Virus record (IMG/VR): IMGVR_UViG_2657244971_000003
Length of the DNA: 13,046 nt
Source: a virus
Taxonomy: Duplodnaviria; Heunggongvirae; Uroviricota; Caudoviricetes
Strand: one strand, 5' to 3'
Shown here: positions 1 to 13,046 of the stretch, piece after piece
How positions within the stretch are numbered: position 1 is the stretch's first letter
Layout: each line of letters opens with the position of its first letter
Made by a program: the position numbers and the translations under genes
Notes under the pieces: generated by a model
Databases searched by the model: none
Seen by the model: the letters and a program-made list of their open reading frames with translations, nothing else
What the model was told of the DNA's origin: nothing

Positions 1-933
1 ATGGACAACGACAAAATTGATCAACACAGCGACGAAATTGAAGTTGAGAGCGAAGAAAAAGAGCGCGGCAAAAAAATAGAAATAGATGAAGACCGACTCC
101 CCTCCCGGGCGATGGCAATTCATGAGCATATCCGCCAGGATGGTGAAAAAGAGCTGGAACGCGACGCAATGGCGCTACTGTGGTCAGCCATTGCGGCGGG
201 TCTGTCGATGGGCGCTTCGTTACTGGCAAAAGGGATATTTCATGTCGAACTGGAAGGTGTGCCGGGCAGCTTCTTGCTGGAGAATCTCGGTTATACCTTT
301 GGTTTTATTATCGTCATTATGGCCCGCCAGCAATTATTTACCGAAAATACCGTGACTGCGGTACTACCCGTCATGCAAAAACCGACAATGAGCAACGTCG
401 GCTTACTTATACGGTTATGGGGCGTCGTGCTGCTGGGTAATATTCTCGGGACAGGTATTGCGGCGTGGGCATTTGAATATATGCCTATCTTCAATGAAGA
501 AACTCGCGATGCATTTGTCAAAATCGGCATGGATGTGATGAAGAACACCCCCAGCGAGATGTTTGCCAACGCGATCATTTCCGGCTGGCTGATCGCCACT
601 ATGGTTTGGATGTTTCCTGCAGCGGGTGCGGCAAAGATTGTGGTGATTATATTGATGACCTGGCTTATTGCCCTGGGTGACACCACCCATATCGTGGTCG
701 GTTCTGTTGAAATCCTCTATCTGGTGTTTAACGGTACGCTGCACTGGAGCGATTTCATCTGGCCCTTCGCACTACCTACTTTAGCGGGGAACATCTGCGG
801 CGGCACCTTTATCTTCGCGTTAATGAGTCATGCACAGATTCGTAACGACATGAGCAATAAGCGTAAAGCAGAAGCACGCCAAAAAGCAGAACGTGCGGAA
901 AACATTAAGAAAAATTATAAAAACCCGGCATAA
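1..933 (+). CDS. yfdC: Formate/nitrite transporter (FNT) family inner-membrane protein, complete 310 aa
   Basis: ORF starts at ATG at position 1 and ends at TAA 931-933. Translation has multiple hydrophobic helices and matches my recollection of E. coli YfdC, which sits immediately upstream of argW. Synteny with argW and intS supports this. Confidence 0.85.
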   Translation: MDNDKIDQHSDEIEVESEEKERGKKIEIDEDRLPSRAMAIHEHIRQDGEKELERDAMALLWSAIAAGLSMGASLLAKGIFHVELEGVPGSFLLENLGYTFGFIIVIMARQQLFTENTVTAVLPVMQKPTMSNVGLLIRLWGVVLLGNILGTGIAAWAFEYMPIFNEETRDAFVKIGMDVMKNTPSEMFANAIISGWLIATMVWMFPAAGAAKIVVIILMTWLIALGDTTHIVVGSVEILYLVFNGTLHWSDFIWPFALPTLAGNICGGTFIFALMSHAQIRNDMSNKRKAEARQKAERAENIKKNYKNPA

Positions 934-1008
934 ATGGCGAGGGTTTAAGCAATCGAGCGGCAGCGTACTTACCCCGCACTCCATTAGCGGGTATACTCAT
1001 GCCGCATT

Positions 1009-1083
1009 GTCCTCTTAGTTAAATGGATATAACGAGCCCCTCCTAAGGGCTAATTGCAGGTTCGATTCCTGCAGGGGACACCA
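1009..1083 (+). tRNA. argW: tRNA-Arg, anticodon CCU
   Basis: 75-nt cloverleaf read directly: acceptor GTCCTCT/AGGGGAC, anticodon stem AGCCC/GGGCT with loop CTCCTAA (anticodon CCT), T-arm GCAGG-TTCGATT-CCTGC, discriminator A and encoded CCA. A TATACT -10-like hexamer lies at 992-997. Confidence 0.9.
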
Positions 1084-1178
1084 TTTATCAGTTCGCTCCC
1101 ATCCGTACCAGTCCGCAAAATCCCCTGAATATCAAGCCTTCCGTAGATTAACAGTTCGTAATGGTTCGCGTCAGATCG

Positions 1179-1244
1179 TTGACAGCCGCACTCCATGACG
1201 GGTAAAAAGTGGATAAAATAATTTTACCCACCGGATTTTTACCC
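1179..1244 (+). promoter_or_regulatory. Putative intS promoter overlapped by a cluster of GGGTAAAA / TTTTACCC motif copies (candidate Int arm-type or RDF binding sites)
   Basis: Perfect TTGACA at 1179-1184. About 18 bp downstream is a weak -10-like TAAAAA (1203-1208) that sits inside GGGTAAAAA (1200-1208). A near copy GGATAAAAT (1211-1219) and two inverted copies TTTTACCC (1222-1229) and TTTTTACCC (1236-1244) end at the intS ATG. The same motif recurs at 9727-9747 beside the torI-like gene. Confidence 0.45.
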
Positions 1245-2393
1245 ATGCTCACCGTTAAGCAGATTGAAGCAGCAAAGCCGAAAGAAAAACCATACCGCCT
1301 ACTCGATGGTAATGGCCTGTACCTTTATGTCCCTGTGTCAGGGAAAAAGGTATGGCAGCTTCGCTACAAGATTGACGGTAAGGAGAAAATCCTGACCGTA
1401 GGAAAATATCCGCTAATGACTTTGCAGGAGGCAAGAGATAAAGCATGGACCGCGAGGAAAGACATCTCGGTTGGCATCGATCCGGTAAAAGCGAAAAAGG
1501 CTTCGTCTAACAACAATTCCTTTAGTGCCATTTACAAGGAATGGTACGAGCACAAGAAGCAAGTCTGGTCAGTAGGCTATGCAACTGAACTTGCCAAAAT
1601 GTTTGATGACGACATTTTACCCATCATCGGCGGTCTTGAGATTCAGGATATTGAGCCGATGCAACTGCTGGAAGTAATCCGCAGATTTGAAGATCGCGGT
1701 GCAATGGAGCGAGCCAACAAAGCCCGCAGAAGATGCGGCGAGGTTTTCCGTTACGCCATTGTCACTGGTAGGGCTAAATATAACCCGGCACCTGACCTTG
1801 CTGACGCCATGAAGGGATACCGCAAGAAAAACTTCCCGTTTCTTCCTGCAGACCAGATCCCGGCATTTAACAAAGCACTGGCAACATTTTCAGGAAGCAT
1901 CGTATCGCTCATTGCGACCAAAGTTTTACGCTACACAGCCCTAAGAACGAAAGAGCTTCGTTCCATGCAATGGAAGAACGTCGATTTTGAAAACAGGATT
2001 ATCACTATCGACGCCAGTGTGATGAAGGGACGCAAGATTCATGTTGTCCCGATGTCGGACCAGGTGGTTGAACTTCTCACTACGCTAAGCTCAATCACCA
2101 AACCAGTATCAGAGTTTGTTTTTGCCGGGCGCAACGATAAGAAGAAGCCAATCTGCGAGAACGCGGTGCTACTTGTGATCAAACAAATCGGCTATGAGGG
2201 TCTGGAAAGCGGTCACGGATTCAGGCATGAATTCAGCACGATTATGAACGAGCACGGCTGGCCTGCTGATGCTATAGAGGTTCAGCTAGCCCACGCGACC
2301 GGTGGATCTGTTCGCGGAATTTACAATCACGCACAGTACATGGAAAAACGCCGCGAGATGATGCAGTGGTGGGCTGATTGGGTTGATTTGTGA
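1245..2393 (+). CDS. intS: P4-family tyrosine integrase (IntS-like), 382 aa
   Basis: ATG at 1245, in frame within the tracked ORF 1209-2393 (which begins at a GTG). N-terminus MLTVKQIEAAKPKEKPYRLLDGNGLYLYV is typical of the P4-integrase arm-binding domain. C-terminal region has the tyrosine-recombinase signature (HGFRHEF ... RGIYNHAQY). Position directly downstream of argW matches the IntS arrangement. Confidence 0.85.
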   Translation: MLTVKQIEAAKPKEKPYRLLDGNGLYLYVPVSGKKVWQLRYKIDGKEKILTVGKYPLMTLQEARDKAWTARKDISVGIDPVKAKKASSNNNSFSAIYKEWYEHKKQVWSVGYATELAKMFDDDILPIIGGLEIQDIEPMQLLEVIRRFEDRGAMERANKARRRCGEVFRYAIVTGRAKYNPAPDLADAMKGYRKKNFPFLPADQIPAFNKALATFSGSIVSLIATKVLRYTALRTKELRSMQWKNVDFENRIITIDASVMKGRKIHVVPMSDQVVELLTTLSSITKPVSEFVFAGRNDKKKPICENAVLLVIKQIGYEGLESGHGFRHEFSTIMNEHGWPADAIEVQLAHATGGSVRGIYNHAQYMEKRREMMQWWADWVDL

Positions 2394-2398
2394 ACCAG

Positions 2399-4357
2399 TT
2401 AATTTCTCAAAATAATATTACCAGTGGAGACAAACGAGAATATGAAGTTCCCGCGCGGCGTTCCGCCACCGGATGTATTTTGCTTCGGAAAAACCTGGAT
2501 GGAACCGAGCGCTGACATCTGAAATGTAAATGCCGGGGTATCATTTGTTATTACACTATCCTCAATAAACGAAATAACAGAAATGTTACCTATAGTCCCA
2601 GCCGACCTTTTGTATAACAGCTCATATATTGCACACTTTGTCTTGCTTGAGTTGTAAACTTGGCATGTGATTTTACCTGCACAGGATGACGCCGCATCGT
2701 TATCACTGTACGTCCCAACACCGACAACAGTTTTTGCAATACCTGACTCAACACTAACGGCTAACTCATTAGATGACTGAGACGATAAATTGTTATATCT
2801 GTCAGTTGTCAGCTTTTGAGCTGTTGAAACATTATCGTCGAGGAGCCTGGAGGCTACTGAATCGGCCTTAATATGCACCCCGCGAGACTGGCAACGCCCA
2901 AAAACTGCTGCACCGCCAGCGATAGAGACGCCTTTATGCGGAATTGAGGACAGGTCAACGCTACCGAAGTATGTCCTGTTTCCGCCATCACCACCAACCC
3001 TCTCGTCTATATTTCCAGGAACGACCCCTGCATATACCGCGCCTGAACCCACATTAATATCTAATATGTTACGGGTTGGTTTCTCTGCTGAAATAGAACC
3101 ATCTGCAATAGTTATGTTAGCGTAAATATCAGATGTACTCTCTATTCTCACTGCACTTGACGGTTGCTGCTGCCCACAGAATGCTATTTGATTAGATCCT
3201 GATATATTTAATGCAGCAGCCTGCCGTATAAATATCGCCTCTCTTCCACCTTCAAAATAATTGTTCGCTCCACTTATGTTTACCCACGCTGCTTTATCTA
3301 CATACAAATGATTTGAATGCGTTTTTGTGTTTCTGTCGGAATGCATTAAGTTATCTGAATAAATAAGACCATCAAGCTGCTCTGCTATAAACCCACCGTA
3401 CCGAGTAAACCAACCACGATTATTAGTGAATTTAAAATCATTATAGGCATACGCATGAGCATTATCGTGTTTCAGCTCAACTAATTTCCCGACATTAATG
3501 GCTGTCATGTTATCGATAGTGATAAGGCCTATTGCGTGAAATGGTGTTGTTGCGTCTGCAATGCCTTTGATTGCACAATCAACTCGAGTTGCTTTGATGT
3601 TAATGAAATCTATAAACCTTCCCTTTTTCAGCTTAAACCCGTAGTCACCACCAGGGGCAGTAGATGTAATCCCTATACCGTCAATGGTTTTAAGGGCCTC
3701 CCCCCTGCCGTCATTAATGATAAATGACAAATCTTGCAGCCAGCCGCCGCCAACAATATCACACAGTCTAGTCACCTCAATTGAAGCGCCCCCAAATTTC
3801 AACACCCCGCTAATGCCTAAGATAACCCCTTCATCTGAACACTTATGAACTGCATCAAGCAGCTTTTGAGGATCATTAATCACAGAAAATGAAAGCCCGA
3901 AATCTCTTGCGTCAATAACGGCTCTGTTTTCCAGGGAGTCTTTTAGAGTTTTCCCTCCGCCAACGCCAATTAATGAGCCATCTCCTTTCTTTAACTCATC
4001 ACGGAATCGTATTTCAAACTGGTCTGGATCATATTTCAATACATTCGGAAAATAGAACTGCTGCGCACCATATGCATCATAAACAGCCATAGAATGGCCT
4101 TGCACAGTTACGAATTTGGCAATCTGCCCGTTATATACCGGATATCCAGCAGCATTGATAACAATTGGCTGAGAAACAGGGACGTGAGATCCGTCTTCAT
4201 TCTCTACATAAACCTGAATCTGGTTTTCAGTATTTACCGGGTCCGTGTCAATTTTACCGATATAAATTTTGCCATTGGCTACGGCTTTAAAAGAACGCGC
4301 CATAGTGAAGATTTGCGAAGGCATCGATATAATCACATTGGCTGTAATGTCTGTCAT
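2399..4357 (-). CDS. Podovirus tailspike protein: P22-gp9-like N-terminal head-binding domain fused to a divergent receptor-binding domain, 652 aa
   Basis: N-terminal ~120 aa ([42 protein letters not shown]...[13 protein letters not shown]...NVLKYDPDQ) closely resembles the P22 tailspike head-binding domain as I recall it. The rest is Gly/Asn/Ser-rich, as expected for a beta-helix. GGAG lies about 10 nt upstream of the ATG at 4357. Receptor specificity cannot be called from sequence. Confidence 0.85.
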
Positions 4358-4414
4358 TTAATTTGCTCCAGATACAAGGAATCACCGAAGCATGGCTACG
4401 GTGAATTTTGGGCA

Positions 4415-4439
4415 TAAAAAAACCCAGCCGAAGCTGGGT
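4415..4439 (-). terminator. Rho-independent terminator downstream of ant (minus strand)
   Basis: On the minus strand: GC-rich hairpin CCCAGC-TTCG-GCTGGG (plus-strand 4423-4438) followed by a run of 7 T (complement of the A-run at 4416-4422). Confidence 0.55.
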
Positions 4440-4457
4440 CGTTGCGTTGGTTATCTG

Positions 4458-5381
4458 TCAGTAGTTATGTACTGAAGGAGGTAATTCTTTATTCTTAAGT
4501 CTCATCCATGCGGAAAGATTCGTTGGTCCGTCTGGCTCATTAATATCAACATCTCGTGTGTGATTGATTAAAACGTCTCTCGCCATTCCGATAACATACG
4601 AGAACTCATGACCGTAGTCGTAGCATCTGCCTGAATAGTTCGATTGAATTTGTTTTAGCGCCGGATACAGTTCGCGGAATAATGCCTGTGAGCGGTTGGC
4701 ATAATCCCATAACCATACAAGGCTGTTTGCTTCTTTTGCAGAAAGCTCGTTTGCTTTCTTCTCTTGTTTGCCGATTAACTCGCCTTCAAGCGGAACGCGA
4801 GCTGCAAGTGACAGAGCTTCGGTAAACTGCTCATCGCTGATTTCTTTGTATGAACACCCAAAATGAGATTTCAGTGACGACCACATGGTAATCATTGCCT
4901 TCGCCTGTTTTTCTTTTGGCAGAGACTGACCGCGACTCATGACGAGTTGTTTAATGGCTTCCTGCTGTTCAGTGGTGATTTTACCCGGCAACGCCTTTTT
5001 AGCTTTGCGTGGGTTAACTACATGGCCTTTAGTCCAGTAGTCGTATAGCACATCGTCACACTCTTCTTGATACTGGATTACATTGTCGCGGATTTCAGGG
5101 CGGACTTTGTTAGGGCTGATGGTTTGCAACCAGCCATTCAGTTTACGTAAAGCAAGGCAAATCATGGTCTGCACACCGCCAACTGAAGGTATTGCGATTT
5201 CCACAATTCCTTTAGCAAATCTTTGTTTTAACTTTGTAAACTGTGAAGCCCAATCCATACCCATTCCCTCAACGATAGGTTTCATTGGGGTGTACGGTTC
5301 GCCGTTGTGATTGACAACATAAAGCTCTGCGCCGTGGAATGGCACGTTGATAGTAGATACTGCTGTTGCTATACTTTTCAT
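4458..5381 (-). CDS. ant: Phage antirepressor (Ant-like), 307 aa
   Basis: N-terminus [17 protein letters not shown]...[27 protein letters not shown] resembles antirepressor N-terminal domains as I recall them. It lies between an arc-like gene and the tailspike, the P22 immI order. AGGAAT lies about 8 nt upstream of the ATG at 5381. Confidence 0.8.
5347..5375 (+). promoter_or_regulatory. Candidate promoter for a sar-like antisense RNA, inside the first codons of ant on the opposite strand
   Basis: TTGATA (5347-5352), 17-bp spacer, TATACT (5370-5375). The predicted start near 5382 is immediately antisense to the ant start codon (5379-5381). Confidence 0.4.
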
Positions 5382-5456
5382 GTCGTTAATTCCTATGCGT
5401 GGTTTTACGATACCGAAGCCCTGACTGTTCCAGCAGTTGGGGCTTCAACTTTTTTG
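5382..5456 (+). ncRNA. Putative sar-like small antisense RNA (~75 nt) complementary to the ant ribosome-binding region
   Basis: Runs from the predicted start (~5382) across the complement of the ant Shine-Dalgarno and ends at a plus-strand terminator: extended imperfect hairpin GAAGCCCTGACTG / CAGTTGGGGCTTC (5415-5446) followed by TTTTTT (5450-5455). P22 has a short Sar antisense RNA at the analogous position. Predicted from motifs only. Confidence 0.4.
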
Positions 5457-5687
5457 TCCAGCTTGTCCGAGTAAAAATCCAGATACATGCTCTACTGACT
5501 GGTCAACCTCAATTTTTCTGCCAGAAGTTAATGTAATAAGCGCACAATCGTCACCTGTGCCCTCTACCAACTCAATGTTTTGGCGTCTTATGGTGTATGT
5601 CGTTTTGTTTTTTTCGAATCTAATCCGCCACCAATCACTTGTCCTTCTGCTTTCAAACTTTGTTTTAGTTAGGGTTATAAAGCTCAT
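5445..5687 (-). CDS. Hypothetical 80-aa protein inserted between arc and ant, translationally coupled to arc
   Basis: Its ATG (5685-5687) overlaps the arc-like stop TGA (5684-5686) as ATGA. No recognisable motif. Product MSFITLTKTKFESRRTSDWWRIRFEKNK... is basic at the N-terminus and acidic in the middle. Confidence 0.5.
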   Translation of the reverse strand: MSFITLTKTKFESRRTSDWWRIRFEKNKTTYTIRRQNIELVEGTGDDCALITLTSGRKIEVDQSVEHVSGFLLGQAGQKS

Positions 5688-5824
5688 ACCGTTATCCCCT
5701 CTCTCTTCAGGCTATCCATCACCCGTTTAATTACTTCTGCGCTAAATGAGCGACACTCTTCCTTTGCTTTCTCTTCAAGGATTTTTTCTAACTTCTCTGG
5801 CATACGCAGTGTTTTTACCTTCAT
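5684..5824 (-). CDS. arc: Arc-like ribbon-helix-helix repressor, 46 aa
   Basis: Hand-translated (below the 60-aa floor of the ORF track): MKVKTLRMPEKLEKILEEKAKEECRSFSAEVIKRVMDSLKREGITV. C-terminal half resembles the P22 Arc C-terminus (...QRVMESFKKEGRIGA). GGAGAA lies about 6 nt upstream of the ATG. It is divergent from a Mnt-like gene. Confidence 0.7.
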   Translation of the reverse strand: MKVKTLRMPEKLEKILEEKAKEECRSFSAEVIKRVMDSLKREGITV

Positions 5825-5929
5825 TGCATTCTCCGTTGTATGTGGTACGCATACATAGTATTTAGGTACGCATTGATAGTCAATAGATACCTACATATCC
5901 TGTGGTAAAAAATTATTCAGGATGTGCCG
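5825..5929. promoter_or_regulatory. Divergent immI-like promoter/operator region between arc and mnt
   Basis: A 105-bp gap between divergent RHH repressor genes. 9-bp direct repeats GGTACGCAT at 5844-5852 and 5865-5873 are spaced 21 bp apart. An imperfect inverted repeat TGTATG...CATACA lies around 5838-5856. TTGATA is at 5873-5878. Confidence 0.5.
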
Positions 5930-6181
5930 ATGTCTGATCGTAAGTACAAAAACCCTCAAGTGAATCTGAGGCTTCCTGTAGAGATAAAGGAACGTCTTAT
6001 TGAACTGGCTGAGGCTAATTCTCGTTCATTAAATGCTGAGATGGTCGCGGCACTTGAAGCGTGGACAGAAAAAAATAAACACATTCAAGCACTAGACCTT
6101 GCAACTATAGCATCACGATTGATAGATCTTGAACACGATGTTGAGACACTGAAAACCATGTATGGTAAGGATGCAAAATGA
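5930..6181 (+). CDS. mnt: Mnt-like ribbon-helix-helix repressor, 83 aa from the ATG
   Basis: The tracked ORF begins at GTG 5924, but the ATG at 5930 has AGGA 8 nt upstream. N-terminus (NLRLPVEIKERLIELAEANSRSLNAEMVAALEAW) follows the Arc/Mnt pattern. Orientation is divergent from arc-ant, as in P22 immI. Confidence 0.7.
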   Translation: MSDRKYKNPQVNLRLPVEIKERLIELAEANSRSLNAEMVAALEAWTEKNKHIQALDLATIASRLIDLEHDVETLKTMYGKDAK

Positions 6182-6387
6182 ATAAAAAACAGTTTATTAA
6201 GTCAAAAACGTCAAGCAAGGAAGAGCTAGAGAAAGAGCTAAACTCCCTGAAATATGCTCTGTGTCTGGTTTACTCAAGACTGCCAATGGAAGATAAAAAC
6301 GCCATTTACAATGAAATGATTAGCAGCCTTGATTTTAACGATAGAGACCTAGCATCCCACCTCAACAGCTTCCGCGTCCCTGAGTAA
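6178..6387 (+). CDS. Hypothetical 69-aa protein translationally coupled to mnt
   Basis: Its ATG (6178-6180) overlaps the mnt stop TGA (6179-6181) as ATGA. Lys/Glu-rich N-terminus. No recognisable motif. Confidence 0.5.
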   Translation: MNKKQFIKSKTSSKEELEKELNSLKYALCLVYSRLPMEDKNAIYNEMISSLDFNDRDLASHLNSFRVPE

Positions 6388-6547
6388 TTCTGTTGCGGAT
6401 TTGCTTCTTGCGGTGGTTTAGGCTGGAGAGCTTGGCTTCTGCTTCTGATATTTGCGCATCTAGATCTTTAAGCTCAAGATCTGAAAGTCGCTGGTCAAGC
6501 AGGGTTTGGTTCAACTCAATGTTGTTCAGGCGTTCTTCTATGGTCAT
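6362..6547 (-). CDS. Hypothetical small coiled-coil protein, 61 aa from ATG 6547 (tracked ORF extends to 6640)
   Basis: MTIEERLNNIELNQTLLDQRLSDLELKDLDAQISEAEAKL has a heptad-like Leu/Ile pattern. AGGA lies about 9 nt upstream of the ATG at 6545-6547. Its 3' end overlaps the preceding plus-strand ORF by 26 nt. It could be a chance ORF. Confidence 0.35.
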   Translation of the reverse strand: MTIEERLNNIELNQTLLDQRLSDLELKDLDAQISEAEAKLSSLNHRKKQIRNRITQGRGSC

Positions 6548-6578
6548 AACTTTCATCCTATAACTATTTGGAATTAAA

Positions 6579-6761
6579 ATGAAAAATATATTAATTGGTT
6601 TCGTTTTTGGTGCAGCCTGCGCCGCCAGCATTAGCGTCATAGCCGCTCAGATTGTTGGTGGTAACTCATATCTAATGGGCTATGACGTCATGATAAATGG
6701 AGAGGTTGTTTGCTCAGACCCTTATGTATGGACGTCGACAAAAGAAATAGAATGTGACTAA
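6579..6761 (+). CDS. Hypothetical small secreted protein or lipoprotein, 60 aa
   Basis: N-terminus [24 protein letters not shown] looks like a signal peptide with a possible lipobox-like Cys. Weak RBS. Same strand as mnt. Confidence 0.4.
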
Positions 6762-6814
6762 TACCAGCCTGATGGCTGGTTAATTTCGTCATGCTCAAAA
6801 CTAAGGAGGTTGGT

Positions 6815-7042
6815 GTGAAGCGATGGTTCCTCATAATTACTGTTTTCGCGATCATTTACACTATTTTCCCTGCATTAAAAGCACCAATGCAAATAATTTC
6901 ACTAGCAATAATTTCGATTGGTGCTTTCATTGCAGTAGCCGTACTTGTGTTTAAGGTTTTAAAGTTTTTAGTTTGGCTATCAAAAGATGATGGATGCAAA
7001 GTTCATCAAGAAAAAGAAGGCAAAATAACCAAAGTTGACTAA
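6815..7042 (+). CDS. Hypothetical small inner-membrane protein with two predicted transmembrane helices, 75 aa from GTG 6815
   Basis: AAGGAGG (6803-6809) lies 5 nt upstream of the in-frame GTG at 6815; the tracked ORF begins at ATG 6791 without an RBS. Two hydrophobic segments (WFLIITVFAIIYTIF and IISLAIISIGAFIAVAVLVF). Same strand as mnt, the position where P22-like phages carry exclusion genes. Confidence 0.5.
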   Translation: MKRWFLIITVFAIIYTIFPALKAPMQIISLAIISIGAFIAVAVLVFKVLKFLVWLSKDDGCKVHQEKEGKITKVD

Positions 7043-8718
7043 CTGTCACTAGCGAGCCATGTAATAATCCCCGTGCGGGCAATGGTTTTTGCTTCATCTG
7101 TTGATAAGGTTTTCTCCCATCTCTTAAATGCCCCAGATTGCATCAGTTTCCTTTCTATTGCGCGTCTCACTTCTGCTCTGTCTACTGGTGCGTTTTGCAG
7201 GCGAAATAGCATTGATTTAAACTCAGGAGAAGATAGCAGAGCATCAGCAGCCTTTATCCTGCTTGTTTTCCCTGACATCAATGCAGACGTTATCACCCCT
7301 GTTGCACCTACACCAGGGAGACCAGATAAGCTTGTAATACCTTCCGCCGCAGCAGCTTTTGAGGCTATTCCATAAATTTTTGCGAGACTACCCTTTTCTT
7401 TCAGAAAGTTATTAACTTGCTGATCCACAAGACTACTAGCATACTGCTTACCAGTATTGAGTCTATTCATAGCCTTAGCTGCTTGATAAATCGTATCAAG
7501 GCGCTTTGATGCATCTGTGCCAATAGCATCACGGAGAGCCTTCATATTGGCCCCATTGCGTGACATTCCGTTATACCATTTTACAAATCCATCAACTCCT
7601 AATTGCTGACCAGGTGATTTGGCATAGCTGGTAAATGCTTTATTCATTGAGGTGAGCGCAACTTCCTGCCGCATATCCTTTGGAATCGACTTCATTAATT
7701 GCCTAAAGTCGCCACCGTTTCCTTTTGCCATATTAACAACAGCACTTTCAACTTTTAGAATTGCTGATTGCTGAAGTTTTCTACCCAAGACGGTTACAGC
7801 ATCATCTTCAATGGATTTTCGTTTTTTTACCAACTCCTTACCAAGCGTCCATAATTCCCCTGCGCCATATTTTTCTGCGACAGCCTGTTGGTCATCTGTT
7901 ATGGCTGCATATAACTTTTTAAGAACACCTGTTTCTTCATCCTTGAATGGACCAGAGCCTTTGCCAATAGCTTGTCCAACCTGCTTTCTAGCGAGATCTA
8001 AACGCCCATACGTTGGCAAGGTGTTTGGATCAAGTCGGTTCAATGTCCGCTTCATTATTGGAGATAATTCATCAATTCCACCTATGTCATCAGCAAAATC
8101 CTCTAAAAAATTCAATGTATTAGTTGCCTCAATCCGGTCTCTTACAGGAACCTTTTCGGCAATTTTGTTGTAGATGTTATCTGACTGATTTTGTAATGAT
8201 GAAATGGTTTTATCAAAATTATCTGCAAGCCTGTCAGAAACCAGTTGCTTATCAAGGCTTCCCCCAAATGAAGTTATCATTTCATCAGCTTTTCTTCCTA
8301 ATTCAGTAATAAAACGCTTATGCGCCTCACTAATCTCTGTTCCAGGGAGACTTGCCACTGCATTATCAAGAGCCCTGACAGCAGGATTATTAGAGATCAT
8401 GCCTGGAGTGGCATAATTTTCCAGTTCTAGCTCACGAATAGCATTTATCGCGTTAAAATCAGGATTAACTTCATCGGCGAAATCTTGAATAGCTCGTTGC
8501 CCGCCGATAAATTTATTGTCCATTGCGCCAGTAGCTTTCTTTAACGTTGCTTTAGATGATTTACTACCCATCCCTACGGATGAGCGATAAATATCTCCGG
8601 CACTATTTTTAATTTTTCCTGCAATCTTCCCAAGCGCTGGACCAACAATCTCGGCTATCCGGTAACTCCGGATGGTTGGATAAGCTGTAGTGAGCAGATG
8701 CCTTCCGCAGGGGAACAA
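7039..8718 (-). CDS. P22 gp16-family DNA ejection/injection protein, probably 5'-truncated (possible pseudogene)
   Basis: Long, alpha-helix-rich, Ala/Lys-rich product. It sits upstream of the sieA/mnt-like region, where gene 16 lies in P22. The frame is open to 8718, where the tracked ORF begins at a TTG with no RBS; the first in-frame ATG (8569-8571) has only a weak RBS. Identity is from synteny and composition, not motif recognition. Confidence 0.55.
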   Translation of the reverse strand: MFPCGRHLLTTAYPTIRSYRIAEIVGPALGKIAGKIKNSAGDIYRSSVGMGSKSSKATLKKATGAMDNKFIGGQRAIQDFADEVNPDFNAINAIRELELENYATPGMISNNPAVRALDNAVASLPGTEISEAHKRFITELGRKADEMITSFGGSLDKQLVSDRLADNFDKTISSLQNQSDNIYNKIAEKVPVRDRIEATNTLNFLEDFADDIGGIDELSPIMKRTLNRLDPNTLPTYGRLDLARKQVGQAIGKGSGPFKDEETGVLKKLYAAITDDQQAVAEKYGAGELWTLGKELVKKRKSIEDDAVTVLGRKLQQSAILKVESAVVNMAKGNGGDFRQLMKSIPKDMRQEVALTSMNKAFTSYAKSPGQQLGVDGFVKWYNGMSRNGANMKALRDAIGTDASKRLDTIYQAAKAMNRLNTGKQYASSLVDQQVNNFLKEKGSLAKIYGIASKAAAAEGITSLSGLPGVGATGVITSALMSGKTSRIKAADALLSSPEFKSMLFRLQNAPVDRAEVRRAIERKLMQSGAFKRWEKTLSTDEAKTIARTGIITWLASDS

Positions 8719-8980
8719 GTGTTGGCGTACCGTCCAGACGCGCCGGAAAGTAATGATCCATTAATCAAGATGGCAACGTACGTTGGCGGGTCAGCACACG
8801 GACACGGCTTTGATTGCTACTGCAAGCCAACCCACTGGATGCCGCTGCCAGCAGCACCGCAGGAGGTGAACCGTGGCTAACCTGCAACTTGCCGTCAAAG
8901 GTGAATAACAATCCTCGCATTCGCGGGGATTTCTTTTATCTGAACTCGCTACGGCGGGTTTTGTTTTATGGAGATGATAA

Positions 8981-9148
8981 ATGCACTTTCGAGTCACAGG
9001 TGAATGGAATGGAGAGCCATTCAACAGGGTTATCGAAGCAGAGGACATCAACGACTGCTATAACCACTGGATGCTATGGGCGCAGATAGCACATGCAGAC
9101 GTAACCAATATTCGAATTGAAGAACTGAAAGAACACCAAGCCGCCTGA
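8981..9148 (+). CDS. Hypothetical 55-aa protein
   Basis: Hand-translated (below the ORF track floor): MHFRVTGEWNGEPFNRVIEAEDINDCYNHWMLWAQIAHADVTNIRIEELKEHQAA. GGAG lies 7 nt upstream of the ATG and a strong terminator follows directly. Confidence 0.5.
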   Translation: MHFRVTGEWNGEPFNRVIEAEDINDCYNHWMLWAQIAHADVTNIRIEELKEHQAA

Positions 9149-9161
9149 TGGCGGTTTTTTT
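9141..9161 (+). terminator. Rho-independent terminator
   Basis: CCGCC-TGAT-GGCGG hairpin followed by 7 T. The stop codon of the 55-aa ORF sits in the loop. Confidence 0.6.
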
Positions 9162-9172
9162 GGGGGTAGTAG

Positions 9173-9388
9173 ATGGCTGCAATTCACATTGTCTCAATAA
9201 TATGCAATGCAATTCAGATAGTTGCTTGCATTATCTTTGTTTTCTCAATTCTTCGCTCCCGACGATATTCTCCAGCAATTAACCGACATCCTGCACAGGT
9301 TGAAGCCGTCAGGATGGCTATAGAGTTACGAAATGAGATGAATAAGGCATTAATGGAGATGGAGAAACCATTCACTGACAAACATTAA
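9173..9388 (+). CDS. Hypothetical 71-aa protein with hydrophobic N-terminus
   Basis: ORF has an ATG start and a G-rich stretch upstream. N-terminal 25 residues are hydrophobic. No other support. Confidence 0.3.
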   Translation: MAAIHIVSIICNAIQIVACIIFVFSILRSRRYSPAINRHPAQVEAVRMAIELRNEMNKALMEMEKPFTDKH

Positions 9389-9466
9389 GAGTGGAAATAA
9401 AGAAATCACCCCGCCTCACACTCGATGAGGCATTTTCATTTATCAAGATATACAGACCTACCATCG

Positions 9467-9486
9467 CCGCATCAATGCGGTTTTTT
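9467..9486 (+). terminator. Putative rho-independent terminator just left of the 16-nt argW repeat
   Basis: CCGCA-TCAA-TGCGG hairpin followed by TTTTTT. Confidence 0.45.
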
Positions 9487-9496
9487 ATTGCCTGAT

Positions 9497-9512
9497 TTGC
9501 AGGTTCGATTCC
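9497..9512 (+). repeat. 16-nt direct repeat of the argW T-arm (TTGCAGGTTCGATTCC), candidate att core or att relic
   Basis: Exact 16/16 identity with 1054-1069 inside argW; flanking bases differ. The downstream sequence does not complete a T-stem, so it is not a tRNA. Confidence 0.6.
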
Positions 9513-9531
9513 CTATTCGGAGATAGCACTC

Positions 9532-9732
9532 ATGCAACACGAACTACAGCCTGATTCACTGGTTGATTTGAAATTCATCATGGCCGATACTGGCTTCGGT
9601 AAAACCTTCATCTACGACCGGATTAAGTCCGGCGACCTGCCAAAAGCCAAAGTTATCCACGGGCGAGCAAGATGGTTATATCGTGACCATTGTGAATTCA
9701 AAAATAAGCTCTTAAGCCGCGCTAATGGGTAA
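9532..9732 (+). CDS. torI: Excisionase / recombination directionality factor (TorI-like), 66 aa
   Basis: MQHELQPDSLVDLKFIMADTGFGKTFIYDRIKSGDLPKAKVIHGRARWLYRDHCEFKNKLLSRANG matches my recollection of E. coli TorI, the KplE1 excisionase. GGAGA lies about 8 nt upstream. The symbol is recalled, not searched. Confidence 0.7.
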   Translation: MQHELQPDSLVDLKFIMADTGFGKTFIYDRIKSGDLPKAKVIHGRARWLYRDHCEFKNKLLSRANG

Positions 9733-9747
9733 AATAGCGGGTAAAAT
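9727..9747 (+). promoter_or_regulatory. Tandem GGGTAAAAT motif copies near the right att site
   Basis: GGGTAAAAT at 9727-9735 and 9739-9747, overlapping the torI stop. The same motif clusters in front of intS at 1200-1244. Confidence 0.4.
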
Positions 9748-9805
9748 ATTTTTCACATCTAAAAAACACCATTCCAATCAATCCCCTGCTGCTTCAAGTA
9801 GATGT

Positions 9806-9818
9806 CTGCAGGGGACAC
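9806..9818 (+). repeat. 13-nt direct repeat of the argW 3' end (CTGCAGGGGACAC), candidate attR core of element A and relic attL of element B
   Basis: Exact 13/13 identity with 1069-1081. An 8-bp inverted partner TCCCCTGC sits at 9782-9789. Together with the 16-nt repeat it reconstitutes the argW 3' half (1054-1081), interrupted by about 293 bp that carry torI. Confidence 0.55.
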
Positions 9819-9932
9819 TTTAAAGACCTTTCTCTACATTTCACTTCATTACATAACCACTTAACAAAACAGTAAGTTATCACCGAATCGGCCTGATTTT
9901 CATTTCAGTTAATTTCATGACATTACAACCTC

Positions 9933-9981
9933 GTGATGGTATAAGTGATGGTATTCCCCAGTTCGATATGCAGATACCATC
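9933..9981. promoter_or_regulatory. Repeat cluster upstream of the second integrase (candidate arm-type or operator sites)
   Basis: Tandem direct 10-mers GTGATGGTAT at 9933-9942 and 9945-9954, plus an inverted copy ATACCATC at 9974-9981. Confidence 0.4.
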
Positions 9982-10004
9982 AATTTACCAAAATGAGTAC
10001 AGAT

Positions 10005-11279
10005 ATGGCCATTAATGTGCTTTCCCCCAAACAGATAGAAAACGCCAAGCCGAAGACCAATGATTACAAACTTACCGATGGAGGGAGTTTGTATCTACTG
10101 GTACGAAAGACTGGTGGAAAATACTGGCGTATGAATTATCGTTTTGATGGAAAACAAGTGACATTGGCATTAGGGGTCTACCCAGATGTCTCACTTGCAA
10201 CAGCGCGGAAACGGCGTGATGAAGCCAGGCAACTACTAGCCGATGGTCGTGATCCTCGCGAAGCAAAGAAACCCAAAAAGGAAGACCCAATTTCCCCCAC
10301 GTTCGAGAGTGTTGCCAGAGAGTGGCATAGTGGAACGATGGGGCATCCTGAGTGGAAAGAGATCACCCGTAAAAAAATTCTCCGAGAAATGGAAAACCAC
10401 CTCTTTCCTGCCATCGGTTCAAAGCCTATCGATACGCTCAAAACCCGTGACTTGATGCCGATGCTGGTTGAGATGACTGAGAAAGGAATTGGTGCCACAA
10501 CGAGCCGTGTAAAAACCACTATGACGAGCATCTTCCGTTATGCCGTGCAACGTGGAATTGTCGATTACAACCCTGCCCACGATCTAAAAGGTGCAATTAC
10601 GGCCCCCAAAGTACGACATCGCCCCGCACTACCTCTCGAACGTTTACCTGAACTGTTAGCGAAAACGAGAAGTTACACGGGAAGACCATTGACTCGCCTA
10701 GCAGTTCTCTTTTCCCTGCACACTTTTGTGCGATCCAGCGAACTACGACATGCCAGATGGGAGGAGATCGACATTGAAAATGGGCTATGGACGATACCAG
10801 GACAACGTGAAGAGATCGCAGGGGTTAAATTCTCAGATCGGGGTGCAAAGATGGGGGCTGCTCATTATGTCCCGCTATCTAGTCAGGCTATCGGGGTACT
10901 GGAGGATATAAGGAAAATCAGTGGTGAATATCTGCTGGTTTTTCCCGGTGACAGCAACCCATATAAACCGATGAGCGAAAACACAGTTAATAAAGCACTG
11001 CGAACGATGGGTTACGACACTCAAACTGATGTTTGCTTGCATGGGTTCAGGGCGATGGCCTGCTCTGCACTGACCGAATCAGGACTCTGGTCACGCGATG
11101 CAGTTGAACGGCAGATGAGTCACCAAGAAAGAAACGAAGTGCGGGCAGCATATGTGCATCTTGCGCAGCACATGCAGGAACGCCGCAGAATGATGCAATG
11201 GTGGTCTAATTATCTGGAACTAAATAAGGACGAATTCCATGCTCCTTATGACTTATCAGGTATTAACATTATCAATTAA
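10005..11279 (+). CDS. P4-family tyrosine integrase, about 424 aa
   Basis: N-terminus MAINVLSPKQIENAKPKTNDYKLTDGGSLYLLVRKTGGKYWRMNYRFDGKQ is the P4-integrase arm-binding domain pattern. Catalytic region has HGFRAMACS and RAAYVH. The start could instead be ATG 9993; the tracked ORF begins at GTG 9945 inside the repeat cluster. Confidence 0.8.
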   Translation: MAINVLSPKQIENAKPKTNDYKLTDGGSLYLLVRKTGGKYWRMNYRFDGKQVTLALGVYPDVSLATARKRRDEARQLLADGRDPREAKKPKKEDPISPTFESVAREWHSGTMGHPEWKEITRKKILREMENHLFPAIGSKPIDTLKTRDLMPMLVEMTEKGIGATTSRVKTTMTSIFRYAVQRGIVDYNPAHDLKGAITAPKVRHRPALPLERLPELLAKTRSYTGRPLTRLAVLFSLHTFVRSSELRHARWEEIDIENGLWTIPGQREEIAGVKFSDRGAKMGAAHYVPLSSQAIGVLEDIRKISGEYLLVFPGDSNPYKPMSENTVNKALRTMGYDTQTDVCLHGFRAMACSALTESGLWSRDAVERQMSHQERNEVRAAYVHLAQHMQERRRMMQWWSNYLELNKDEFHAPYDLSGINIIN

Positions 11280-11292
11280 ATACTCTTATAAT
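11263..11292 (+). promoter_or_regulatory. Candidate sigma70 promoter for the 293-aa orphan gene
   Basis: TTAACA (11263-11268), 18-bp spacer, perfect TATAAT (11287-11292). AGAGG RBS at 11300-11304. Confidence 0.45.
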
Positions 11293-11309
11293 TTAAAACA
11301 GAGGTCATA

Positions 11310-12191
11310 ATGCAGCATTCAACAGAGAATGAAACTATATTCTTAGGAAATCTATGGATTGACAAAAAAATACCACCATTAGAATATTGTTCATTTGAAC
11401 GCGCTTCAAGACTATTAGAATGCGAGATTGATGATTTATTACATCTATACGAAATAGGCGCTTTTAATATCGCATTCAAGGCGAATGGACTTGCAGTTAG
11501 ATTTAATGTTAATTTCCTCAATAAAAATCAGAAAATGGAAATTGACTTAATTCATCCCGTATTAACTAATCAATCACTAGAGATGGAATTTTCAACAATA
11601 TGGTATGACCTTAAAGATGATTCCTTTGAACATTTTGAAAATGGGCTTCAAATTATAGGATTTGCCTGTGGTATTTGGTACGCCGATGATATGATAAGTG
11701 ACATAAAAAATGGATTAGCTATAGATCCAGATTATGAATTCAGGCTTAAACCGGTAAAAATACGAGATAATGTTTTGATGGCAACGGCCTCATATGAAGG
11801 AAATAAGGTCATTGAGATTCCATTTGAAGATCTTCTTATCATGCGAAGAGATTTAGAGTTAATATGGAAATCAGTAAAAACTGGAATTCCTATGCCAAGT
11901 TTACTTACGAAAAGAATTTCATCTGAACCTAAAATCCCCAAGCGATTAAATAACACTGCTGAGCATCATGCAAAAAATAGGGAGGGGTTATTAAATGCAG
12001 CCATATATATATTAGCAAAATACCCAAGCGAATGTCGTGGTGAAAGAAAAGAGATAAGTCCTGAAAAGTGGACTAACGCCATAATTAAACATTTAGGAGA
12101 GCTACCTCCAATATTTATCACTAATGAACAAGAAATCTTAAGAAAATTACGATTAGCGGTTAATCATGCGGGATTAAAACAAAAGGGGTAG
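11310..12191 (+). CDS. Hypothetical 293-aa protein, strongly AT-rich, no recognisable domain; candidate accessory cargo
   Basis: Long ORF with a good RBS and its own promoter. It is visibly more AT-rich than the flanking integrase and alpA-like genes (judged by eye, not computed). I found no Walker A, clear nuclease or HTH signature by eye. Confidence 0.65.
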   Translation: MQHSTENETIFLGNLWIDKKIPPLEYCSFERASRLLECEIDDLLHLYEIGAFNIAFKANGLAVRFNVNFLNKNQKMEIDLIHPVLTNQSLEMEFSTIWYDLKDDSFEHFENGLQIIGFACGIWYADDMISDIKNGLAIDPDYEFRLKPVKIRDNVLMATASYEGNKVIEIPFEDLLIMRRDLELIWKSVKTGIPMPSLLTKRISSEPKIPKRLNNTAEHHAKNREGLLNAAIYILAKYPSECRGERKEISPEKWTNAIIKHLGELPPIFITNEQEILRKLRLAVNHAGLKQKG

Positions 12192-12293
12192 ACTGAAACA
12201 ATCTACAGGTAGAGTTGATTACACTACCTTCACAGCATTTTGATATCCCCATAGTATCTGCCGTGTTCATTACATAATACGGCAGGTAATTTC

Positions 12294-12509
12294 ATGACAT
12301 TAAAAACTTATCCTATCACTGGACATGCCCGCCCACGAGCTACTGCTGACTTTTTGCAAATAAGTACGGTTACTCTCTGGCGCTGGGAAAAGAACAATCC
12401 TGAATTTCCCAAATCTATACGCATTTCAAAACGGGTATCTGTTTACGATGCACAAGAAATTAGGCAGTGGGTTAAAGCTCAATCAGCAGGATTGGAGGAA
12501 GTAGTGTAA
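12294..12509 (+). CDS. AlpA-family phage regulatory protein / excisionase-like HTH protein, 71 aa
   Basis: ISTVTLWRWEKNNPEFPKSIRISKRVSVYDAQEIRQWV fits the AlpA/Xis-like winged-helix pattern. A hairpin CTGCCGT...ACGGCAG (12258-12285) lies just upstream. Confidence 0.65.
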   Translation: MTLKTYPITGHARPRATADFLQISTVTLWRWEKNNPEFPKSIRISKRVSVYDAQEIRQWVKAQSAGLEEVV

Positions 12510-12558
12510 TGACAATATTAACAAAGCTGGGGAGAAAAAAGCCTCCCCAACGTATTAA

Positions 12559-12753
12559 TCAATTCTTTGGTTCTAAACCTCGGCTTTGTAACTCTTTGCG
12601 TAGAATGCGCTTGATCCAAGCCGCTAGCGATTCATCGCCATCCTGCTGTTGTGCTTGTTCCATCAGTTCACGCAGTTCAGGGTCAAGTCGGAACTGGAAT
12701 GGCGGATTCCCACGTCTTTCATTTTTGTGTGTTGACACGTCAATTACACCCAT
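12559..12753 (-). CDS. Hypothetical small DNA-binding protein, possibly ribbon-helix-helix, 64 aa
   Basis: FQFRLDPELRELMEQA...SLAAWIKRILRKEL has a strand-helix-helix-like pattern. No clear RBS. It is divergent from the Icd-like ORF across an inverted-repeat region. Confidence 0.4.
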   Translation of the reverse strand: MGVIDVSTHKNERRGNPPFQFRLDPELRELMEQAQQQDGDESLAAWIKRILRKELQSRGLEPKN

Positions 12754-12766
12754 TGTAATGTATTTA

Positions 12767-12787
12767 TGTGTAATGACACATTACACA
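12767..12787. promoter_or_regulatory. Inverted repeat TGTGTAATG-ACA-CATTACACA, candidate operator
   Basis: 9-bp arms are perfect reverse complements with a 3-bp spacer. Related ATTACA/TGTAAT motifs occur at about 12741-12760, 12215-12222 and 12268-12275. Confidence 0.4.
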
Positions 12788-12869
12788 CAGAAAAACAAAA
12801 TAGCAACGCCCCGGAGTGTTTGCAGCAGCACCGAGGCGTCTGACCAGCACGTTATATGAGGTAACGAAG

Positions 12870-13046
12870 ATGGCTAAACAGAAGTGTACCTGGTTATTTG
12901 CGGCGATCAACCGCAGTCAACGCAATGCCCGTCCTGTGATGTTAAGGATCACCGCTGATAACGAACGATCAGCGCGGCGCAGACTTGCCCCGGACTATGT
13001 ACTGAGCTTTGCCGGGCGCATTCCCTGCGGAGGTGAACATGCGTAA
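12870..13046 (+). CDS. Small Icd-like protein (tentative), 58 aa
   Basis: ATG 12870 with GAGGT 7 nt upstream; the tracked ORF begins further upstream at 12816. MAKQKCTWLFAAINRSQRNARPVMLRITADNERSARRRLAPDYVLSFAGRIPC resembles my recollection of Icd-like small proteins in P4-family islands. The functional label is weak. Confidence 0.45.
   Translation: MAKQKCTWLFAAINRSQRNARPVMLRITADNERSARRRLAPDYVLSFAGRIPCGGEHA

Follow-up and report, generated by a model that had tools for sequence, protein, structure and literature searches.

The window analysed here (the whole 13,046-nt stretch of DNA, read on one strand) contains, with high confidence, two unrelated and independent site-specific elements lying in tandem at argW. 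Element B, at 1084-9818, comes first and is what deletion has left of a P22-like prophage of the HK620/Sf6 type, a defective remnant of 8.7 kb. Element A starts at 9819, runs on past the window and is a P4-like phage satellite whose integrase is of the P4 type. This tandem of prophage and satellite is real but of an ordinary, already documented type, tandem arrays at tRNA genes being well known. For annotation, two elements should be entered here in place of one large 'prophage', with boundaries at 1084 and 9818|9819 and a last one beyond the window. Features are listed in Table 1.

Composition of the two elements

P22-like (Lederbergvirus) traits of element B are the P22 head-binding domain of its tailspike and the immI genes ant, arc and mnt; complete virion, lysis, replication and immC modules are absent from the 8.7 kb that is left. 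Relative to a P22-like genome of 38-40 kb, some 30 kb is missing, comprising structural, lysis, replication and immC genes. The initial annotation had called this element a P22-family phage; the family assignment stands, but a defective remnant is not a phage. The deletion is marked by the 5'-truncated ejection gene, whose 99.2% identity to phages EC.P3 and E212 extends as far as 8657; phage matches cover 7039-8657 on one side and 8655/8658-9480 on the other, and E. coli matches likewise end at 8657.

Element B retains the whole recombination module of the KplE1 type: IntS, TorI, attL, attR and both arms. The IntS reading frame spans 1209-2393, with a likely start at ATG 1245 that gives 382 aa. 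IntS is transcribed away from attL and TorI adjoins attR, as in the KplE1/HK620/Sf6 module. The P' arm region is collinear with HK620 attP, the torI region is 98.4% identical to HK620 attP/hkaC, and joining the two ends of B in silico (9477-9818 + 1082-1244) reproduces the HK620 attP region at 497/505 positions without gaps. The arm-type repeat GGGTAAAA has seven matches in the window against 0.49 expected, and five of the seven fall at one or other end of B.

Of element A, the window contains only the left 3.2 kb, the right end lying outside. Over this 3.2 kb the copy in comparison sequence L001 is 99.9% identical to the window, and it continues with genes for a Zn-ribbon/Toprim/DUF927 primase, a Sid-like protein, Psu and Ogr/Delta; small ORFs of L001 had no Pfam match, and none was identified as epsilon. 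In L001 and L002, both near-identical copies, A terminates on the right in the tDNA fragment TTCGATTCCTGCAGGGACACCA, beside native flank in L001. The integrase ORF of A spans 9945-11279, and in RefSeq copies the start is the ATG corresponding to 10005, which gives 424 aa. The 293-aa cargo ORF behind it found no match in Pfam, PHROGs, PADLOC or NCBIfam.

Table 1. Features of the argW region, with positions in the window
Feature	Position	Strand	Evidence or remark
yfdC	1..933	+	Left chromosomal flank; 100% identical to yfdC in many E. coli genomes; RefSeq annotation in L001, L003
argW, tRNA-Arg(CCT)	1009..1083	+	Intact, CCA encoded; 3' end is attL of B; ARAGORN
attL core of B, CTGCAGGGGACACCAT	1069..1084	+	16/16 to KplE1 core (PMC2951348)
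P' arm of B and intS promoter region	1085..1244	+	GGGTAAAA arm-type repeats 1200-1207 (+), 1222-1229 (-), 1237-1244 (-)
intS, HK620/Sf6/KplE1-type tyrosine integrase	1245..2393	+	98% identical to HK620 Int; Pfam domains
P22-type tailspike	2399..4357	-	N-terminal head-binding domain kept; PF09008, E = 5.8e-65
Antirepressor Ant (immI region)	4458..5381	-	P22_AR_N and P22_AR_C
Arc-like repressor gene	5684..5824	-	ORF; L003 annotates Arc family protein at same place
Mnt/Arc-like repressor gene	5924..6181	+	Pfam Arc, E = 3.3e-10; divergent from 5684-5824 ORF
DNA-transfer/ejection protein gene, 5'-truncated	7039..8657	-	Matches phrog_6704 positions 168-707 of 707
Deletion junction of B	8657..8658	.	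Phage matches on either side from different genome regions
Early-left (ead/eag) gene remnant	8658..9480	+	Matches to HK022, Sf101, IME10; PHROG matches
torI, excisionase (recombination directionality factor) of B	9532..9732	+	Same gene annotated TorI in L002-L004, L006, L012
P arm of B	9733..9805	+	Two direct GGGTAAAA repeats, 9727-9734 and 9739-9746; first overlaps torI end
Displaced tRNA 3' fragment CTGCAGGGGACAC, 13 nt	9806..9818	+	Double role: attR core of B, attL core of A
P' arm of A	9819..10004	+	TGATGGTAT at 9935-9942, 9947-9954 (direct, 12-nt period), 9974-9981 (inverted)
P4-type integrase of A	10005..11279	+	P4 Int match at 52.3% identity, covering 96% of its length; Pfam
Cargo ORF of A, 293 aa	11310..12191	+	Low GC, 0.31-0.36
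alpA-family regulator of A	12294..12509	+	PF05930, E = 1.6e-7
Small Arc-like/RHH protein of A	12559..12753	-	phrog_228, E = 8.9e-6
Icd-like cell division inhibitor gene of A	12870..13046	+	NF033153, E = 5.5e-24; L001 annotation; A runs on past window

Attachment cores and integrases at argW

The only tRNA found in the window by ARAGORN is tRNA-Arg(CCT). The window contains exactly two copies of its 3' segment CTGCAGGGGACAC, one within the tRNA (1069-1081) and one at 9806-9818, against a calculated chance expectation of ~4e-4 exact 13-mers on both strands; with upstream bases included, tRNA and remnant match at 16/18 positions (repeat family D13). The attR core of B shares the first 13 of 16 bases with attL and then reads TTT for CAT (14/16 positions matching), because satellite sequence adjoins (ACAC|TTTAAAG) where native flank would be. 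The remnant, and the position of an IntS-type integrase after the tRNA, had both been proposed at the outset and agree with the ARAGORN result, the CTGCAGGGGACAC duplication and the identity to HK620 Int. The second integrase had been placed about 130-190 nt past the remnant, and the distance is indeed 186 nt (ATG 10005), 174 nt (ATG 9993) or 126 nt (GTG 9945), depending on the start codon. The integrases of A and B both recombine within the last ~20 nt of argW, and the identity blocks of the two elements overlap by 13 nt, CTGCAGGGGACAC, which is exactly what persists at the B|A junction. The region thereby offers a clean natural example of two tyrosine integrases of the same broad family with one tRNA target and overlapping cores.

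Both integrases carry Arm-DNA-bind_3, Phage_int_M and Phage_integrase domains. They are 31% identical overall and 46% identical in the N-terminal arm-binding domains, the best conserved part, and these domains are, judged by sequence, homologous. The initial annotation had reasoned from different N-termini to different arm sites; its premise is weak, the apparent N-terminal difference lying in in-frame upstream ORF extensions, but its conclusion is supported by the distinct repeats GGGTAAAA and TGATGGTAT, which point to different arm sites for the two integrases. All three window matches of TGATGGTAT lie inside the P' arm of A, in the geometry of the annotated P4 attP arm repeats. Given these intact parts, we infer that IntS with TorI, and the integrase of A with AlpA, can probably each still excise only their own element.

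At the satellite ends, attR always reads GGG and attL reads GGGG in diverged variants, the G count segregating with the left flank. Strand exchange by the satellite integrase would therefore most simply take place inside GGGACAC. Searches of viral and metagenome contigs yielded no free attP form of A, so the argument for GGG in attP is indirect. A crossover in the T loop (identity block with its left edge at TTCGATT), by which the phage would lock the satellite in and satellite-first order would be mandatory, was considered and dropped on the GGG/GGGG pattern. The satellite identity block ends at C74, so that in satellite-only strains the regenerated tRNA gene has no encoded CCA.

With their att cores staggered on the same 13 nt, A and B may affect each other and the tRNA, an idea that we regard as quite improbable. 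The satellite attP would carry a one-base-deleted copy of the T-arm, in keeping with the GGG at every attR examined, and exchange would occur at the very 3' end; satellite integration would strip the encoded CCA from argW and a later HK620-type phage would re-supply it. If this were true, each element would influence the mobility of the other and the order of the array, and past interplay between A and B could have left its trace in the T-arm 16-mer that lies upstream of torI. That 16-mer, at 9497-9512, was also considered as a third att remnant, left by another integration, and rejected, being a conserved piece of the HK620/Sf6 torI upstream region. HK620-type phages carry this argW T-arm 16-mer upstream of torI, and in tRNA coordinates it exactly abuts the core. 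CCA loss in satellite-only strains, GGG at the satellite attR and the T-arm 16-mer are small testable points, not discoveries.

Occupancy of argW and order of arrival

Configurations at argW were counted in 5,426 complete E. coli genomes. The site was empty in 1,471, A stood alone directly at argW in 62, a B-type left arm lay beside the tRNA in ~1,870, and the B|A junction of the window was present in 10 genomes, which bear different B prophages; the reverse A|B junction was found in none of the 5,426. A B-type element alone beside native flank is present in L003, and B-type prophages were also found in front of a diverged member of the A family and in front of another kind of P4-like satellite. 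Since A and B thus occur separately and together in other genomes, the elements are independent, and the proposal in the initial annotation of two separate integrative elements at argW, each with its own integrase, is borne out by the single-element genomes and by the recurrent B|A junction. The satellite tRNA|A junction was not found in one-genome-per-species GTDB contigs, a result of little weight because E. coli is represented there by a single genome. Single and double occupancy states of argW are all present in public genomes for comparison.

Satellite A probably arrived at argW first, and phage B would then have entered the satellite-regenerated tRNA. This order is the conventional and somewhat favoured reading, plausible but not decided by sequence alone, and the junctions cannot prove it, since both orders predict identical junctions. 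The opposite order, in which phage B came first and satellite A later entered the displaced tRNA fragment at the attR of B and not the intact tRNA, is somewhat unlikely. If the overlap used by A is GGGACAC, a B-only attR (…GATGT CTGCAG GGGACAC CAGATACC) would be a near-perfect target and the products would equal those seen; B is also heavily decayed, and A is 99.9% identical to copies elsewhere. Against this, A could enter the intact tRNA of a B lysogen to give tRNA-A-B, an order seen in 0 genomes, whereas B|A is seen in 10; genomes with A alone outnumber the tandem sixfold; and the same A stands behind no fewer than three different B prophages, as would follow most simply from repeated entry of common B phages into strains that already bore A.

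A history in which the array was imported or reshuffled by homologous recombination, through transfer of an argW-spanning segment or replacement of B by a related phage, is unlikely. In its favour, yfdC diverges by 1.8% between window and L001, against only 0.1% for A; mosaicism is strong in P22-like prophages, and the matches of complete E. coli genomes all stay below 80% of the window. The junctions, however, are precise site-specific junctions, and recombination of this kind bears on history only, leaving the identity of both elements unchanged. A single composite element, in which the left prophage carries the second integrase and adjacent genes as cargo and moves with them, would fit the contiguity and common tRNA target of the two parts but is extremely improbable, being refuted by the single-element genomes: A sits alone at argW with its own attR, B-type elements sit alone beside native flank, the HK620 and Sf6 virion genomes have the B module without A, and a displaced tRNA fragment separates A from B. 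The initial annotation would have been refuted by one contiguous element in related genomes, which is not what these genomes show.

Relation to known systems

The closest counterparts of B are the defective prophage KplE1 (CPS-53) of E. coli K-12 and, also at argW, the recombination module of HK620, Sf6 and CUS-3. KplE1 shares with B the tRNA target argW and the 16-nt attL core, and is likewise a short remnant with the whole recombination module. The P' sites of KplE1 share TAAA, which is also present in the arm repeats of B, and excision of KplE1 in vivo was shown experimentally to depend on IntS and TorI (PMC2951348). B is nevertheless an independent deletion derivative: it keeps the tailspike, ant, arc/mnt and a truncated ejection gene; no gtr genes were found in it; and its attR core is followed by satellite DNA instead of native flank, with only 13/16 core bases duplicated.

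P4-like satellites use P2-like helpers, and the prophage remnant is presumably paired with satellite A here without any helper relationship. P4-like traits of A are a P4-family Int, AlpA and an Icd-like protein, to which full copies add an alpha-type primase and Sid-like, Psu and Delta proteins. P4 and A have a similar att architecture, in which one side has a tandem pair of arm repeats spaced by 12 nt and the integrase side has a tandem pair together with one inverted copy; they differ in target (leuX in P4, argW in A) and in arm motif (GGGGGCA in P4, TGATGGTAT in A). The gene order in L001 (int, alpA, icd, primase, sid-like, psu, delta, all co-directional on one strand, unlike in P4) is not the canonical P4 order (int, psu, delta, sid, alpA, epsilon, alpha). 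P4 and P4-like satellites have been treated by Moura de Sousa and Rocha 2021 (PMC8628076) and Rousset et al. 2022 (PMC9122126).

The argW-dsdCXA island is a documented variable site, according to the citation of Moritz and Welch 2006 in PMC2808357. Islander recorded 125 tandem arrays of genomic islands at tRNA genes (PMC4383910). As in those arrays, A and B each have their own integrase and their own tDNA fragment in the same orientation (that of A lying in L001 and L002), and each occurs independently; the B|A tandem differs from them in nothing of kind and adds one more example.

Two separate elements at argW

The sole tRNA of the window, tRNA-Arg(CCT) (1009-1083, ARAGORN), lies downstream of yfdC (1-933), which has 100% identity with many E. 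coli genomes, and the locus was therefore assigned to E. coli argW, a site already documented as variable (PMC2808357). The 13-mer CTGCAGGGGACAC occurs exactly twice in the window, inside the tRNA (1069-1081) and as a displaced remnant (9806-9818), which matches the tRNA at 16/18 positions when upstream bases are included. Element B (1084-9818), an HK620/Sf6-type P22-like prophage, ends at this remnant and is followed by element A (9819 onward), a P4-like satellite. The initial annotation had described two stacked elements at argW, and its coordinates and spacing were correct, the ATG of the second integrase lying 186 nt past the remnant.

Configurations at argW were counted among 5,426 complete E. 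coli genomes. The empty site (tRNA and native flank) was found in 1,471, a B-type left arm adjoining the tRNA in about 1,870, the tRNA joined directly to A in 62, and a B-then-A junction identical to that of the window in 10. The two elements, each with its own integrase, are separate: A is found alone in the 62 genomes, and B in L003, a locus with a B-type remnant alone and native flank after its attR. A single composite element, the possibility set beforehand for checking, is refuted by the genomes carrying only A or only B and by the different B prophages found ahead of the same A.

Arm-DNA-bind_3, Phage_int_M and Phage_integrase domains are common to both integrases. IntS, the integrase of B, has 98% identity with that of phage HK620; the integrase of A has 52.3% identity to that of satellite phage P4 over 96% of its length and only 31% overall to IntS. 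The best conserved segment between the two is the N-terminal arm-binding domain (46% identity over 85 aa), which is homologous. The N-terminal sequences had been described as different, a weak premise that probably reflects in-frame stretches preceding ATG 1245 and ATG 10005 that are not translated; the use of different arm sites, claimed with it, still holds because the repeat motifs of A and B are unrelated.

Gene content and ends of the elements

Coordinates of the array features (window positions unless a locus is named; L001, E. coli Z1323HEC0108, A alone at argW; other loci from further E. coli genomes)
Feature	Coordinates	Remarks
IntS ORF (B)	probable start ATG 1245, end 2393	3' of tRNA
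Integrase ORF (A)	start ATG 10005 by RefSeq copies, end 11279	3' of remnant
P22-type tailspike (B)		head-binding domain E = 5.8e-65
Antirepressor Ant (B)		
Arc- and Mnt-like repressors (B)		
Ejection/DNA-transfer gene (B)		5' end missing; covers profile positions 168-707 of 707
Arm-type repeat GGGTAAAA (B)	1200, 1222, 1237	attL
Arm-type repeat GGGTAAAA (B)	9727, 9739	attR
293-aa ORF (A)	11310-12191	no family match; between integrase and alpA
AlpA-family gene (A)		downstream of integrase
Small RHH gene (A)		downstream of integrase
Icd-like gene (A)		downstream of integrase
Arm repeat TGATGGTAT (A)	9935, 9947	two direct copies 12 nt apart
Arm repeat TGATGGTAT (A)	9974	one inverted copy ahead of integrase gene
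Arm repeat TGATGGTAT (A)	near right end of L001	two direct copies, 12-nt spacing
GGG in displaced tRNA fragment, satellite right end	L001 23592-23613; L002 31997-32018; L009, L010, L011, L012	

Between a point upstream of torI and the core, B has 98-99% identity with HK620 and Sf6, and the attP core is annotated there in the records of both phages. In-silico excision, joining 9477-9818 to 1082-1244, gave a sequence matching the HK620 attP region without gaps at 497/505 positions, and the ends of B are thus precise and intact. The arm-type repeat of B occurs seven times in the window (0.49 expected), with five of the copies at the ends of the element. Phage matches for 7039-8657 and for 8658-9480 derive from distant genome regions, which places a deletion junction between 8657 and 8658. 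At this junction an ead/DUF551 fragment adjoins the ejection protein gene, whose 5' end is lost. B comprises 8.7 kb left of a genome normally of 38-40 kb. It is a defective prophage and in this resembles KplE1/CPS-53 of K-12, for which excision by IntS and TorI has been published and whose published core is CTGCAGGGGACACCAT, with TAAA common to the integrase arm sites (PMC2951348; PMC3509656). An assignment of B to a P22-family phage is borne out by its P22-like genes (tailspike, Ant, Arc/Mnt), the element itself being a remnant rather than a phage. At ≥80% coverage the window was found in 0/5,426 complete E. coli genomes, and the absence of the B remnant from them at this threshold is strain-level variation. 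In the related remnant L003 no match was found to the tailspike's receptor-binding C-terminal portion (2399-4021); only its head-binding end and the genes downstream could be aligned, a pattern consistent with the exchange of specificity domains that is common in tailspikes.

L001 carries a copy of 9806-13046 (99.9% identity) directly at argW, which continues through DUF5375, Zn-ribbon/Toprim/DUF927 primase, Sid-like, Psu, Ogr/Delta and two unknown ORFs and terminates at TTCGATTCCTGCAGGGACACCA, adjoining native flank. From the P4-like integrase, the gene content and the end of this copy, A was identified as a P4-like satellite of about 11.6 kb, its left 3.2 kb lying in the window. In L001 (12200-23613) int, alpA, icd, primase, sid-like, psu and delta are co-directional, with the two unknown ORFs before attR, unlike the usual order in P4 (int, psu, delta, sid, alpA, epsilon, alpha). 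The arm repeats of A equal those of the P4 record in number, spacing and core distance; the P4 motif differs (GGGGGCA). The 293-aa ORF, where the GC content of the window is lowest (0.31-0.36), had no match in Pfam, PHROGs, PADLOC or NCBIfam, is interrupted by an IS1 insertion in strain E41 and is likely accessory cargo. One copy of a 26-nt repeat, CAGTTAATTTCATGACATTACAACCT (23/26 identical), precedes the satellite integrase within the P' arm (9906-9931) and the other straddles the alpA start codon (12283-12308); the repeat may be a regulatory or translation-initiation element common to both genes.

All parts of the array are of known kinds: the argW recombination module has been studied in detail (PMC2951348, PMC3509656) and P4-like satellites have been catalogued in thousands (PMC8628076). 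The finding holds and is of use to annotators, without being surprising.

Overlapping attachment cores

In all sequences compared, the P arm of B extends to CTGCAGGGGACAC. Past this 13-mer, HK620 attP reads CATTTATC, the sequence 3' of the tRNA in the window; the B-only genome reads native flank, CAGATACC; and the window at the attR of B reads TTTAAAGA, which is element A. Where A occurs alone, the sequence of the tRNA itself is …GGGGACAC followed by TTTAAAG, and the core of B is matched there at 14/16 positions. A has the identity block TTCGATTCCTGCAGGG(G)ACAC and B has CTGCAGGGGACACCAT; the two overlap by the 13 nt remaining at the B-then-A junction.

At five A-family right ends (L001, L009-L012) attR always has GGG and the tRNA side GGGG, a split that persists although the adjoining arm is only 85-90% identical and one integrase only 76% identical. 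The simplest reading is that the GGG, a one-base deletion, belongs to the satellite attP, which suggests strand exchange to its right, in GGGACAC. Searches of viral and metagenome contigs found no free satellite attP.

E. coli tRNA genes normally encode CCA. In satellite-only genomes (L001 11941-12020; window 9806-9825) argW is without encoded CCA (RefSeq annotates 72 nt), so these strains would rely on trimming of the 3' end and on the CCA-adding enzyme to mature this tRNA; in the window CCA (1081-1083) is re-supplied by the HK620-type element. Upstream of torI, the 16-mer TTGCAGGTTCGATTCC (9497-9512) duplicates the argW T-arm without mismatch (compare 1054-1069) and is kept in HK620 and every B-type locus examined; the HK620 record annotates a cII-activated integration promoter at this 16-mer. 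It stops at tRNA base C1069, the same base where the att core starts, and the two pieces read as a single tRNA 3' half separated by 293 nt (torI and the P arm).

Order of arrival

Two orders were compared: A first, with B later entering the regenerated tRNA, as the initial annotation had proposed, and B first, with A entering the attR of B. Both crossovers lie inside the shared 13 nt and give identical junctions either way, so the order cannot be told from the sequence. Arrival of A first is nonetheless the reading we favour, with moderate confidence, because the A-then-B junction was found in 0/5,426 complete E. coli genomes, genomes with A alone outnumber the tandem sixfold, and the same A stands behind several different B prophages (full-length and mutually unlike in L002 and L004, a remnant in the window). 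With its GGG, the attR of A is also a poor secondary target for IntS, and this would account for B always being placed next to the tRNA. Related arrays include EC1515 (L012), where a B prophage precedes a diverged satellite of the A family (Int 76% identical) at the junction CTGCAGGGGACA followed by ATACC, and ST131 strains (L006 16001-27100), where a different P4-like satellite (Int 40% identical) carrying sce7725/sce7726 cargo comes after an HK620-type prophage. The reverse order was seen in S1-NGR-02-A (L007 1-14200), where an Ag43/YeeU-type island lies between the tRNA and an intS remnant.

Follow-up and report, generated by a model that had tools for sequence, protein, structure and literature searches.

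A word repeated at both ends of an argW-integrated P22-like prophage remnant very probably marks the arm-type sites of the integrase IntS

A short word, GGGTAAAA, is repeated in front of the integrase gene intS and again next to torI, at the opposite end of a prophage-like element in a Caudoviricetes record of 13,046 nucleotides (IMGVR_UViG_2657244971_000003; this whole stretch of DNA is called the window below). Such a layout raises the question of which protein, if any, reads the word: the integrase IntS, the recombination directionality factor (RDF) TorI, or neither. On the sequence evidence presented here, the copies are very probably the arm-type binding sites of IntS, belonging to a recombination module of the KplE1/HK620/Sf6 type.

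The element is a P22-like prophage remnant flanked by two copies of a core (1069-1084 and 9806-9818), with the following landmarks.

1-933: yfdC
1009-1083 (+): argW, tRNA-Arg(CCU), the integration target (ARAGORN; Rfam tRNA)
1069-1084 (+): attL core CTGCAGGGGACACCAT at the argW 3' end, with the IntS core-type site and crossover region
1245-2393 (+): intS, a P4-family tyrosine integrase of 382 aa
2399-4357 (-): tailspike gene
4458-5381 (-): antirepressor gene (ant)
5383-5450 (+): sar antisense RNA of P22 immI, adjoining the antirepressor gene (Rfam, 81 bits)
9532-9732 (+): torI, the recombination directionality factor, 66 aa
9806-9818 (+): attR core CTGCAGGGGACAC, 13 of the 16 nt, then TTT instead of the CAT of K-12

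The match to sar RNA confirms a P22-like immI/tailspike remnant as the cargo. An earlier note on this DNA drew on the biology of KplE1; the element is not KplE1 (CPS-53) itself, because the cargo, with tailspike, ant and sar RNA, differs from the yfd genes found in K-12, but a different P22-like remnant equipped with the same recombination module. Among complete E. coli genomes none contains 80% or more of the window, and none contains more than about half of it in one place; a search of genome contigs with 50 nt across the intS/tailspike junction gave no exact match. Two open reading frames, at 7039-8718 (-) (559 aa) and 11310-12191 (+) (293 aa), have no Pfam match. The attL core is identical to that of K-12, is annotated as the attP core in HK620 and comprises the same 16 nt as the published KplE1 core (PMC2951348). 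The attR core is only 13 nt long because its right flank (9819-9821) is not chromosome but the start of a P4-like satellite, whereas in K-12 the core is adjoined by dsdC.

Within the window GGGTAAAA occurs exactly seven times against 0.49 expected, a number reached in none of 200 shuffles. Three exact copies lie at attL (1200-1207 on the plus strand, 1222-1229 and 1237-1244 on the minus strand), together with a near-copy, GGATAAAA, that has one mismatch (1211-1218, plus strand); two more form a tandem pair at attR (9727-9734 and 9739-9746, both on the plus strand). An independent repeat search recovered the same direct and inverted pairs. The positions and the shuffles thus agree with the earlier description of four copies, one direct, one near-direct and two inverted, in the 45 bp before the intS ATG, the last of which (1237-1244) abuts the ATG at 1245. 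It could be argued that these are chance occurrences in an AT-rich promoter, or mere -10-like hexamers (TAAAAT) with no protein-specific role, as the region is indeed AT-rich, each copy includes a -10-like TAAAA(A/T), and one of them truly is the -10 box. However, at least four copies with at most one mismatch per 45 bp were found in none of 2000 dinucleotide shuffles of the whole window, and dinucleotide shuffling of the surrounding AT-rich 60 bp (1185-1244) gave four copies just once in 5000 trials. The inverted copies and those at attR are moreover not placed as promoters, and we consider this reading, which is weighed again against the related phages below, highly improbable.

The remaining two exact copies, both on the minus strand and outside both clusters, were left out of the arm-site system. 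That at 4979-4986 has no partner copy. That at 1615-1622 lies 370 bp into intS, and the equivalent spot of HK620 is annotated as an attP repeat, mismatched there; the copy is present in Sf6, mutated in HK620 and missing in the relatives from Klebsiella, Erwinia and Salmonella. P4 likewise has an annotated arm repeat inside its int gene. A function for the intS-internal copy is doubtful.

The identity of the sites was approached through E. coli K-12, drawing on PMC2951348, PMC3509656 and coordinate mapping. The ends of the published clone, -223/+64, correspond to 2464344-2464630 and therefore place the intS ATG at 2464567; with this ATG at window position 1245, published coordinates are converted to the window by subtracting 2463322. 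Window positions 1171-1260 are 100% identical to the KplE1/CPS-53 attL of K-12 MG1655, and the upstream part of attL differs by four spacer substitutions, all between TorI pentamers. TorI is 100% identical to its K-12 counterpart and IntS 98% identical, with residues 1-240 identical. The N-terminal part of IntS is an Arm-DNA-bind_3 domain (PF13356, residues 2-86, E = 2e-25 in Pfam), followed by the central and catalytic domains. TorI itself has no Pfam match at the default threshold, and its identity was established from the K-12 protein and a match to PDB 1Z4H. Since the DNA, TorI and the arm-binding domain of IntS are identical, the binding specificities measured in K-12 should transfer directly. 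The Panis papers of 2007 (JBC) and 2010 (Virology) reportedly mapped the sites by footprinting and mutagenesis.

In K-12 the intS promoter (PintS) lies inside attL, with -35 TTGACA and -10 TAaAAa (Panis et al., PLoS Genet 2010, PMC2951348), and transcription was mapped by primer extension to two starts, 2464536 (T) and 2464537 (A), 30/31 nt upstream of the ATG (PMC2951348). The same study described four IntS arm-type sites in attL, P'1 to P'4, all containing TAAA (PMC2951348). Mapped from the published coordinates, PintS in the window consists of TTGACA at 1179-1184, an 18-nt spacer, the -10 box TAAAAA at 1203-1208 and starts at T1214/A1215, and words containing TAAA in either orientation occur between the -35 box and the intS ATG exactly four times, at 1200, 1211, 1222 and 1237. 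The features of this segment are read as follows.

1179-1184 (+): -35 box TTGACA of PintS (PMC2951348)
1200-1207 (+): IntS arm-type site P'1, GGGTAAAA, containing the -10 box TAAAAA at 1203-1208 (PMC2951348; K-12 identity)
1211-1218 (+): probable IntS arm-type site P'2, GGATAAAA, covering the starts T1214/A1215 (numbered from its order)
1222-1229 (-): probable IntS arm-type site P'3, inverted (TTTTACCC on the plus strand), in the 5' leader
1237-1244 (-): probable IntS arm-type site P'4, inverted, abutting the intS ATG

A scan for consensus sigma-70 promoters proposed ATGACG/AATAAT (1195-1222) instead; this candidate was rejected, as it conflicts with the primer-extension data and has no experimental support.

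On DNA identical to that of K-12, the repeated words fall on the published IntS P' sites. One copy had been said to lie over a predicted -10 box, and the -10 of the experimentally supported promoter does overlap the GGGTAAAA copy at 1200-1207. In K-12 the mutation of TAAA in P'1, which overlaps the -10 box, kills the promoter, and repression stays intact after single mutations of P'2, P'3 or P'4 (PMC2951348). As P'1 could not be dissected from the -10 box, its role as the operator is a deduction of the authors of that study rather than a direct demonstration. Repression of PintS by IntS is about 5-fold, rising to as much as 15-fold in exponential phase (PMC2951348), in line with the earlier proposal that the integrase represses its own gene.

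The same proposal left it open whether the integrase, the RDF or both bind the motif. That TorI, alone or with IntS, occupies the GGGTAAAA copies and so contacts both att arms would accord with the facts that TorI represses intS and binds attL, and the layout alone cannot tell TorI from IntS. The published TorI sites are, however, of another kind. Five sites of sequence GTTCG, GATCG or GTCCG were found in two blocks, 2464409-2464436 and 2464472-2464499 (PMC2951348), which map to window positions 1087-1114 and 1150-1177, and the pentamers are found at 1091, 1111, 1154, 1164 and 1174.

1091-1115 (+): TorI sites I1 (GTTCG, 1091-1095) and I2 (GTCCG, 1111-1115), dispensable for repression
1154-1178 (+): TorI sites I3 (GTTCG, 1154-1158), I4 (GTTCG, 1164-1168) and I5 (GATCG, 1174-1178)

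Together they span 1091-1178, upstream of the -35 box and abutting it. Repression by TorI needs I4 and I5, which adjoin the -35 box, and is abolished by mutating either of them (PMC2951348). GGGTAAAA contains no TorI pentamer, and reading the sequence directly from the end of torI to the attR core (9733-9805) revealed no GTTCG, GATCG or GTCCG. As the TorI sites differ from the repeated word in both sequence and place, the word shared by the two ends is a feature of the integrase and not of the RDF, and TorI binding to it is very unlikely. Thus, of the earlier proposal, binding by the integrase stands, and binding by the RDF does not: TorI uses its own pentamers at 1091-1178 and represses through I4/I5 rather than through GGGTAAAA.

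At the other end of the element the following features were located.

9727-9734 (+): putative IntS arm-type site P1 on attR, GGGTAAAA, including the stop codon of torI
9739-9746 (+): putative IntS arm-type site P2 on attR, GGGTAAAA, 12 bp after P1
9776-9788 (+): IHF-like site AATCAATCCCCTG, with one mismatch to WATCAANNNNTTR, between P2 and the core

The two tandem copies had been described as sitting just after torI and ending at 9747; the pair is real, yet TAA, the stop codon of torI (9730-9732), lies inside the first copy, and the second ends at 9746. Both are identical in K-12 and carry the attP repeat annotation in HK620. We take them to be the sites reportedly named P1 and P2 (Panis 2007). 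According to the literature on K-12, the 135-bp attR substrate that is functional in in vitro excision begins at the primer CTCTTAAGCCGCGCCAATGG (ending ...CCAATGG), located immediately before the first attR copy or overlapping it. The IHF-like block AATCAATCCCCTG is conserved across the relatives. A single functional IHF site is said to be present on attR (Panis 2010, Virology), and the block at 9776-9788 is a plausible candidate for it. The numbering of the individual P' copies, the assignment of P1 and P2 on attR and the position of the IHF site are thus what we infer for this element, whereas the promoter, the start site, the four P' sites, repression by IntS and TorI and the TorI site sequences were shown in K-12 and would hold here by virtue of identity.

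Two further repeats were noticed in this region. The octamers TCCCCTGC (9782-9789) and GCAGGGGA (9808-9815), 18 nt apart, form a perfect 8-nt inverted repeat spanning the attR core; its left arm (9782-9789) overlaps the IHF-like block, is conserved in relatives and could be a second IntS core-type half-site. In addition, a 16-nt stretch of the argW T-arm, TTGCAGGTTCGATTCC, is copied exactly at 9497-9512, 20 bp upstream of the torI ATG. The original (1054-1069) lies just 5' of the att core and overlaps it by one base. A 16-mer match of this kind is very unlikely to be due to chance; the HK620 record annotates the spot of 9497-9512 as the cII-activated pI promoter, and the copy could be what is left of an older attachment site, or else functional mimicry.

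The attP regions of nine related phages were aligned, namely those of HK620, Sf6, Klebsiella phages Chronis and RCIP0114, Erwinia phages Midgardsormr38, vB_EhrS_49 and phiEt88, and Salmonella phages Emek and g341c, whose integrases share 98% to 60% identity with IntS. In all nine regions the six arm sites keep their offsets from the int ATG, -255, -243, -45, -34, -22 (inverted) and -7 (inverted), with a shift of 2 in the phages of the GGGCATA type, so that P'4 is found at -7 in the GGGTAAA-type relatives and at -9 in the GGGCATA type. P'3, which is also annotated as a repeat_region of the HK620 attP, keeps its position at -22, being degenerate or weak in the Salmonella pair Emek and g341c. Within the GGGTAAA-type group pairwise identity is 92.5% in the arm columns and 66% in the other non-coding columns (permutation p = 5e-5), and the TorI pentamers reach 92.5% in the same group. 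The -35 box is invariantly TTGACA in the six GGGTAAA-type sequences and TTGACT in the three GGGCATA-type phages.

Both arms of phiEt88, Emek and g341c carry the GGGCATA-type word at all their sites, with GGGCACA at P'2, and the overlap with the -10 box is retained (TTGACT, 18 nt, CATATT inside the first P' site). Such a concerted switch of the word is what a single protein reading all the sites would produce. It stands against the reading of the copies as chance products or -10-like hexamers, as do the constant positions of the sites among the relatives and the finding that GGG is conserved as well as TAAA. In phiEt88 the RDF word has also changed, to a GTAAC type, independently of the GGGCATA arm word; this indicates that the arm and RDF sites are separate classes and argues further against TorI as the protein that reads the arm word, the two words being different and each of them changed. 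A scan of viral contigs with an integrase alignment returned only loci 99-100% identical and thus no divergence, and served for a count of polymorphisms. Among 29 attL haplotypes (40 viral contigs) 34 positions are polymorphic, none of them in the P' sites, and 1196-1247 is invariant. A query comprising argW, attL and most of intS (900-2500) is present over at least 80% of its length in 1862 of 5426 complete E. coli genomes.

Alternatively, the inverted copies might fold into a hairpin in the RNA of the intS leader and thereby control translation or termination; P'1 is the complement of both P'3 and P'4, the latter of which lies directly against the ATG. The complementary arm is nevertheless missing from the mRNA, because transcription starts at 1214/1215, downstream of P'1. 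The leader (1214-1275) folds at -3.4 kcal/mol (z = +0.91), no better than its shuffles; the relatives keep the sequence of each copy, and a hairpin leaves the direct repeats at attR unexplained. The probability of this explanation is accordingly close to negligible.

Arm-type sites for IntS also agree with what is known of related systems. The system of words at attL and attR is real, functional and already known, and the published K-12 model carries over unchanged to the many E. coli prophages with this module. KplE1 shares DNA identical from the -35 box through the ATG, the attR repeats, TorI, the arm-binding domain of IntS and the argW target. The Lederbergvirus phages HK620, Sf6 and CUS-3 have the same module in their attP, with 98% identity, and the GenBank record of HK620 (2001) already marks TGGGTAAAATAGCGGGTAAAATA, CGGGTAAAAAGTGGATAAAATA and AATTTTACCCACCGGATTTTTACCCA as attP repeats, together with the int promoter; in these phages the arms are contiguous as attP, whereas here they are split into the prophage attL and attR. 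Phage P4, the prototype of the family, has an integrase 34% identical and with an Arm-DNA-bind_3 domain, and its annotated attP comprises two direct repeats, 53 bp, the core at a tRNA 3' end, 112 bp and two direct repeats, followed by one inverted repeat over the int ATG and one repeat inside int. The corresponding spacings of IntS, 59 and 115 bp against 53 and 112 bp, reveal the attP architecture of the P4 family. P4 differs in its arm word (GGGGGCAT), its tRNA target and in having one inverted copy, compared with two for IntS. Double repression by integrase and RDF has been discussed for Int and Vis of P4 as a parallel case (PMC2951348); Vis was proposed to act on mRNA, however, and TorI acts on DNA (PMC2951348). 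The Int protein of phage lambda, with sites P1, P2 and P'1 to P'3, is also a heterobivalent integrase that bridges arm and core sites with the help of an RDF and IHF. In lambda, by contrast, int is not transcribed from within att and there is no autoregulation via arm sites, the RDF binds on the opposite arm, and the number and orientation of sites differ.

As a heterobivalent P4-family tyrosine recombinase, IntS would dock through its N-terminal Arm-DNA-bind_3 domain on P1 and P2 of attR and on P'1 to P'4 of attL, and its catalytic domain would hold the CTGCAGGGGACAC core at the argW 3' end. This bridging of arm and core would assemble an intasome leading to excision or integration; in the excisive intasome, which would be bridged in this way, TorI would bend attL at the GTTCG-type sites and IHF would bend attR. 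Because intS is read outward from attL, its only promoter in the prophage state lies among the P' sites, and these would therefore double as operators. P'1 would cover the -10 box, P'2 the start site, and the two inverted sites, P'3 and P'4, the 30-nt leader that ends at the ATG. By occupying these sites, IntS would exclude RNA polymerase and thus exert negative autoregulation. TorI would provide a second, separate repression via I4/I5 abutting the -35 box.

A P4-like satellite is tandemly integrated directly after the IntS attR core (window 9819-13046).

9993/10005-11279: satellite integrase, 52% identical to P4 Int
9933-9942, 9945-9954, 9974-9982: satellite repeats

These repeats occur in a layout like that of IntS, with GTGATGGTAT twice in direct orientation and an inverted ATACCATCA just before the integrase ATG. 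Since the satellite follows the IntS attR core directly and has its own set of repeats, the IntS attR is also the satellite attL. The junction of torI and the satellite is present in at least 63 complete E. coli genomes. In E. coli Z1322HEC0003 homologues of AlpA, an Icd-like protein, primase, Psu and Delta follow the satellite integrase, and the far end of the satellite (L092 23626-23720) contains GATGGTAT/GATGGTAC in tandem at a spacing of 12 bp; a degenerate core, CTGCAGGGACACCA, follows about 55 bp further on.

The main value of these results is a correct annotation of the att arms, the intS promoter and the operators of this argW-integrated element, with the integrase sites separated from those of the RDF. 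The additions to known biology are modest, namely the tandem satellite and the rule that, across the family, the geometry stays fixed while the word can be swapped. As a tentative idea, which we regard as possible but rather unlikely, the arm word of the IntS/P4 family (GGGTAAA, GGGCATA, GGGGGCAT or GATGGTAT) may be swapped as a set within a rigid geometry that includes the overlap of P' and the -10 box, and the IntS attR (P1, P2, the IHF site and the core), fused directly to the attL and integrase promoter of the satellite, could let the two elements cross-regulate each other or co-excise via the shared core. If the first of these held, autoregulation of the integrase would be a selected design rule rather than a by-product. 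With a fixed geometry and a swappable word, the arm sites of P4-type integrases and their autoregulated promoters would be predictable from sequence alone, and the geometry rule, when applied to the neighbouring satellite, worked.

Follow-up and report, generated by a model that had tools for sequence, protein, structure and literature searches.

The tailspike gene at positions 2399-4357 (minus strand) of the window, the whole 13,046-nucleotide stretch analysed here (IMG/VR record IMGVR_UViG_2657244971_000003), is very probably an ordinary P22-like Escherichia coli tailspike that has remained intact because the ~31 kb deletion that degraded its prophage is recent and because the gene lies next to intS. 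The parent would have been a P22-like temperate E. coli phage of the Sf6/HK620/Kapi1 type integrating at argW, with the tailspike as the virion protein that binds and destroys the receptor: trimers would attach to the tail hub through the N-terminal domain, while the predicted β-helix would recognise and cut a polysaccharide of the cell surface, most likely O-antigen. A single deletion of ~31 kb, running from codon ~169 of a gp16-like gene into a DUF551 gene, has left a remnant of the KplE1 kind, 8.7 kb long and flanked by attL and attR. In this scheme the tailspike would have survived as the neighbour of intS in the native gene order, within a remnant too young to have decayed.

The window is a 100% match to the E. 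coli draft contig LLYN01000076.1 (GCA_001484405.1, referred to below as L002). Its features, with the evidence for each, are listed here in order of position.

1-933, plus strand: yfdC
1009-1083, plus strand: argW, tRNA-Arg(CCT) (ARAGORN; a tRNA-Arg is annotated at the equivalent place in relatives)
1071-1083, plus strand: attL core, the 3' end of argW (CTGCAGGGGACAC; read from the sequence)
1245-2393, plus strand: intS, prophage tyrosine integrase of 382 aa (Pfam Arm-DNA-bind_3, Phage_int_M and Phage_integrase)
2399-4015, minus strand: receptor-binding part of the tailspike, residues 115-652 and the stop codon
4016-4357, minus strand: head-binding (particle-attachment) domain of the tailspike, residues 1-114, up to the hinge YDPDQF (PF09008)
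4366-4369, minus strand: Shine-Dalgarno sequence GGAG, 8 nt 5' of the tailspike ATG (read from the sequence)
4414-4440, minus strand: intrinsic terminator between ant and the tailspike gene (terminator scan and sequence)
4458-5381, minus strand: ant (Pfam P22_AR_N and P22_AR_C; position as in relatives)
5684-6181, both strands: immI-type control region (Arc-like and Mnt/Arc-like genes; annotations in relatives)
5684-5824, minus strand: Arc-like gene (PF03869:Arc on the product called in L002)
5924-6181, plus strand: Mnt/Arc-like gene (Pfam Arc; PF03869:Arc on the product called in L002)
about 6178-7042, both strands: several small ORFs matching phage families
7039-8657, minus strand: 5'-truncated gene for a gp16-like DNA-transfer (ejection) protein (positions 170-707 of the 707 in phrog_6704)
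8658-8880, plus strand: 3' fragment of a DUF551 gene (BLAST; weak PF04448 on the called 60-aa product)
9532-9732, plus strand: torI, intact excisionase-type gene of 66 aa at the far (xis) end of the prophage (ORF translation; torI annotated in relatives; BLAST mapping)
9807-9819, plus strand: attR core, a 13-nt direct repeat of the argW 3' end (CTGCAGGGGACAC; read from the sequence)
10005-11279, plus strand: integrase of a second island, 424 aa as called in L002 (Pfam integrase domains)

The intS product is also called at 382 aa in L002, and IntS is annotated in relatives. The intS and tailspike genes are convergent, with 5 bp separating their stop codons. Within the immI-type region, a promoter scan detected divergent promoter-like sites at 5855-5901. 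At the other end of the remnant, the attR core doubles as the left boundary of the adjoining second island: DNA from 9806 on is homologous to islands located immediately next to tRNA-Arg in other genomes. In L002 a Phage_AlpA product comes after the island integrase, and relatives have AlpA- and Icd-like genes annotated nearby. This island lies distal to the remnant and is separate from the P22-like prophage. PADLOC reported nothing significant on the neighbouring small ORFs or on the low-GC ORF of the second island.

The extent of the deletion was read from complete relatives. The argW prophage in NZ_LR883012 spans about 41 kb from argW to torI, beginning with intS, an acetyltransferase gene, tailspike, ant, arc/mnt, three ejection proteins, tail, head and terminase, and continuing with lysis, replication, immunity and recombination genes, DUF551, Eag and torI. 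BLAST homology between the window and the complete prophages L001 and L013 ends at 8657, as does the match to NZ_LR883012, inside the gp16-like gene, whose first ~169 codons are missing; the left edge of the deletion is accordingly at 8657/8658. The segment 8655-8702 lands inside the DUF551 coding sequence of NZ_LR883012 and marks the right edge. Relative to that prophage, ~31 kb is absent, and the head, tail, lysis, replication and immunity genes are gone with it. What is left between attL and attR amounts to 8.7 kb and retains, of the P22-like gene set next to the tailspike, only the ant/arc/mnt part and the gp16 fragment; all remaining genes besides the truncated ends are intact. Beyond the remnant, the source contig continues through the small integrase island into dsdC/dsdX, and on the other flank into mlaA, fadL and further core genes; no virion structural genes were found nearby in it. 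The capsid and tail machinery is thus indeed gone, as the sequence-only reading had stated.

Since the source is a draft assembly, the degraded prophage might be suspected of being an artefact, produced by collapsing or mis-joining the contig of a complete one. We regard this as extremely improbable. The Logan assembly of ERR9882167 contains an independent 6.7-kb contig that is 100% identical and crosses the 8657/8658 junction, so the deletion is real, and LLYN01000076.1 itself runs into core genes on both sides. A second, independent remnant with other breakpoints is present in E. coli O27:H7 B4103-1; it carries a different tailspike, of 611 aa, and retains intS, tailspike, ant, arc/mnt and torI, along with a shorter 3' remainder of the gp16-like gene.

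The native gene order offers a simple route to such a remnant. In Sf6, HK620, KplE1 and Kapi1, attP is located between int and xis (Kapi1 preprint, 10.1101/2021.04.09.439263), and integration therefore leaves one of these genes at each end of the prophage. In the complete relatives, the tailspike is the first or second gene after intS, an O-antigen modification gene being optional between the two. Because the tailspike natively adjoins intS, an internal deletion that spares the integrase end easily spares the tailspike as well.

The tailspike ORF is intact, with 652 codons from ATG to TAA, and its product corresponds to WP_060634447.1 / KUH16968.1, named 'phage head-binding domain-containing protein'. 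The 90%-identity cluster contains eight distinct protein alleles of 652-653 aa, every one of them full length, so that frequent inactivation of the gene was not seen among the known alleles. The tailspike is carried by the strains GCA_001484405.1, GCA_030324955.1, SRR13871175, SRR31184549, ERR1789880, SRR13279629 and ERR9882167. Five alleles (P0001, P0062, P0064, P0065 and P0066) were located at argW beside intS, with the identical 5-bp spacing of the stop codons, and all five are accompanied by full-length gp16. The genes for gp20, gp7, needle and gp10 are present on four of these five contigs, and three or four of the contigs reach gp4 or coat. The five sister alleles and the NZ_LR883012 reference prophage display the P22-like layout, with the tailspike last in the late operon, beyond the ant/immI moron; the 'complete' prophages in these comparisons are contigs of 18-96 kb displaying the structural module, rather than full prophage sequences or induced phages.

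Comparison with these relatives indicates how little time the remnant has had to decay. Over 6792-8657, the gp16 fragment is 99.84% identical to the intact copy in SRR13279629 (L013), where the gene encodes 707 aa, with 3 mismatches in 1,866 nt. Among the eight protein alleles, no substitution in the receptor-binding part is private to the window allele. Given this lack of private change and the near-identity of gp16, the deletion is recent and decay is not yet expected: as essentially no divergence has accumulated after the deletion event, far fewer than one inactivating mutation would be expected. An intact tailspike is, on these comparisons, what neutrality would predict, and we infer that the deletion is recent in terms of time as well. 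Alternatively, the near-identity could stem from recombination that refreshed the remnant copy.

The differences that do exist between alleles are unevenly distributed. Among near-identical alleles, 12 nonsynonymous versus 1 synonymous events were counted in the receptor-binding domain, and eight of the 12 fall within a 27-codon patch (residues 356-382), with 356, 357, 366 and 382 as hot residues. Of the five differences that separate the receptor-binding parts of the window allele and P0001, four are nonsynonymous. The possibility that this excess reflects decay of the remnant was considered and rejected, since alleles from complete prophages have an equal excess and the identical hot codons, and N366 is common to two other alleles. 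Many synonymous differences separate the alleles across codons 1-105, and almost none downstream, a pattern that shows a recombination history of the N-terminal domain separate from that of the receptor-binding part.

The two parts of the protein also behave differently in database comparisons. Residues 1-113 span the full Pfam Head_binding model (PF09008, positions 1-113 of 113, E = 5.8e-65), giving the protein the N-terminal head-binding domain of P22-like tailspikes. In a phmmer search of the PDB, Sf6 gp14 (7sg7) was the best match (E = 9e-65), and P22 gp9 (8tvr) scored E = 1e-50; identity in the head-binding domain, counted on the alignments, was ~92% to Sf6 gp14 and ~72% to P22 gp9. The description of the N-terminus as close to the P22 type therefore holds at the level of the family, while the nearest relative is Sf6 rather than P22. 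All PDB matches are confined to residues 1-122 of the tailspike, the P22 gp9 alignment covers 1-121 only, and likeness to all solved P22-like tailspikes ends at the hinge YDPDQF, about residue 114-121. The head-binding segment is also the sole part of the gene with megablast matches; these lie in P22-like prophages, are 80-95% identical at the DNA level and occur in 1,113 of the 5,426 E. coli genomes searched.

Past the hinge, the ~538 C-terminal residues had no family match in Pfam (none past residue 113), PHROG or NCBIfam and no sequence match in the PDB. Assignment to the receptor-binding family of the P22 gp9 endorhamnosidase likewise failed, as phmmer against the PDB aligned none of residues ~125-667 to P22 gp9. 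The view that the rest of the protein is not recognisably P22-like is thereby confirmed at the sequence level. We then relied on structure prediction. A model of the full-length protein from a 5-sequence alignment was unusable (pLDDT 53), and the final model covers the C-terminal part alone, as a monomer, on the basis of a 19-sequence alignment from an exhaustive HMMER search. With the C-terminal profile, that search found 58 clusters among 1.84 billion representatives, some of them bearing Pfam Beta_helix, Phage_depo_C or a CBA120-type Tail_spike_N anchor. The resulting model is confident (pLDDT 88.4) and consists of many short strands in a long run followed by a C-terminal sandwich. The receptor-binding part is thus predicted to form a right-handed parallel β-helix and a C-terminal β-sandwich, and the order of helix and terminal domain in the model is that of P22-like tailspikes.

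Foldseek searches of the PDB with this model returned tailspikes, namely those of Acinetobacter phages P1, AM24 and Fri1, Det7, Sf6, CBA120 (TSP2) and HK620, with fold-level likeness to P22-like tailspikes at about 10% identity. Matches in BFVD were solely to tailspike-like viral proteins (9-13% identity), and the C-terminal sandwich is a sequence relative of the sandwich of the 6E1R tailspike (profile E = 8e-24). These results agree with the sequence-only reading, which had expected a β-helix of different specificity and had suggested a fold prediction as the check. RbmB (PDB 9OZD) was a strong fold match at 16% identity, with a profile alignment that was short and weak. An RbmB-like lyase would use a Lys base activated by Glu on a uronic-acid substrate. 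For RbmB itself the catalytic pair K227/E253 has been proposed (PMC12993940); these residues could not be placed confidently on the tailspike, so that lyase chemistry is one candidate beside hydrolase or esterase activity. The modelled β-helix would most likely bind and cleave O-antigen among the surface polysaccharides; a catalogue of O-antigen specificities (PMC10408124) was set aside, as the domain lacks relatives among deposited phages.

This receptor-binding domain is of a rare type, absent from deposited phage genomes and from solved structures, while the kind of fold is itself known. Megablast of its DNA against 5,426 complete E. coli genomes was negative, as was tblastn against 50,697 phage genomes, and pattern scans of IMG/VR and GTDB species representatives revealed no relatives. 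Among 5.8 billion protein clusters, four homologues were found: the 99% cluster, two 51% relatives on head-binding anchors, and one 57% relative. The last, whose N-terminal anchor we take to be of the epsilon15 type, is located in E. coli prophages adjoining an Acyl_transf_3 gene and a lysis cassette. Judging from this relative, the receptor-binding module does move between phage types, and the mosaicism of the window tailspike is the usual module shuffling of tailspikes.

As had been noted earlier, the gene possesses an intact ribosome-binding site (GGAG at 4369-4366, 8 nt from the ATG) and an upstream terminator, a stem-loop at 4440-4421 (GACCCAGC-TTCG-GCTGGGTT) followed by a T-run between ant and the tailspike. 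We rejected both elements as signs of special retention, as they are inherited from the phage late operon. The terminator holds the place of the one downstream of ant in P22, which restrains expression of the tailspike by any polymerase not previously modified at the late promoter. P22-like tailspikes are part of a Q-antiterminated late operon, with the ant moron lying between them and the rest of it (PMC2629481). The segment deleted here included the late promoter region, the Q-type antiterminator and the lysis genes (holin, endolysin), and the promoter scan detected no promoter-like site between the terminator and the tailspike ATG. The genes for Mnt and Arc, the repressors of the ant promoter, are both present. 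Inspection of the translation by eye revealed no signal peptide at the tailspike N-terminus. The gene is probably silent or nearly so and without a host role, and its product would be unable to reach the cell surface; some transcription may arise by read-through from the ant promoter or from a cryptic promoter.

These observations bear directly on the proposal that the host keeps the tailspike by selection, for trimming its own O-antigen or capsule or for releasing cells from the matrix. An intact ORF with a ribosome-binding site and a fold shared with polysaccharide-cleaving enzymes would suit such a use, and remnants at argW can hold genes useful to the host, as exemplified by gtrABS of CPS-53, which glucosylates the K-12 O-antigen (PMC11990801). 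The N-terminus, however, is a virion-docking domain, and the loss of the late promoter, antiterminator and lysis genes, together with the lack of a signal peptide and the terminator directly upstream, makes a role at the host surface unlikely. Moreover, recency already accounts for the intactness of the gene, which in five other strains serves a phage as a functioning component. We therefore judge retention for a host function very unlikely: with a recent deletion and a native layout, the idea is both unsupported and unneeded.

Expression also weighs on the notion that the remnant supplies its tailspike in trans to another P22-like phage, so that mixed particles would gain a further host specificity. 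In favour of such a supply, the head-binding domain is intact, with ~92% identity to the Sf6 domain, and free P22 tailspike trimers attach to tailless heads in classic in vitro tailing experiments. Production of the protein is nevertheless doubtful, given the terminator, the lack of a promoter-like site and the dependence of the late operon on Q, and we consider this scenario highly improbable.

A different kind of benefit was envisaged in the suggestion that the gene is kept as a recombination reservoir, from which incoming P22-like phages would acquire the receptor-binding domain through homology in the head-binding segment and intS, altering their host range. Homology arms do lie on both sides, the head-binding segment recurring in 1,113 of 5,426 genomes and intS being widely conserved; the separate recombination history of the N-terminal domain and the 57% relative on an epsilon15-type anchor, indicative of a module mobile across phage types, point in the same direction. 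Such exchange would nevertheless be a possible consequence of the remnant and not the reason for its retention, as there is no sign of host selection. The domain gained would aim at the O-antigen type of the ancestral phage, making the benefit uncertain, and no recombinant derived from the remnant was identified. We find this reading quite unlikely as an explanation: recombination is mechanistically possible as a side effect, and nothing shows that the gene was retained for that reason.

A related and more speculative reading, which we hold to be unlikely, is that the remnant acts as a live exchange cassette, bordered by sequences common to many P22-like phages and possibly excisable, that donates a rare domain under rapid adaptive change to superinfecting phages. 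With both genes and both att cores intact, the remnant could possibly be excised by IntS and TorI. If the remnant did act as an exchange cassette, young prophage remnants would contribute measurably to shifts of host range among E. coli phages.

The preferred reading, a recent deletion that spared an ordinary tailspike next to intS, has consequences of its own. The window provides a clean, dated case of the formation of a KplE1-like remnant at argW, in which one internal deletion spared both recombination ends. The intactness of a gene in a degraded prophage can speak for domestication only where the remnant has been shown to be old. The tailspike has so far been seen in a handful of E. coli isolates and its practical value is modest; use in O-antigen typing or as a depolymerase is possible once its target is known.

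Among known tailspikes, Sf6 gp14, P22 gp9 and that of HK620 share with the protein described here a plan of docking domain, right-handed β-helix and C-terminal domain. Tailspikes of P22-like podophages have lengths of 623-710 aa, compared with 652 aa here, share the hinge YDPDQF and occupy the same genomic place, downstream of the ant moron. No sequence similarity to the receptor-binding part was detected in Sf6, P22 or HK620, and the likeness there is at the level of the fold. The top Foldseek match was the tailspike of Acinetobacter phage vB_ApiP_P1 (6E1R, E = 7e-11), whose C-terminal β-sandwich is related in sequence, including the P-S/A-F-T-F/W motif. In contrast, overall identity to 6E1R is 13-14%, its β-helix is alike in fold only, and it has its own N-terminal anchor, host and capsular substrate. 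The Vibrio cholerae polysaccharide lyase RbmB is a monomeric secreted bacterial enzyme, unlike a tailspike.

As a genomic element, the remnant most resembles KplE1/CPS-53 of E. coli K-12, which has the same argW site and att core, IntS and TorI at opposite termini, and a comparable size of about 9-10 kb after virion gene loss. The remnant described here has the features that define this type: repeats of the argW 3' end, IntS by attL, TorI by attR, and loss of virion, lysis and replication genes. In K-12, gtrABS is retained together with decayed tail-fibre genes that belong to a different type of phage. Unlike KplE1, the remnant lacks an O-antigen modification gene in the interval from intS to the tailspike, carries an intact P22-type tailspike together with ant/arc/mnt, and looks much younger. 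Kapi1 and other P22-like E. coli prophages at argW share the attachment site and have int and xis at opposite ends; complete relatives with the identical tailspike type exist among such prophages, and the window represents only the two ends of one of them.

Across the receptor-binding part of the tailspike (a 652-aa product), comparison of six near-identical DNA alleles yielded a minimum of 12 nonsynonymous events against a single synonymous one. Eight of these 12 nonsynonymous events fall within a patch of only 27 codons, a degree of clustering with a Poisson P of ~3e-7.

3212-3292, minus strand: variable patch of the tailspike gene, residues 356, 357, 366 and 382; also in compared loci L004 and L010-L013

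Among the alleles, residue 357 is A, S, T or V, residue 366 is N, T or S, and residue 382 is A, S or G, each being a single-base change. The pattern over residues 356-382 looks like recurrent adaptive change, in active phages, at a putative glycan-binding site.

In the head-binding segment, the window allele shows 24 differences from protein allele P0001, of which 19 are synonymous.

4016-4357, minus strand: block of mostly synonymous differences from sister alleles, tailspike codons 1-105

This block is common to the window allele and one other protein allele, P0067, and indicates that the N-terminal domain has a separate recombination history of its own.

At the opposite end of the gene, the stop codons of tailspike and of the prophage integrase gene intS are separated by only 5 bp (2394-2398), so that this lineage lacks the O-antigen modification gene that relatives carry at the same spot. 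In those relatives, the position is occupied by a gene for an acetyltransferase, a glucosyltransferase-domain protein, a family 2 glycosyltransferase or an O-antigen polymerase. A small gene called in the source assembly lies between ant and arc.

5445-5687, minus strand: 80-aa ORF; Pfam (precomputed hits), PHROGs, NCBIfam and PADLOC all gave no match

Distal to the P22-like remnant lies a second island (9806-13046), whose matches in other E. coli genomes are elements located immediately at tRNA-Arg. For this reason, the P22-like phage probably entered argW after the island and displaced it outward, leaving the two in tandem at a single tRNA gene. This small island encodes a Phage_AlpA protein and, just after the second integrase, an ORF that may represent cargo carried by a satellite-like island.

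11310-12191, plus strand: 293-aa ORF in a stretch of 31-33% GC; Pfam, PHROGs, NCBIfam and PADLOC all gave no match

Another argW remnant, in E. coli O27:H7 B4103-1, formed independently of the one in the window.

7245-16592 of locus L009 (NZ_CP024245.1): argW remnant

Here, too, the deletion begins within the gp16-like gene, but at another point, and it ends in a replicative helicase gene; the tailspike it encodes is a different one, of 611 aa.

A receptor-binding part 57% identical to that of the window tailspike was found in a 746-aa tailspike of E. coli prophages.

8001-10241 in loci L005-L008: 746-aa tailspike gene

In these loci, an Acyl_transf_3 gene and a holin/endolysin cassette follow directly after the tailspike gene, whose product carries an N-terminal anchor that we take to be of the epsilon15 type.

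Follow-up and report, generated by a model that had tools for sequence, protein, structure and literature searches.

The sar RNA of phage P22, a textbook example of a cis-antisense RNA from 1987 onwards, is represented by a curated Rfam family. The P22 record BK000583 (GenBank TPA) annotates Psar (29 bp), the sar RNA, which starts at the base beside the ant ATG, and the sar terminator; phage epsilon34 is annotated in the same way. According to passages in three papers, P22 sar is made, pairs with the ant mRNA and blocks Ant translation (PMC13397905; PMC2629481; PMC5415839), and one of them states that sar represses Ant through pairing with its mRNA (PMC13397905). PMC2629481 cites Liao et al. 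1987, Wu et al. 1987 and Schaefer & McClure 1997 for P22 sar and gives the members of the immunity I (immI) region as mnt, arc, sar and ant.

Other RNAs of similar design are OOP of lambda and P22, directed against cII/c1, and sas of P22, which like sar are short convergent RNAs with their own promoter, an intrinsic terminator and one phage mRNA as target. OOP overlaps its target at the 3′ end and works by RNase III-dependent decay (as cited in a passage of PMC3134472), whereas sar covers the ribosome-binding site. OOP and sas have no sequence relationship to sar, and of these families Rfam matched only sar at the locus described here.

This locus lies in a window of 13,046 nucleotides, the whole stretch of viral DNA that we analyzed (IMG/VR record IMGVR_UViG_2657244971_000003), for which an initial annotation had proposed a sar-like antisense RNA opposite the ant start, as in P22. 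The segment 5347–5455 on the plus strand is very likely the sar gene of a CUS-3-type immI region. It displays every feature by which the sar family is recognized in sequence, and it is an ordinary sar copy, already known in kind and family.

Promoter, predicted transcript and hairpins of the sar element

The plus strand between 5340 and 5460 reads ...cgTTGATAgtagatactgctgtTGcTATACTtttcATGtcg... and contains the promoter that the initial annotation had placed opposite ant, TTGATA-17-TATACT. This Psar (5347–5375, plus strand) has its −35 box, TTGATA, at 5347–5352 and, after a 17-bp spacer, its −10 box, TATACT, at 5370–5375, and it lies inside ant codons 3–12 on the opposite strand. In addition to the claimed boxes, a TG at 5367–5368 creates an extended −10 element, TGcTATACT (5367–5375). 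A consensus scan of the 13-kb window scored Psar at 10 of 12 positions, a value shared by three sites including Psar and exceeded by one site at 11/12; among these four best sites only Psar has an extended −10. The motif TTGCTATACT is preserved in most sar alleles of other loci, the rest carrying TACACT or TAAGCT variants, and in the other loci compared the conserved −10 is always found at a fixed distance from the sar hairpin.

The triplet CAT at 5379–5381 is the ant start codon (minus strand), so a start 7 nt after the −10 falls on G5382, directly beside the ATG. Placed by homology, the predicted sar start is G5382 or T5383, adjoining the ant ATG as the initial annotation had expected. The predicted antisense RNA would thus occupy 5382–5455 on the plus strand, with its 3′ end within the U-tract at 5450–5455 and a length of ∼69–74 nt that depends on the end point within these six residues.

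When the window was scanned with all Rfam families, two matches exceeded their gathering scores: a tRNA and sar (RF00262). The sar match (5383–5450, plus strand) covers the full model (positions 1–68 of 68) with 81.2 bits, for a gathering score of 43 and an E value of 4e-16. The minimum free energy (MFE) fold of −28.4 kcal/mol (z −5.1) consists of two hairpins and agrees with the Rfam structure. Stem-loop I (5383–5410, plus strand), as given by the Rfam structure line and the MFE fold, shows compensated pairs on that line relative to the P22-type consensus. The UUCCU in its loop (5390–5394) is complementary to AGGAA, the Shine-Dalgarno sequence of ant, situated 8 nt 5′ of the ant ATG; the proposed complementarity to the Shine-Dalgarno therefore holds.

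Stem-loop II is the intrinsic terminator (5415–5455, plus strand). It has a 14-bp stem (5415–5428 paired with 5433–5446) closed by a UCCA loop; its arms, GAAGCCCTGACTGT-TCCA-GCAGTTGGGGCTTC at 5415–5446, are followed by AAC and then TTTTTT at 5450–5455. The strong hairpin with a run of six T that had been predicted is thus in place, but it begins 33 nt after the start rather than about 70 nt downstream, ∼69–74 nt being the size of the whole RNA. In a terminator scan it is the strongest terminator-like site of the window.

Two further readings of the hairpin were rejected. A permissive Rfam scan of 4300–6500 gave, beyond sar, only a sub-threshold match of ctRNA_pGA1 over the terminator (29.3 bits, below the gathering score of 45), which we set aside as a generic hairpin match. 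A role as terminator of ant-sense transcription was discarded because no T-run follows the hairpin on the minus strand. For the ant-sense leader, folding stability does not significantly exceed that of shuffled sequence (z −1.5).

A column-by-column alignment with P22 and epsilon34 bears out the proposed kinship. Common to all three are the −10, the ATG-adjacent start, a ACCGAAGCCCTGACTGTT...GCAGTTGGGGCTTCAACTTT block and the spacing. P22 sar belongs to the same size class, the family being typified by two stem-loops and a length of ∼68–69 nt; it is likewise antisense to the ant leader and ribosome-binding site, has the same two-hairpin shape (−29.5 kcal/mol, z −5.3), and its terminator has a 14-bp stem identical to that in the window. 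In contrast, stem I and the leader represent a different allele, with ∼81% identity to P22 over the whole sar region; five of the six stem-I pairs are changed and still paired. Moreover, the −35 box TTGATA is nearer to the consensus than the GTGTTA of P22, and the U-tract has six residues compared with three in P22. On these two grounds, this sar copy may be expressed and terminated at least as well as that of P22.

Could a promoter-like site and a terminator-like hairpin simply have come to lie next to each other by chance? Promoter-like sites are indeed unremarkable here, with 22 found and 27 expected from shuffled sequence, and since consensus matches are no commoner than in shuffled sequence, significance must come from elsewhere. 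Terminator-like sites number 22 compared with 11.8 expected. The Rfam E value of 4e-16, together with the fold z-score of −5.1, excludes chance for practical purposes; the element is moreover homologous to an annotated and experimentally characterized RNA gene and conserved in at least 120 viral contigs and ∼200–290 E. coli genomes.

The immI module in a prophage remnant at argW

The target of sar, ant (4458–5381, minus strand; Shine-Dalgarno AGGAA at 5390–5394), is intact and encodes a 307-aa antirepressor. This is a true P22-type Ant, 56% identical to that of P22 and with both Pfam domains, P22_AR_N (1.2e-44) and P22_AR_C (3.5e-29). Just downstream of its stop codon, a hairpin with a T-run (4421–4440, minus strand) is likely the ant terminator; P22 and epsilon34 have an annotated terminator at the equivalent place. 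In the related locus L005 of E. coli PSS-11 (ant at 4160–4987, minus strand), the PGAP start of ant is placed ∼95 nt further downstream than the sar/ATG arrangement would predict.

Upstream of ant in the same orientation lies ORF80 (5445–5687, minus strand), an 80-aa gene between arc and ant that we refer to as a cargo gene. ORF80 begins in an ATGA overlap with the arc stop, and its own stop codon (5445–5447) is inside the 3′ arm of the sar hairpin, so that the RNA overlaps its last three or four codons and ends, as anticipated, within the 3′ end of this ORF; the U-tract of sar comes from these codons (Q-K-S-stop). A 3′ overlap with the upstream gene is normal for the sar family: in P22, the arc stop codon and the sar 3′ end share two bases. 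ORF80 is a hypothetical protein in two E. coli genomes (PGAP) and falls into only two protein clusters in a database of 5.8 billion proteins. It had no match by tblastn against 50,697 phage records, no PHROG match and no NCBIfam match, and a similarity to FlbD stayed below the Pfam cut-off.

The first gene of the Pant operon encodes an Arc-like ribbon-helix-helix repressor of 46 aa (5684–5824, minus strand), which matches Pfam Arc with 2.9e-09 (37 bits, cut-off 20.4), is named “Arc family DNA-binding protein” by PGAP and is 38% identical to P22 Arc. Divergent from it is a mnt-like repressor gene (5924–6181, plus strand), listed from a GTG at 5924; its PGAP-type start is probably the ATG at 5930, giving 83 aa. 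This ORF also has a Pfam Arc domain (3.3e-10) and is annotated mnt in CUS-3 and “Arc family DNA-binding protein” in E. coli.

Between the two genes, divergent overlapping promoter-like sites with inverted repeats occupy 5855–5901: a Pant-like site (5883–5855, minus strand; TTGACT-17-TACTAT) and a Pmnt-like site (5873–5901, plus strand; TTGATA-17-TATCCT). A perfect short palindrome, TGTATG-N7-CATACA (5837–5855), is located at the predicted Pant start, and an 18-nt imperfect inverted repeat (5859–5876 and 5880–5897) spans both −35 regions. We regard these repeats (5837–5897) as candidate operators for Mnt and Arc; their sequences bear no relation to those of the P22 operators. The layout is that annotated for Pant and Pmnt in P22, with a sequence of the CUS-3 rather than the P22 type; because the Pant/Pmnt/operator region is not similar in sequence to that of P22, regulation may differ in detail.

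Taken together, the window shares mnt, an arc-like gene and ant with the immI region of P22: an ant with both domains, an Arc-type first gene and a divergent Mnt-type repressor. As in the P22-like late operon, the region is found between the tailspike gene and a gene 16 homologue, here truncated. Arc is, however, not immediately beside ant with sar filling the gap, since the 80-aa ORF intervenes. This extra ORF is the single departure from the canonical P22 immI and is common to many P22-like phages.

The flanking genes identify the surrounding element as an 8.7-kb remnant of a P22/CUS-3-like prophage at argW. Downstream of yfdC (1–933) and tRNA-Arg(CCU), which is argW (1009–1083), follow a P4-type integrase (1209–2393), corresponding to the gene annotated intS in E. 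coli, and a tailspike gene with a P22 head-binding domain (2399–4357, minus strand). On the far side of immI, a 559-aa ORF for a DNA-transfer (gp16-like) protein (7039–8718, minus strand) matches only positions 168–707 of the 707-position PHROG family, from which we infer that its N-terminus is truncated; it is short by ∼167 N-terminal residues, and this truncation marks the deletion end of the remnant. TorI (9532–9732) has the same sequence as the TorI of E. coli (100% identity). The 3′ end of argW recurs at 9497–9512 (16 nt, exact) and at 9801–9818 (18 nt, 89% identity), and a second P4-type integrase (444 aa) starts at 9945, followed by a 293-aa unknown ORF and an AlpA-like regulator (region 9945–12859). 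From the argW repeats and the second integrase, two integrative elements appear to be arranged in tandem at argW.

The proposal that sar is retained in a remnant is thus confirmed: between argW and the repeat of its 3′ end, intS, torI, the tailspike gene and a complete immI module are retained; genes for head, lysis, replication and immC are absent. E. coli B4103-1 has a comparable remnant whose immI is also of the ORF80 type; its predicted sar transcript is identical to that of the window, and 2 nt differ in the promoter region. The same immI is part of an apparently complete prophage in E. coli PSS-11. P22, in contrast to the window, does not carry its sar in a remnant.

A close phage relative is CUS-3, a phage of E. 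coli K1 (CP000711), which is 97.6% identical over 5330–5452. It has the sar allele of the window and also its 307-aa Ant, 46-aa Arc-like ORF and mnt; the prophage order of int, tailspike and ant at argW is likewise shared. It differs in being a complete phage, in its cargo, a 67-aa Cys-rich ORF between arc and terminator, and in its tail, TTTC compared with T6 in the window. In the CUS-3 record, sar and the Arc-like ORF are both unannotated and the interval between ant and mnt is labeled only “boundary sequence”; a passage of the 2008 comparative paper states that CUS-3 apparently lacks arc (PMC2629481). The six-frame listing of CUS-3 does contain the same 46-aa Arc-like ORF. The unannotated Arc-like ORF and sar of CUS-3, at 4246–4452 (minus strand) and 3983–4055 (plus strand), are nearly identical to those in the window.

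Alleles, cargo genes and recombination at the terminator hairpin

At least 80% of the 112-bp element is present in 204 of 5,426 complete E. coli genomes, and part of it in 292; this sar allele occurs in ∼4–5% of complete E. coli genomes. A search of viral contigs for the exact hairpin stem, with the loop positions free, yielded at least 120 loci. A sar feature at the match was found in none of the RefSeq or CUS-3 records inspected; under the match, those listed annotate protein-coding genes only.

The matches listed, together with the annotated loci, contain 30 distinct leader (stem-I) sequences. The window allele is the commonest single 5′ sequence among the matches listed (23 loci), and its sar sequence with promoter is 100% identical to the copy in the apparently complete prophage of PSS-11. 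Pairing in stem I was judged from per-sequence folds, the Rfam alignment and RNAalifold on ten alleles; in a MAFFT alignment of the stem-I alleles the 3′ strand was out of register, and this alignment was left out of pair counting. An equivalent 5′ hairpin is formed by 29 of the 30 listed variants, the thirtieth (L097) being a mis-trimmed segment, and RNAalifold on the ten alleles revealed three stem-I pairs with changes on both sides.

Among single representative genomes of each species, an exact-pattern scan detected the hairpin only in those of Pectobacterium brasiliense and Entomohabitans teleogrylli, which says little on host range because the element is strain-variable. These two loci, L126 and L127, lie outside Escherichia and Salmonella and combine the exact terminator stem with a very different stem I and leader.

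Where the terminator is abutted by the 80-aa cargo ORF in the window, arc takes this place in P22, and arc abuts the terminator in the same manner in roughly half of 113 classified loci among the matches listed. The remaining classified loci have one small ORF between arc and terminator, whose stop codon reaches 2 nt into the hairpin. Loci with such a cargo slot include the window (5445–5687, minus strand), L001 (CUS-3), L008, L030, L031, L046, L055, L066 and others, and among the matches listed the slot is filled by at least eight unrelated sequences of 57–89 aa. The ORF80 type is rare, with five listed loci: the window, two E. coli genome loci and two viral contigs. As a side observation, the cargo of L055 (60 aa, MNKEDGFKCSFCGKPQHEC...) is a free-standing ClpX C4 zinc finger (PF06689, 43 bits, cut-off 27), and a CxxC...CxxC layout resembling it is seen in the Cys-rich cargos of CUS-3 (67 aa), L030 (63 aa) and L046 (74 aa), which score below the PF06689 cut-off.

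The length of the T-run after the hairpin varies with the cargo. Among the loci listed, it comprises three T in 71, four in 22, five in 28 and six in 5 loci, the window being one of those with six. Moreover, five named leader types and a residual “other” class, 23 downstream tails and five loop variants combine freely in the loci listed, with 47 four-gamete-positive combinations. The many combinations of leader, loop and tail show that recombination occurs in or beside the hairpin. The invariance of the stem in this sample is partly by construction, since loci were chosen by exact stem match.

Such a pattern raises the question whether the hairpin matters mainly as DNA, i.e., as a homology “linker” or boundary for the swapping of ant alleles and arc-side cargo, with termination of an RNA being secondary. 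The free combination of leader types, tails and loop variants with the 47 four-gamete-positive combinations among the loci listed would fit this, as would the label “boundary sequence” chosen by the CUS-3 annotators and the identity of the stem between phages whose Ant proteins are only 56% identical. However, stem identity loses some of its weight through the selection of loci by exact stem, the hairpin is the experimentally annotated sar terminator of P22, and it is always found at a fixed distance from a conserved −10. A role as DNA is also compatible with sar function and not exclusive of it. We therefore regard a mainly DNA-level role as possible, if rather unlikely, and retain the reading of the hairpin as the terminator of a sar RNA.

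Both properties could also be linked. The last codons of the cargo supply the three to six U of the terminator, and the identity of the cargo would in this way tune sar termination and hence Ant repression. A remnant whose Psar is close to consensus and whose terminator ends in U6 would then provide immunity in trans, as an anti-antirepressor module directed against incoming phages that share the ant leader allele. The joint proposal, that the hairpin is a fixed recombination joint, that the cargo tunes sar termination and Ant repression, and that the remnant serves as a trans-acting immunity module, is speculative, and we consider it unlikely to hold as a whole.

Predicted regulation of ant by sar in a remnant

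By analogy with P22, the constitutive-looking sigma-70 promoter within the first ant codons would fire convergently to Pant, and the resulting RNA of ∼70 nt would end at the intrinsic terminator. Its complementarity to the intercistronic leader between ORF80 and ant, which includes the ant Shine-Dalgarno, is perfect. Pairing with the ant mRNA would occlude the ribosome-binding site and keep Ant synthesis low, and sar would work in this way beside Arc and Mnt, which would repress transcription from Pant. That the RNA is made, pairs and represses translation is thus what the P22 system leads us to expect of this copy, whose sequence, family membership, structure, complementarity and genomic context we describe directly.

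In the remnant, sar and Mnt would silence the remnant's own Ant. As the prophage has lost immC, the module may no longer serve to control its own prophage; sar, being diffusible, could also act on the ant mRNA of incoming phages with the same leader allele, and Mnt could likewise act on such phages in trans. Alternatively, the element could be a genuine sar that persists as a functionless fossil in a decaying prophage, its RNA no longer made or no longer of consequence. This would suit an 8.7-kb remnant with a truncated gp16-like gene and without immC, head, lysis and replication genes, and similar argW remnants are present in other E. coli. Within the module itself, however, no decay is visible, the frames of ant, the arc-like gene, mnt and ORF80 all being intact. 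Furthermore, sar and its promoter do not differ at a single position from the copy in an apparently complete prophage, and the promoter matches the consensus better than does the Psar of P22. A fossil is thus quite improbable, and we favor a sar gene of the CUS-3 type whose elements are all preserved.

Nearly identical copies of this sar are present in a sequenced phage and hundreds of genomes. Its value for annotation lies in the fact that sar is unlisted in the records inspected although it occurs in ∼4–5% of complete E. coli genomes. Beyond this, the terminator as a mosaic joint beside a cargo slot would provide a small, testable handle on the diversification of immI.

Follow-up and report, generated by a model that had tools for sequence, protein, structure and literature searches.

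An 80-residue protein gene in a cassette site between arc and sar of the P22-like immI operon

In this study, we investigated an 80-aa open reading frame, ORF80, which lies between arc and ant in a 13,046-nt stretch of DNA (the window, by which the whole analysed stretch is meant). Comparison of homologous sequences marks ORF80 as a genuine protein-coding gene under purifying selection, and aligned loci identify the interval that holds it, which is bounded by the stop codon of arc and by the foot of the sar terminator hairpin, as a fixed site of the P22-like immI operon, which we call the socket. Taking these lines of evidence jointly, we consider it on balance probable that ORF80 is a genuine and swappable cargo of this socket, which would serve as an early accessory effector outside the Arc/Ant/Mnt circuit and not as a core regulator of ant.

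Genomic setting and components of the immI region

The window represents an Escherichia-type chromosomal segment with the late-right end of a P22-like prophage (Lederbergvirus, CUS-3-like) on the minus strand, and its features are collected in Table 1. A second integrase gene and an AlpA gene are located beyond the gp16-like ejection protein gene. The prophage in the window is degraded. Among public sequences, the complete genomes of E. coli PSS-11 and B4103-1 came closest, and the PGAP annotation of each presents ORF80 as a hypothetical protein flanked by two 'Arc family' genes and an antirepressor.

The sar, Psar, arc, ant and mnt elements are all intact in the window. The mnt product additionally matches phrog_795 at 95 bits, a family for which the PHROG label reads 'partition protein ATPase'. 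The divergent, overlapping promoter-like sites at 5855-5901 would correspond, by analogy with P22 immI, to Pant and Pmnt. With reference to the 63-nt spacer between ORF80 and ant, which had been described from the sequence alone as an intercistronic region containing a hairpin, the hairpin is indeed present, but the whole spacer is the sar gene, which that description had missed. It was recovered as a full-length match to RF00262 (1-68) at 5383-5450 on the plus strand, with 81.2 bits and an E-value of 4e-16 (gathering score 43). The fold of sar was calculated at -28.4 kcal/mol with a z-score of -5.1 and displays two stem-loops, as expected of this RNA, and the position of the Psar-like promoter fits a sar 5' end at 5383. 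The RNA shows complementarity with the ribosome-binding site of ant and with the final ORF80 codons (CAA AAA AGT), the latter being the complement of the sar terminator U-tract.

Table 1. Features of the window, in order of position
Feature	Position	Strand	Evidence or detail
yfdC	1-933
tRNA-Arg(CCT)	1009-1083
intS	1209-2393
Tailspike gene	2399-4357	-	Head_binding, 217 bits
ant, 307-aa antirepressor	4458-5381	-	Pfam P22_AR_N 151.6 bits, P22_AR_C 101 bits; phrog_245
Psar-like promoter, TTGATA-17-TATACT with TG	5347-5375	+	Consensus scan, 10/12 matches
sar antisense RNA gene, two stem-loops	5383-5456	+	Rfam RF00262, terminator scan, fold
ant SD (AGGA)	5391-5394
sar terminator	14-bp stem 5415-5446, AAC, then T6 5450-5455	+	Terminator scan
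ORF80, 80 aa, 9.2 kDa, pI 9.4	5445-5687	-
ATGA overlap	5684-5687	-	arc stop TGA 5686-5684 / ORF80 ATG 5687-5685, 3 bases in common
arc, 46-aa ribbon-helix-helix repressor, first Pant-operon gene	5684-5824	-	Pfam Arc PF03869 37 bits; phrog_228
SD-like GAGAGGGG in final arc codons (R-E-G)	5703-5696	-	8 nt upstream of ORF80 start
Pant-like and Pmnt-like sites, divergent and overlapping	Pant 5883-5855; Pmnt 5873-5901	Pant -; Pmnt +	Consensus scan
mnt, 83-aa ribbon-helix-helix repressor of Pant in lysogens	5930-6181	+	Pfam Arc family 40 bits; PGAP
gp16-like ejection protein gene	7039-8718

Position of ORF80 and its probable coupling to arc

The sequence-only reading had described an 80-aa frame between arc and ant whose start overlaps the arc stop as ATGA, and our coordinates agree with it; its further statement that the gene is extra relative to P22, inserted between arc and ant, was confirmed by comparison with P22-type loci. 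On the minus strand, the arc/ORF80 junction reads ...GAGAGGGGATAACGGTATGAGC..., and the ORF80 stop codon occupies 5447-5445, its G and A being the first two bases of the hairpin. The translational coupling to arc that had been proposed from this single locus was also supported, since the ATGA or GTGA overlap is present in every ORF80 copy as well as in seven other cassette types (47 loci). This conserved 4-nt start/stop overlap is strong comparative evidence that ORF80 is translationally coupled to arc. Additionally, the consensus scan recorded no promoter-like site on the minus strand from Pant to ORF80, and the terminator scan recorded no terminator between ORF80 and ant.

Distribution and conservation of ORF80

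Homologs of ORF80 were detected in Salmonella enterica at 96% (P0001 type) and 85% (P0002 type) amino-acid identity, and in eight Salmonella loci the gene is situated between an Arc gene of 50 or 52 aa and an Ant gene of the P22_AR_N or KilA-N type. The same placement between arc and ant was observed in all 11 loci that were fetched and in 2 IMG/VR loci. ORF80 loci are carried by, among others, Salmonella GCA_015878945.1 and GCA_010507395.1, the latter of which also retains its late region, tailspike and gtr genes. Relative to the window, the 96% group shows 7 changes in 243 nt, zero indels and a dN/dS of 0.19; the 85% group shows 28-29 changes in 243 nt, again with zero indels, a replacement of ATGA by GTGA, a dS of 0.33-0.36, a dN of 0.079 and a dN/dS of 0.22-0.24. 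The reading frame, first seen in one sequence, is thus conserved, remaining open at approximately 12% nucleotide divergence without indels and with a dN/dS of about 0.2. A 97-aa antisense ORF (5437-5730, plus strand) was also considered and rejected, as it carries an internal stop in the Salmonella ORF80 homologs.

An identical ORF80 protein is encoded on at least 1000 public contigs of E. coli, E. albertii and Salmonella, and some copies already bear the label 'FlbD family' or 'YlzI' (NCBI and another source). Among 5,426 complete E. coli genomes, ORF80 is found in 2 and the flanking immI sequence in 702. A tblastn search of ORF80 against 50,697 phage genome records disclosed no match in an isolated phage, a word-indexed search of 5.8 billion proteins returned two ORF80 clusters only, and a HMMER scan of 1.84 billion representatives gave nothing beyond the ORF80 family and two repeat-protein artefacts. 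Within its distribution, ORF80 is paired with three Arc N-terminal types and four Ant N-terminal types.

It could be argued from some of these observations that ORF80 is not expressed as a functional protein, and that mosaic filler or a remnant in decay accounts for its 237 nt, which would be open by chance. The prophage of the window is degraded, no isolated sequenced phage carries the gene, and some members of the ORF80 clusters are frameshifted (P0135, P0136), from which it follows that loss is tolerated, at least in decaying prophages. Nevertheless, the low dN/dS and the lack of indels between diverged copies, the conserved start overlap, the occurrence of the exact sequence in three species, and a match to the FlbD profile that stands at a z-score of about 10 against shuffled queries (see below) render such a reading highly improbable.

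The socket between arc and the sar hairpin

The immI flanks matched many genomes but the middle did not, and representatives were for that reason aligned with one another. Near-perfect identity was observed through arc to ...GGGGATAACGGT(A/G)TGA and was regained at ...AAA(AGT/CAG)TGAAGCCCC, which is the hairpin; among the aligned representatives, the sequence between the arc stop and TGAAGCCCC is unrelated and the boundaries are sharp. A scan of IMG/VR for the sar hairpin yielded 120 loci, in 111 of which arc was found by tblastn, and the socket length, defined as the number of nt that separate the arc stop and the hairpin, was measured in these 111 loci (Table 2). Cassettes are present in 47 of the 111 sar-bearing loci and comprise at least eight mutually unrelated small ORFs, all of which start with ATGA or GTGA on the arc stop and end with the TGA that opens the hairpin. 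The direct succession of arc and ant, which the sequence-only reading had taken as the P22 paradigm, is the commonest state (61 of 111 sar-bearing loci, 55%). The window does not have this adjacency, as 237 nt of coding sequence separate its arc stop from the sar-target hairpin.

Table 2. Socket lengths in 111 IMG/VR loci with an arc match
Arc stop to hairpin	Loci	Content
-2 to 7 nt	61	No cassette (P22 state)
33 nt	3	Deletion scar
168 nt	8	57-aa ORF
177 nt	2	60-aa ORF
186 nt	1	63-aa ORF
198 nt	15	67-aa ORF (type B)
199 nt	5	Frameshifted type B
216 nt	6	73-aa ORF (type D)
219 nt	2	74-aa ORF
237 nt	2	ORF80 (type A)
264 nt	6	89-aa membrane/coiled-coil ORF

The 33-nt state (type C) is what is left of the 57-aa cassette after an in-frame loss of 135 nt between CTTG(G)ATGC repeats, and it is therefore regarded as a scar and not as the ancestral empty site. 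All the cassette-bearing loci have a common arc 3' end (..KRVMDSLKREGITV), which encodes ..KR(V/L)xDSLKR(E/D)G(I/V)x(V/I) and was seen together with the 46-aa MKVKTLRMPEKLE type, the ISKILVRMPQSLKD type and the P22 MPQFNLRWPKE type of Arc; the P22-type Arc without a cassette has the C-terminus ..ESFKKEGRIGA. Since this 3' end is common whatever the rest of Arc may be, it points to a left recombination arm inside arc, which would bring the SD and the start codon with it. The left arm consists of the last ~14 arc codons, including the SD-like GAGAGGGG, with the sar terminator forming the right arm. As both arms are conserved around unrelated inserts, the cassettes can be swapped by homologous recombination, and one Arc allele was found with several different cassettes. 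The counts in complete E. coli genomes were 373 for type B, 51 for type D and 2 for type A (ORF80).

With respect to the contents of the other cassettes, type B is the commonest and is a zinc ribbon, a 67-aa CxxC...CxxC ORF, which is unannotated in the 373 complete E. coli genomes and likewise in CUS-3, where the 'bsq2' feature contains it, and in strain ws5-3. The 73-aa ORF of type D is annotated as orf73 in the isolated phage Emek. With 43 bits against PF06689 (gathering score 27), the 60-aa cassette ORF is a true ClpX-type C4 zinc finger; matches to this model were weak for the 74- and 63-aa ORFs, and phrog_5259 was matched by the 60-, 63- and 67-aa ORFs. The 57-, 67-, 73- and 89-aa ORFs have PHROGs of their own, to which no function is assigned there. 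No match was obtained from PADLOC for any cassette ORF, ORF80 included. When type D was compared with the FlbD profile, the score was weak and above the shuffles (17.9 versus a maximum of 16.6), and direct homology of cassettes A and D was not established by BLASTP or hhalign.

These cassettes bear on whether arc and ORF80 might be a toxin-antitoxin-like pair of type II, with a ribbon-helix-helix antitoxin gene and, overlapping its end, a small toxin gene, as the gene order, the 4-nt overlap and the ribbon-helix-helix autoregulation resemble those of type II operons. We rejected this reading, which is scarcely credible, because the identical 46-aa Arc precedes unrelated partners, namely ORF80, the zinc-ribbon cassette and the 57-aa cassette, and also the scar. 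Moreover, the 46-aa Arc is a ribbon-helix-helix domain alone, lacking a toxin-binding tail, and ORF80 has no match to toxin families in Pfam, NCBIfam or PADLOC.

Probable family and predicted fold of ORF80

The sequence-only reading had seen no recognisable motif in ORF80. This holds in part, for a sub-threshold Pfam match to FlbD (PF06289) exists at residues 27-68, with an E-value of 1.7e-4 and 21.5 bits, below the gathering score of 24.7. When the ORF80 family was compared by hhalign with 40 real FlbD proteins, a probability of 91.8%, an E-value of 7.5e-7 and 37% identity over 41 columns were obtained; the score of 36.0 compares with 10.2 +/- 2.4 (maximum 21.7) for 200 column-shuffled queries, which gives the z-score of about 10, and a reversed ORF80 query scored 9.0. 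In the MAFFT alignment, residues 3-9 of ORF80 (FITLTKT) align to FlbD strand 1 (MIKLTRL) and the core aligns as well, and residues 10-26 constitute a 17-residue basic insertion (KFESRRTSDWWRIRFEK) that belongs to the first beta-hairpin and precedes the core. The FlbD residues I19, E20, E23, D27, G35, K37 and V40 are kept in ORF80. FlbD N15, P26 and T28 are not kept, the family-invariant Asn15 and Pro26 being replaced by R34 and G45, so that the FlbD motifs Asn15-xxx-Ile/Leu19 and Pro-Asp-Thr appear in ORF80 as R34...I38 and G45-D46-D47.

Structure prediction with AF2 from the three-sequence alignment of the ORF80 family gave a pLDDT of 41.7, which is unusable. With ORF80 and 87 FlbD proteins, the best model reached a pLDDT of 82.6 and a pTM of 0.63 (61-64 for the other four), and since this alignment is FlbD-dominated, the confident model is homology-guided and not independent evidence. 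The best model predicts a long beta-hairpin (3-15/22-34), a 3-10 turn, strands at 38-43, 49-53 and 58-61, and a helix at 65-72. Profile comparison and the guided model together suggest that ORF80 is a divergent representative of the SwrD/FlbD-RemA-LytTR beta-fold that carries a conserved, strongly basic hairpin insertion. The charge of the protein is bipolar, with +7 over residues 1-37 and -4 over residues 38-80.

A sequence search of the PDB with ORF80 gave nothing significant, NCBIfam gave no match, and PHROGs holds no family of its own for this protein. Residues 12-24 (ESRRTSDWWRIRF) resemble the CENP-C motif (Pfam E 0.08, PDB E 0.3-1.2), which was judged to be due to chance. In BFVD, many phage proteins of 60-99 aa display the fold of the ORF80 model with weak E-values, and several of them are labelled 'flagellar and swarming motility protein'. 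A search for canonical FlbD genes in sequenced phages disclosed one unannotated match, which is uninformative on context.

From this family relationship, which is distant and statistically supported, it might be proposed that ORF80 keeps the SwrD/FlbD function and acts on the host flagellar motor or on flagellar gene expression in infection, the more so as the hosts E. coli and Salmonella are flagellated and have no SwrD of their own (PMC13232269). The mechanism of SwrD is itself unresolved, however, and its predicted interaction with MotA could not be validated (PMC13232269). Key residues of the FlbD family are lost in ORF80, and the gene lies outside any flagellar operon. Furthermore, the receptor of P22-like phages is the O-antigen, not flagella. 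We therefore hold a flagellar role to be very unlikely.

Proposed expression and role of ORF80

In P22, Pant is silenced by Mnt in lysogens, fires upon infection and is then turned off by Arc, and translation of ant is blocked by sar. The region is also read through by late transcription (PMC2629481, PMC12111858). ORF80 would be transcribed together with arc and ant from Pant, in a short post-infection burst that lasts until the Arc shutoff, and probably by late read-through as well. Ribosomes ending on arc would reinitiate 1 nt upstream at AUGA, and ORF80 would be made only when arc is translated. The cassette frame, by ending at the hairpin foot, would mimic the end of arc in P22; with a ribosome still terminating at this point, the control of ant by sar should be unchanged, and as the cassette is coding up to the hairpin foot, the extra 237 nt would leave no untranslated, polarity-prone gap.

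Two roles had been suggested for the frame when it was first noticed, namely modulation of antirepressor control and a small effector co-expressed whenever Arc is. In the former case, ORF80 would be a dedicated immI modulator that tunes antirepressor output in proportion to Arc, by binding Ant, Arc, the c2 repressor, the Pant/Pmnt operators or the sar/ant RNA duplex. Its place inside the arc-ant operon with coupling to arc, the DNA binding of its fold relatives RemA and LytTR, the strongly basic N-terminal half of the protein and the coverage of its final codons by sar would all be in keeping with such a role. Nevertheless, the slot is empty in P22 and in more than half of the sar-bearing loci and elsewhere holds unrelated proteins, ORF80 does not co-vary with the circuit in view of the several Arc and Ant types with which it is paired, and it is present in just 2 of the 702 immI-bearing complete E. 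coli genomes. These observations speak against modulation of the antirepressor, which we consider unlikely.

The latter role, a small effector co-expressed with Arc, is the one that the comparative evidence favours. As the slot can be dispensed with and holds unrelated contents, and as co-variation with Arc and Ant is absent, ORF80 is best read as accessory cargo, and its action most likely lies outside immI, to judge from the absent co-variation and the diversity of the cassettes. An accessory effector of this kind would appear within minutes of the onset of infection and, as a small oligomer, would target nucleic acid or protein of the host. The parallel with SwrD, RemA and LytTR suggests that the conserved basic hairpin of ORF80 may bind a nucleic acid or protein partner.

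Downstream of mnt there also appears to be a similar socket. On a wider and speculative view, which we think rather unlikely as a whole, the arc-sar interval and the mirror-image post-mnt socket would constitute a dedicated launch pad for timed, swappable effectors, in which ORF80 would be a phage-borne ring protein of the SwrD type and its sister cassettes would be ClpX zinc-finger decoys, all disabling or re-programming host machines or countering defences. If this were true, cargo coupled to arc would be delivered within minutes of infection and cargo coupled to mnt during lysogeny, and the flagellar stator, nucleoid-associated DNA and ClpXP adaptor traffic would be possible targets.

Novelty and significance

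The variability of this region is not new, since the 'ant moron' is known to be hypervariable (PMC2629481). Our literature searches disclosed no account of ORFs located between arc and ant or of an in-operon arc-sar socket, and no report of translationally coupled socket cargo or of the arc and coupled ORF of CUS-3. The immI region of P22 is a textbook example of a regulatory circuit, and Arc has long served as a model protein. This circuit would gain a new layer from a recombination socket, located where arc ends, with at least eight coupled small genes, and the socket would provide a catalogue of small phage proteins with their expression timing (the early burst) but not their targets. ORF80, for its part, would take the poorly understood SwrD/FlbD fold into enterobacterial phages, which are believed to lack the family. 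In practical terms, the value of these results is modest as long as no phenotype is available.

Comparison with known systems

With reference to the wider fold, ORF80 differs from RemA and LytTR (PDB 7bme, 3bs1) in that it does not have the RemA-type helical insertion bearing the DNA-binding arginines, and the identity is 16-22%. It shares with SwrD/FlbD (PF06289) the I-E-x-V-E, D, ITLTxG-K-x-x-V and SVE motifs, and the FlbD-guided model would also have the same strand order, with beta1-beta2, a short 3-10 turn, beta3-5 and a C-terminal helix, and the same structural neighbours, RemA and AgrA-LytTR. Crystal structures of SwrD from B. subtilis and Borrelia show hexameric rings with the topology that is predicted by the guided ORF80 model (PMC13232269). 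ORF80 departs from this family in its sub-threshold match, in the 17-residue basic insertion and the replaced Asn15/Pro26, and in being located in an enterobacterial phage regulatory operon and not in a flagellar (fla/che) operon.

At the level of the genome, the region from the ejection protein genes to the tailspike of P22-like phages has been described as highly mosaic, ten types being distinguished among sixteen genomes (the ant moron; Villafane, Casjens et al. 2008, PMC2629481). That account deals with the gain and loss of whole genes, and a fixed in-operon arc-sar socket is absent from it. The socket cassettes are not classical morons, because they have no promoter or terminator of their own. 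CUS-3 was said to be without arc (PMC2629481), contrary to which its 'bsq2' feature contains a 46-aa arc and a coupled 67-aa ORF.

A close likeness also exists with the immI region of P22. The window harbors its Mnt and Arc counterparts, both of the ribbon-helix-helix kind, together with divergent promoter-like sites, an Ant of the P22 type and a sar gene that is full-length and has both promoter and terminator. In both systems a reading frame stops at the foot of the sar-target hairpin, that of arc in P22 and that of ORF80 here. The window differs from P22 in the 237-nt coding cassette between arc and the hairpin, and in an Arc that is a 46-aa allele with the C-terminus ..DSLKREGITV, which carries the SD and the start codon of ORF80.

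Cassettes between arc and ant

Every cassette ORF, the interchangeable small ORF lying between the arc stop and the hairpin foot of the antisense RNA gene sar, was observed to end in two or three codons (KS*, KQ*, ES*, KR*) that are complementary to the U-tract of the sar terminator, and the GA of the stop TGA is common to the hairpin foot, both at window 5445-5456 and at the equivalent positions of all cassette loci. Proteins that are unrelated to one another thus have their C-terminal residues imposed by the terminator of an antisense RNA.

With regard to cassette identity, the cassette found in IMG/VR where arc and the hairpin lie 177 nt apart is a genuine C4 zinc finger of the ClpX type (PF06689, 43 bits, E 4e-11). 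The 63-, 67- and 74-aa cassettes, which have weak PF06689 matches and/or phrog_5259 in common, look like relatives. A free ClpX zinc-binding domain would here be encoded for production together with Arc.

The apparently empty arc-ant junction that is common in E. coli has a 33-nt gap and the peptide VIRLDAAKKSKQ. Its reading as an ancestral empty site was rejected, as this state is the 57-aa cassette minus 135 nt, lost in frame between CTTG(G)ATGC direct repeats, and is thus a deletion scar. The type B cassette (67 aa, CxxC...CxxC) is frameshifted in five IMG/VR loci with a 199-nt gap, in three of which arc is likewise disrupted; these look like decaying prophages losing the whole Pant operon.

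Within the 80-aa ORF of the window, residues 12-24 (ESRRTSDWWRIRF) are similar to the nucleosome-binding CENP-C motif (SRRPSDWWVV), with scores of E 0.08 for Pfam CENP-C_mid and E 0.3-1.2 for PDB CENP-C peptides. The stretch is unchanged across all intact members of the ORF family, and the resemblance is probably due to chance.

The socket behind mnt and the prophage arrangement

We also found that mnt has a coupled socket of its own. The start of a 69-aa ORF (phrog_16466) and the mnt stop share an ATGA overlap in the window, and the ORF after mnt begins at such an overlap in 31 of the 109 loci with an Mnt hit; at loci with a P22-type mnt there is no such ORF. These mnt-coupled ORFs are of at least six unrelated kinds (69, 90, 104/105, 111, 121 and 193 aa), two with signal-peptide-like N-termini.

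The tailspike gene directly adjoins intS, an order also found in strain B4103-1. Such a junction is expected for a circular phage genome, not for an integrated P22-like prophage. Together with the second integrase and AlpA gene after the gp16-like ORF, it indicates that the window prophage is rearranged or truncated and adjoins another integrative element.

Coordinates of features in the window and in compared loci (L-numbers)
Feature	Record	Position	Strand
intS-tailspike	window	1209-4357	
CENP-C-like stretch	window	5616-5654	-
69-aa mnt-coupled ORF	window	6178-6387	+
gp16-like ORF	window	7039-8718	
Second integrase	window	9945-11279	
AlpA gene	window	12294-12509	
mnt-coupled ORF	L002	8879-9460	
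mnt-coupled ORF	L004	2340-2705	
mnt-coupled ORF	L006	2357-2674	
mnt-coupled ORF	L007 (Salmonella GCA_015878945.1)	5235-5507	
33-nt junction	L005	1681-1582 region	
33-nt junction	L134		
33-nt junction	L099		
arc + 67-aa ORF region	L001 (CUS-3, CP000711)	about 4147-4487	
67-aa ORF	CUS-3, CP000711	6562-6762 (record)	
arc + 67-aa ORF region	L004	1646-1986	

Comparison with phage CUS-3

The DNA of the 67-aa CxxC...CxxC ORF (phrog_7150) was found in 373 of 5,426 complete E. coli genomes, and the ORF is without annotation ('none') among the RefSeq matches listed. Coupled to a 46-aa arc, it lies inside the 'bsq2 boundary sequence' of CUS-3, a phage without arc according to the 2008 epsilon34 paper (PMC2629481).

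Follow-up and report, generated by a model that had tools for sequence, protein, structure and literature searches.

A prophage remnant and a P4-like satellite in tandem at argW, with an apparent hybrid attachment site and a conserved copy of the tRNA T-arm in the torI leader

The stretch of DNA that we have analysed, called the window here (all 13,046 nucleotides of it), is an Escherichia coli argW locus in which a prophage remnant of the HK620/KplE1 type, running from intS to torI, is followed in tandem by a P4-like satellite. Two short copies of argW sequence flank torI. The 13-nt copy downstream of the gene is, on genome comparison, a single site with two roles, as attR core for the prophage and as left junction for the satellite, and the 16-nt copy upstream is carried by the phage itself, as the greater part of a conserved T-arm box in the torI leader. 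We hold this overall explanation with moderate confidence, and our ideas on what the box might do are, as will become clear, considerably more tentative.

What lies in the window?

Every feature placed by coordinates below is on the plus strand. With yfdC upstream of it, argW occupies 1009..1083 and encodes a complete tRNA-Arg(CCU), CCA included (ARAGORN; Rfam tRNA model, 63 bits). Its T-arm, or more exactly the 5' strand of the T-stem, the T-loop and the first CC of the 3' strand, spans 1054..1069 and is the template of the 16-mer. The attL core, CTGCAGGGGACACCAT, lies at 1069..1084 and matches the published KplE1 core at 16 of 16 positions; inside it, at 1070-1076, is TGCAGGG, which invariance across lineages marks as the probable 7-bp crossover segment. 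Next comes the attL P' arm (1085..1244), read here with the site definitions of PMC2951348: it contains five TorI pentamers (GTTCG at 1091, GTCCG at 1111, GTTCG at 1154, GTTCG at 1164 and GATCG at 1174), the -35 element TTGACA of PintS at 1179, and the IntS arm-type sites GGGTAAAA, GGATAAAA and TTTTACCC within 1200-1244. The integrase gene intS (1245..2393) begins immediately afterwards, and its product, with Arm-DNA-bind_3, Phage_int_M and Phage_integrase domains, is 98% identical to K-12 IntS.

Beyond intS the prophage remnant carries a P22-type tailspike, an antirepressor with sar antisense RNA, and a 559-aa ORF for which no Pfam match was found. At its far end, the stretch 9413..9487, directly upstream of the T-arm box (9497..9513), has two hairpins that resemble terminators, one at 9413-9431 and one at 9466-9481, the latter followed by a T-run. 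The box is made up of the 16-mer TTGCAGGTTCGATTCC at 9497-9512, identical to argW 1054-1069, and the base that follows; the part kept across lineages is CAGGTTCGATTCCC (9500-9513), and the box includes both a TorI pentamer (GTTCG, at 9503-9507) and GATTCC, the left half-site of attB. The Shine-Dalgarno sequence of torI, GGAG (9519..9522), follows 5 nt past the box, and torI itself (9532..9732) encodes a recombination directionality factor (RDF) of 66 aa, identical to TorI of K-12, HK620 and Sf6. Two GGGTAAAA repeats over the torI stop codon (9727..9746) are putative IntS arm-type (P) sites, because they resemble the published P' sites (PMC2951348, TAAA motif), and a conserved inverted repeat, TCCCCTGC (9782-9789) with GCAGGGGA (9808-9815), spans the P arm and the core (9782..9815).

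The second element takes up the rest of the window, from 9819 to 13046, and runs past its end. It begins with a P' arm, followed by an integrase gene (10005-11279) whose product has 31% identity to IntS and the same Pfam architecture, a 293-aa ORF (11310-12191) and an AlpA-family regulator (12294-12509). The window ends ahead of the Icd-like, primase, Psu and Delta genes of the satellite; the near-identical satellites in L002 and L029 have Icd-like, TOPRIM/DUF927 primase, Psu and ogr/Delta genes. Because an integrase and an AlpA are followed by Icd-like, primase, Psu and Delta genes in these near-identical elements, which come from complete genomes, the element from 9819 is, by gene content, assigned to the P4-like satellites, at about 11.5 kb. 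As in P4-like satellites at tRNA 3' ends, its P4-family integrase lies beside the tRNA-side junction, an AlpA is present and a direct repeat is found at the far end. The whole window occurs in no complete E. coli genome of our collection, and its pieces are mosaic; the tandem arrangement is consistent with the argW-dsdCXA region, which is known as a variable island region.

Judged by sequence, the phage part of the locus is a member of the IntS-TorI module of KplE1, HK620 and Sf6. It shares with KplE1 (CPS-53), HK620, Sf6 and Kapi1 the integrase (98%), an identical TorI, the core sequence and the xis-attP-int order; the IntS-type (P4-family) integrase gene stands immediately downstream of attL at argW, the 66-aa TorI is encoded at the opposite end of the prophage and is transcribed toward attR, and attL has its five TorI sites, arm sites and PintS just as published (PMC2951348). 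The earlier note called either of its readings unusual. The xis-attP-int layout is no peculiarity of the window, being the published KplE1/HK620 arrangement (PMC2951348; PMC8787464). What does set the window apart from KplE1 and HK620 is that its attR matches argW over 13 nt rather than 16, that a satellite, instead of the dsdC side, lies beyond attR, and that the prophage interior is a different remnant, with its tailspike, ant/sar and 559-aa ORF.

Are the two repeats real?

Both repeats are real and exact, and they are not due to chance. Each of the two sequences is found exactly twice in the window, both times on the plus strand: TTGCAGGTTCGATTCC at 1054-1069, within argW, and at 9497-9512, and CTGCAGGGGACAC at 1069-1081 and 9806-9818. 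No further copy of either was found on either strand of the window, and allowing 2 mismatches in the 16-mer and 1 in the 13-mer brought no extra matches there. Dinucleotide shuffles give 0.02 (16-mer) and 0.01 (13-mer) expected matches, these mismatches included, and none of 200 shuffles reached two; analytically, the expectation for any tRNA 16-mer or 13-mer to recur in 13 kb is 3.6e-4 or 0.024, respectively. The distal copies are 293 bp apart, with torI between them, and the two pieces tile argW 1054-1081 with a 1-nt overlap at C1069. Exact counts and shuffles thus agree with the earlier note, which had described exact argW-derived copies of 16 and 13 nt flanking torI, and its observation that together they rebuild argW 1054-1081 holds too, C1069 being shared.

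What is the 13-nt copy?

The ends of KplE1 are defined by a duplicated 16-nt core, CTGCAGGGGACACCAT (PMC2951348), and Kapi1 uses the same site plus one base (17 bp), with attP between xis and int (PMC8787464). K-12 carries CTGCAGGGGACACCAT at the position homologous to 9806-9821. The attR of the window retains the first 13 nt only (9806-9818), with TTT where K-12 has CAT, and its crossover-proximal part is intact. It is 13 nt and not 16 because the right side is the P' arm of the satellite, which reads TTTAAAG where the chromosome reads CATCC. The site is therefore composed of the phage P arm (..GATGT), CTGCAGGGGACAC, with TGCAGGG at 9807-9813, and the satellite P' arm (TTTAAAG..).

Genome comparison bears this out. 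In a megablast search with 9300-10000 as the query, many genomes show a match to the phage that ends exactly at 9818 and then continue into dsdC. In addition, 5,426 complete genomes were searched for three hypothetical junctions that we had built. Of these genomes, 911 have the empty site (argW...CACCAT|CCTTGTG, dsdC side), which holds neither torI nor the 16-mer; 67 have argW fused straight to the satellite (...GGGGACAC|TTTAAAGACC, the junction running into TTTAAAG), with the chimeric query matched over its full length at 99.5-99.8%; and 10 have the tandem phage-satellite junction of the window. As an aside, the satellite-only junction was predicted first and then found. The right end of the satellite, which falls outside the window, reads TTCGATTCCTGCAGGG-ACACCAT and then passes into the dsdC flank, and in L029 the satellite has a direct repeat of TTCGATTCCTGCAGGGGACAC at argW and TTCGATTCCTGCAGGG-ACAC at the far end, the same being true of L004.

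From these comparisons, 9806-9818 emerges as the prophage attR core and the left junction of the satellite, a single hybrid site. The earlier note had preferred to see in it the attR core of the IntS/TorI element, which the break in homology at 9818 and the K-12 core at that place confirm, with the alignment to the 911 empty argW sites putting the boundary at the 13/16-nt core. It had also called the 13-mer a relic attL of the P4-family island; that it is a junction of the satellite is borne out by the 67 argW-satellite fusions, and it is the word 'relic' that we would replace by 'hybrid'. By comparison with other tandem tRNA islands, the repeat of this satellite starts in the T-loop (TTCGATTCC...), 8 nt left of the phage core, and its P' arm fails to restore CCA.

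How might such a site have come about? The simplest route would be that the phage recombined into an argW already occupied by the satellite, although a satellite integrase able to act on the phage attR could yield the same tandem product. The order argW-phage-satellite is the only one seen, in 10 genomes against none with the reverse. Since the match at attR stops at 13 nt, strand exchange would lie to the left of CAC, and such an exchange would leave a complete, CCA-encoding argW at attL and CAC|TTT at attR.

Where does strand exchange occur?

TGCAGGG is invariant in 21-26 loci, which come from phages of Escherichia, Citrobacter, Serratia, Pantoea, Erwinia, Edwardsiella, Tatumella, Dryocola, Klebsiella and Salmonella. 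On its left, six bases differ from locus to locus (gatgtc, gatgta, ggcgta, ggtgcc, gacgtc and so on), and the sequence on its right is variable too (gacacc, aacgcc, ggcaat, gaatgc and so on). As the sole block that never varies among relatives with variable flanks, TGCAGGG is probably the 7-bp overlap of IntS strand exchange. In HK620 this 7-mer is flanked by an imperfect inverted repeat, GATGTC on one side and GACACC on the other, a likeness to lambda-type att sites that extends to the arm-type repeats and the phased RDF sites in the arms (PMC2951348). The module differs from lambda in having xis and int on opposite sides of attP, and in carrying, in the xis leader some 305 bp away, one more copy of the attB left half-site, which stands by itself. 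We know of no counterpart of such an isolated half-site copy in the xis leader among lambda att sites.

The overlap also offers a reason why the two repeats abut. In argW, the sequence shared with the box ends at GATTCC, and the very next base starts TGCAGGG. We infer that argW 1054-1069 is the left (B) half-site of attB, since the invariant TGCAGGG adjoins it, and that the box copies this core-type half-site, stopping at the edge of the overlap. Strand exchange requires matching sequence at the overlap, and this is why the att cores are identical from that point on; the same edge, where the box ends and the overlap starts, would delimit both repeats and let them tile 1054-1081. The idea in the earlier note that the 3' half of argW has been split into two pieces does not survive comparison with relatives, however: their attP left half-site is often TTCGATGTA, directly left of TGCAGGG and resembling TTCGATTCC of the tRNA, and as most of them keep this second T-loop-like sequence beside the core, the T-loop sequence occurs twice in attP and was not split once. 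We also considered a torI cassette inserted once into a long tRNA-like attP, and rejected it on the grounds that the T-loop-like TTCGAT is kept beside the core as well.

Does the 16-nt copy mark a boundary?

The answer is almost certainly no. The identical 16-mer lies upstream of torI in KplE1 of K-12, as it does in all the torI prophages that we examined. Virion DNA of HK620 and Sf6 contains, in this order, the 16-mer, hkaC/torI, the annotated attP core and int, and in HK620, Sf6 and KplE1 alike the 16-mer sits about 305 bp left of the core. Aligning the window with Sf6, HK620 and KplE1, the comparison that the earlier note had proposed, thus gives the 16-mer (identical in K-12, HK620 and Sf6) upstream of torI and the core downstream of it in each. 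The phage genomes are continuous across the 16-mer, where a boundary between element and host would interrupt them, and genome-to-genome homology breaks at 9818 and never at 9512. All of this argues against the 16-mer as an att boundary. Moreover, a 135-bp attR supports excisive recombination in vitro (PMC3509656), and this fragment starts at a primer within the 3' end of torI (about position 9708 of the window) and so does not contain the 16-mer. Because it recombines all the same, the 16-mer is dispensable for the chemistry of excision in vitro.

The earlier note had offered as an alternative that the 16-nt repeat is the functional recombination core, with torI outside the element. A direct repeat of argW sequence does exist there, and this is a formal fact only. 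Against it, HK620 and Sf6 carry torI and the box in their virion DNA, where the annotated attP core follows torI; the 911 empty sites keep neither torI nor the box; the homology breaks lie elsewhere, as we have seen; recombination at the 16-mer would leave argW disrupted; and the 135-bp attR works without it. We regard this alternative as refuted and give it essentially no credence. The same note had suggested that the 16-mer could be an older att scar or part of the phage arm. The second half of that suggestion stands, this being HK620 and Sf6 virion DNA; the first does not, with 11-13 nt invariant between randomised flanks.

How far is the box conserved?

Divergent relatives of TorI were gathered from genomes, phages and a large protein database with look-ups of context, giving 21 lineages. 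In 13 of these 21 the 60-nt xis leader contains GTTCGATT, in 11 GTTCGATTCC and in 8 AGGTTCGATTCC, when a shuffle control never had an 8-mer common to more than three sequences in 1000 shuffles. Thirteen of the 21 lineages have the centre of the box, (C)AGGTTCGATTCCC, at a distance of 26-42 nt ahead of xis. The box has the consensus C.GGTTCGATTCCC, with flanks that cannot be aligned, and in most lineages 5-9 nt separate the end of the box from the GGAG of the ribosome-binding site. The box is kept where the identity of xis to TorI has fallen to 52% (Emek), 39% (phiEt88) and 30% (lineage L119). Within E. coli the box has a few singleton SNPs, as does the neighbouring sequence. A scan of viral contigs, for its part, returned identical E. 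coli copies only and served for population variants.

In two cases the box has been duplicated in tandem independently: the period is 16 nt in Erwinia phage Midgardsormr38, 13 nt in L119, and both copies are perfect. It is missing from 8 of the 21 lineages, among them Klebsiella phage Chronis, Erwinia phage EhrS_49, Dryocola, Tatumella and several Pantoea, and is therefore not essential. HK022, HK97, epsilon34 and ST64T are homologous to this region as far as about 9494 and no further, which is 2 nt short of the 16-mer and makes the box the first element of the argW-specific module. Relatives at another tRNA were sought by phage tblastn with TorI and the phiEt88 xis, by a genome scan and by a profile search of 5.8 billion proteins followed by look-ups of context, and none was found, all having the TGCAGGGGAC/argW core. 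The AlpA homologues of Pseudomonas phi297 and F116 were discarded as comparators, since their convergent int/alpA layout is not comparable.

Because 11-13 nt stay invariant while the surroundings randomise, the box behaves like a cis-element under selection, one mimicking the left half of attB, and not like a scar. In phiEt88 the P'-arm repeats are GTAAC/GTTAC where HK620 has GTTCG, and the arm sites are GGGCATAA where HK620 has GGGTAAAA; since the box is kept, as TAGGTTCGATTCCC, through these changes in RDF-type repeats and arm sites, our reading is that the box tracks the integration target, not the RDF.

We think it improbable that the 16-mer lacks a function and is a relic still awaiting decay, be it the scar of an old att site or a piece of tRNA sequence that was captured. 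It is tRNA-derived, it matches 16 of 16 positions in E. coli, its origin from a duplicated attP/attB left arm is plausible, and its absence from 8 of 21 lineages tells us that phages can do without it. A relic would not be expected to hold 11-13 nt invariant in a randomised leader while the xis proteins of box-bearing lineages are 30-88% identical, to be duplicated perfectly and independently on two occasions, or to keep a constant place 5-9 nt before the SD in most lineages.

What might the box do?

KplE1 excision is considered to be switched mainly through the control of torI (PMC2951348, discussion), and no cis-element in the torI leader is described in the published work that we searched. 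The T-arm copy is likewise not mentioned in the KplE1/HK620 literature searched, and a literal text search for AGGTTCGATTCC returned nothing relevant, so a conserved T-arm copy in an excisionase leader has apparently not been described before. No sigma70-like promoter appeared in a scan of 9150-9950, and two terminator-like hairpins lie just upstream of the box with the torI ribosome-binding site downstream; an absent promoter and two upstream terminators fit a torI that is reached by read-through transcription. Rho-dependent silencing of such torI read-through transcripts was reportedly described by Menouni et al. in 2013, in PNAS.

Our tentative proposal, which we take seriously without being persuaded of it, is that the box is a putative operator in the torI leader, bound by the core-binding and catalytic domains of IntS and possibly also by TorI through GTTCG. 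IntS, perhaps with TorI, would then form a roadblock or operator on the torI leader, and binding there would damp read-through expression of torI in the lysogen. Phages that target argW share that target, and their integrases would all have to recognise TTCGATTCC|TGCAGGG. In its most specific form, a constitutive integrase sitting on a stand-alone left half-site, as an operator that mimics attB, would prevent read-through into torI, or its translation, in the lysogen, acting by itself or through a bridge from the GGGTAAAA arm sites 230 bp downstream; this version is speculative, and we would not call it likely. A half-site standing by itself normally makes a poor target for tyrosine recombinases, which counts against an integrase operator, and a full core-like site at the box was considered and rejected, given that the spacer from GATTCC to GAGAT (SD region) varies from 5 to 14 nt.

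A different protein could be the one that matters. If the box were an operator for TorI only, the RDF would bind GTTCG and autoregulate torI, much as TorI represses PintS at attL. The published TorI sites are GTTCG, GATCG and GTCCG (PMC2951348), GGTTCG of the box is identical to site I4, and in the Emek clade the P' arms use GTTC(G/T) and the box keeps GTTCG. On the other hand, conservation covers 12-13 nt (C.GGTTCGATTCCC) and goes far past the pentamer, when the flanks of bona fide TorI sites vary; the presumed RDF repeats of phiEt88 are GTAAC/GTTAC and its box is unchanged; the duplicated boxes are 13 and 16 nt apart, as opposed to the 10- or 20-nt phasing at attL; and most lineages have a single site, that of the window being one GTTCG (9503-9507) with no phased partner. 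On balance we consider TorI-only control unlikely.

Two further readings are harder still to credit. According to the GenBank record of HK620, a putative 'phage integration' promoter and a cII site lie here (L005, 1522-1560), so that the 16-mer would overlap a CII-dependent promoter, pI, for integration functions, with TTGCCTGATTTGC as the CII site. The second TTGC of the annotated cII site is indeed the first 4 nt of the 16-mer, and TTGCCTG(A/G) is also present in the Citrobacter/MAG clade. Lambda-type CII sites have N6 between their TTGC repeats, whereas the sequence here is TTGC-N5-TTGC (9488-9500); the TTGC repeats are missing in Edwardsiella, Pantoea, Serratia, Erwinia, Emek and phiEt88, all of which keep the box; no -10/-35 pair passed the scan; and a promoter at this place would co-express the excisionase during lysogenisation. 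We find this reading very improbable.

We are just as sceptical that the box acts in RNA, as a T-arm mimic or an anti-SD (UUCC with GGAG) that controls torI translation or the processing of the read-through transcript. Certainly the box is in the transcribed leader, 5-9 nt before the SD, the minimum free energy fold pairs AUUCC with GGAG in four lineages, and Edwardsiella and P. stewartii can form a 5-bp hairpin like a T-arm. Yet single-sequence folds of the 13 lineages and of the leader in the window show no common or significant structure (z-scores -1.8 to +1.0), the 3' strand of the T-stem has been lost in E. coli, Rfam has no match at the box, and there are no covarying pairs, since the box itself never varies.

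What does it mean?

Most of what we report here is known att biology: the att assignments confirm the textbook and KplE1 picture and, by conservation, narrow the IntS crossover to TGCAGGG. The locus also appears to furnish a clean natural case of a phage using a tRNA gene occupied by a satellite, with one hybrid site serving two elements. The T-arm box is a modest but real lead, and is the sole part that may add to knowledge. A 13-nt element kept across genera, which seems to be a copy of an attB half-site placed at the torI ribosome-binding site, is a candidate for the control of torI, and if an integrase does act there, it would provide a direct 'integrase represses own directionality factor' link in the control of excision, for the whole family of argW-targeting modules.

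What becomes of the tRNA at argW?

With the P4-like satellite as the sole occupant of argW, the sequence of the tRNA gene is ...GGGGACAC and then, across the junction, TTT, so that the CCA end is not encoded (L029, strain NCTC9087, 20160-20190); the same junction is present in 67 complete E. coli genomes, and PGAP annotates this satellite-only argW as a 72-nt tRNA. Integration of an HK620-type phage, as in the window, gives back an encoded CCA (1081-1083). In two genomes that are not related (L029 31703-31725 and L004 14459-14481), the repeat at the satellite's right end, TTCGATTCCTGCAGGG-ACACCAT, lacks one G of the argW sequence, and because of this missing G both the T-loop and the 3' end are candidate positions for the crossover of the satellite integrase. 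Among the 5,426 complete E. coli genomes searched, 10 carry the order argW-phage-satellite and none the reverse, argW-satellite-phage. The reverse order is absent although the phage attL retains the whole tRNA, the satellite's repeat included.

How are the att site and its surroundings built?

The phage P arm is linked to the tRNA-derived core by a conserved inverted repeat, TCCCCTGC (9782-9789) with GCAGGGGA (9808-9815), in which 89.5% of cells pair across 18 lineages, as against 38-59% in slid registers, with one compensatory change (TCCC/GGGA in Edwardsiella) and several G-T wobbles. The Emek clade keeps this repeat, in a shifted position. The torI transcript may end, on its 3' side, in a hairpin formed by the repeat.

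On the other side of torI, the T-arm box, a copy of the argW T-arm, has been tandemly duplicated in perfect copies upstream of xis in Erwinia phage Midgardsormr38 (L007 1984-2015, period 16 nt) and in a second relative (L119 1913-1941, period 13 nt), and these are two independent events. The box also adjoins a mosaic boundary: window 9404-9494, which includes the hairpin GCCTCACACTCGATGAGGC, matches HK022, HK97, mEp phages, epsilon34 and ST64T at 85-98%, its counterpart there overlapping the xis region, and this homology ends 2 nt short of the box.

Further inside, the cut-down prophage of the window retains an immI remnant, with a sar antisense RNA (5383-5450, + strand; Rfam RF00262, 81 bits) and the adjoining P22-type antirepressor gene (4458-5381, - strand); a 559-aa ORF (7039-8718, - strand), likewise within this remnant of a prophage, has no Pfam match.

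Are there other hybrid or rearranged modules?

In Proteus hauseri (L024), a TorI homologue, 74% identical (2501-2674), has neither a T-arm box nor, within 330 bp downstream, a TGCAGGG core, and a tRNA-Arg(CCU) gene lies 1.3 kb from it on the opposite strand (3995-4067); this module is apparently rearranged or differently organised. In a metagenome contig (L116 2241-2800), the core connects a xis of the Emek type and its GGGCATAA arm sites with a P' arm and intS of the HK620 type. This appears to be another hybrid att site, which would imply that prophages with two subtypes of the module lie in tandem at argW.

What the first reader, a model, noticed from the sequence alone, without database searches (positions are those of the whole stretch)
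11263..12191. AT-rich 293-aa orphan gene with its own promoter between a P4-family integrase and alpA: candidate anti-phage or abortive-infection cargo
The ORF at 11310-12191 is much more AT-rich than its neighbours, which points to recent acquisition. It has a perfect TATAAT -10 (11287-11292), a TTAACA -35 and an AGAGG RBS, so it is likely expressed independently of the integrase. It sits between the integrase and the AlpA-like gene, which in P4-like satellites and Gram-negative PICI-like islands is a known variable slot that often carries defence genes (established knowledge about those families). I see no known catalytic or NTP-binding motif, so if it is a defence gene it may be an undescribed single-gene system.
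Basis: partly seen in the sequence, partly recalled or inferred. Interest (0 to 1): 0.7.

Follow-up and report, generated by a model that had tools for sequence, protein, structure and literature searches.

The report
Conserved satellite gene of unknown function
The AT-rich gene is real, but it is neither an orphan nor a recent arrival: it belongs to a large, unstudied protein family that sits between the integrase and AlpA genes in many phage-satellite islands of enterobacteria, and its function is still unknown.

Summary
The ORF at 11310-12191 (293 aa, called X here) exists as described. It has GC 0.33 against 0.48 for the integrase, and the quoted TTAACA/TATAAT/AGAGG signals are at the quoted coordinates.

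It is not an orphan. A profile search finds 565 protein clusters, with no Pfam, PADLOC, NCBIfam or PDB match. Only PHROG 7144 matches, and that has unknown function.

In about 20 distinct islands the order is int, X, alpA. This holds at several attachment sites, in P4-like and PICI-like satellites, and even where the integrases are only 25% identical. Every family member is AT-rich. In this lineage X diverged in step with int under purifying selection. So AT-richness is a family trait, not a sign of recent acquisition.

The protein is modular:
- an acidic N-terminal domain resembling AlpA
- an acidic, hypervariable beta-rich middle
- a basic, highly constrained 80-aa helical C-terminus

Islands with 90% identical integrases carry X alleles only 20% identical in the N/middle part.

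The documented defence hotspots of these elements lie elsewhere. An anti-phage role is possible but untested. A role as a helper-sensing regulator of alpA is nearly as likely.

Verdict: a real gene from an uncharacterised, position-locked satellite family.

The parts
11310..12191 (+). Gene X, 293 aa. Acidic N-terminal domain with an AlpA-like fold (about residues 20-70), acidic hypervariable beta-rich middle (about 73-195), basic linker (196-214), basic conserved helical C-terminal domain (215-293).
   Evidence: ORF and translation. AlphaFold2 model with pLDDT 85. Domain conservation and pI. dN/dS 0.13-0.23 overall and 0.04-0.07 in the C-terminal domain.
11263..11292 (+). Sigma-70 promoter-like site TTAACA-18-TATAAT. 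Its -35 lies inside the 3' end of int.
   Evidence: 11 of 12 consensus matches, but the site count in the region equals the shuffle expectation. Kept in L018, L027 and L029; lost in L028 and L009. Absent in most other islands.
11300..11304 (+). AGAGG Shine-Dalgarno sequence, 5 nt before the ATG.
   Evidence: Read from the sequence. Conserved in the close lineage.
12188..12206 (+). First small stem-loop, overlapping the X stop codon.
12207..12229 (+). Conserved 9-bp stem-loop or inverted repeat AGGTAGAGT..ACACTACCT after X. It is terminator-like and abuts the -35 of the alpA promoter-like site.
   Evidence: Consensus structure in 8 islands, 3 pairs with compensatory changes. Present in all loci that have the canonical C-terminus.
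12229..12257 (+). Promoter-like site for alpA (TTCACA-17-TAGTAT).
   Evidence: 9 of 12 consensus matches. The X-alpA gap is 102-118 nt in 12 of the 16 loci where alpA was located; the other four gaps are 90, 126, 152 and 397 nt.
12294..12509 (+). alpA (Vis/AlpA-family regulator), the downstream partner of the conserved int-X-alpA block.
   Evidence: PF05930, E = 1.6e-7. Synteny.
9945..11279 (+). P4-type tyrosine integrase (RefSeq start corresponds to 10005), the upstream partner of the block.
   Evidence: Pfam domains. RefSeq annotation in L001 and L018.
9801..9818 (+). Repeat of the tRNA-Arg 3' end, the probable left attachment site of the satellite.
   Evidence: Direct repeat D2 with 1064-1081.

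Best explanation
X is a long-resident gene under purifying selection. It belongs to a large, uncharacterised protein family that is locked into the integration module (int, X, alpA) of Enterobacterales phage satellites, both P4-like and PICI-like. That much is shown.

It is transcribed with or just after int. In this lineage it probably also uses its own promoter. A conserved stem-loop separates it from the alpA promoter. So it is probably made in the integrated, quiescent state (inferred).

The protein is modular. The acidic AlpA-like N-terminal domain and the acidic hypervariable middle domain form the specificity or sensor part. The basic, extremely constrained 80-aa helical C-terminal domain is the output. 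It would bind either nucleic acid or a partner that is conserved across islands (inferred).

My most likely reading is that X is a phage-sensing accessory protein. It would help the satellite and its host in conflicts with phages, by interference, exclusion or defence, rather than acting as a recombination factor. The descriptive part is well supported. The anti-phage mechanism is inference only.
For: Family size: 565 clusters.

Position: int, X, alpA in the window and in L002, L006, L009-L011, L013, L015, L016, L020-L022, L024, L027 and L030. L012, L028 and L029 have int then X, with no alpA called. L017 and L025 have X then alpA, with int off the contig or not listed.

Residence and selection: dS of X is similar to dS of int, with omega 0.13-0.23 overall and 0.04-0.07 in the C-terminal domain.

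Features that fit conflict genes:
- X alleles are swapped on near-identical backbones. Int is 86-90% identical while the X N/middle part is 19-22% and the C-terminus 64-78%.
- L021 carries a different C-terminus on the same backbone.
- The family is AT-rich throughout.
- There is a conserved stem-loop after the stop codon.
- An intact X-like gene stands alone in K. pneumoniae, without int or alpA. This argues for a function that does not depend on island recombination.

Domain properties: median pI is 5.2 for N, 4.6 for the middle and 9.0 for C.

Precedent: unknown genes in satellite accessory slots often prove to be antiviral (6 of 8 tested in PMC13586616). An E. coli PICI confers superinfection immunity through an unidentified gene (PMC11773190).
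Against: - No member matches any PADLOC model.
- No enzymatic or NTP-binding motif is present.
- No structural neighbour was found: Foldseek E >= 0.037 against PDB and BFVD.
- The family is almost never seen outside the int-alpA position. Defence genes typically turn up in many contexts (PMC13586616).
- The documented hotspots of these satellites are elsewhere.
- Average dN/dS in the middle domain is 0.15-0.31, with no sign of positive selection at this resolution.
- No experiment bears on the gene.
Confidence: 0.4

Rival explanations
1. X is a helper-sensing regulator of the satellite. The basic C-terminal domain binds the inverted repeat that abuts the -35 of the alpA promoter. The variable acidic part binds a helper-phage protein. 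X would therefore set when alpA, the master activator, is switched on, working in the manner of SaPI Stl or of a MerR-type sensor.
For: - Strict linkage to alpA, with a spacer of 102-118 nt in 12 of the 16 loci where alpA was located (90-397 nt in the other four).
- The conserved stem or inverted repeat at 12207-12229 touches the -35 at 12229-12234.
- Loci whose X has a non-canonical C-terminus carry a different inverted repeat at that place.
- The N-terminus aligns in register with the AlpA helix-turn-helix (hhalign probability 53%, E = 1.3e-4) and has a strand-helix-helix-hairpin fold.
- Weak, non-significant Foldseek hits to MerR-type sensors BmrR, BrlR, EcmrR and STM3175.
- Some satellites are reported to carry two regulator genes (PMC10085698).
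Against: - The match between repeat type and C-terminus type is confounded by physical linkage. The repeat lies 15 nt after the stop codon and would be swapped together with the 3' end of the gene.
- G-U pairs and compensatory changes fit an RNA terminator equally well.
- The alpA promoter region stays the same between islands whose X N/middle parts are unrelated (L002 against L020).
- The helix-turn-helix-like domain is acidic, with an invariant Asp in the 'recognition' helix.
- Many satellites work without X (CP4-57, EcCIMP1, L023).
- A lone copy persists in Klebsiella without alpA.
Confidence: 0.3
2. X is an accessory factor of site-specific recombination. It would act as an architectural or directionality factor working with the integrase at att.
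For: - X lies directly downstream of int, mostly without a recognisable promoter of its own. Gaps are 13-115 nt.
- Its N-terminal domain has an excisionase/AlpA-like fold.
- It lies in the 'integration zone' defined for Gram-negative PICIs (PMC10111431).
Against: - Identity of the X N/middle part does not track Int identity (Spearman 0.13).
- Islands with 90% identical Int carry unrelated X alleles.
- The C-terminal domain is 56-60% identical where Int is 25% identical.
- AlpA already fills the directionality role.
- The lone copy in Klebsiella has no int.
- Only this island shows repeated motifs shared between the att-int region and the alpA region. These fit AlpA/Vis or Int-arm sites rather than X sites.
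Confidence: 0.1
3. X is a host-directed accessory regulator, or another lysogenic-conversion function unrelated to phages. PerC-like genes on related PICIs are an example of that kind.
For: - AT-rich, moron-like unit.
- Related islands carry PerC-family and other host-directed genes (PMC11773190).
- The lone copy is retained in K. pneumoniae.
Against: - Nothing links X to any host pathway.
- The hypervariable middle domain and the allele swapping are more typical of conflict genes.
Confidence: 0.15

Closest known systems
Accessory (defence) genes in hotspots of P4-like satellites and PICIs, such as gop-beta-cII, Tai and the new systems of PMC13586616
   Same: - Carried by a phage satellite next to the integrase.
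- AT-rich.
- No homology to characterised proteins.
- Alleles are swapped between near-identical backbones.
- A unit bounded by a stem-loop.
   Different: - X does not lie in a documented hotspot (int to psu-delta-sid, primase to att, PICI 5' or 3' ends, next to pri).
- The same protein family occupies the slot across very distant islands, rather than unrelated families replacing each other.
- X was not found in other genomic contexts, apart from one lone copy.
- No PADLOC match.
SaPI Stl master repressors
   Same: - Encoded next to int.
- N-terminal helix-turn-helix-like domain followed by a variable part that could recognise different phage proteins.
- Very diverse between related islands.
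   Different: - X is co-directional with alpA rather than divergent.
- The helix-turn-helix-like domain is acidic.
- No sequence or fold match.
- Gram-negative satellites are described as activated through AlpA, with no repressor known.
AlpA / Vis / excisionase (HTH_17, MerR-like winged helix) proteins
   Same: - The N-terminal 50 residues have the strand-helix-helix-hairpin order.
- They align in register with the AlpA proteins of the same islands.
   Different: - No Pfam hit.
- Profile-profile probability is only 53%.
- X is four times longer.
- Its pI is acidic.
- An invariant Asp sits where AlpA has basic or polar DNA-contacting residues.
Bro-N / KilA-N network of domain-swapping phage and satellite proteins
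   Same: - Modules (N/middle part and C-terminus) are recombined between alleles.
- Found in the same elements.
   Different: - No Bro-N, KilA-N, ANT, Rha or ORF6 domain was detected in 60 members.
- X lies in the integration zone, not the Bro zone.
PHROG 7144
   Same: 20 of 60 family members match it (best E = 1e-42).
   Different: The PHROG has no known function, and the window protein itself does not reach its threshold.

Membership tests
Known anti-phage defence systems (PADLOC-DB v2) | Match to a model of a known or candidate defence protein | tested here: not met
   0 hits for the window protein and for all 60 diverse members.
P4-like satellite main defence hotspot cargo | Located between the integrase and the psu-delta-sid operon | tested here: not met
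   In the complete island (L018) the order is int, X, alpA, icd-like, DUF5375, alpha, sid-like, psu, delta, [YecA-family gene], attR. X is separated from psu-delta-sid by the whole early and replication region. The hotspot definition comes from PMC13586616 and PMC8628076.
P4-like satellite main defence hotspot cargo | Unrelated gene families replace each other between elements with near-identical core genes | tested here: inconclusive
   At the yicC site, three of the four sampled slot genes are X-family members, comprising two distinct alleles (L020/L022 and L021). One slot gene (L023) is unrelated. Swapping therefore occurs mostly within one family.
P4-like satellite main defence hotspot cargo | The same genes also occur in other mobile elements and chromosomal contexts | tested here: not met
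   About 20 distinct contexts show X with int and/or alpA. One lone copy was found (L026). There was no hit in 50,697 phage records.
AlpA / HTH_17 (MerR-like) DNA-binding regulators | Pfam PF05930 or PF12728 match | tested here: not met
   No Pfam family at E<=0.1, and none in 60 members.
AlpA / HTH_17 (MerR-like) DNA-binding regulators | Winged-helix fold (strand, helix, helix, beta-hairpin) with a basic DNA-contacting surface | tested here: inconclusive
   The secondary-structure order fits (E26-28, H29-35, H40-48, E54-68). hhalign against the islands' AlpA proteins gives probability 53%. The domain is acidic, with median pI 5.2.
SaPI Stl-type master repressor | Adjacent to int and divergently transcribed from the island's regulatory operon, with operators in between | tested here: not met
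   X is co-directional with int and alpA in all loci.
SaPI Stl-type master repressor | Binds island operator DNA and is released by a helper-phage protein | not testable with these tools
   Needs EMSA and reporter assays with helper proteins.
Orphan gene (no homologs) | No detectable relatives | tested here: not met
   565 clusters at E<=1e-3, with members in Escherichia, Salmonella, Klebsiella, Serratia, Yersinia, Pantoea, Morganella, Xenorhabdus and Photorhabdus.
Bro-N / KilA-N domain-swapping network | Presence of a Bro-N, KilA-N, ANT, Rha, P22_AR or ORF6 module | tested here: not met
   None found in 60 members. The neighbouring P22-type ant gene in the same window is detected by the same search.

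The most novel reading that the evidence does not exclude
X founds a large, so far unrecognised class of satellite-encoded modular phage sensors. A hypervariable acidic domain would recognise a phage protein. A near-invariant basic 80-aa domain with no detectable structural neighbour in the PDB or BFVD Foldseek searches would deliver the output. The output would be one of two things: a new single-gene anti-phage or interference mechanism, or the missing switch that tells Gram-negative satellites a helper phage is present by acting at the alpA promoter.
Probability: 0.3. Interest if true: 0.75.

Novelty: new variant of a known kind. Interest (0 to 1): 0.5.

Why it matters
The integration module of Gram-negative phage satellites is usually described as int plus alpA. 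This analysis shows a third partner that is widespread and position-locked, and that nobody seems to have studied. It has 565 clusters, no Pfam family and no structural neighbour.

Its pattern is a hypervariable sensor-like part joined to a C-terminal domain more constrained than the integrase itself. That is the pattern expected of a protein at the interface between a satellite and phages.

If it is an anti-phage or interference protein, it adds a new single-gene system and a new accessory position to search. If it controls alpA, it bears on how Gram-negative satellites sense their helpers; the papers I read report that helper induction raises alpA expression but give no sensing mechanism. 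If it does neither, it is still a useful marker gene for this class of islands.

Tried and rejected
- **Sequence libraries.** Pfam, PADLOC, PHROGs and NCBIfam gave nothing for the protein itself. Pfam on 60 members gave only chance hits. PDB sequence searches with the whole-family profile and with a C-terminal-domain profile gave nothing meaningful.
- **YfjH.** The gene between intA and alpA in K-12 CP4-57 was tested as a possible relative and rejected.
- **Alternative C-termini.** The C-termini of L021 and L026 and the L023 slot protein were tested against the canonical C-terminal profile. None is related. The L025 C-terminus is related, at probability 98%.
- **Literature.** No paper mentions WP_001164861. 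Satellite papers were read for this gene or this slot. None describes the family. The Cell 2022 PICI-immunity paper is not held, and there are no held supplements for PMC13586616.
- **Recent acquisition.** Rejected on GC across the family and on dS.
- **EcCIMP1.** I considered whether the window was EcCIMP1 next to its helper Kapi1. EcCIMP1 is a different island, at tRNA-Thr.
- **Genome-collection scan.** The scan with degenerate patterns returned only 3 loci. The more diverse alignment had no usable pattern.
Full report
**1. The observation**

The ORF at 11310-12191 on the + strand exists and encodes 293 aa. Sliding windows give GC 0.31-0.35 over it, against about 0.50 over the integrase and 0.41 over alpA. 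Whole genes give 0.33 against 0.48.

The quoted signals are at the quoted coordinates:
- TTAACA at 11263-11268
- an 18-nt spacer
- TATAAT at 11287-11292
- AGAGG at 11300-11304
- ATG at 11310

The promoter match is 11 of 12. However, the region holds as many promoter-like sites (6) as its shuffles do (6.1), so the match is not evidence on its own. The flanking genes are a P4-type tyrosine integrase (Arm-DNA-bind_3, Phage_int_M, Phage_integrase) and a Phage_AlpA protein. I call the gene X.

**2. X is not an orphan**

A word-indexed search found 14 clusters. An exhaustive profile search found 565 clusters at 50% identity with E<=1e-3, of which 176 have E<=1e-10. Nearly all are 260-380 aa.

Named members are all 'hypothetical protein'. 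They come from Escherichia, Salmonella, Klebsiella, Serratia, Yersinia, Pantoea, Morganella, Xenorhabdus and Photorhabdus.

No Pfam family fits any of 60 diverse members, and no PADLOC model does either. PHROG 7144, of unknown function, fits 20 of them. PDB sequence searches are empty.

In complete E. coli genomes:
- This allele is in 68 of 5426.
- A second allele is in 41.
- DNA resembling the C-terminal coding part of that second allele is in 119.

**3. The element**

In strain 504838 the full island sits at tRNA-Arg (argW) beside yfdC. Its gene order is int, X, alpA, a small minus-strand YlcI/YnfO-like gene, icd-like, two small genes, DUF5375, a TOPRIM+DUF927 primase, a sid-like gene, psu, delta (interrupted by an IS66 element), a YecA-family gene, then the sucrose genes.

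It is therefore a P4-like satellite with an unusual order. The canonical order is int, hotspot, psu-delta-sid, alpA, epsilon, alpha (PMC8628076). The left half of this island has the layout described for Gram-negative PICIs, with an integration zone, a Bro/immunity zone and a replication zone (PMC10111431).

**4. Position is conserved across very distant islands**

Every family member whose context I could read lies directly after a co-directional P4-type integrase. alpA follows it in almost every case.

| Site or element | Loci |
|---|---|
| yicC site, E. coli | L002, L020-L022 |
| yicC site, Yersinia | L006 |
| argW-type islands, Pantoea, Salmonella and metagenomes | L009, L027-L029 |
| Pectobacterium, Intestinirhabdus | L010, L011 |
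| Other sites | L012, L013, L016 |
| der site | L015, L030 |
| Contig end | L017 |
| 22.9-kb circular Klebsiella element that looks like an excised PICI | L024 |
| IncF plasmid | L025 |

Between these islands Int is 25-90% identical and AlpA 3-86% (about 20-45% between islands at different sites). The X-alpA gap is 102-118 nt in 12 of the 16 loci where alpA was located. The other four gaps are 90, 126, 152 and 397 nt.

The only exception to the context rule is an intact X-like gene (293 aa, GC 0.48) that stands alone. It lies beside the equivalent yfdC locus of K. pneumoniae.

In E. coli the three genes of this lineage occur together: int in 72 genomes, X in 68, and the alpA block in 73.

**5. 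AT-richness is a family trait**

X has GC 0.30-0.41 in all loci inside islands, while the adjacent int has 0.45-0.57.

Within the argW lineage the synonymous divergence of X (0.27-0.44) is similar to that of int (0.25-0.32). X is under purifying selection:

| Region | dN/dS |
|---|---|
| X overall | 0.13-0.23 |
| X N-terminal domain | 0.1-0.35 |
| X middle domain | 0.15-0.31 |
| X linker | 0.25-0.64 |
| X C-terminal domain | 0.04-0.07 |
| Integrase | 0.08-0.12 |

X has therefore travelled with int for a long time and has stayed AT-rich. The 'recent acquisition' inference fails.

**6. Anatomy of the protein**

The AlphaFold2 model built on 60 sequences has pLDDT 85. It shows:
- a strand-helix-helix-hairpin unit at residues 26-68
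- a beta-rich domain at 89-178 followed by a helix at 179-191
- a disordered linker at 192-214
- a helical domain at 215-292

The N-terminal unit aligns in register with the helix-turn-helix of the islands' own AlpA proteins. Support is only moderate (hhalign probability 53%, E = 1.3e-4).

The N-terminal and middle parts are acidic (family median pI 5.2 and 4.6). The linker and C-terminal domain are basic (pI 11 and 9).

The C-terminal domain carries most of the invariant residues:
- E218
- N223-R224-E225
- Y238-P239
- E241-C242-R243-G244
- S250-P251-E252-K253-W254
- P266-P267

Foldseek finds no neighbour below E = 0.037 in PDB or BFVD. The few MerR-type sensor hits have E about 1-2 and are not significant.

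**7. Alleles are swapped**

Islands whose integrases are 86-90% identical (L002, L006, L010, L011) carry X proteins whose N/middle parts are 19-22% identical and whose C-termini are 64-78% identical. The exceptions are the L002/L006 and L010/L011 pairs, which share the same allele.

The window and L002 have Int 26% and AlpA 24% identical, yet their X C-termini are 59% identical.

L021 has the same backbone as L020, but its X has another N/middle part and an unrelated C-terminus. L023 has an unrelated 216-aa gene in the slot. K-12 CP4-57 has yfjH there, on the other strand, and it is not homologous to X.

The slot is therefore variable, but it is mostly filled by one family whose modules recombine.

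**8. Transcription signals**

The strong promoter-like site is kept in the nearest relatives (L018, L027, L029). It is lost in L028 and L009. Most other islands have no recognisable sigma-70 site within 160 nt upstream of X. Co-transcription with int is therefore the likely general rule.

All islands have a stem-loop just after the X stop codon. In the islands with the canonical C-terminus it is a 9-bp stem, AGGnAnAGT..ACTnTnCCT, with three compensated pairs. In the window it lies at 12207-12229, and its 3' arm touches the -35 of the alpA promoter-like site at 12229-12257.

This stem-loop may be a terminator that shields alpA from read-through. It may also be an operator. The data do not separate these two possibilities, because the repeat is physically linked to the 3' end of the gene.

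**9. What it most likely does**

The following points are shown:
- X is a conserved, constrained and modular protein.
- It is tied to the integration module of satellites.
- It has a hypervariable part and a near-invariant basic part.

The rest is inferred.

I favour a phage-sensing accessory role in phage-satellite conflict, such as interference, exclusion or defence. I give this a confidence of about 0.4. Allele swapping on identical backbones, AT-richness, a self-contained unit and the retained lone copy in Klebsiella are all typical of conflict genes. Unknown genes in satellite accessory slots often prove to be antiviral (PMC13586616).

A helper-sensing regulator of the alpA promoter is nearly as likely (0.3). 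A recombination accessory (0.1) fits poorly, because X does not co-vary with Int. A host-directed function (0.15) cannot be excluded.

**10. Comparison with what is known**

X is not a member of any defined defence family, nor of the AlpA/HTH_17, Stl or Bro-network families. The defining features I could test were either not met or inconclusive.

The documented hotspots lie elsewhere:
- In P4-like satellites: between int and psu-delta-sid, and between the primase and att.
- In PICIs: at the 5' end, the 3' end and next to pri.

The statement that the int-alpA interval is a known defence slot is therefore not borne out by the papers I could read.

**11. Verdict**

X is a real gene from an uncharacterised but widespread family, with an unusual evolutionary pattern. 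The words 'orphan' and 'recent' are wrong, and the defence idea remains open.

Interest is moderate (0.5). It would rise sharply if either the sensor-defence role or the alpA-switch role were shown.

Noticed in passing
window 1009-9818: The window holds a tandem array at tRNA-Arg(CCT), which lies at 1009-1083.
- Positions 1084 to about 9530 are a fragment of a CUS-3/Kapi1/N7-like P22-type prophage. It includes int at 1209-2393, a tailspike with the P22 head-binding domain at 2399-4357 (-), ant at 4458-5381 (-), and sar antisense RNA at 5383-5450.
- The tRNA 3' end is repeated at 9497-9512 and 9801-9818.
- The satellite follows these repeats.
   Followed up: partly
window 9532-9732: A small HTH_17-like ORF (66 aa) lies between the two tRNA-end repeats. 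The matching stretch of phage N7 includes a feature annotated 'putative excisionase'. It belongs either to the prophage fragment or to a third remnant.
   Followed up: no
window 9845-9856, 9914-9925, 12266-12277, 12291-12302: There are four exact, co-oriented copies of TTCATKACATWA, two upstream of int and two at the alpA start. The search (which allowed one mismatch) found five sites in all, against 0.54 expected by chance. The regions upstream of int and upstream of alpA are paralogous, down to the ribosome-binding region and the first three codons. These are probably AlpA/Vis or integrase-arm sites. From my own recollection, not checked here, P4 Vis binds both its own promoter and attP. Other islands showed no such shared 9-mers.
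   Followed up: partly
window 12255-12288: A stem-loop of about 13 bp lies in the alpA leader and ends 5 nt before the ATG. Every other island has a stem at the same place but with a different sequence, for example CCCGTAAC..GTTACGGG. This suggests a conserved RNA element controlling alpA translation or transcription.
   Followed up: partly
L026 3983-4864 (K. pneumoniae, NZ_OP378650.1): An intact X-like gene (WP_004188919.1, 293 aa, GC 0.48) stands alone beside the yfdC-like locus. It has a third type of C-terminus and no integrase or alpA nearby. The tblastn match statistics were identical in six records (four K. pneumoniae, two of unstated species or K. aerogenes). It is either a domesticated or a stranded copy.
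   Followed up: partly
L024 (NZ_CP033626.1, 22.9 kb circular): A Klebsiella 'plasmid' looks like an excised PICI-like satellite. It carries int, X, alpA, AntA, icd, a primase, SSB, PerC and a superinfection-immunity gene. It was assembled with part of the element duplicated.
   Followed up: no
window 12509-12859 (+) and 12559-12753 (-): Two overlapping ORFs lie on opposite strands just after alpA. RefSeq annotates the 64-aa minus-strand one, and calls it YlcI/YnfO family in some genomes. The 116-aa plus-strand ORF has no family hit. Which of the two is real was not resolved.
   Followed up: no
NZ_CP069707.1 (strain E41), hit H7: An IS1 element appears to be inserted within or beside the X gene in one of the 68 E. 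coli carriers; the hit splits the match into two pieces and two hypothetical proteins are annotated there.
   Followed up: no
L006, L010, L011, L013, L015, L020, L021: int-X gaps: The 93-115-nt gap between int and X at the yicC-type, der and related sites is strongly conserved (GGGGCGAAAAGCGGGAAGCCTTACCGCCTGGCTCAATC...), even where the X alleles are unrelated. It contains no recognisable sigma-70 promoter, and its role is unknown.
   Followed up: no
window 7039-8718 (-): A 559-aa ORF in the prophage fragment has no Pfam family. Its only hit is a weak match to the tape-measure C-terminal domain.
   Followed up: no

What the first reader, a model, noticed from the sequence alone, without database searches (positions are those of the whole stretch)
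12559..13046. Divergent small-gene pair (RHH-like and Icd-like) around a perfect inverted repeat and recurring ATTACA motifs
A 64-aa RHH-like ORF and a 58-aa Icd-like ORF face away from each other across 12754-12869. That gap holds the inverted repeat TGTGTAATG-ACA-CATTACACA, and related ATTACA motifs also occur upstream of the alpA-like gene. This looks like a compact regulatory switch for the island, possibly coupling a small repressor to a cell-division inhibitor. The minus-strand ORF has no obvious RBS, so the pairing is tentative.
Basis: partly seen in the sequence, partly recalled or inferred. Interest (0 to 1): 0.4.

Follow-up and report, generated by a model that had tools for sequence, protein, structure and literature searches.

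The report
Satellite switch: small repressor plus antisense RNA
The two small genes and the inverted repeat form the on/off control region of a P4-like phage satellite in E. coli, and the gap between them also encodes a strongly conserved antisense RNA that I could not find described anywhere, so this may be the repression module long missing for many Gram-negative phage satellites.

Summary
The 58-aa ORF is a true Icd/Kil-family gene and the minus-strand ORF folds as a ribbon-helix-helix (RHH) protein. The 9-3-9 inverted repeat is at 12767-12787. One correction: the RHH gene's conserved start is GTG 12738 (59 aa), not ATG 12753.

The locus is the early-control region of a P4-like satellite at tRNA-Arg. 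It lacks P4's IsrK/C4 RNA immunity.

Comparison of about 80 genomic loci shows a portable cassette with three parts:
- An RHH gene whose sequence class co-varies with paired operator boxes.
- Predicted face-to-face promoters, including a perfect TTGACA on the early strand formed by the complement of the RHH start codon.
It has an invariant TAnnnT -10, an anti-SD loop and an intrinsic terminator. Covariation is strong (97% paired, 134 compensatory cells) and there is no Rfam match.

Most likely mechanism: the RHH represses early transcription, and the sar-like antisense RNA blocks icd translation and so expression of the replication operon downstream. RHH and Icd are not a toxin-antidote pair. 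No function was tested experimentally.

The parts
12559..12738 (-). RHH (ribbon-helix-helix) putative repressor gene, 59 aa from the conserved GTG start. The annotated or first-reader start ATG 12753 gives 64 aa.
12526..12551 (-). Hairpin plus T-run terminator of the RHH gene, lying between RHH and alpA
   Evidence: Terminator-like site (L001 14352-14327, which is window +1801). The T-run is on the minus strand only (sequence).
12732..12761 (+). Predicted early promoter: -35 TTGACA 12732-12737 (the complement of the RHH start TGTCAA), -10 TGTAAT 12754-59 or TAATGT 12756-61, inferred start site about 12767
   Evidence: PWM scan. TTGACA is perfect in 68 of 70 loci, and TAnnnT lies 16-18 nt downstream in 67 of 70, against about 8% by chance. 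No experimental start site.
12743..12759 (.). Proximal operator: ATTACA-N5-TGTAAT, overlapping the early -10 and spacer and the RHH leader
   Evidence: Boxes listed. Conserved in loci with class-A RHH, and replaced by other paired repeats in other RHH classes.
12767..12787 (.). It lies at about +1 to +20 of the early transcript and over the RHH -10.
   Evidence: I19. Conserved with RHH class A. Some loci carry the 14-bp palindrome TGTGTAATTACACA instead. Class B loci carry GGTAATTACC twice, 30-31 bp apart, only in this intergenic region.
12778..12806 (-). Predicted RHH promoter: -35 TTGCTA 12806-12801 (right after the terminator stem), -10 TAATGT 12783-12778 (inside the inverted repeat), inferred start about 12771
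   Evidence: TTGnnn plus TAnnnT at 16-18 nt in 58 of 70 loci. TTG after the stem is invariant or nearly so in alignment A3.
12793..12875 (-). Conserved structured antisense RNA (sar-like), about 80 nt. Start site is the invariant A at 12875. Helix 1 is 12874-71 with 12846-43. Helix 2 is 12866-62 with 12854-50, with the anti-SD CCUC in its loop. The terminator stem-loop is 12840-12805 and the U-run is 12804-12790.
   Evidence: Alignment of 72 loci. 97.2% of cells paired, 14 pairs with changes on both sides, 134 compensatory cells, 0 of 500 shuffles, slid controls 36-50%. Strand test: 97.2% paired on the minus strand against 82.8% on the plus strand. Alifold -24.1 against -4.9 kcal/mol, and 224 G-U pairs against 5 A-C. 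Covariance model R1 finds it in 9 held-out loci and in Pmp7 and in viral contigs. No Rfam family matches here.
12883..12910 (-). Promoter of the antisense RNA, embedded in icd codons 5-14: -10 TACACT 12888-12883, -35 TTGATC 12910-12905
   Evidence: T, A and T of TAnnnT are invariant in 72 of 72 sequences, although the overlapping codon encodes C, H or S. PWM score 10.3.
12858..12861 (+). Shine-Dalgarno GAGG of the icd-like gene, complementary to the antisense RNA loop
   Evidence: Sequence; alignment.
12870..13046 (+). Icd/Kil-family gene (58 aa), first cistron of the early operon. Its stop overlaps the ATG of the next gene (13039).
   Evidence: NF033153 84 bits. 54% identity to the P4 kil region 8329-8192. 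The P4 Kil ORF scores 76 bits and P1 Icd 52.6 bits on the same model. Downstream genes (hyp119, hyp94, DUF5375, alpha primase, sid/psu, delta) are seen in L001.
12294..12509 (+). alpA/vis-type gene (context). It is on the same strand as the early operon and convergent with RHH.
   Evidence: PF05930 31.6 bits; annotation.

Best explanation
Window 12526-13046 is the immunity and early-control cassette of a P4-like satellite integrated at tRNA-Arg. It acts in two layers.

Layer 1, transcription. The 59-aa ribbon-helix-helix protein (12738-12559, minus strand) binds two 17-bp operators made of TGTAAT/ATTACA boxes. The proximal operator is 12743-12759. They bracket the -10 and start site of the early promoter, whose -35 TTGACA is the complement of the RHH start codon region. 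They also cover the RHH promoter, which faces the early promoter. The RHH therefore represses the early operon and regulates its own synthesis.

Layer 2, translation. A constitutively promoted RNA of about 80 nt is made from the minus strand (12875 to about 12793). It is fully complementary to the early leader, presents an anti-Shine-Dalgarno CCUC in a hairpin loop, covers the icd AUG, and ends in an intrinsic terminator. Pairing blocks translation of the Icd/Kil-like first cistron. By loss of coupling and by polarity, it also reduces expression of the primase operon downstream.

This cassette takes the place that the IsrK(seqA)-C4(CI) RNA module holds in P4.

Shown here: folds, family memberships, RNA covariation and strand, conservation of promoter hexamers, and co-variation of operator with RHH class.
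Inferred: DNA binding by the RHH, start sites, the effect of the RNA on translation, and how a helper phage or AlpA read-through lifts repression.
For: Satellite context: int, alpA, alpha primase, sid/psu and delta are present.

RHH protein: RHH fold.

Icd/Kil gene:
- Family membership and 54% identity to the P4 kil region.
- P4 IsrK and C4 are found in the P4 control but are absent here.

Architecture: the layout is conserved in about 80 loci across Enterobacterales, Orbales, Pasteurellales and Oceanisphaera.

Operators follow the RHH class, not the neighbouring genes:
- The same early operon (Icd 95-100%, primase 98-99%) pairs with a class-B RHH and GGTAATTACC boxes in L063, L068 and L055.
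- The same class-A RHH and boxes pair with AlpA-type or Vis-type excisionases and with different first genes.

Promoters: hexamers are conserved in 67-68 of 70 loci.

Antisense RNA:
- Invariant TAnnnT and +1 A, strong covariation, G-U strand asymmetry and a U-run only on the minus strand.
- The covariance model recovers held-out loci at 67-82 bits, and viral contigs found without using the RHH. Eight of the nine high-scoring complete viral-contig hits (L110, L115, L118, L119, L128, L142, L144, L150) plainly carry an RHH-like ORF downstream and an Icd-like gene opposite. The ninth (L091) carries the RHH-like stretch at the end of a longer listed ORF.

Precedents:
- P1 C4 RNA represses icd-ant translation at sites next to the icd RBS (record annotation).
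- P4 CI RNA controls kil/eta (PMC10111431; PMC4825925).
- P22 immI uses two RHH repressors plus the sar antisense RNA (PMC2629481).
Against: - No experiment or transcriptome was available, so the RNA, the start sites and RHH-DNA binding are predictions.
- The single-sequence fold z-score is modest (-2.2).
- The two class-A operators have opposite arm polarity (ATTACA-N5-TGTAAT against TGTAAT-N5-ATTACA), so the real recognition unit is unclear.
- The RHH promoter consensus is met in only 58 of 70 loci.
- The minus-strand RNA lies directly upstream of the RHH gene on the same strand, so it could also serve as a leader or attenuator for RHH.
- A second, lineage-limited early promoter candidate (-35 ATGACA 12773, -10 CAAAAT 12796) would give a shorter leader.
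- Sequence-level searches do not place the RHH in a curated family (Pfam none; NF041551 below cut-off).
Confidence: 0.65

Rival explanations
1. One reading: the RHH and the Icd-like protein are a functional pair (repressor or antidote plus cell-division toxin, like a toxin-antitoxin system), and the inverted repeat is their shared autoregulatory operator.
Against: - The genes are divergent, not co-transcribed.
- The RHH cassette also heads operons that start with a primase or other proteins.
- Icd-like genes occur without any RHH behind IsrK/C4 in about 24% of E. coli genomes.
- The Icd-like gene is followed by the whole replication operon with overlapping stop and start.
- The RHH has no extra C-terminal toxin-binding segment beyond about 10 residues.
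Confidence: 0.07
2. The inverted repeat and the ATTACA boxes are binding sites for AlpA/Vis (or for the integrase), forming a regulon that links int, alpA and the early promoter, as Vis does in P4. The RHH would then be incidental.
For: CATTACA also occurs upstream of int (9847, 9921), upstream of alpA (12268) and at the alpA stop (12505), an enrichment of 9 against 2.27 expected. The int and alpA upstream regions share exact 12-mer and 16-mer blocks. AlpA activates PICI genes in EcCICFT073 (PMC6092414).
Against: - In other loci with the same RHH class the boxes stay in the RHH-early gap. This holds whether the excisionase is AlpA-type (86% or 64% identity) or Vis-type.
- CATTACA is not found consistently near their int or alpA genes.
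- Loci with a different RHH class carry different boxes.
- The alpA-upstream copy lies in a hairpin loop, and the int-upstream copy follows the integrase type.
Confidence: 0.1
3. The conserved hairpins are a structured 5' leader of the plus-strand early mRNA (for stability or ribosome access), or only a leader or attenuator of the RHH mRNA. They are not an independent antisense regulator.
For: The plus-strand complement can also fold (-21.2 kcal/mol). The element lies in the early leader and directly upstream of the RHH gene on the minus strand. No transcript data exist.
Against: - Plus-strand reading: 224 G-U pairs would become A-C mismatches (97.2% against 82.8% paired, alifold -24.1 against -4.9). 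The U-run follows the stem only on the minus strand.
- Independent transcription is supported: an invariant TAnnnT with an invariant A 8 nt downstream sits on the minus strand inside the coding region, across variable codons.
- The attenuator variant is not excluded, but a separate RHH promoter is predicted after the terminator in 58 of 70 loci.
Confidence: 0.15

Closest known systems
Phage P22 immI region (Mnt and Arc RHH repressors plus sar antisense RNA controlling ant)
   Same: - An RHH repressor gene faces the regulated operon across operators that overlap the promoters.
- A short antisense RNA starts at the 5' end of the target gene, carries an anti-SD loop and ends in a terminator.
- A real P22-type copy (Ant 4458-5381, sar 5383-5450, Arc/Mnt-like 5924-6181) lies in this same window for comparison.
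- My RNA model gives a weak cross-hit on that sar (21 bits).
- The system is described in PMC2629481.
   Different: - The Rfam sar model does not match this RNA.
- The RHH has no Arc Pfam hit.
- The regulated gene is an Icd/Kil-family gene heading a primase operon, not an antirepressor.
- There is a single RHH rather than Mnt plus Arc.
- The host element is a satellite, not a phage.
Satellite P4 immunity (PLE leader with seqA/IsrK-like RNA, CI/C4 RNA, seqC, kil/eta)
   Same: - The position in the element is the same, between the alpA/vis gene and the alpha primase operon.
- The first gene is homologous (54% identity to P4 Kil).
- The logic is the same: an antisense RNA prevents expression of the first cistron and so of the replication genes (PMC4825925; PMC10111431).
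   Different: - There is no C4 and no IsrK RNA here, although both are found in the P4 control.
- The RNA is cis-encoded on the opposite strand rather than processed from the sense leader.
- A protein repressor gene with operators is present.
- There is no Eta N-terminal extension.
- My RNA model finds nothing in P4.
Phage P1 immI (C1 operator, c4 RNA, icd, ant)
   Same: An Icd-family first gene (P1 Icd 52.6 bits and this ORF 84 bits on NF033153). Its translation is blocked by an antisense RNA pairing next to the RBS, and it is coupled to the next gene (P1 record annotation).
   Different: - There is no pairwise similarity to P1 Icd.
- The RNA belongs to a different family and comes from the opposite strand.
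- The downstream genes are replication genes, not an antirepressor.
Stl/Rpr master repressors of Gram-positive PICIs
   Same: A repressor gene transcribed opposite to the excision and replication operon of a satellite, at the int-proximal side (PMC6092414).
   Different: - Stl/Rpr are larger, mostly HTH proteins with helper-protein-binding domains, whereas this is a minimal 59-aa RHH.
- No antisense RNA is described for them.
[quoted passage not shown]
Arc/Mnt/CopG/omega-type RHH operators
   Same: Short boxes one helical turn apart (6-bp boxes, 11 bp centre to centre) arranged as paired sites, as expected for binding by a dimer of dimers. Each RHH class has its own operator sequence.
   Different: Binding was not tested. 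The arm polarity differs between the two sites, and stoichiometry is unknown.

Membership tests
Ribbon-helix-helix (Arc/MetJ/CopG) superfamily | Beta-strand, helix, helix fold of about 45 residues | tested here: met
Ribbon-helix-helix (Arc/MetJ/CopG) superfamily | Dimer that inserts a two-stranded sheet into the major groove and binds repeated operator boxes | not testable with these tools
   Only indirect support: class-specific paired repeats next to the gene.
YlcI/YnfO family (NF041551) | Score at or above the curated cut-off (30 bits) | tested here: not met
   20.7 bits, E 3e-4. Some RefSeq records still use this name. Best treated as a distant relative.
Icd-like (NF033153, host cell division inhibitor Icd-like) | Score at or above the curated cut-off (25 bits), with the reference proteins in the same model | tested here: met
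   Window ORF 84 bits, P4 Kil ORF 76 bits, P1 Icd 52.6 bits. Pairwise BLASTP against P1 Icd finds nothing. tblastn against P4 gives 54% identity.
Icd-like (NF033153) | Inhibits cell division or kills on expression | not testable with these tools
   Known only for P1 Icd and P4 Kil (record note; PMC10111431).
P4-type RNA immunity (IsrK/seqA plus C4/CI) | C4 and IsrK covariance-model matches upstream of the kil homologue | tested here: not met
   No match in the window or L001 at gathering threshold or at E<=5. Positive control in P4: C4 74.9 bits and isrK 60.8 bits.
sar RNA (RF00262) | Match to the Rfam model | tested here: not met
   No sar match at 12793-12875, while a true sar is found at 5383-5450 (81 bits). 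Only the geometry is shared, plus a weak reciprocal hit of my model on sar (21 bits).
P4-like satellite | int, alpA/vis, alpha primase, sid/psu and delta in one island at a tRNA | tested here: met
   Full element seen in the near-identical locus L001, 99.9% identical over 12200-13046. The window itself ends at the icd stop codon.
Type II toxin-antitoxin pair | Antitoxin and toxin co-transcribed and co-inherited | tested here: not met
   The genes are divergent. The RHH occurs without Icd-like and Icd-like occurs without the RHH.

The most novel reading that the evidence does not exclude
The RHH gene, its operators, the face-to-face promoters and the sar-like antisense RNA form one portable immunity cassette. 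It would be the missing master-repression module of many Gram-negative satellites (P4-like elements lacking C4, PICIs, capsid-forming PICIs) and would be interchangeable with the IsrK/C4 RNA module. The antisense promoter is written into the first ~14 codons of whatever gene follows, which is why Icd-like proteins and Xenorhabdus primases share the N-terminus MAxxQHTQTRPKFT. The cassette would therefore recombine in frame with different early operons. RHH-class and operator swaps would set immunity specificity between co-resident satellites.
Probability: 0.45. Interest if true: 0.75.

Novelty: new variant of a known kind. Interest (0 to 1): 0.62.

Why it matters
How Gram-negative phage satellites stay silent is only partly known. 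P4 uses the CI RNA. For PICIs, the founding paper states that a global repressor is unclear and that AlpA is an activator (PMC6092414).

A conserved RHH plus antisense-RNA cassette at the head of the replication operon gives concrete candidates to test for repression, immunity specificity and helper-triggered induction. It is present in roughly 4% of complete E. coli genomes in this sequence class alone, and it spans Enterobacterales, Orbales, Pasteurellales and Oceanisphaera.

It also adds a structured RNA family that has no Rfam match. And it shows that Icd/Kil-family genes are guarded by an antisense RNA at their RBS in three unrelated ways: P1 c4, P4 CI, and this cis-antisense RNA.

Tried and rejected
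- Rfam at gathering threshold and at E<=5 found no family at the locus. The only nearby hit was traJ_5 on the plus strand at E 2.7, judged chance.
- The idea that the RHH controls int and alpA through CATTACA boxes was rejected as a general feature. Class-B palindromes occur only in the RHH-early gap, and class-A loci lack consistent boxes near int or alpA.
- The simple promoter scan's plus-strand candidate (ATGACA 12773 / CAAAAT 12796) was demoted, because only a few lineages keep it. TTGACA at the RHH start is nearly universal.
- The minus-strand candidate TACAAT 12757-12752 was dropped, because it would exclude the conserved SD-like GGGTG and it decays to TACAAC or TACATC in close relatives.
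- I expected Pasteurella Pmp7, which gave no RHH tblastn hit, to use C4. It does not. It has the antisense RNA (73 bits) followed by a different RHH-like ORF.
- Literature searches for YlcI/YnfO/DUF3950, RHH with satellites, PICI with antisense RNA, and sequence strings of the RNA found no description.
- Forti 1999 and Sabbattini 1995 are not held. Statements about P4 therefore rest on PMC10111431, PMC4825925 and PMC3632133.
- Lower-scoring covariance-model hits (36-58 bits) in GC-rich viral contigs, upstream of HNH-like genes, were not followed up and may be unrelated.
Full report
**1. Where the window comes from**

The last 847 bases are 99.9% identical to chromosomal loci in many E. coli strains. 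In strain PD4 the same sequence continues into a complete P4-like satellite next to tRNA-Arg. Its gene order is integrase, a 293-aa hypothetical, alpA, a small minus-strand gene, an Icd-like gene, two hypotheticals, DUF5375, a TOPRIM/DUF927 alpha-type primase, two Psu/Sid-like genes, an Ogr/Delta gene and two cargo genes.

In the window, the tRNA-Arg (1009-1083) is separated from this satellite by a P22-like prophage remnant. The tRNA 3' core CTGCAGGGGACAC is repeated at 9806-9818, just before the satellite's int.

**2. Check of the observation**

- Both ORFs exist at the stated coordinates.
- The perfect 9-3-9 inverted repeat is at 12767-12787.
- The plus-strand ORF is a solid member of NCBIfam NF033153 'Icd-like' (84 bits, cut-off 25).
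- It is 54% identical to the stretch of phage P4 (8329-8192) that lies downstream of the CI RNA, inside the old 'cI ORF'. The 65-aa P4 ORF starting MATTLTPSHPEF scores 76 bits on the same model, and P1 Icd scores 52.6 bits. BLASTP between the window ORF and P1 Icd finds nothing.
- PMC10111431 describes P4 Kil as a truncated form of Eta with a cell-killing function, translated on terminator read-through. The window ORF is therefore the Kil homologue.
- The minus-strand ORF has no Pfam hit and only a sub-threshold YlcI/YnfO hit.

**3. The start codon**

Of 102 database homologues, most are 59 aa and begin MSTHKNERRG. In loci whose protein is 89-98% identical, the position of ATG 12753 reads ACG or TCG, while GTG/ATG-TCA-A at 12738 is kept. 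The conserved start is therefore GTG 12738, with GGGTG 8 nt upstream.

**4. Comparative set**

A scan of one genome per species with the RHH alignment gave 80 loci. They come from Escherichia/Shigella, Citrobacter, Klebsiella, Enterobacter, Pantoea, Erwinia, Serratia, Yersinia, Xenorhabdus, Photorhabdus, Providencia, Gilliamella/Frischella, Pasteurella, Oceanisphaera and others.

A tblastn map shows one recurring layout. A primase operon runs one way and the RHH gene runs the other way. An alpA/vis gene lies convergent to the RHH, followed by an integrase. Two Pasteurella capsid-forming PICI-type elements, Pmp8 and Pmp7, have the same module.

**5. No P4-type RNA immunity here**

Rfam finds C4 (74.9 bits) and isrK (60.8 bits) in P4 itself. 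It finds neither in the window nor in the full E. coli element, at gathering threshold or at E<=5. Published work treats IsrK/C4 (seqA/CI) as the P4-like immunity system (PMC3632133; PMC4825925). This satellite must be controlled differently.

**6. The missed element: a structured antisense RNA**

The 190 nt upstream of the RHH gene align across all loci at a fixed geometry. Read on the window's minus strand, the features are, in order:

- An invariant TAnnnT (TACACT, 12888-12883).
- An invariant A eight bases later (12875).
- The complement of the icd start codon.
- A 5-bp helix (CGUUA/UAACG, which co-varies to CAUUA/UAAUG, UCUUA/UAAGA, CGAUA/UAUCG and CGUAA/UUACG). Its loop carries CCUC, the anti-Shine-Dalgarno sequence.
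- An outer helix GCCA/UGGU.
- A conserved GGUnAGA.
- A 10-13-bp GC-rich stem-loop followed by UUG and a U-run.

On 70 distinct sequences:

- 97.2% of cells are paired.
- 14 of 21 pairs show changes on both sides, giving 134 compensatory cells.
- No shuffle out of 500 reaches these values.
- Slid controls pair at only 36-50%.

The strand is clear:

- 224 G-U pairs occur against 5 A-C.
- RNAalifold gives -24.1 kcal/mol on the minus strand against -4.9 on the plus strand.
- Pairing is 97.2% on the minus strand against 82.8% on the plus strand.
- The U-run follows the stem only on the minus strand.

The invariant -10 lies inside codons 5-7 of the first gene, where the amino acids vary (K/Q, C/H/S, T/N). 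The conservation is therefore at the DNA level.

A covariance model built from the alignment gave these results:

- It recovers nine RHH loci that were left out (24-82 bits, eight of them at 37 bits or more). It also recovers Pmp7 at 73 bits.
- It finds nothing in P4.
- It finds 25 IMG/VR contigs that were collected with a loose DNA pattern only.
- Nine of those hits were both high-scoring and complete. Eight plainly have an RHH-like small ORF just downstream and an Icd-like gene opposite. In the ninth (L091) the RHH-like stretch sits at the end of a longer listed ORF.

In the window the RNA would run from 12875 to about 12795, roughly 80 nt (fold). That covers the icd AUG, the SD (GAGG, 12858-12861) and the whole leader.

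**7. Promoters and operators**

A PWM scan and a tally over 70 loci show three things:

- The complement of the RHH start (TGTCAA) is a perfect TTGACA on the early strand in 68 of 70 loci.
- A TAnnnT follows at 16-18 nt in 67 of 70, against about 8% expected by chance.
- On the RHH strand, the nearly invariant TTG right after the terminator stem is followed by TAnnnT at 16-18 nt in 58 of 70.

In the window this gives:

- An early promoter with -35 at 12732-37, -10 at 12754-61 and start near 12767, firing rightwards.
- An RHH promoter with -35 at 12806-01, -10 at 12783-78 and start near 12771, firing leftwards.

These are face-to-face promoters whose start sites are a few bases apart. A second pair of the same hexamers (ATTACA-N5-TGTAAT, 12743-12759) covers the early spacer and -10. 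All of this rests on consensus matches, not on measured start sites.

**8. Who binds the boxes**

The repeats change with the RHH class:

- Class A (RRGNPPFQFRLD, the window's class) has TGTAAT/ATTACA boxes. In some loci these form the palindrome TGTGTAATTACACA.
- Class B (KRSPQYQMRL) has ATGGTAATTACCAT twice, 30-31 bp apart, and nowhere else in 12 kb.
- Further classes have TGTAATTACA, GGTATATACC, GTGTCAGACAC or GTCATACAC-type pairs.

In each class, one copy abuts the RHH start and the -35, and the other sits at the start sites.

Natural swaps separate the candidates:

- L063, L068 and L055 carry the window's early operon (Icd 95-100% in L063 and L068, 71% in L055; primase 90-99%). They have a class-B RHH and class-B boxes. 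The similarity breaks at the icd RBS.
- Class-A RHH and boxes are found with AlpA-type (86% or 64% identity) or Vis-type excisionases, and with different first genes.

The RHH is therefore the best candidate for the binding protein, and AlpA is not.

The extra CATTACA copies near int and alpA in the window are real. One sits in the loop of a conserved hairpin that sequesters the alpA SD (12258-12285). Another follows the integrase type. I do not count them as part of the switch.

**9. Mechanism proposed**

- The RHH represses the early promoter and its own promoter through the two operators.
- The antisense RNA pairs with the early leader and blocks ribosome entry at icd.
- The icd stop overlaps the next start codon (13039-13046), and the primase operon follows. 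Loss of icd translation should therefore lower expression downstream.
- This parallels P1, where C4 represses icd-ant translation and icd is needed for ant expression (record notes). It also parallels P4 (PMC10111431).
- The hairpin between alpA and the RHH has a T-run only on the minus strand. Transcription from alpA, which is on the same strand as the early operon, may therefore read through. That would run antisense to the RHH gene and sense into the early genes. This offers a route for AlpA- or helper-driven induction, but it is inference only.

**10. Comparison with known systems, and novelty**

- The closest architecture is P22 immI: Mnt and Arc (both RHH) plus sar RNA (PMC2629481). A copy lies in this very window, with Ant at 4458-5381, sar at 5383-5450 and an Arc/Mnt-like gene at 5924-6181.
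- The RNA here does not match the Rfam sar model. My model touches sar only weakly (21 bits).
- The closest homologous context is P4, whose IsrK/C4 module is replaced here.
- In complete E. coli genomes, the class-A cassette covers at least 80% of a 337-nt query in 197 of 5426 genomes. The P4 IsrK-C4 region does so in 1311.
- I found no paper describing this RHH or this RNA in satellites. A 2026 survey merely lists 'YlcI/YnfO' and 'Icd' as accessory genes of cf-PICIs. Fillol-Salom et al. state that a global repressor of Gram-negative PICIs is unclear.
- I rate it a new variant of a known kind: an immunity region built from familiar part types, but with a structured RNA family absent from Rfam 15 and from the literature I could search, and with a previously unassigned role for the RHH.

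**11. Limits**

- Nothing here measures transcription, binding or phenotype.
- The operator grammar is unresolved, because the arm polarity differs between the two sites.
- The minus-strand RNA could double as a leader or attenuator for the RHH gene.
- Family membership suggests that the Icd-like protein inhibits division, but this was not tested.

Noticed in passing
window 1084-9806: A P22-like prophage remnant is inserted in tandem at the same tRNA-Arg. It carries an integrase (1209-2393), a tailspike head-binding domain (2399-4357, minus), a P22-type antirepressor Ant (4458-5381, minus), sar RNA (5383-5450, plus; 81 bits) and an Arc/Mnt-like RHH (5924-6181). The tRNA 3' core CTGCAGGGGACAC is repeated at 9806-9818, ahead of the satellite.
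   Followed up: partly
window 9846-9857 and 12265-12276; 9911-9926 and 12287-12302: The regions upstream of int and of alpA share two exact blocks, TTCATTACATAA and TAATTTCATGACATTA. The second block contains the alpA start codon, and upstream of int it opens a 31-codon ORF. TTTCATGACATTACA upstream of int is conserved in L005 and L009. This may be a shared promoter or regulator site, or a duplication.
   Followed up: partly
window 12258-12285: A conserved hairpin (CTGCCGT...ACGGCAG) lies just upstream of the alpA ATG. Its 3' arm includes the likely SD (GCAGGT). It is also present in L009. This suggests translational control of alpA. A weak RybB-like Rfam hit here (E 0.57) is probably caused by this hairpin.
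   Followed up: no
window 11310-12191: A 293-aa ORF lies between int and alpA with no Pfam or NCBIfam match. Relatives occur at the same position in L009 (67%) and L074 (31%). It may be cargo or a defence gene.
   Followed up: no
L021-L027, L045-L061 (Xenorhabdus/Photorhabdus), L106: In these loci the first gene after the cassette is a 500-924-aa primase that begins MADTQHNQTRPKFT. This is the same N-terminus as many Icd-like proteins, because that stretch of DNA encodes the antisense RNA promoter. The cassette boundary therefore lies inside the ORF.
   Followed up: partly
L029, L038 5766-6177; L070 2450-2814; L059 6001-6465: Some loci carry two RHH genes in tandem. In L029, L038 and L070 the covariance model places the antisense RNA upstream of the first RHH gene.
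   Followed up: no
L084 (Pasteurella Pmp7) 4646-5032: The annotated 224-aa 'transcriptional repressor' ORF on the minus strand (4435-5109) is probably over-extended. The locus has the antisense RNA (4646-4730, plus) and a 59-aa RHH-like ORF (4854-5032, plus: MATGNKNNKSLKKGIRFPHELIQQIDRAVE...). That ORF is of a class not detected by tblastn with the window protein.
   Followed up: partly
L086, L097, L107-L109, L114, L117, L121, L137, L139, L147, L157, L159, L161, L162 (IMG/VR contigs): Lower-scoring matches of the RNA model (36-58 bits, GC 0.46-0.61, mostly about 0.55) lie opposite other first genes. Seven of these genes carry an HNH-like '...HRLAWLYVHG...' motif. No RHH-like ORF lies downstream. 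These may be a related antisense RNA class or false positives.
   Followed up: no
L003 7939-8004 and L084 7069-7135: Both Pasteurella elements match the Rfam int-alpA RNA motif (46 and 43 bits). No such match exists in the E. coli window.
   Followed up: no
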